Part shown: positions 1 through 26,129 of the stretch, in pieces | Layout: the number at the start of each line of letters is the position of its first letter | How positions within the stretch are numbered: position 1 is the stretch's first letter | Source: Alphaproteobacteria bacterium | Lineage (GTDB): Bacteria; Pseudomonadota; Alphaproteobacteria; UBA1280; UBA12223 | Assembly (NCBI GenBank): GCA_003450915.1 | Contig: DMEM01000017.1 | Span: 1-26,129, forward strand | DNA length: 26,129 nt | Direction of reading: 5' to 3' | Program-made: the position numbers and the translations under genes | Notes under the pieces: generated by a model | What the model was told of the DNA's origin: nothing | What the model saw: the letters and a program-made list of their open reading frames with translations, nothing else | Databases searched by the model: none

Positions 1-892
1 CTAATGATTTAGACATTTTTTTACCATCAGCTAACCAGTGACCATGAACAAACACTGTTTTAGGAGTTGGAAGATCTGCAGCCATTAGCATTGCAGGCCA
101 GTAAATACAATGGAATTTAGCAATATCTTTACCCACTAAGTGCATATCTGCAGGCCAAAATTCTGAAATATCACCAGGGAAACCAGCTACTGTTAAATAG
201 TTTGTTAAAGCATCAATCCAAACATACATTACATGTTTTTCATCACCTGGAACTGAAACACCCCAGTCAAATTTAGTTCTTGAAATAGAAAAATCTCTTA
301 ACTCTTGCTTAACAAAGTTAACAATTTCATTTTTTCTAGTTTCTGGCTGAATAAAGTTTGGATTTGCTTCATAAAATTCTAAAAGTTTATCCGTAAATGC
401 TGATAGTTTAAAGAAGTATGATTCCTCTTCCATCCACTCAACAGGGTTGCCTGAATCAGGGCTTTTGCCATCTACTAATTCTTCTTCTGTAAAGTATGCT
501 TCATCAGATACACAGTACCAGCCAGCATAAGTGTCTTTATAAATATAACCATTTTCTTCTAAACGTTTCCACATTGCTTGAGCAGCTTTTTTATGACGCT
601 CTTCTGTTGTTGAAATAAAATCATCATTTGAAAAGTTCATTAATGGTGATAGCGTTTTAAAGTCTTCTCTCATGCTTGCAACGTATTCAGCTGGAGTTAT
701 TCCCATTTCTTCGGCTTTTCTTTGTAATTTTAAGCCGTGTTCGTCAGTACCTGTAGCAAACATAACTTTTTTACCGTTAAGTCTGTTAAAACGAGCAATT
801 GAGTCTGCAACTAATGTGCAGTATGTGTGCCCTAAATGTGGCTTACCTGAAGGGTAATAAATTGGTGTTGTTATATAAAAGTTATTGTTCAT
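1..892 (-). CDS. metG: Methionyl-tRNA synthetase, N-terminal part; runs off the window start (missed by the ORF track)
   Basis: Manual translation from ATG at 892: MNNNFYITTPIYYPSGKPHLGHTYC...GTDEHG...DKKMSKSL region reading KKMSKSL; class I HIGH-type (HLGH) and KMSKS motifs. Confidence 0.97.
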   Translation of the reverse strand, partial: MNNNFYITTPIYYPSGKPHLGHTYCTLVADSIARFNRLNGKKVMFATGTDEHGLKLQRKAEEMGITPAEYVASMREDFKTLSPLMNFSNDDFISTTEERHKKAAQAMWKRLEENGYIYKDTYAGWYCVSDEAYFTEEELVDGKSPDSGNPVEWMEEESYFFKLSAFTDKLLEFYEANPNFIQPETRKNEIVNFVKQELRDFSISRTKFDWGVSVPGDEKHVMYVWIDALTNYLTVAGFPGDISEFWPADMHLVGKDIAKFHCIYWPAMLMAADLPTPKTVFVHGHWLADGKKMSKSL

Positions 893-1018
893 GTTTATCC
901 CTTTAATCATAATCTATTAAAATTTAACAAAACTAGATTAAGACAGTAATATACACTTAAGTAATTACATTCATTAACCTAGTTAAGTTATCTATAAAAA
1001 TTTTATTTTAGCTGTGTT

Positions 1019-2356
1019 TTAATAAGCTTCAACTGGCTCTGCTACTGGAACAGGCATAAGAACTTCTGTTTCTTGAATTACAGCTGTATTAAAAATACTA
1101 TCAATGTCATTATATGTAAATTTACCAACAGATGCAAGTAATTCCAGCTTAGCTAATACGAAAGCTTGCTTTGCAACTTGTAAATCTACTTTTGCTGAAA
1201 ACTCATCATCTCTAGCATCTAATACATCAATAATTGATGCTTCACCAGCTTCTTCTTGTTTTTCAACAGCGTCTGTTGTAATTCTAAATGAGTCTAAACG
1301 AACTTTTAGAGCTTTAACCCTTTGAGCTTGAACTTGTACATCATTATAAGCATTTGAAGCTTGAGCTTCGATATCTCTAATTTTTTGAGTTAGAGCATCT
1401 TCAGCCTGCATTTTTTGATATGTTGATTGTTTATACTTAGCTGTTGTTTCACCACCTTTAAATAAAGGCAAACTTGCCTGAACACCAATACTTGTTACAT
1501 TTGTATCTGTTGCACCAAAGTTATTTGAGTTATTACTCCAAGCTGCTACCGCTGCTACAGTTGGCATAAAGCCAGCTCTTGCAACGTTAATATTTTCTTT
1601 ACTTGCTTTTAATAATACTTTTTGCTGTAACACATCTGGGTTATTAGATTTTGCTAAATTTAATGACTCTTCTAAAGACATTGGTAACTGTGGCTGTAAT
1701 TTAGGCCAATCTAAATCATCTGCACTACGACCAAATATTGTAATAAATGAAGATTTAGCCGCTAATAGATTACCATATGCTGCTTCTTTTTCTGCAATAT
1801 AACCAGATAAACGAGCTTCAAACTCTTTTAAGTTTGGTAAAGTAATATCACCAAGTTCAAATCTTTGTCTAATTCTTTTCATTTCTTCTGTGTTAGTTGC
1901 AACCTGTCTTGTGTTAAACTCTAACACTTCTTGAGCTGTCATTACTGAAAGATATGAACTAGCCGCAGATTGAAAAATATTCTGCTGCTGTAGTTTATAA
2001 TTACTCTCAGCTGCCTGTTCATTATACTTAGCAGCTTTAAAACCTGCTAAAGTAGCACCACCTGTAAATAACGGCTGTGTTAATGAAACTGACCCTGTTG
2101 AAGGGCTAGCATCTCCAGAAGGAGCCCCTTCAAGGTTAATATTTTGATCTTCTAAAGAGTATTTAGCCTCAACATCTGGCATAAATCCTGAAACTGCTTG
2201 TTTCTTTTCCTGTTCTTTTACTTTAAGTTCATTTTTTACTGACTGTAAGCTTGGGTTTTCATTAAAAACAATATCAAGCCCTTCTTTTAAGGTAATTGCT
2301 GATGCATTTGAAGCAATAAGAGTAGCAAAACCTGCAAGAATAAGATTCTTATTCAT
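1019..2356 (-). CDS. TolC-family outer membrane efflux / type I secretion channel
   Basis: Sec signal MNKNLILAGFATLIASNASA; two OEP-type repeats (SLTQPLFTGG and ASLPLFKGG), SIIDVLDA motif; 445 aa. No ABC/MFP partner in the window. Confidence 0.9.
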   Translation of the reverse strand: MNKNLILAGFATLIASNASAITLKEGLDIVFNENPSLQSVKNELKVKEQEKKQAVSGFMPDVEAKYSLEDQNINLEGAPSGDASPSTGSVSLTQPLFTGGATLAGFKAAKYNEQAAESNYKLQQQNIFQSAASSYLSVMTAQEVLEFNTRQVATNTEEMKRIRQRFELGDITLPNLKEFEARLSGYIAEKEAAYGNLLAAKSSFITIFGRSADDLDWPKLQPQLPMSLEESLNLAKSNNPDVLQQKVLLKASKENINVARAGFMPTVAAVAAWSNNSNNFGATDTNVTSIGVQASLPLFKGGETTAKYKQSTYQKMQAEDALTQKIRDIEAQASNAYNDVQVQAQRVKALKVRLDSFRITTDAVEKQEEAGEASIIDVLDARDDEFSAKVDLQVAKQAFVLAKLELLASVGKFTYNDIDSIFNTAVIQETEVLMPVPVAEPVEAY

Positions 2357-2541
2357 AAAATTTTTCCTTTTTAAACAATAATATTTAAATATTAATCATA
2401 GACACTAATATAAGCTAACCACTTATAAACCAAGTGGCTACATAGTACTTATAGGATAGTACAAAAATAAAAAATATACAATAATATTCATAGTAAATTT
2501 AATAAAAAACTAAAAAAATTTAAAAAAATGAAAAAAACTTC

Positions 2542-2570
2542 TTGACTCTAAGTTAAAATTATAATATAAC
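2542..2570 (+). promoter_or_regulatory. Probable sigma70 promoter of the tRNA pair
   Basis: TTGACT-17 nt-TATAAC preceded by A-tracts, about 55 nt upstream of tRNA-Cys. Confidence 0.5.
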
Positions 2571-2624
2571 AATAATCACCAAGCGATAACAAGCTTAGTA
2601 AGACTGAAAACGGAAGTCAAATTT

Positions 2625-2699
2625 GGCCGAATGGCGAAGTGGGAACGCTGTGGACTGCAAATCCATCATGAGTCGGTTCGATTCCGACTTCGGCCTCCA
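2625..2699 (+). tRNA. tRNA-Cys (GCA)
   Basis: Acceptor GGCCGAA/TTCGGCC, anticodon arm GTGGA-CTGCAAA-TCCAT, T loop TTCGATT, discriminator U, encoded CCA. Confidence 0.97.
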
Positions 2700-2726
2700 A
2701 TAAACTAAAATTGTTATTATGATTAT

Positions 2727-2802
2727 TCCGGTGTAGCTCAGTTGGTAGAGCGACGGACTGTTAATCCGCAGGTCGCAGGTTCGAGCCCTGCTACCGGAGC
2801 CA
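2727..2802 (+). tRNA. tRNA-Asn (GTT)
   Basis: Acceptor TCCGGTG/TACCGGA, D arm GCTC-AGTTGGTA-GAGC, anticodon loop CTGTTAA, T arm GCAGG-TTCGAGC-CCTGC, encoded CCA. Confidence 0.97.
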
Positions 2803-2806
2803 ATTT

Positions 2807-2835
2807 AAACCCTTAGAGAAATCTAAGGGTTTTTT
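2807..2835 (+). terminator. Intrinsic terminator after the tRNA pair
   Basis: AAACCCTTAG-agaaat-CTAAGGGTTT followed by a T tract. Confidence 0.85.
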
Positions 2836-2891
2836 GCTATTTTTCATCAATAAAATATTAAAAAAGACCCAACTAGAGGCCTTTCTTTTAT

Positions 2892-3182
2892 CTAAGATAT
2901 ATTAGTCATTTTATTAATAGAAAGACTTTCAACAGCACCATCAATAGCAACCATGCAATCTTTTAAAAACTTACTATCCATATGTGCTAGGCAAAGCTCT
3001 CTAGACGCCCAACTCTCATAAAACATAAAACTAGCTTTATTTTCATTGTCTTGGTGTAAGTCATATTGCAGACAACCTTCTTCAGCACGAGTCACATCAA
3101 TTAATTTTAAAAGTTCTGTTTTTTCAAACTCTACATTTTCTTCTTTTGCTTTAATATTAGCAACAATAGTTAATTTAGACAT
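2892..3182 (-). CDS. Putative quinol monooxygenase (ABM domain)
   Basis: 96 aa, TRAEEGCLQYDLHQD...FMFYESW...AHM pattern typical of ABM proteins; starts 28 bp after the nitroreductase stop. Confidence 0.85.
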   Translation of the reverse strand: MSKLTIVANIKAKEENVEFEKTELLKLIDVTRAEEGCLQYDLHQDNENKASFMFYESWASRELCLAHMDSKFLKDCMVAIDGAVESLSINKMTNIS

Positions 3183-3210
3183 AATAGTCTCCTTTTTTAT
3201 TTTATAAACT

Positions 3211-3873
3211 CTATACTTCTGTTAAAATTTCTTTATAGGTTAAACGAGATTTTGGAGTTCTTGAATTATAATCCTGTTCTTTATCTGCATAGCCAATTGG
3301 CACAACTAATACACCTGTGTAGCCTTTTTCTACTAAACCAAACTCCTCATCTAAGATATCAAACTCAATACCTTCCATTGGCAAAGCATCGATACCTAAA
3401 GCAGAAACACCTAACAGAAATGAACCTGCATTTAAATAAACCTGCTTGCCCATCCAATGATCAAGATCTTTAATCTCATCTTTATGCATATTAACAAACC
3501 AACTACGACCTTGGTGCATCCTATCTTTAAATTCTGGAGCTGCATCATATCGCCCATCTTTAACCTCTTGCTCTAAAACTTTTAGTAAAAACTCTTCATC
3601 AATACTTGTTTTTGCACAAAACACAACAATATGAGATGAATCCTCAATTGCTTTTGTGTTAAATGGATAAGCCTGTGTTGCTTTGGCAATTTTTGCCTTA
3701 GATTCTTCACTAGAAGCAATTATAAAGTGCCACGGCTGAACATTAGTACTTGAGGCACTGTACCTAAGCAACTCTTTAACTTTTTCTAAGTTTTCTGCTG
3801 ATATTTTCTTGTCAGCCATATATGCCTTTGCCGAGTAACGAGTTTTAGCATAATGTGTAATATCTTGATTCAT
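3211..3873 (-). CDS. nfsB: Oxygen-insensitive NAD(P)H nitroreductase, NfsB-like; start revised from 3957 to 3873
   Basis: RYSAKAY, SSTNVQPWHFIIA, WMGKQVYLN, LGIDALPMEG motifs; AGGAG precedes ATG at 3873, giving 220 aa. Confidence 0.88.
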   Translation of the reverse strand: MNQDITHYAKTRYSAKAYMADKKISAENLEKVKELLRYSASSTNVQPWHFIIASSEESKAKIAKATQAYPFNTKAIEDSSHIVVFCAKTSIDEEFLLKVLEQEVKDGRYDAAPEFKDRMHQGRSWFVNMHKDEIKDLDHWMGKQVYLNAGSFLLGVSALGIDALPMEGIEFDILDEEFGLVEKGYTGVLVVPIGYADKEQDYNSRTPKSRLTYKEILTEV

Positions 3874-3997
3874 ACTTCTTCTCCTTTTTTCTGAATATAT
3901 TTTTTTATAGCAGATATATACAAACTTGACAAGTACGCACAATTTTGTTATATACATACAAAAAGTATACTAATGGAGTTTTCAGGGAAGGAGCAGC

Positions 3998-4312
3998 ATG
4001 AAAAAAGATTATAAATGTTCAGTAGACGCAACAATTTCTGTAATAGGAGGAAGATGGAAGCCAATAATTCTATTTCATTTAATGATCCTAGAGGTATTAC
4101 GCTTCAATGAAATGCAACGCTCTATTGAAGGCATTACACAACGCATGCTAACCAACCAGCTAAGAGAGCTTGAAAAAGATGGTGTAATTGAACGTAAAGT
4201 CTATGCACAAGTTCCACCAAAAGTAGAATATAGATTAACAGACTATGGGAAAACACTAGAGCCAATTCTTTTAGCTATGCGAGAATGGGGAACTGAACAT
4301 ATGCAACGATAA
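3998..4312 (+). CDS. HxlR/DUF24-family winged-helix transcriptional regulator
   Basis: CSVDATISVIGGRWKPIIL, RFNEMQRSI, RMLTNQLRELE, PPKVEYRLT; divergent from the nitroreductase. Confidence 0.93.
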   Translation: MKKDYKCSVDATISVIGGRWKPIILFHLMILEVLRFNEMQRSIEGITQRMLTNQLRELEKDGVIERKVYAQVPPKVEYRLTDYGKTLEPILLAMREWGTEHMQR

Positions 4313-4368
4313 AATTAACTTTTAAACCCATATTATTATAAAATAAGAAAAAAAATATCAGTAAAAGC

Positions 4369-4397
4369 TTTACTTTTTAGTTCTTTTACCCTATATT
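4369..4397 (+). promoter_or_regulatory. Probable sigma70 promoter of the helicase gene, implying a leader of about 215 nt
   Basis: TTTACT-17 nt-TATATT; I found no better promoter closer to the ATG. Confidence 0.55.
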
Positions 4398-4620
4398 ACC
4401 CATACAAATTAACAATATTCGTGTAAACTAACATAATATTGTAGCTAACAAAGTATGTAAAAAAATAATAAATAGCTAGGACTACCCTAGTATTTTTTTA
4501 TTTTAAGAAACTCTTAAAAGATATTTTAAATAATCCTTTATTTTTGCAATAAAGAGCCTGAAACAAAGTGGCTATTAAGAAGTTCTGCATAAATTTAAAT
4601 TAATAAAGGAAATATCTATT

Positions 4621-5949
4621 ATGATAAGCAAATTTACTGAGCTAGAATTACCTCAAGCTCTACAAGATTCATTACAAAGACTTGAGTTTTTTGACCCAAC
4701 TCCAATTCAAGCACAATCAATCCCTCATGCATTAACAGGCGAAGATGTTATTGCTTCAGCTCAAACAGGTACAGGTAAGACATTAGCTTTTGTATTACCA
4801 ATGTTAGCAAAAATGATGACTACTACAGAGCAAAAAGCTATTATTTTAATGCCTACTCGTGAATTAGCAATTCAGGTTGCTACAGTAGTTAACCAACTTA
4901 TTGGTAAAAACATTCAGCTTAGCTCTGCTACATTAATTGGTGGAGACTCAATGTCTAAGCAATTAAAAGCACTAAAACGCTCTCCTAGAATCATTGTTGG
5001 TACACCAGGACGTATTAACGACCACCTAGAAAGAAGAACTCTTAAATTAGGTAACGCTACATTTTTAGTACTTGATGAAACAGATAGAATGTTAGATATG
5101 GGATTTGGTATTCAAATTGATACTATTATCGAAAGAATGGACCCATACAGACAAACTCTAATGTTTTCTGCAACAATGCCTAAAGGTATTGTAAAACTAG
5201 CTGATAAATACCTAAAAACGCCTCAAAGAATTGAAATTGAAACTGACAAGTCAAACTTAGACAGAATTTCTCAAGATTTTATGCACGTTAGTGAAAATGA
5301 CAAACTACAAGTTCTTCTAAACGAACTTGAAGCAAGAGAAGGTTCTGTTGTTCTATTTGTTAAAACAAAAAGAAAAGTTGAAAAAATTGCTAAAGAACTA
5401 GCAAGAGAAAACCACAAAGTTAGCTATATTCACGGTGATTTAAAACAAGGTAAAAGAGAAAGCGTTATTAAACGCTTCAGAGACTCTAAGTTTAGAGTTA
5501 TGGTAGCAACTGATGTTGCAGCTCGTGGTTTAGATGTTCCCCATGTTGAGCACGTTATTAACTTCGATTTACCACAAGCAGCTGAAGATTACATCCACAG
5601 AATTGGTAGAACTGGTCGTGCTGGTGCAACTGGTAGCTCATTAAGCTTAGTATCTGGAGAAGACAGAAGATATTATAACGAAATTCAAGAATTAATTGAC
5701 CCTGACTTTGTTATGCCAAAAAGAAAGCCTAACCCAAGAAAAAGAAGCGGTGGCGGAAATGGTGGCGGCAGAGGCGGTAAACGCTTCGGTGGCAATAATG
5801 AAGGTGGCAGAGGCGGCAAACGTTTTGGTGGCAACAGAGATGGCGGCGGCAGAGGTGGCAGAAGTGACAGAGATGGTGGCAAAGATGGCGGTAAACGCTT
5901 CGGTGGCAACAAGTCAAAAAGAAAACCTGCTCCTAGAGGTTCAAAATAA
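4621..5949 (+). CDS. DExD-box ATP-dependent RNA helicase (RhlE/CshA-like) with Gly/Arg-rich tail
   Basis: Q motif PTPIQ, AQTGTGKT, PTRELA, TPGR, DETD (motif II), SAT, ARGLD, HRIGRTGR. Confidence 0.96.
   Translation: MISKFTELELPQALQDSLQRLEFFDPTPIQAQSIPHALTGEDVIASAQTGTGKTLAFVLPMLAKMMTTTEQKAIILMPTRELAIQVATVVNQLIGKNIQLSSATLIGGDSMSKQLKALKRSPRIIVGTPGRINDHLERRTLKLGNATFLVLDETDRMLDMGFGIQIDTIIERMDPYRQTLMFSATMPKGIVKLADKYLKTPQRIEIETDKSNLDRISQDFMHVSENDKLQVLLNELEAREGSVVLFVKTKRKVEKIAKELARENHKVSYIHGDLKQGKRESVIKRFRDSKFRVMVATDVAARGLDVPHVEHVINFDLPQAAEDYIHRIGRTGRAGATGSSLSLVSGEDRRYYNEIQELIDPDFVMPKRKPNPRKRSGGGNGGGRGGKRFGGNNEGGRGGKRFGGNRDGGGRGGRSDRDGGKDGGKRFGGNKSKRKPAPRGSK
5773..5909 (+). repeat. Three coding repeats GGKRFGGN in the helicase tail
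   Basis: GGCGGTAAACGCTTCGGTGGCAA at 5773-5795 and 5887-5909 (identical); synonymous variant at 5812-5834. Confidence 0.9.
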
Positions 5950-5957
5950 ATAATAAT

Positions 5958-5990
5958 AAAAAAGAAGTCTAAAAATAGACTTCTTTTTTT
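5958..5990 (+). terminator. Intrinsic terminator after the helicase
   Basis: AAAAAGAAGTCTA-aaaa-TAGACTTCTTTTTTT. Confidence 0.9.
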
Positions 5991-6105
5991 ATGCATTTTA
6001 TAAAAGTTTTATTTTAAATTATAACTACTCCTCATAAGTATTTGAAACACTAATTTTTCTTTTAACACCATTGCAAGTAACAAGGACCTGCATAAGGAGA
6101 ACCCA

Positions 6106-6501
6106 ATGTCTATAACCAATGCAATATTAAGGATGCGAAAACTTAAAGACCTAGCCATCGACTTTTACCCTGAAGAAATATTAGTTCATGAGCAAATAAA
6201 CAAACTTTGCATAAATATTATTATTAAACCTTACGATCAATGCATTGATGAGCATGATGAACTAATAAAATCTTTACGAAAACTATTCAAACAAAATCCT
6301 GAGTTTGAATTCCACCCATCCCGCTGCATTGTATGCAGTAAAAACAATCCAGCCATTGATAAGATACTAATGCTAGAAAATCTTATCAATCACAGCGACA
6401 TAAGAACTATGAACCTCTACAATAAGCTTTTAATCTTATTATTCTTAGATGGAAAAGACATTGAAGAAGTCCAAACTGAGCTAATAGCAAAAATAACCTA
6501 A
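6106..6501 (+). CDS. Hypothetical protein, 131 aa
   Basis: AAGGAG RBS, open frame, downstream hairpin terminator; one CxxC; no family recognised. Confidence 0.75.
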   Translation: MSITNAILRMRKLKDLAIDFYPEEILVHEQINKLCINIIIKPYDQCIDEHDELIKSLRKLFKQNPEFEFHPSRCIVCSKNNPAIDKILMLENLINHSDIRTMNLYNKLLILLFLDGKDIEEVQTELIAKIT

Positions 6502-6542
6502 AAACACTATGCCAAATACTCTAAAAGCAACAAATAAAAAAT

Positions 6543-6578
6543 AAAAGGCCTCGATATATTTTTATATTGGGGTCTTTT
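6543..6578 (+). terminator. Terminator after ORF 6106
   Basis: AAAAGGCCTCGATAT / ATATTGGGGTCTTTT stem, with G-U pairs on the + strand. Confidence 0.7.
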
Positions 6579-6601
6579 ATGTATTCAGATATAGATAAAC
6601 G

Positions 6602-6625
6602 AAAAAGCCCTTACTAGAAGGGCTT
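6602..6625 (-). terminator. Terminator overlapping the stop of ORF 6943
   Basis: Minus strand AAGCCCTT-ctagt-AAGGGCTTTTT. Confidence 0.75.
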
Positions 6626-6943
6626 GTAGACGCAGACATAAGCATTAATGTTCTTAGCGATGTTTTGCATCAAAACATTAATCTTACAGTAATCGGTAAG
6701 ATCACGCAGAGTAATAAGTAAGTTGACCCACTTTTCACCCGATAACTTCGAGCCATTAAAAACGGCCATTAAATTTTCACCGGCAGTTTTAAAAAAATGA
6801 TTATATGAAAACTCGCATTTTGATTCTTTTTGTAAAAACTCTGCTAAGAGTTTGACTTCATCATTATGATATAAAGTATCGTAGGGTTCTGGGTCATCTA
6901 AATCTATGGTTTGTAGTTTAGGAGTATCGGTTTGGGCAAACAT
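6614..6943 (-). CDS. Hypothetical protein, 109 aa
   Basis: GAGGAGG RBS, consensus-like promoter upstream, own terminator; no family recognised. Confidence 0.75.
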   Translation of the reverse strand: MFAQTDTPKLQTIDLDDPEPYDTLYHNDEVKLLAEFLQKESKCEFSYNHFFKTAGENLMAVFNGSKLSGEKWVNLLITLRDLTDYCKINVLMQNIAKNINAYVCVYKPF

Positions 6944-6989
6944 AAGCCCTCCTCAAATTCAAGAATTAAAAAGAATAATCTTAAGTATT

Positions 6990-7018
6990 ATTATATTACT
7001 ATATGTATATCTTTTCAA
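6990..7018 (-). promoter_or_regulatory. sigma70 promoter of ORF 6943
   Basis: TTGAAA-17 nt-TATAAT. Confidence 0.75.
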
Positions 7019-7063
7019 TAGATATTACTGATATTTTTCAAGCAACTATGCTTTTTATGTCAC

Positions 7064-7096
7064 AAAAAAAGATAAGCCTAAATTTAGGCTTATCTT
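7064..7096 (-). terminator. Terminator after ORF 7493
   Basis: AAGATAAGCCTAA/TTAGGCTTATCTT inverted repeat with T tract on the minus strand. Confidence 0.85.
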
Positions 7097-7106
7097 AAAT
7101 AATCGA

Positions 7107-7493
7107 TTAAGCATCCATATGAGCAGAACGCTCTTCAAGATGCTTTGGCACGAACTTCAAAGGATCTTCTGATATTTCAGACATCTTCAAAACCTTAAAG
7201 TCTTGCACGCTTACACTTGCTTTTGTAGCATCAAAATAGCACATTATGCCGAATTTTCTGAGAACCAAATCAAAGTAGGCTAATTTGATGTATTCTTCAC
7301 CAAGCCTTACATAAAAGCTATTATTATCTACGATAGTTTTAGTAGTAGACTGCTGAGGATCAAAGTTTAAAGACTTTAAATATGCCTTAGCTACTTTTCG
7401 ATAAAATACTGGCTGCTGGGAGTTTTTACTAAAAGAATCAATAAAATTATTTACTGCTTTACGCTTTGCACTTACACGATTATCTACAATCAT
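7107..7493 (-). CDS. Hypothetical protein, 128 aa
   Basis: GGAG RBS, own promoter and terminator; no family recognised. Confidence 0.75.
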   Translation of the reverse strand: MIVDNRVSAKRKAVNNFIDSFSKNSQQPVFYRKVAKAYLKSLNFDPQQSTTKTIVDNNSFYVRLGEEYIKLAYFDLVLRKFGIMCYFDATKASVSVQDFKVLKMSEISEDPLKFVPKHLEERSAHMDA

Positions 7494-7559
7494 CCATTGA
7501 TCTCCATAAAAAGGGACAAAAATAAAAACACCTAAATGCTTTTATAATATTACTGTTTT

Positions 7560-7588
7560 AGTATAACAATAAAAAATACAAATTTCAA
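7560..7588 (-). promoter_or_regulatory. sigma70 promoter of ORF 7493
   Basis: TTGAAA-17 nt-TATACT with extended -10 TG. Confidence 0.75.
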
Positions 7589-7602
7589 TATTTAGCAGAC
7601 AT

Positions 7603-7631
7603 AAAAAAAGGGCTCCTAATAGAGCTCTTTT
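7603..7631 (-). terminator. Terminator after ORF 7997
   Basis: Minus strand AAAAGAGCTC-loop-GAGCCCTTTTTTT. Confidence 0.75.
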
Positions 7632-7997
7632 CTATTTGTAAGTAACTGGTGTATCTGATGATTGACCAATTGCATTACCAGCTTGAGTGGACCACTTAAT
7701 CCAACCGAACATGCCGGAAGACCCCATAGCCTCACCTCTATAATAACCAACTTTAATAATTCGGTCATATTTAAAGTACTTATTATAAAAATCTTGAACG
7801 AAGACCTTGTAAACATCATTCTTCATTAGATGTTTACAAGAAAAAGCATCAACAATTTTTAAAAAGCTTGTATTATTTTCTCTTGTTAGCTTTACTACAA
7901 CCTCACATTCAGGGGCAGCTAGCTTAGCAGCATTAGTCTCAATACTAGCAACTAACAGAAAAAATACTGCAATCAATATTTTCATCTTTAACAACAC
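7632..7997 (-). CDS. Hypothetical exported protein, 121 aa
   Basis: GTG start 5 nt after AAGGA; Sec signal KMKILIAVFFLLVASIETNA; two Cys. Confidence 0.75.
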   Translation of the reverse strand: MLLKMKILIAVFFLLVASIETNAAKLAAPECEVVVKLTRENNTSFLKIVDAFSCKHLMKNDVYKVFVQDFYNKYFKYDRIIKVGYYRGEAMGSSGMFGWIKWSTQAGNAIGQSSDTPVTYK

Positions 7998-8018
7998 ACA
8001 TATCCTTAATATTTAATC

Positions 8019-8046
8019 AAAAAGAGTGTTTTTAAACACCCTTTTT
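8019..8046 (-). terminator. Terminator after gyrA
   Basis: Minus strand AAAAAGGGTGTTT/AAACACTCTTTTT. Confidence 0.75.
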
Positions 8047-8052
8047 ACAATA

Positions 8053-10725
8053 TTAAACCTCTTCAGTTTCTGCTTTTGCTTCAACATCTACAACAGTTTC
8101 TTCAGCCTCAACAACATCAGCTGTTTCAGTTACATCTGTTACTTCAATTGGGTTACCATCTTCATCAAACTCTACTTCTTCATCTTCAGCAAATAGGCTT
8201 GCTGGAATAGAAATGCAGTTAAGAGCTTTAGATTTTTTCTCTGTTTTAAAGATTGTAACACCTTGAGTTGAACGTCCAATTACAGAAATATCTGAAACAT
8301 TAGTTCTAATTACTTGACCATCTGAAGTAACAACCATGATTTGATCATCCTCTTCAACTGGAAGTGAAGCGATAACTTTACCGTTTCTTTCTGATACTTT
8401 AATTGCCATTACACCTTTAGTACCACGAGATTTTGCTGTAAACTCATCTTGATTTGTACGTTTACCAAAACCGTTTTCAGTAATTGTTAAGATGTATGGG
8501 TGATTATCTTGAATTACACGCATTGAAACAAGTTCATCTCCATCACGAAGTGTAATACCTCTAACACCTAAAGCTGTTCTACTTGCAATTGGACGTAATG
8601 AGTCAAGAGCAAATCTATTAATTGAACCGTCTTTAGTTGTCATAATAATATCACCATGGCCTTCTAAAGATACACAAACATCTAATAGCTCATCACCTTC
8701 ATTTAATGAACAACCTTTAATACCGTTAACATGAACATTGTTAAACGCTGTTAATGGTGTTTTACGGATAATACCGAATTTAGTTGCAAATAATGCTACA
8801 TAATCAGTCCAAGACTCTTTATCTTTAGGAACCGGAAGAACACGCATAACTCTCTCAGTTTTTTCAATATTTAAGAAGTTAATTAATGCTTTACCACGAG
8901 CATGTGATGAACCAACAGGTAGTTCATAAACTTTACGTTGGTAAACTTTACCTTCTGTTGTAAAGAATAATAACGGATCATGTGTATTAGCAACAAATAG
9001 AGTTTCTAATTGCTCTTTATCTTTCATGTTTGCCATTGACTTACCTTTACCGCCACGTCTTTGCGCTCTATAAGAATCAAGAGGTTGACGTTTAACATAG
9101 CCGTCTGTTGAAATAGTAACAACCATTTCTTCTGGTTTAATTAAATCTTCAATTGATAAATCACCACCAAATTCAGTAATTACAGTTTTTCTAGGGTCTG
9201 CAAATTGCTCTTTAACAGCTACAAGCTCTTCTTTTAGAATATTTAATAAAACATCTCTATTTGCTAAAATATTAACAAGAGTTCTGATATAGTCTGAAAT
9301 TTCGTTCGCTTCATTTTGAATCTTATCACGTTCTAGACCTGTTAAACGGTGTAGTCTCATTTCTAAAATAGCTTGAGCTTGAATTTCTGACATTTTATAA
9401 TTACCATCAGCATCAATTTTTTCACCTAATAATTCAATTAGAGTTTTAACTTGACCAACATGCCATGTTCTTGCAAGCAATGAAGCCTTAGCTGTTGCTG
9501 AGTCTGGTGAATTACGAACAATTTTAATAATTTCATCAATATTATCAACAGCTGTCGCAAGACCTGCTAAAATATGAGCTCTTGCTCTTGCTTTTCTTAA
9601 GTCGAACTTAGTTCTTCTTGTAATAACTTCTTCTCTGTGACGTAAGAATGCTACTAAAATGTCTTTTAGACCCATTCTCTTAGGACGACCATCATCAATT
9701 GCTAACATGTTAAATGCGAATGATGTTTGTAATGAAGTGTGTTTAAATAGAGTGTTTAGAACAATTTCAGGAAGAGAATCTCTTTTTAGCTCAATAACAC
9801 CACGCACACCGTGTCTATCTGATTCATCACGTAGATCTGAAATACCTTCAATAACACCATCTTTAACTAACTCAGCGATTCTTTCAAATAATCTAGCTTT
9901 ATTAACCTGGTAAGGCATTTCATCAATAATAATTGCATTACGACCTTCAGGAGTTTCCTCAAAGTGAGTTGCAGCACGCATTAAAACAGAACCACGGCCT
10001 GTTTCATAGATAGTTTCTAATCTATCAGCACCTAATAATAATGCACCTGTTGGAAAATCTGGAGCTTTAACATAATACATTAGATCACGAGTTGAAGCTT
10101 CTGGGTTATCTACTAAATGCAATGCAGCATCTACTGTTTCACCTAAGTTATGAGGAGGAATATTTGTTGCCATACCAACAGCAATACCTGCTGAACCATT
10201 AACTAGTAAGTTAGGGTAACGTGCTGGTAGTACAATCGGTTCTAGTTCTGACTCATCATAGTTAGGTCTAAAATCTACTGTATCTTTATCTAAGTCTGTT
10301 AATAAAGCTGTTGCAACTTTTTGCATTCTTGATTCAGTATAACGCATAGCAGCTGGGCTATCACCATCCATTGAACCAAAGTTACCTTGACCATCTACTA
10401 ATGGCACTCTCATTGAGAAGTCTTGAGCCATACGAACCATTGTATCATATACTGCTGTATCACCATGTGGGTGATATTTACCAATTACATCACCAACGAT
10501 ACGCGCTGATTTTTTGTAAGGTCTGTTCCATTCATTACCTAGCATTTTCATTGCAAATAGTACACGTCTGTGAACTGGTTTTAAACCGTCACGAACATCT
10601 GGAAGTGCACGAGATACAATAACAGACATCGCATATTTTAAATACGAGTCTTTCATAGATTGGTCAATAGCAATTTTTTCTACTGAAGAATCTTCTACAA
10701 TTGGATTGTCAATATTATCTGTCAT
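8053..10725 (-). CDS. gyrA: DNA gyrase subunit A
   Basis: [22 protein letters not shown], catalytic AAMRYTE, GyrA-box QRRGGKG (separates it from ParC), beta-pinwheel repeats, acidic tail. Confidence 0.98.
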
Positions 10726-10923
10726 TTTGAATTATCTTTCGATTATATTTTCATAAGCCCTCAAAAAGGCATTTTAAATCATTTTTACTGAAATAACCTG
10801 CTTATTATACCATAAAAAAAACAGCAAAACCACTTTTAAAGGCCTCAAAAACGAGTTTTTAAGCATTTTTAAATCTTTTTTCGTCAATTATACGCTACTT
10901 TTTAATTTTTAAAATTTTTAGAC

Positions 10924-10968
10924 AAAAAAATAAAAGCCCTTAGATTAATTTCTAAGAGCTTTTATTTT
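10924..10968 (-). terminator. Terminator after ORF 11619
   Basis: Minus strand AAAATAAAAGCTCTTAGA / TCTAAGGGCTTTTATTTT stem followed by T tract. Confidence 0.85.
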
Positions 10969-10974
10969 CCGAAG

Positions 10975-11619
10975 TTAGTGAATAAGTTGATGTTTAATTT
11001 CAAATTCTGCGAAGATATTTTTTTCCTCATGCTCATTAATAAGTCTTTGCTGAGTTTGTGAGGCTGCCAGAGACATATCATATGCACGTTCAGAAATCAA
11101 CATAAGATTATCTTGAACTTCAAGCTGTTCTAAAGCTTGAGTTTTAGGACCATCATGAAATGTGTCAAAAAACCGGTTAGGCTCTACCGGACCTGCTAAA
11201 ATGCTATAATACATCCCATAGAGATCATCAAAACCGAATTCCATAAAAGATACCTTAGCAAAACTTAAAGGATCATACGGAGTACATGCTAAAAATGAGT
11301 TAGCGGCTTCTAAACTTTCAGCAAACTTTTCTAAATAATTAAAACATTTTTTATTTATATCTTCAAGCTGCTCAACTATCATATTTTCAAAATCTAAGTC
11401 ATCATCAATCAGCTCTTCAAGCTCACATAAATCATCTAAAGAACTTAAAAAGCTAACGGCTTTATCACGCCTTCCAAGTTTTGAATTAGTCAACCCCACT
11501 GCTATTATAACCATATTATCTATAAGTTTACGAGCATCTGAGTTTGCAAGTAATGAAATATTTTCTATATTTTCTTTTGCCGTTTCTAGGACATCTTCAT
11601 CAGTCTGTTTATAAATCAT
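10975..11619 (-). CDS. Hypothetical acidic protein, 214 aa
   Basis: AGGGGG RBS, own promoter and terminator; hand count about 42 D/E vs 18 K/R; no family recognised. Confidence 0.8.
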   Translation of the reverse strand: MIYKQTDEDVLETAKENIENISLLANSDARKLIDNMVIIAVGLTNSKLGRRDKAVSFLSSLDDLCELEELIDDDLDFENMIVEQLEDINKKCFNYLEKFAESLEAANSFLACTPYDPLSFAKVSFMEFGFDDLYGMYYSILAGPVEPNRFFDTFHDGPKTQALEQLEVQDNLMLISERAYDMSLAASQTQQRLINEHEEKNIFAEFEIKHQLIH

Positions 11620-11662
11620 ACATCCCCCTAATACCTAAGGTAAACGTTATTATTGTAGAAAT

Positions 11663-11691
11663 ATTATATAAGCTAATTTTTTAGAAATCAA
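11663..11691 (-). promoter_or_regulatory. sigma70 promoter of ORF 11619
   Basis: TTGATT-17 nt-TATAAT. Confidence 0.75.
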
Positions 11692-11694
11692 TAT

Positions 11695-11730
11695 AAAAGC
11701 CCCTCTCTATTTTCACAGAATAAGGAGCTT
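11695..11730 (-). terminator. Probable terminator after ORF 12660
   Basis: Minus strand AAGCTCCT...AGGGGCTTTT, imperfect stem. Confidence 0.55.
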
Positions 11731-11745
11731 ATGAATTTGCTAAAT

Positions 11746-12660
11746 TTAAACATCTTGAGATTCAACCTGTTCATCTTCTGATACATCAGAAGCATCAACT
11801 TTAATAAATTGTAAATATTTACGACCTTGCATAGCCAAAGAGCTGTAAATATTAAAAAAACTATCAAAAGCCTTATTAATCTCTAAAACTTCATTTATAT
11901 TATTATAACTGCTAGCATCAATAGTTACAGTCCACTCTTCAAGAAAATCAGACTTCTCCTTCAAAAATTTAATTTTTGCAACATACTCCTCAGCATCTTT
12001 CTTACTAATATTATGCATATTCAGCTTTGCCAGCTCAACAACAGTACCAGCAATATCGCAATATGCTTGATAATCAGGTCCATCAACGATATGTTCATAT
12101 TGCAATAAACATCCCCAAGCCTTATTACGCTGAAGGGTATATTCTGCTTCAGACTCGGATACTTCAAATTCTGAGTCTTCTAGGTCTTGCGGCATCACAT
12201 TTGGATCACCATCACAGTAAATTTCAGGTGGATTATACGCAGATAACTCTGATTCATCTGGGCAAATAAAATCATCAATTTCAGTGTATTCACTCAAAAA
12301 ACAGCTAGGCACTCGACTGGCCAGTTTTTCACGATATGGTTCATATTTCTCCAAAATCTCAAGTATTGAGTCTGTCGCTTCCAGCAATTCAATTACCATT
12401 TGAACATTATGCTCTAGATAATTATCAATCCCCTCCAACTTTGAAAACAAAACACAAGTAGCACCTCTCGATTCTGATAACTTTTCATAATAAAATGGCA
12501 AATACATTAAATCTTGATACTCTTTAGAACTCTCTTCATAATTTTCAAGTGCTAGTAATGAGACTAAGGCTGCCCGCTGCATAATATCAAGCTGTAGGTC
12601 GATATCAACATCATCTAAGCGATTTTGACAACTTTCTATCAGTTCTGGTAGTTTTTTCAT
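11746..12660 (-). CDS. Hypothetical acidic protein, about 304 aa; start revised to the MKKLPEL ATG
   Basis: AAGGA lies 7 nt before ATG at 12660; hand count about 65 D/E vs 26 K/R; no family recognised. Confidence 0.8.
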   Translation of the reverse strand: MKKLPELIESCQNRLDDVDIDLQLDIMQRAALVSLLALENYEESSKEYQDLMYLPFYYEKLSESRGATCVLFSKLEGIDNYLEHNVQMVIELLEATDSILEILEKYEPYREKLASRVPSCFLSEYTEIDDFICPDESELSAYNPPEIYCDGDPNVMPQDLEDSEFEVSESEAEYTLQRNKAWGCLLQYEHIVDGPDYQAYCDIAGTVVELAKLNMHNISKKDAEEYVAKIKFLKEKSDFLEEWTVTIDASSYNNINEVLEINKAFDSFFNIYSSLAMQGRKYLQFIKVDASDVSEDEQVESQDV

Positions 12661-12774
12661 TTTCATATCCTTAGCGCCAATAAATAGCAGCAAAAAATAT
12701 AATAAGAGTAAAGTATATAAAGATATACACTACAAAAGACATACGACGTTATTAATAGTATATGCATAAAAACG

Positions 12775-12802
12775 AAAAAAATCCAGCACTAGACTGGATT
12801 TT
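12775..12802 (-). terminator. Terminator after ORF 13264
   Basis: Minus strand AAAATCCAG-loop-CTGGATTTTTTT. Confidence 0.85.
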
Positions 12803-12820
12803 AATTAAGTTTTTGGTTCA

Positions 12821-13264
12821 TTAAGCAGCCGCTTGTTTGTAATCAATGGTAAACTCAACATCTTCAAGAAGATGATTAGCAACAGCCTCAACATCGTTAA
12901 TAAGCAAACACTCTGCCAGTTCGAGAACGTAATCTAAAGCATCTTCATACTCTTCAACCAGTCCATCCATTGCTAAGATTTCATCGCACTGTTCAGGGGT
13001 TAGATTAGGTTTTTCTTCAACATAACACATCGAAAGACCGTTTATATAGTCGGCCTTACAATTAGCATGAGAGAGAGTTAACAGATAGACCACAGATACC
13101 ATCACCTGAGATTCATCACCAGTATACACATGCTTTTTAGCCAGATCTGCCGCCTGGCTAATAATGTTTGAATTAGGATAGCGCTTTTGAGAAAGCAAAT
13201 CTGCAAATTTATTTTGCTCTTCCAAAGCCATGAAAATGATCTCTAGAGAAAAGGAACTGTTCAT
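12821..13264 (-). CDS. Hypothetical acidic protein, 147 aa, ending KQAAA
   Basis: AGGAGG RBS; hand count about 27 D/E vs 8 K/R; no family recognised. Confidence 0.82.
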   Translation of the reverse strand: MNSSFSLEIIFMALEEQNKFADLLSQKRYPNSNIISQAADLAKKHVYTGDESQVMVSVVYLLTLSHANCKADYINGLSMCYVEEKPNLTPEQCDEILAMDGLVEEYEDALDYVLELAECLLINDVEAVANHLLEDVEFTIDYKQAAA

Positions 13265-13280
13265 TGTAGCCTCCTAATGA

Positions 13281-13370
13281 GAACATATCGACATATAAGC
13301 CGATAAAGTAGCCAAATGATTTTGGCCGTAGAAACACTTCAATTATTTAAAGTGTTGAAAAGAGTTGTTC
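13281..13370 (-). promoter_or_regulatory. Structured 5' leader (three hairpins inside a closing stem) of ORF 13264
   Basis: Hairpins at 13333-13356, 13310-13327, 13286-13305, each with a G-U pair only on the minus strand; closing GAACA/TGTTC. Confidence 0.55.
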
Positions 13371-13393
13371 ATAAAATTGAATGTATTGACAAA

Positions 13394-13422
13394 ATAGTAT
13401 CACTTTATAAATACTCTGTCTA
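13394..13422 (-). promoter_or_regulatory. sigma70 promoter of ORF 13264
   Basis: TAGACA-17 nt-TACTAT with extended -10 TG, just downstream of the rpoD terminator. Confidence 0.65.
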
Positions 13423-13423
13423 C

Positions 13424-13458
13424 AAAAAAACACCCTTTTAAATAAAAGAGTGCTTTTT
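13424..13458 (-). terminator. Terminator after rpoD
   Basis: Minus strand AAAAAGCACTCTTTTA-tt-TAAAAGGGTGTTTTTTT. Confidence 0.8.
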
Positions 13459-13475
13459 ATAATAAAATGAATTTT

Positions 13476-15350
13476 TTAATCTTCTAAGAAAGTTTTAATC
13501 ATCTTAGCTCTGCTTGGGTGTTGCAGTTTTTTCAATGCTTTTGCTTCGATCTGTCTGATACGCTCACGTGTAACATTAAATTTTTGACCAACTTCTTCAA
13601 GAGTATGATCTTGTGACATACCAATACCAAATCTCATTCTTAAAACTCTCTCTTCTCTTGGTGTTAGAGATGATAGAACTTCTGTTAGAGTATCTCTTAA
13701 GTTTGATCTAACAGCGGCATCAATTGGTAAAGTAGCGTTTGTATCTTCAATAAAGTCACCTAGTGAAGAGTCATCTTCGTCACCTACGGGTGTTTCTAAA
13801 GAAATTGGCTCTTTAGCAATTTTTTGAACTTTTCTAACTTTATCAATTGGCATGTTTAGCTCTTTTGCTAGCTCTTCTTGAGTTGGCTCACGACCCATAT
13901 CAATTGTCATTTGTCTTTGAGTTCTATTTAGCTTGTTGATTGTTTCAATCATATGCACTGGAATTCTAATTGTTCTAGCTTGATCTGCAATAGAACGAGT
14001 AATCGCTTGACGAATCCACCATGTTGCATATGTTGAGAACTTGTAACCACGTTTGTATTCAAACTTATCAACAGCTTTCATTAAACCGATGTTACCTTCT
14101 TGAATTAAATCTAAGAATTGTAAGCCTCTGTTCACATATTTTTTAGCAATTGAAATTACTAGTCTTAAGTTAGCTTCAACCATGTCTTTTTTAGCTTGGT
14201 TAGTGATTCTCTCACCTTTTCTAACTTGCGTTGCTAGATCTTTAAATTCAGATACTGTTAAACCTAATTTTGAAACCTCATCTAAAACTTTTGCATGTAG
14301 TGATTTTAATTCTTCACCTACAGTAGCCATTGCTTCTTGCCAGATTTTAGCTTTTTCAGCTTTTTTCTCTAACCATTCAGCGTCATCTTCTGTACCGATA
14401 TAAGCTTTTAAGAATTTATCTCTAGACATACCTGTTGAAGTAGCTACTCTTAGCATTTCACCTTCTAGTCTTGTAACTTTTCTTGATGTTTCATAAATAA
14501 CACCAACTAAATCAGAAAGTTTTGAATTTACTAGAGGAATATCACTAATAACTTCTTGTAAAACATTTAATAAGCTCTTAAACTCTTTATTTGATTTTCT
14601 TTTTTCAACTATATCTAATGATGGCTCAAGCCTTGTTGCATTTAGCTGCTGTAGAACTTGATTTGATGAAATAATTTGTTCGAATTCTTCAAACATCATC
14701 GGTGTATATTTTTCTTCAAGCTGAGCAATTGATGCAAAATCATCCTCAATATCAACAGATGACATATCTGATTCTTCTGATCCTGATTCTTCTGAAGTAT
14801 CAGCCTCTGATGATGCTAAAGTAGCAGTTTCTGGTTCTGCTGAAAATACTTTTTCTTCTGAATGCATATCATGTAATGTTGAAATATCAACTAATTCTCT
14901 CAAGAATTTTTCTTCTGACATAATCTTATGCATATCTTCAACTACTGACTGATAAATAGACGGAATTGAGAATAATGCTGTAGACATCTGAGACTTACCC
15001 TCTTCAATTCTTTCAGCAATTTCAATTTCACCTTCTCTATCTAATAGTTTTACAGTACCCATTTCTCTTAAGTAAAGTCTTACAGGGTCATCTGTTCTGC
15101 TAACACTAGGCTCAGCTTTTGCTACATTTCTTGTAACTTTTTTCTCTGATTTTGAAAGATCAACTTTAAATTCTTCTTCATCAGACATATTTTTTTCTAA
15201 TGAATAGTCAGAAGAGCTTTCAATAATTGATGAAACATCGTCCATATCAGATGCGTCAGATTCATCGATTTCTTCAAAATCTATTTCAGTTGCACCAATA
15301 GATTCAATTTCTTTTTCAGACTTTTTGTTCTGTTCTGTAATTGCAGACAT
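13476..15350 (-). CDS. rpoD: RNA polymerase primary sigma factor sigma70 (ATG at 15350; TTG at 15359 also possible)
   Basis: [14 protein letters not shown] (1.2), [14 protein letters not shown] (2.1), [44 protein letters not shown]. Confidence 0.98.
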
Positions 15351-15412
15351 ATTCTTCAATATTCCTTTGTTGATTTTAATTTTGGGCTTAAATATTAATT
15401 AGTAATTATAGG

Positions 15413-17155
15413 CTAGTTATTTGAGTTTAAACTTGCTACTTGTAAAAACTGGGCCACGACTTTATCTGACTTCTTATTTGAACTTTGCTTATTATTTTGC
15501 AACTGGTTATATAAGTCGTTCCAGTAATTAGCTATTCCTTGCTCTTGTATATTCTCTTGCTCACCTTGCAAGATTCCTTCACAAGATTTCAAAACTCTTG
15601 ATTTTAGCTCTATTAAGCTTACATTTCTTAGATAATCATCAAATTCTTGATTGTCAAGGTCTGATGAGTCTAAAAATTCTAAGATTGCTTTTTGTAAAAT
15701 TTTATGTTCACTGTCATTAAAAACAATTTCAGCAAACTTTTCTTCAAAGCAAAGGGTTTGTTTTGGATATTGCAAGGTTAATGCCAAGATAAGGTTTTCC
15801 TCATGATTCTTCTTCTCTGCAGCTTCTAGTCTTGCTGTTTTTGTGCCTAAGCGTGAACGATTCTTTAACGCTATTTGCTGATTCTTATCAATACCCCTAC
15901 CATAGTTCCATAAATTCTCTCTTAATGCTGTCTTATATTGACGAGCAATAGTCTCATTTTGGATAACAGAAGTAAGCTCATTAATTTCTTGTTCAACTAC
16001 AGCTCTATCATCAGCAGTCTTAAGATCTTTACCTTTTACAATATTTTGCCATAAGCATTCAGTAATTGCGAACGTGCTTTCAGCTAATTTTAAGAACTCT
16101 TCCTTACCGTATTTTTTAACAAATGAATCTGGATCTTCACCATCTGGCATAACCATAAAGCGTAAAGTTCTACCAGGCTGTAAAATGCTCAAGGCTCTTT
16201 TTGCTGCTCTAAAGGCTGCTGTTTGACCAGCTACATCACCATCAAGGCAAATAATAGGAGATGACTGATACTTCCATAATAATAACAATTGACCTTCGGT
16301 AATAGCAGTCCCAAGCGGAGCAACCGCTGTTTTTAAACCACTATTATAAAGCCCAATAACATCCATATATCCTTCAACAATAAAAGCTTGATTTGACTTT
16401 CTAATATCCTCTTGGTTTTTATTTAATCCAAAAAGATTATAACTCTTATTAAATAACTTTGTTTCCGGAGAGTTTAAATACTTAGGTTCTTCTTTTTCAA
16501 TAACTCGACCACCAAAAGCAATCACTTGGTTCTTATAGTTCTCAATAGGAAACATAATTCTGTTACGGAACCTATCATAACCACCTTTATCAGATGGAAC
16601 AACTAAACCGTTATCTATAAGAATATTTTGTGAGATACCTTGCTGAGTTAAGCTATTTTTCAGATCATTCCAACTATTTAGAGCAAAACCTAGCTTGAAT
16701 TGAGCGATTGTTTCTTCACTTAAACCACGCTCTAGCAAATATTTTTTAGCTAGTTCTGTTTCTGTTAGTCTTTTTTGATAAAGCTTTGTGGCAAATTCTA
16801 AAGCTTTAATTGAATCTGAATATTCTTTTTGTTGAGCCGGAGAAACATTTTGAGTTTCTAGCTTAATACCTGCCATATCAGCCAAGTATTCAACTACTTC
16901 AGGGAAAGTTCCACCCCTAACAAATTTGGCAAATTCAAAGATATTACCGTGGGCTGAACAGCCGAAGCAATGGTAATACTTTTTATCTTCCCTAACATGA
17001 AATGATGCTGTTTTTTCTCCATGGAATGGACAACAGCCCCAGTAGTCATTACCACGACGTTTTAACTGGACACTCTTTCCTACGAAGTCCACTAGTGATA
17101 ATCTTTGAACAATCATGTCCAAATCATGTTTTGAAAATTTGATTATATTTGCCAT
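15413..17155 (-). CDS. dnaG: DNA primase; start revised to MANIIKF
   Basis: Zinc-binding CPFHGEKTASF...YHCFGC, DRFRNRIMFPI, KYLNSPET, TOPRIM VEGYMD and DGD; directly upstream of rpoD. Confidence 0.97.
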   Translation of the reverse strand: MANIIKFSKHDLDMIVQRLSLVDFVGKSVQLKRRGNDYWGCCPFHGEKTASFHVREDKKYYHCFGCSAHGNIFEFAKFVRGGTFPEVVEYLADMAGIKLETQNVSPAQQKEYSDSIKALEFATKLYQKRLTETELAKKYLLERGLSEETIAQFKLGFALNSWNDLKNSLTQQGISQNILIDNGLVVPSDKGGYDRFRNRIMFPIENYKNQVIAFGGRVIEKEEPKYLNSPETKLFNKSYNLFGLNKNQEDIRKSNQAFIVEGYMDVIGLYNSGLKTAVAPLGTAITEGQLLLLWKYQSSPIICLDGDVAGQTAAFRAAKRALSILQPGRTLRFMVMPDGEDPDSFVKKYGKEEFLKLAESTFAITECLWQNIVKGKDLKTADDRAVVEQEINELTSVIQNETIARQYKTALRENLWNYGRGIDKNQQIALKNRSRLGTKTARLEAAEKKNHEENLILALTLQYPKQTLCFEEKFAEIVFNDSEHKILQKAILEFLDSSDLDNQEFDDYLRNVSLIELKSRVLKSCEGILQGEQENIQEQGIANYWNDLYNQLQNNKQSSNKKSDKVVAQFLQVASLNSNN

Positions 17156-17214
17156 ACTTATATTTTTAGTATAAATTAGAATAATATGCAAGAAAAAAAC
17201 AAGGAAATATCATC

Positions 17215-18186
17215 ATGTTCAAAAAACCAAATGTTGTAGTTATCGGTGGTGGCACAGGATTATCCAACCTTTTAAGAGGGTTAAAGCACTTTCCTGTAAA
17301 CTTAAGTGCAATTGTTAGCGTAGCAGACGACGGAGGCTCAACCGGAAAATTAAGAAAAGATTACGATATGCCAGCTCCTGGTGATTTAAGAAACGTTATG
17401 GTTTCATTAAGCAAACAAGAAAGCCTAATAGAAGAAATGTTTCAGTATCGATTTACCGAAGGCGAGCTTGAAGGACATTGTTTAGGCAATATTATGTTAA
17501 CAGGTATGATGAACTTAACAGGATCAATGACTCAAGCAACTAAAGCCTTAAGCGATATGTTAGATCTATACGGTGAAGTTATTCCTGTTTCAAACCAAGC
17601 TTTAGATTTATGTGCCAAACTATCAAATGGCGACATTGTAAAAGGCGAATCAACAATTGGCAAAGCAGTAACAGAAACATCTGCAAAAATTGAATATGTA
17701 TTTTATGAAGAAGATGCTAATGCGACACGACGTGCTATGAAGGCAATTAAAAATGCTGACTTTGTCATTTTTGGGATCGGCAGTTTATATACAAGCATTG
17801 CTCCCAACTTAATTATCGAAGGAATTAAAAAGGAGCTAGCATATTCAAAAGCTGAAAAAATTTATGTATGCAATGCCATGCAACAACCAGGTGAAACAGT
17901 TGGCTATTCTGTAGCAGACCACGTAAAAGCAATTGAACAACATCTTGAAGGTAAAGTTGATACTGTTTTTGCTAACAACAATACAAACATCCCTGAAGAT
18001 ATTCTACAAAAGTATTTTAATGATGGTGTTGATGTTGTTAAAATTGATAAAGAAAATCTAACTGGCTATAACCTGGTAGAAAAAGATCTTTTAGAAATTG
18101 ATAAAAGTACAAATTGGATTCGTCATAATTATTTAAAACTAGGTATGGAACTTTATGCCTATATTCTACAGAACTCACAAAAGTAA
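17215..18186 (+). CDS. yvcK: YvcK/GlmR-family gluconeogenesis factor (CofD-related, UDP-sugar binding)
   Basis: VVIGGGTGLSNLLRGLK, VADDGGSTGKLR, PAPGDLRN, GHCLGN, GSLYTSIAPNL, YVCNAMQQPGET, IRH. Confidence 0.9.
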   Translation: MFKKPNVVVIGGGTGLSNLLRGLKHFPVNLSAIVSVADDGGSTGKLRKDYDMPAPGDLRNVMVSLSKQESLIEEMFQYRFTEGELEGHCLGNIMLTGMMNLTGSMTQATKALSDMLDLYGEVIPVSNQALDLCAKLSNGDIVKGESTIGKAVTETSAKIEYVFYEEDANATRRAMKAIKNADFVIFGIGSLYTSIAPNLIIEGIKKELAYSKAEKIYVCNAMQQPGETVGYSVADHVKAIEQHLEGKVDTVFANNNTNIPEDILQKYFNDGVDVVKIDKENLTGYNLVEKDLLEIDKSTNWIRHNYLKLGMELYAYILQNSQK

Positions 18187-18188
18187 AT

Positions 18189-18215
18189 AAAAGAGCCTAG
18201 AACAGGCTCTTTTTT
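18189..18215. terminator. Bidirectional terminator between yvcK and the pilin-like genes
   Basis: AAAAGAGCCT-agaac-AGGCTCTTTTTT. Confidence 0.85.
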
Positions 18216-18216
18216 G

Positions 18217-18819
18217 TTAATATGATAAAGTTGGCATTGCATAAAGCCTAGCATAAGTATAGGCACTTGAAGTAGCATCATACCTAAACAATCCCTTATT
18301 CTTTCCATCTGAGCCATCAAAGTACTCATCTAGACTTTCAGCCATTGAAGTAATGGCACTACTTGTTGTACCCATTCTTAAAGCAATCCAGGCATAACAT
18401 TTTTTACTACCATCACATAAATTTGCTAAATTAGGATTTCCTGAGACATCCCAATCCTCTTTATTAGCCTTTGAAATATAAAAATAATCATATTGAGCAT
18501 GATCTATACCACTTGCATAATCTGCTGATTGAGGATATGAAATATAAGGACCATTCCAACCTGTAACACTATCATCTTGAATTAATGGTAAAGTTGGATT
18601 ATCGGCAGTATAAAGACCACTATTAATATCTTTACCAGTATCTAATACATAAGCCTCATAAGCCTTTACAACTTCTTTAAACTCATTAGCCAAAGCAACC
18701 ACCCTAGCCTGTTTAATTGCACTGTATAATGCCGCGCCTGATATCACCGATAGCGCACCAAAGATTGTCAGAGCAATCCTTGCATCCAAGCCAAACATAG
18801 CACCTTTTTTGCTTAACAT
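18217..18819 (-). CDS. Type IV pilin / GspG-like pseudopilin with variant N-terminus; start revised to MLSKKGA
   Basis: Short basic leader, hydrophobic helix MFGLDARIALTIFGALSVISGAALYSAI, YEAYVLDTG, GWNGPY (GspG-like), C-x5-CYAW. Confidence 0.75.
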   Translation of the reverse strand: MLSKKGAMFGLDARIALTIFGALSVISGAALYSAIKQARVVALANEFKEVVKAYEAYVLDTGKDINSGLYTADNPTLPLIQDDSVTGWNGPYISYPQSADYASGIDHAQYDYFYISKANKEDWDVSGNPNLANLCDGSKKCYAWIALRMGTTSSAITSMAESLDEYFDGSDGKNKGLFRYDATSSAYTYARLYAMPTLSY

Positions 18820-18837
18820 CTCCACATCCTCCATAAC

Positions 18838-19569
18838 TTAATCATTTGGATTTTTAACTGGAGCTATTTTTAAAAATATCGTACCAGTTCCTGACCATCT
18901 AAAATTACCGACATCATCGCCATCTGAATTATCAACTTTTTGATCTATTACTTCCATTAACGCTGTGTCATTTGCAAAGTCAAAACCATTCATAACCGAC
19001 CAGGCATAACACTGTTTTCCTGATGAACAAGCACCTTCTGTATACCATGAATCACCTAAACCCCATGTCTCATCATTTATATCAAGCACATGAACTTCAC
19101 TATAAACAGGATGTTTTAATATATTCACAGATGCTTTTTTATAAGGCAAATAAGGACCTTTCCAACCCGCAAGAGAAGATGAATCTTCTATTAAATCAAC
19201 TGTAATTCTCATATGCAAAGACATACCTGAAGGACCTGTTTTTCTTAAGTCAGACCCAGTATCTAGCAAATGATTTTCCCAAGCTTTACCAACCTCTTGT
19301 AACTCAACCAGTAGAGCAGTTGCTCTGGCTTCTTTAATTGCTGAATATAATGCTGCTCCTGAAATAACTGATAATGCCCCAAAAATTGCTAAAGCAATCC
19401 TAGCATCAAGCCCGAACATGGCACCTTTGGCAGTAAGAACTCTAGTCGCGTGATGACCTGCGACTAACCTAAAGGTAAGTCTACGGAGGCTCATTAAAAA
19501 TATGCTCCCAGCATATTTTCTTAACACTCGACCTTCAAGACCAAACATCGCTCCTTTTTTATTTATCAT
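18838..19569 (-). CDS. Second pilin/GspG-like paralogue, with duplicated KGAMFGL and a 43-codon in-frame extension
   Basis: AAAGGA RBS before ATG 19569; same helix, HLLDTG, GWKGPY, C-x5-CYAW. Confidence 0.75.
   Translation of the reverse strand: MINKKGAMFGLEGRVLRKYAGSIFLMSLRRLTFRLVAGHHATRVLTAKGAMFGLDARIALAIFGALSVISGAALYSAIKEARATALLVELQEVGKAWENHLLDTGSDLRKTGPSGMSLHMRITVDLIEDSSSLAGWKGPYLPYKKASVNILKHPVYSEVHVLDINDETWGLGDSWYTEGACSSGKQCYAWSVMNGFDFANDTALMEVIDQKVDNSDGDDVGNFRWSGTGTIFLKIAPVKNPND
19406..19557 (-). repeat. 23-bp imperfect direct repeats (19406-19428, 19535-19557) flanking a 106-bp palindromic insert
   Basis: 19/23 identical with all 4 mismatches at third codon positions; insert hand-counted at 47/106 G+C, with three hairpins. 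Confidence 0.85.
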
Positions 19570-19680
19570 TATTAATCCTTTTTTCTAAATCAAATTATCC
19601 ATGTTAAATTATGGCATAAGGACACAGAAAGAACAACGAGATTAAAAATTTTTAAGACCTAACTGTTATTAAAATACAAC

Positions 19681-19710
19681 AAAAAAGACCCTCCATAAGG
19701 AGGATCTTCT
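19681..19710 (-). terminator. Terminator after rplS
   Basis: Minus strand AAGATCCTCC-ttat-GGAGGGTCTTTTTT. Confidence 0.88.
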
Positions 19711-19724
19711 TAAAAAAGAATAAA

Positions 19725-20081
19725 TTACTTAGTTCTTTTTTCTGCAATTCTTGCTGACTTACCACGTCTATCACGTAGGTAGTAAAGCTTAGCTCTTCTA
19801 ACAGCACCGTGTCTTACGCACTCAATTTTATCAATAATTGGTGAATAGATTGGGAATACTCTTTCAACGCCTTCGTTGTATGAGATTTTTCTTACTGTGA
19901 AAGTAGAGTTATAACCAGCGTTTCTTCTAGCGATACATACGCCTTCAAAAATCTGGATTCTTTCTCTGTTACCTTCTTTAACTTTTACGTGAACTTTTAA
20001 AGTTGCACCTGCAGAAAATTCAGGAATTTCTTTGTTTAGCTTTTCTAATTGCTTAGCTTCGAATTTTTGAATAATGTTCAT
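19725..20081 (-). CDS. rplS: 50S ribosomal protein L19
   Basis: [42 protein letters not shown]. Confidence 0.98.
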
Positions 20082-20235
20082 TGTTCAAATCTTTCTATGT
20101 TTTATGAAGTTTTAATTTAATAAAACCTCAGTTGCTTCTATAGGGAGTCTCACCTCATCACCCGTTCAACCTAGAAAGGGCTGTTTATAACTGCAAAATA
20201 TTAAATGTAATATAATGCTACATAAATTCTTTGAG

Positions 20236-20264
20236 ATTATAAGAGTTTTTTTCTAAAAAATCAA
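20236..20264 (-). promoter_or_regulatory. sigma70 promoter of rplS, implying a leader of about 150 nt
   Basis: TTGATT-17 nt-TATAAT. Confidence 0.75.
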
Positions 20265-20319
20265 GACCTTTCCAATCTTTTTTTATTACCTATTACAAAA
20301 AATCAAAATTTACTGAAAA

Positions 20320-20790
20320 TTATACATTTTTTAAACTTTTTTTACATTTTGTATTACATTTTTTATATTTTGCATTGACAGGTGTGATATTTTTGACTAA
20401 AATATTCTTACATCCAAAAAAATTCATAGTTTTAAATCAAAAAATTGATCAAAAAGACTACATTTAGAAGTACTTTATTTTTAATTAACCAATAATCAAA
20501 AATAGAGAGTTTCTAAATCCTTTTTTTGGGGATAAAACCAAATCAAAAAAATTTATAATTATATTTTTATTAACAAAGTTATCCGCAGGGGTACTATATC
20601 CTTACATTGTGGATAAGTCTGTTGATTGTATATTTATAATATAGTTTTCTATTGCCTAAACACCTATGTTTCTAAAGGCTTTAGATTTTATTTGTCTATT
20701 TTACTATTTTGTGAATAGACCTGTTAAGTCTTGTATAAACTACAAGACTTTTTTTAATTCCACAGTTTTCTTCACATTTGCTCACATCTA
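20320..20790. other. Candidate replication origin or DnaA-binding locus
   Basis: DnaA boxes TGTGGATAA 20608-20616 (perfect), TTATCCGCA 20579-20587, TGGGGATAA 20527-20535, TGTGAATAG 20710-20718; IHF consensus AATCAAAAAATTG 20435-20447; TACATTTT repeats at 20323, 20343, 20355. Confidence 0.55.
20375..20403 (+). promoter_or_regulatory. Near-consensus sigma70 promoter with no downstream ORF
   Basis: TTGACA-17 nt-TAAAAT pointing into the DnaA-box cluster. Confidence 0.6.
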
Positions 20791-20815
20791 TCATTATGGG
20801 TATTATTAGGGTAAC

Positions 20816-20845
20816 AAAAAAGCCATCTATAAAAGATAGCTTTTT
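20816..20845 (-). terminator. Terminator after gmk
   Basis: Minus strand AAAAAGCTATCT-tttat-AGATGGCTTTTTT. Confidence 0.8.
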
Positions 20846-20858
20846 ATTATAATAAAAC

Positions 20859-21527
20859 TTAATCTTCAAACTGACCTGTAAACTCGTCAATAAATGGAGT
20901 TAACCATGGTTGACGGTGTCGTTTTAGACGTTCAGCACGCAAGATTTGCTGCAAACGACGTAACGTATCTTGTAATGTATCATTGATGAAGATGTAATCA
21001 TATTCTTTCCAATTTTCTAGATATAAAGCATTACGCTTCATTCTAAGCTTAAAAGAATCTTCTGTTTCTGAACCACGATCCCAAAGCCTTTGCTTTAAAG
21101 AATCATATGAAGGAGGAGTTAAAAATACTGAAATAACATCATCACCCATTTGACGTTTTAGCTCACGTGTACCTACATAGTCAATATCAAAGATAATATC
21201 TTCACCATTTTCAAGAGCTTCTTCAACCTGTTGTTTTGGTGTACCATAATACTGTCCAACAACTTCTGTTGTCTCTAAAAAGAAACCCTCTTCTTTTTTC
21301 TTTAAAAACTCTTCTTTTGTCATAAAATGATAATTCAAGCCATCAACCTCGCCTTCTCTTTGAGGTCTTGTTGTTGCTGAAACAGAAAATTTAATATGTT
21401 TTTCTGTTTGGGTTAATAATCTTGCTAGAGTAGTTTTACCACCACCAAGAAGACCATCAAGCACTAAAATCATTCCTCTAAATTTATTTTTTGAAAACAC
21501 ATCATTTATCACATCGTTATTTGGCAT
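20859..21527 (-). CDS. gmk: Guanylate kinase
   Basis: GxxGxGKT P-loop, SVSATTRPQREGEVDGLNYHF, YYGT, FLTPPS, YDYIFIND; follows mltG. Confidence 0.93.
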   Translation of the reverse strand: MPNNDVINDVFSKNKFRGMILVLDGLLGGGKTTLARLLTQTEKHIKFSVSATTRPQREGEVDGLNYHFMTKEEFLKKKEEGFFLETTEVVGQYYGTPKQQVEEALENGEDIIFDIDYVGTRELKRQMGDDVISVFLTPPSYDSLKQRLWDRGSETEDSFKLRMKRNALYLENWKEYDYIFINDTLQDTLRRLQQILRAERLKRHRQPWLTPFIDEFTGQFED

Positions 21528-21563
21528 CTTTTTTACTTACTTTCATTTTTTGTTTAATTAATT

Positions 21564-22520
21564 TTATTTTAGTGTTTTTAAATAATCAGCTACTTTTTTC
21601 TTGTGCTGTTCATAATTTTCAGAGAAAACATGACCTCCTTTACCGTCAGCAACAAAAAATAGATACTTTGTATCAGCTGGATTTGCCACAGCCTTCAAAC
21701 TTTCTAGACCTGGGTTTGCAATTGCTGTTTTAGGAAGCCCGAAGATAACATAGGTGTTAAAATCATTTTTCTCACGCAACATCTTATAAGTAATATCACC
21801 TTGATAATTTTTTGCACCGTAAATAACTGTTGGATCAGCCTGTAGCTTCATTCCTAATTTTAACCTATTTAGGTACACATTTGCAACTATTGGCTTTTCC
21901 CTGTCGATAATAGTTTCTTTTTCTACAATAGAAGCCAGCTTTAATAATTCCTGTTTTGAACTAATCTGAGCATCAATTGAACGATCCCTAGACTTCCAAA
22001 CAGCGTCAAGATCTCTTTCCATAGCACTTTGCATTTGTAAAATTACTGAGTTTTTTGTATCACCTTTTCTAAAAGTGTACGTTTCTGGTAATAAATAACC
22101 TTCTTTAATTTCAACACTAATTTTACCATCTAGTTTATCTTCTTTTTTAACAAGCTCAAAAATTTCTTTAACCGTTAAACCTTCAGGGATTGTTACCCTG
22201 TGATAAACAACCTTACCTTTACTAATTTTTTTAAGAATATCCAAGCCAGACATTCTATTAGTAAGCTGATACTCTCCTGGTTGCAACTTTTTATCATAAT
22301 CTAAAACTACAGCCTGAATCTTAAACAAATCCTCGTTTAAAATTAGACTCTTAGCCTTTAAATCAGAAGCCAAAGAAGATAAGCTCTCACCTTTATCAAA
22401 ATCTATAACAAATATTTGAACTTCTTGATTATTTTTAATAGTTGAATAACTCATAAACGCAAAAAAGCCTATCGCTAGGCCAAGAATTGCTGTTACTGCG
22501 ATAGACTTTAGAATATTCAT
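21564..22520 (-). CDS. mltG: Endolytic transglycosylase MltG (YceG family)
   Basis: N-terminal TM helix, TIPEG, EGYLLPETY, LASIVEKET (catalytic Glu), LQADPTVIY, PIANPG-like AIANPG, YLFFVADGKGGH. Confidence 0.95.
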   Translation of the reverse strand: MNILKSIAVTAILGLAIGFFAFMSYSTIKNNQEVQIFVIDFDKGESLSSLASDLKAKSLILNEDLFKIQAVVLDYDKKLQPGEYQLTNRMSGLDILKKISKGKVVYHRVTIPEGLTVKEIFELVKKEDKLDGKISVEIKEGYLLPETYTFRKGDTKNSVILQMQSAMERDLDAVWKSRDRSIDAQISSKQELLKLASIVEKETIIDREKPIVANVYLNRLKLGMKLQADPTVIYGAKNYQGDITYKMLREKNDFNTYVIFGLPKTAIANPGLESLKAVANPADTKYLFFVADGKGGHVFSENYEQHKKKVADYLKTLK

Positions 22521-22533
22521 AGAATTTTAATTC

Positions 22534-23793
22534 CTATTTAAATTTTTTAAATAGTAAAGATGCGTTTGTACCACCAAATCCAAATGAGTTTGATAAAGCA
22601 TAATCAACAGCCATATGCCTTGCTTCATCTTTAATATAATCAAGATTACAGCCTTCATCTAATTCTTCAATATTAATTGTTGGAGGCAAGATATCATCTT
22701 GTAATGCTTTTATAGAAAACACAGCCTCAATACCGCCTGCGGCACCTAATAAGTGACCTGTCATTGATTTTGTAGCAGATACCATTGTATCTTTACCTAA
22801 AAGCTTTTCAACAGACTGAGACTCAATAATATCACCTGCTGGAGTTGATGTTGCGTGACCATTTACATATTTAACATCTTCAGCTGGAACTTCAGCATCT
22901 TTTAAAGCTGCTTCCATCGCACCAATTGCACCAACACCGTCTGGGTGTGGAGATGTCATATGATAACCGTCACCAGCCATACCATAACCAACGATTTCAG
23001 CAATAATATTTGCACCACGTTTTTCAGCTGATTCTAATGTTTCAAGAACCACAACACCTGAACCTTCACCCATTACAAAACCATCACGTTTTTTATCAAA
23101 CGGACGTGAAGCTTTTTCTGGAGTTTCATTATAACCACTTGATAAAGCTTTTGCTGCTGCGAATCCTGCTACTGAAGTTGGACAGATAGCACTTTCAGCA
23201 CCACCTGCAATCATAATATCAGCATCACCTCTTTGTAAAATTTTAAATGCATCTCCAATTGCATGAGTTGCTGTTGCACAAGCAGTTACCACAGCTGAGT
23301 TTGGCCCCTTAAAGCCATACTTAATAGAAACTTGACCAGAGAACATGTTAATTAAAATTGAGGGAATATAGAATGGAGAGATTCTTTTAGGACCTCTAGT
23401 TTGTAAAGTATTTACAGCTTTCTCAATATCTTCTAAACCACCAACACCCGAACCAAGCATTACACCGATTCTTTTTAACAGCTCCTCGTCTTCAACTGCC
23501 TCTAAGCCAGCCATTTTTAAAGCTTCATCAGTTGCTTTCATACCAAACTGAATAAAACGAGACATTTTCTTCATGTCTTTTTTCCCAATAAACTCTTCAG
23601 CATTAAAACCATCTTCTTCATCAGCACCAGGCACTTGACCTGCAATTTGCACAGCATAATCTGTTGGGTCAAATCTATCAATCCTTCTAATTCCAGACTG
23701 ACCTTTAATTAACTTACCCCAAGTAGGTTCAACTCCAACACCTAATGGTGAAACCAGACCCATACCTGTTATAACAACTCTTTGCTTTTGCAT
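22534..23793 (-). CDS. fabF: 3-oxoacyl-ACP synthase II
   Basis: RVVITGMG, VTACATATHAIG (Cys), NGHATST and KSMTGHLLGAAG (His, His), SNSFGFGGTN. Confidence 0.97.
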   Translation of the reverse strand: MQKQRVVITGMGLVSPLGVGVEPTWGKLIKGQSGIRRIDRFDPTDYAVQIAGQVPGADEEDGFNAEEFIGKKDMKKMSRFIQFGMKATDEALKMAGLEAVEDEELLKRIGVMLGSGVGGLEDIEKAVNTLQTRGPKRISPFYIPSILINMFSGQVSIKYGFKGPNSAVVTACATATHAIGDAFKILQRGDADIMIAGGAESAICPTSVAGFAAAKALSSGYNETPEKASRPFDKKRDGFVMGEGSGVVVLETLESAEKRGANIIAEIVGYGMAGDGYHMTSPHPDGVGAIGAMEAALKDAEVPAEDVKYVNGHATSTPAGDIIESQSVEKLLGKDTMVSATKSMTGHLLGAAGGIEAVFSIKALQDDILPPTINIEELDEGCNLDYIKDEARHMAVDYALSNSFGFGGTNASLLFKKFK

Positions 23794-23855
23794 TTTTAAT
23801 TCCTCTTGATAAATATTTATCTAAACAATGCTATATTTACTTATAGCTCTTGTTG

Positions 23856-23890
23856 AAAAACCACCCGCTTAGAACAAGCGGGCAATTTTT
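23856..23890 (-). terminator. Hairpin / partial terminator between acpP and fabF
   Basis: Minus strand GCCCGCTT-gttct-AAGCGGGT then GGTTTTT. Confidence 0.6.
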
Positions 23891-23944
23891 ATAAATTTCT
23901 TTGTTTTTTTAAGCCCCACGGCCTTTTACTTCTTAAAGCTGAGA

Positions 23945-24181
23945 TTACTCAGAAGCTTTTTCGATGTATTCTACTGCTAGGTTAACAGCTGTAATTTTTT
24001 CTGCATCTTCATCTGGAATTTCGATACCGAATTCTTCTTCCAGAGCCATTACTAGTTCTACTGTATCTAGCGAATCTGCTTCTAAATCATCAATAAAGTT
24101 TGCTGTATCTGTTACTTTCTCTAGTTCTACACCTAGTTGTTCTGCAACGATTTCTTTTACTCTTGTAGAAATTTCTGACAT
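23945..24181 (-). CDS. acpP: Acyl carrier protein; start revised to MSEIST, 78 aa
   Basis: [20 protein letters not shown] phosphopantetheine motif; AAAGGA RBS. Confidence 0.97.
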
Positions 24182-24273
24182 TTTTAAATATCCTTTTAGT
24201 TTTATTAATTTCAATAAATTGTTTTCATATAACTTTAAATATAAACAATTATATTTTCTTTTACAAGTAATTT

Positions 24274-25248
24274 TTAATTTTTATTATCAAATCTTGATAT
24301 TTTTTTATCTAAAAATTGCTTAAACCCCTTAGTAAGCTCTAGATCTAAAAGAATTACATTAATTTTAGAATAATAAGATTTATCTATCTTAACAAGATCT
24401 TTTAAAGTAGTCACTAATCGTAAATTCTTTTTCTGAGCCTTAGCTATTAAAGATTCTATTTCTATATTTGTATATTTGTGATGATCAGCAAAAGACTTAG
24501 TTTCTTGCAAACACAAACCTTCTTTATTTAATGAATTATAAAACTTAGAAGGAATACCTAAACCACAAAAAGCAAATAAAGACTTAGTTGCTAAACTCTT
24601 ATCAAACTTAATATTTGTTTTTAAATAAAAAGCATCATCATCATAAGCAAAGTCTAAATTACGCTGACGATTTAAAACTACCAAACAGTCTGATCTTTTT
24701 AGACCTGATATTGGCTCTCTTAAAGGTCCTGCAGGCATTACATATTGATTGCCTAGTTGAACCTTACCGTCAACTACCACAACATTTAAATCTCTTTTAA
24801 TATAAGTTGCAGTAAACCCATCATCTAAAATAATAACATCAGCACCTTTTTCTTCTGCTAGTTTTACACCATCTATTCTATTCTTACCAATAACCAGCAT
24901 AATATCATGATTTAGCACTTTTAACATTTGAGTTGCTTCATCACCTATCTGTCCAACATTAAAACCACTATCAACAACCTCTGCATTTTCAAGCTCTGCC
25001 TTGTACGCATGTCCAATAATCGCAACTTTTTTACCTTGAGAATGTAAATATGTAGCCAAAGCAATTGTTAAAGGAGTCTTACCTGTTCCTCCTACATTAA
25101 TATTCCCCACTGAAATAACAAAGGAGCTAGATTGGTAAGCATTTCTTGACCTCAATAAAATATTTAACTTTGAAACTGCACCATAAAGCCATGAAATTGG
25201 TAATAAACTACGAGATAAAGAGGTTTTTTTTGACCAATGTTTTAACAT
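24274..25248 (-). CDS. lpxK: Tetraacyldisaccharide 4'-kinase
   Basis: [53 protein letters not shown]. Confidence 0.93.
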
Positions 25249-25254
25249 TTCTAA

Positions 25255-26129
25255 TTATCCTTTTATTTTCGCTCTAAGAGCAGTAATAACAATGTCTGTT
25301 GCGCCTGTCATTGATTCAATTGCTGTTTGAGATTTTTCAACAAAACTAGACAAGAACTCTTTATCAGATAAAGCATTATTTAGATGATTTGTAACCTCTT
25401 GCTCATCTTCGCATATAACCAAAACACCTTTTTTAGTTAAAACGTCTGACATATCTCTAAAGTTTTGCATATTTGGACCTGAATATGTAGGCTTACCAGC
25501 TTTTAATGGTTCTAAAGGATTATGCCCAGCCCATGTAAATGTTCCACCCATTAATACAACATCAGCTAAAGCATACCATAAGCCAACTTCTCCTAAAGTA
25601 TCGGCTAAATAAACATTCATAGAACTTGCTTGCTCTAAGCCTTTTGTTTTCGAACGCTGTACATGATCTAAGTTAGATTCAGCTAATAATTTTGCAATAT
25701 CATCTCCTCTATGTGGATGACGAGGAATTAAAAGCATCAGTAAATCTTTATGTTGTTTTTGTAATTGCTTGTAAATATCGATAGAAATCTCATCTTCACC
25801 TTTATGGGTACTTGAAGCGATGACGACTGGGCGTTGTTTGCCTAGTTGTTGCCGCAGTGATAATCCACTATTGATGATGCTTTCTGAAAATTGAATATCA
25901 AATTTCACCGTACCGGTTACCGATAGTTGTGCTTGGTTTAAACCTAAGGTTTTAAAACGGCGTTGATCATTTTCGTCCTGACATAAAATATGCGTTAACG
26001 TTTGTAATGGCGCAGAGAATAACGATTGAAAACGTTGATATTTTTGCTGTGATTTTTCAGATAATCGGGCATTTACCACTATGGTCGGAATATCTTTGGC
26101 TTTACAGATGGTTAGCATGTTAGGCCATA
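25255..26129 (-). CDS. waaA: Kdo transferase, C-terminal part; the frame continues beyond the window end
   Basis: WPNM...VNARLSEKS, TGTVKFD, ASSTHKGE, IPRHP, DTLGE, GHNPLEP; open frame to 26129. Confidence 0.93.
   Translation of the reverse strand, partial: WPNMLTICKAKDIPTIVVNARLSEKSQQKYQRFQSLFSAPLQTLTHILCQDENDQRRFKTLGLNQAQLSVTGTVKFDIQFSESIINSGLSLRQQLGKQRPVVIASSTHKGEDEISIDIYKQLQKQHKDLLMLLIPRHPHRGDDIAKLLAESNLDHVQRSKTKGLEQASSMNVYLADTLGEVGLWYALADVVLMGGTFTWAGHNPLEPLKAGKPTYSGPNMQNFRDMSDVLTKKGVLVICEDEQEVTNHLNNALSDKEFLSSFVEKSQTAIESMTGATDIVITALRAKIKG

Follow-up and report, generated by a model that had tools for sequence, protein, structure and literature searches.

The locus raises a simple question: why should a pilin-like gene carry its predicted processing motif twice, with a stretch of hairpin-forming DNA translated through in between? 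The window, by which we mean the whole 26,129-nt stretch of DNA that was analyzed, is contig C23 of a MAG from the MarineProteo1 lineage (G000; 1.34 Mb, 32% GC, 217 contigs, 89.7% complete). The features that matter for the argument, all on one strand, are the following.

18838–19569, minus strand: long-form pilin/pseudopilin-like gene of 243 aa, comprising leader, insert, second motif, conserved head, and variable body
19558–19569, minus strand: start codon and MINK, ahead of DR1
19535–19557, minus strand: upstream motif copy (DR1), 23 nt, encoding KGAMFGL-E
19429–19534, minus strand: type-A interior (module 1, module 2, and linker), 106 nt, translated through
19406–19428, minus strand: downstream motif copy (DR2), directly before the alpha-1 helix; probable prepilin-peptidase site
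19330–19425, minus strand: conserved 32-codon head, GAMFGLDARIALAIFGALSVISGAALYSAI, common to ∼70 paralogues
18217–18834, minus strand: short-form paralogue of 205 aa with one motif copy

The translated long gene runs from MINK-KGAMFGL-E through 36 aa to KGAMFGL-DARIAL. An in-frame element that duplicates the motif with a period of 129 bp was the core of the original prediction, and this was confirmed: two 23-nt copies surround a 106-nt spacer at a period of 129 nt, and they differ at four of 23 positions, all of them synonymous. We define the cassette as this 129-nt unit, that is, the 106-nt interior plus one copy of the leader/cleavage motif. The spacer has a GC content of 44.3% compared with 33.3% for the whole window, in agreement with the ∼44% first given as lying above background, and the three hairpins predicted within it (19497–19519, 19443–19466, and 19462–19481) were all found. 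The chance of such an insert being in frame and free of stops had been put at one in 15–20; given the window's own base composition it is rarer, with ∼1.7% of random inserts of 100–159 nt having both properties.

We asked what kind of protein the insert interrupts. The AF2 model of the 243-aa protein (mean pLDDT 81.8) has a 54-residue alpha-1 helix (residues 51–104) followed by a beta domain, with low confidence over the leader and insert (residues 1–49). The six best VIA-align matches of the model were all type IV pilins or pseudopilins (PilA1, CofA, PilS, TcpA, PulG, and EpsG; Z 5.1–7.4), and residue 1 of mature CofA, TcpA, and PulG aligned to model residues 46–51, which correspond to the second motif. 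Foldseek found no significant match for the model in the PDB, and neither window protein (243 aa and 205 aa) matched Pfam or NCBIfam; weak Pfam T2SSG matches were seen in 10 of 46 relatives. The canonical G|F-x-x-x-E class III signal (N_methyl motif) is absent, the motif here being KG-AMFGLD. The alignment of the second motif with mature residue 1, together with an A24 prepilin peptidase (Peptidase_A24 on contig C89, 55.9 bits) and three genes for T2SSE ATPases in the genome, makes it reasonable to speak of a "pilin processing motif" at the predicted site, though the motif is non-canonical.

A six-frame scan showed that the window gene belongs to a family of ∼70 pilin-like paralogues in G000 (68 loci with the head KGAMFGLDARIALAIFGALSVISGAALYSAI, one divergent member, and fragments at contig ends). 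About 23 of these genes carry an insert at this exact site: 20 of type A, two of type D, in which the 3′ half differs from type A, and one of type E. An interior profile search placed all 20 type-A interiors at the same site of this family, and outside genes the genome holds only two interior fragments (C20:4041–4141). The sister species MarineProteo1_Bin2 (G001; the collection searched contains no further species of the genus) has 67 family genes, four with a type-C insert. The types are lineage-specific, with A in G000 and C in G001. Four other genomes of the order have four to six family genes each and no insert that protein and pattern searches could find. A double-motif pattern search that allowed for TTA, the Leu codon used in the sister species, gave 12 true matches and two chance matches. 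Further forms came from metagenome proteins and contigs. Besides type B, these comprise two tandem arrays (A+D, in which the motif occurs three times, and A+A), a type A into which a further 51 nt are nested, and what a microhomology deletion left behind. The units measure 114, 120, 129, or 180 nt, each divisible by 3, and the inserts are in frame and stop-free; the upstream motif is decayed in several long-form copies. The insert therefore recurs at the exact site, with the same or with different structured interiors, which is the outcome that the original prediction had named as the check on a targeted element.

The insert does not mark the first gene of an operon, since long forms are first in 10 cases and internal in seven, and short forms in 31 and 11, respectively. 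A literature search returned no published description of such pilin-leader hairpin inserts.

We then compared diversity across codon positions. The interior is equally diverse at positions 1, 2, and 3 (0.188/0.185/0.198), whereas DR1 has a protein-type signature (0.043/0.042/0.24); the corresponding values are 0.05/0.013/0.26 for DR2 and 0.12/0.05/0.40 for the head, and the linker has a diversity of ∼0.40 at all three positions. This flat profile, set against the third-position bias of the motif copies, indicates that the interior is read through yet not selected as a peptide, and that both motif copies look protein-constrained. Heterozygosity at four-fold-degenerate third positions is 0.10 in the interior versus 0.33–0.39 in the flanks. 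The apparent protein constraint on the upstream motif is an oddity for a cassette of this kind, as it is not obviously needed in a discarded leader.

If not the peptide, what is conserved? The structures at issue are the following.

19524–19548, minus strand: possible hairpin 0, in which ATGTTYGG of DR1 pairs with YCGRRYGT of the insert; G-U rich, sense strand only
19496–19520, minus strand: hairpin 1, with A-tract, 6-bp variable stem, GGG loop, and T-tract; perfect 10-bp stem at 19497–19519
19462–19481, minus strand: middle hairpin of type A, GACTTACC/GGTTAGTC
19443–19466, minus strand: 7-bp hairpin that overlaps the middle hairpin and is not conserved in QAS variants
19429–19446, minus strand: hypervariable linker, ending in native-leader-like K/Q-L/V-T-A/S-K

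Types A–D share a 5′ module made of DR1, a short segment, and hairpin 1, which is the conserved core; hairpin 1 is followed by the tail TTTTTA(A/G)(T/C)GAG. Among 28 distinct copies, pairing in hairpin 1 reaches 97.4%, and five of its pairs have changed on both sides (35 cells). Its covariation was reached by none of 500 shuffles, slid controls were 42%–55% paired, and metagenomes contain further stem variants. Wobble pairs are biased toward the sense strand (∼29 sense-strand G-U pairs vs. eight A-C pairs). Hairpin 0 is paired in 94% of cells with one-sided changes only, a weak indication; because it and the 3′ helices keep their pairing only via one-sided transitions opposite G/U, we treated them as unproven. 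Folded as sense RNA, the whole 166-nt region is no better than shuffles (z = −0.96), and so the signal is one of comparative covariation and not of single-sequence energy. An Rfam scan of the region gave no family match, only sub-threshold noise.

Comparison of the copies thus indicates that the insert sequence is constrained as a folded nucleic acid, chiefly as a terminator-shaped stem-loop with a GGG loop. Recurrence at the exact site together with compensatory conservation of structure supports a motif-specific nucleic-acid element and refutes a one-off duplication, the case that would have undone the original prediction. Compensatory upkeep of a stem needs selection or quasi-palindrome correction, neither of which is supplied by passive gene conversion, and this is a difficulty for a cassette that merely spreads.

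In shape, hairpin 1 matches the intergenic hairpins of G000. The window copy was not flagged by a consensus scan. The genome contains 77 perfect A3-stem6-loop-stem6-T4 hairpins, with 61 outside long ORFs and 15 inside, and 14 of those 15 are hairpin 1, which lies 45–70 nt after the start codon. Its mean dG is −8.8 kcal/mol compared with −15.9 kcal/mol for the typical terminator-like hairpins of the genome, a weakness that counts against the cassette reading. The stem of the type-A middle hairpin is that of a bona fide terminator just after a family gene (C20:3159); given this and the shape of hairpin 1, the insert looks built from terminator-type modules. The linker resembles short-form leaders such as MKLTNK.

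How did the insert come to occupy so many paralogues? On the gene-body tree the long forms are scattered, requiring 14 changes for 16 rows (shuffled-label mean of 14.3), and we rejected a single long-form clade on these grounds. Distances between inserts show no correlation with distances between bodies (rho −0.06); the two most similar inserts, in adjacent genes on contig C107, are 3.7% apart, with gene bodies that are 29% identical. A fresh target-site duplication was rejected as well, as the original prediction had argued from the four synonymous differences: repeats within a gene differ by 2.41 positions on average and repeats between genes by 2.38 (p = 0.60).

Synteny points to where the two repeats of the window came from. 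The orthologue of the window gene body, P0033, is 87% identical and is a short form. It lies at the syntenic locus of a relative (L112), where the order is rplS, gene X (short), gene Y (short; this is P0033), CofD, and DnaG. The window promoter, start, and DR1 align with gene X, and DR2 is identical (23/23) to the motif of gene Y, so that the window repeats are not a target-site duplication. Read from this alignment, the four synonymous differences between DR1 and DR2 are the differences between the motifs of two neighboring genes. In a third genome this locus is occupied by a long gene of type B, with the body of the window's second gene, and each of the three genomes has a different array there. 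Orthologues of the short-form paralogue (18217–18834) have a type-B insert, a type-C insert, or none, and more generally orthologues with and without the insert exist, a comparison that bears on the excisable switch offered as an alternative in the original prediction. Elsewhere, a strain is 99% identical to contig C49 up to nt 314 of the long gene and then continues into an unrelated body, and one lineage has KAAMFGL in all copies, including both of its long gene, a case of concerted evolution. The scattered long forms, the decoupling of insert and body, the syntenic junctions, and the concerted KAAMFGL all fit recombination that has its anchor in the motif and head, and exchange at the motif is the best explanation of the spread that sequence comparison offers. 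The homology upstream of the insert, at ∼25–40 nt, is short for RecA-type exchange, which sits uneasily with a cassette carried by that route.

With moderate confidence, we propose that the insert is one copy of a gene-family-specific hairpin cassette in a leader assumed to be cleaved off, and that it was propagated by recombination. The cassette would occupy the part of a pseudopilin-like precursor that precedes the cleavage motif next to the alpha-1 helix. The A24 prepilin peptidase would then probably cut it off along with the leader, and this would account for its being tolerated. Selection would keep it in frame and stop-free, with its sequence constrained as folded nucleic acid. Among the ∼70 paralogues the cassette would have been gained, lost, tandem-duplicated, and swapped, presumably by gene conversion or unequal crossover in the conserved motif and 96-nt head, and whole gene bodies would have been shuffled between arrays by the same recombination. 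In the window, what was once an upstream gene (X) would have contributed the promoter, start, and motif, and what was once a downstream gene (Y) the motif, head, and body, with the cassette as the joint between them. The hairpin might act as a weak, translation-sensitive mRNA attenuator or pause site, or might stimulate slippage or recombination of the DNA. The cassette may be an attenuator, perhaps a weak one as in the pil1 leader of S. gallolyticus, a recombinogenic structure, or a tolerated passenger.

An alternative that we consider unlikely, yet worth weighing at length, is a non-autonomous site-specific mobile element (mini integrative, CIME-like or MITE-like) that would depend on a recombinase or nuclease supplied in trans and would integrate at the motif with a replacement target copy, in the manner of islands that target tRNA genes. 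A covariance model of the 49-nt core turned up two copies in relatives that are not in pilin genes. One, in G001, is a type-A-like interior bounded by 46-nt direct repeats of the tmRNA 3′ end and terminator (spacing 160); the other, in G005, is the module core bounded by 21-nt direct repeats of the tRNA-Leu 3′ end (spacing 181). Judged by its arrangement, a module between such repeats is a signature of site-specific integration or its relics; the same two copies are awkward for a cassette confined to one gene family. The core is then found between target direct repeats in three contexts (pilin motif, tmRNA 3′ end, and tRNA-Leu 3′ end), and the lineage-specific types and the low silent-site diversity of the interior likewise favor an element, but what is seen at tRNA and tmRNA may be the decayed remains of larger islands that simply had a terminator module in common. 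In G000 itself the covariance model picked up family copies alone, and across 150 other genomes of the class it gave no convincing match. Moreover, the window repeats are synonymous variants of two host genes, without an element-derived half, and within-gene repeat pairs are no more alike than random pairs. The original prediction of a targeting element that carries its own motif copy finds no support in the window's copy, in which the repeats match genes X and Y, and gains from the tmRNA and tRNA copies in relatives.

A search for a linked HUH/RAYT transposase or recombinase, which the original prediction had suggested, came up empty in G000: there is no PF01797 match to a Y1 (HUH)/RAYT transposase in this 89.7% complete genome, its tyrosine recombinases (XerC/D-like proteins, one 468-aa integrase, and one pseudogene) are none of them next to an insert, and none of the copies has an enzyme linked to it. 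The genome does have a tyrosine integrase next to fragments of tRNA ends. The single type-E insert (contig C127) is a doublet of an SRM-like hairpin that, in inverted orientation, flanks a 97-aa GIY-YIG gene on contig C129 and has 23 dispersed copies in G000. With its GTCAT start and its stem-loop, this hairpin is similar to the SRM/NTS repeats of Ssn nucleases, and the doublet shows that truly mobile hairpins, here those of an Ssn-like GIY-YIG unit, land at this spot.

Rather less probable still is a cis-regulatory RNA selected by the host, in which hairpin 1, perhaps with hairpin 0 and a 3′ helix around the second motif, would serve as an attenuator or translation brake within the ORF, a subset of pilins would be conditionally or stochastically expressed, and spread would be secondary. 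The covariation of hairpin 1 with its sense-strand G-U bias would suit such a role, as would its A-tract/stem/T-tract shape, otherwise intergenic in G000, and its place shortly downstream from the start codon; ribosome-sensitive terminators in the S. gallolyticus pil1 leader offer a precedent (PMC3894217). But Rfam gives no match, long forms do not favor the first position in an array, the stem is less stable than those of typical terminator-like hairpins of the genome, the copies adjacent to tmRNA and tRNA occur in either orientation, and orthologues do well without the insert. A related idea, that an RNA structure chooses between two starts, did not survive inspection of the sequence: the only SD-like GGAG/GGTG lies 2 nt before the ATG of the downstream motif, leaving no usable ribosome-binding spacing for a second start there.

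We regard as improbable a dedicated cassette-exchange system for the 70-gene pilin repertoire, built on the motif and hairpin unit. The motif would be the crossover site and the folded single-stranded hairpin the substrate (an "empty cassette," attC-like or CTX/Xer-like), enzymes would exchange bodies and spacers, and the copies at tmRNA and tRNA would be integrations by the same machinery, either off-target or ancestral. As for integron core sites, GTTAAGA, compared by eye, does not fit GTTRRRY/RYYYAAC.

A functional pro-peptide, either cut at both motifs to release a 43-aa basic peptide or retained as a cytoplasmic domain extension, is very doubtful. Both motif copies are conserved as protein and the insert peptide is consistently basic, but the equal diversity of the interior at all three codon positions argues against the released peptide put forward in the original prediction; the peptide also changes wholesale with compensatory stem changes and between types A–E, the upstream motif is decayed in several copies, and the region has low confidence in the AF2 model.

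Finally, an assembly artifact, or a one-off duplication confined to this contig, is scarcely credible: Logan contigs of the probable source run do break at both edges of the interior (19429 and 19519), with none spanning it, and at other places in the MAG these repeats fall at N-runs and contig ends, but the genome has 20 type-A copies, long forms are present in many independent assemblies (JGI, ENA, and Tara), one long gene is 99% identical over the whole leader in another sample, and a contig from another sample covers 19230–19462 with one mismatch, so that 33 nt of the interior are joined to this same gene's body.

Among known systems, the closest kinds are in-frame repeats of the Rickettsia palindromic element (RPE) type and terminator-like repeats, with a mismatch in target range and in peptide conservation. 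RPEs are repeated hairpin units of 100–150 nt that lie in frame in coding genes and are translated through (PMC10969869). The module of G000 is likewise a palindromic repeat of ∼100–150 nt in frame in ORFs, with 20 type-A copies plus other types. However, RPEs enter many unrelated genes, whereas the module occupies one site of one family (plus single non-coding copies in two relatives); RPEs are described as encoding a conserved peptide, and the module lacks peptide-type selection; and the module is flanked by a duplicated 23-nt coding motif. SPRITE of S. pneumoniae comprises terminator-like repeat elements (PMC10969869), and the insert unit resembles it in being built from hairpins shaped like rho-independent terminators. 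In the pil1 locus of S. gallolyticus, a translated leader that runs through a terminator hairpin makes pilus expression heterogeneous (PMC3894217). In contrast with both, hairpin 1 lies inside the pilin ORF itself and in about one-third of 70 paralogues, and its stem is weak, with termination only predicted.

REP/REPIN elements with RAYT are dispersed extragenic hairpins with a Y1 transposase, unlike the two extragenic fragments of G000, which lacks a PF01797 match. Ssn (GIY-YIG) nucleases are associated with SRM/NTS hairpin repeats (Chenal et al. 2025, PMC11893778). The type-E insert and the C129 unit share with these an SRM-type hairpin and a small GIY-YIG gene, but the type-A interior of the window is unlike the SRM-like hairpin of G000, misfits the published SRM consensus (by eye), and has no dispersed copies.

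Two further comparisons concern the flanking repeats and the gene repertoire. Cis-mobilizable elements (CIMEs) are att-flanked remnants of integrative elements at tRNA or tmRNA genes. As in CIMEs, a short interior is bounded by direct repeats of the target (23 nt in the window, 46 nt for tmRNA, and 21 nt for tRNA-Leu), which reconstitute the target gene; the window repeats differ in being host-derived from two genes, and no adjacent integrase was found. Pilin repertoires such as the pilE/pilS system of Neisseria undergo concerted evolution and cassette recombination. The family in G000 is similar in its constant N-terminal segment, its variable bodies, and recombination anchored in the conserved part; the difference is that all its copies are full-length genes with their own starts, and that the unit exchanged can be a 106-nt hairpin spacer instead of a body.

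The locus thus presents a translated stretch of an ORF whose evolution is purely that of a folded nucleic acid. Its site is a defined one, in a surface-protein family that has expanded enormously, and the pilin leader, if it is cleaved off as assumed, would be a safe harbor for hairpin DNA. Gene callers and assemblers mis-handle such loci, with contigs that break and leaders that look like frame errors. For the MarineProteo1 lineage, a deep relative of Alphaproteobacteria that is marine, uncultured, and known only from MAGs, the family amounts to a pilin repertoire with a constant head and variable bodies, ∼70 genes in 1.34 Mb. Strains have arrays that diverge precisely at the conserved motif, an indication of a surface-variation system. 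Should the hairpin be an attenuator within the ORF or a substrate for recombination, it would represent a new way to control or diversify a pilin repertoire.

Copies of the leader-insert modules were also found at stable RNA genes, in the sister species G001 and the relative G005. We list these two sites with a tRNA-fragment locus of G000, the MAG to which the window belongs:

G001 contig C60, L139:1393-1598: type-A-like interior between 46-nt direct repeats, antisense to the tmRNA gene
G005 contig C5, L118:1438-1639: 49-nt hairpin-1 core between perfect 21-nt direct repeats
G000 contig C59 (3.2 kb), L141:1270-1500: two tRNA 3'-end fragment copies upstream of a 468-aa tyrosine integrase

The 46-nt repeats consist of the tmRNA 3' end and its terminator, at a spacing of 160 nt; the 21-nt repeats are the 3' end of tRNA-Leu, spaced 181 nt apart, and each is followed by its own terminator. 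On C59 a terminator precedes each of the two fragment copies, and the arrangement of fragments and integrase is likely an island junction. Two partial copies of type-A module 2 also lie in non-coding DNA of G000 (C20:4041-4141). A terminator comes immediately after them, and their distance downstream from a family gene is ~1 kb.

The type-E leader insert (G000:C127:609-687) proved to be a doublet of a hairpin that flanks a small gene elsewhere in the genome:

G000 contig C129, 4248-4623 (L115): 97-aa GIY-YIG gene between inverted copies of a 27-nt hairpin

This hairpin has 23 dispersed copies, and its stems covary (CCTGAA/TTCAGG vs. CCCGGA/TCCGGG). By eye, the C129 hairpin resembles the Ssn-related SRM motif (GTCAT start, stem-loop).

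Several leaders departed from the standard types. A type-A unit at L029:3080-3135 carries a nested, in-frame 51-nt insert, composed of a small CCC..GGG hairpin between 11-nt direct repeats (TCGCTTTGCTC). The G001 leader at L068:~1480-1530 (MLKKGAMF-MLKKGAMFGLD) is a simple tandem duplication without an interior and shows that slippage duplicates the motif region. The leader at L027:5788-5865 (KKGA-IANQKLTSK-GAMFGLD) still keeps frame and is a type-A unit cut down to its linker by deletion between GC(A/G)AAT microhomologies. N-runs and contig ends fall inside leader repeats (C31:13833-13891, C43:~160-360, C131, and the ends of C87 and C217); the G000 assembly is therefore fragmented by these repeats, and their copy numbers in it are lower bounds.

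Genome-wide, G000 holds ~70 pilin-like paralogues with a nearly invariant 32-residue head and bodies ~30% identical. Example loci are:

Window, 18217-19569
G000 C107:5212-8052
G000 C34:306-2062

The family occupies roughly 3%–4% of the 1.34-Mb genome and numbers 67 in G001 and four to six in other genomes of the order. A comparison of L097:4001-4720 with G000:C49 revealed a switch of body between strains that are 99% identical across 4.3 kb, including the entire long leader. From gene nt 314 on, body and downstream region are unrelated, placing the breakpoint ~70 nt (some 23 codons) beyond the end of the conserved head.
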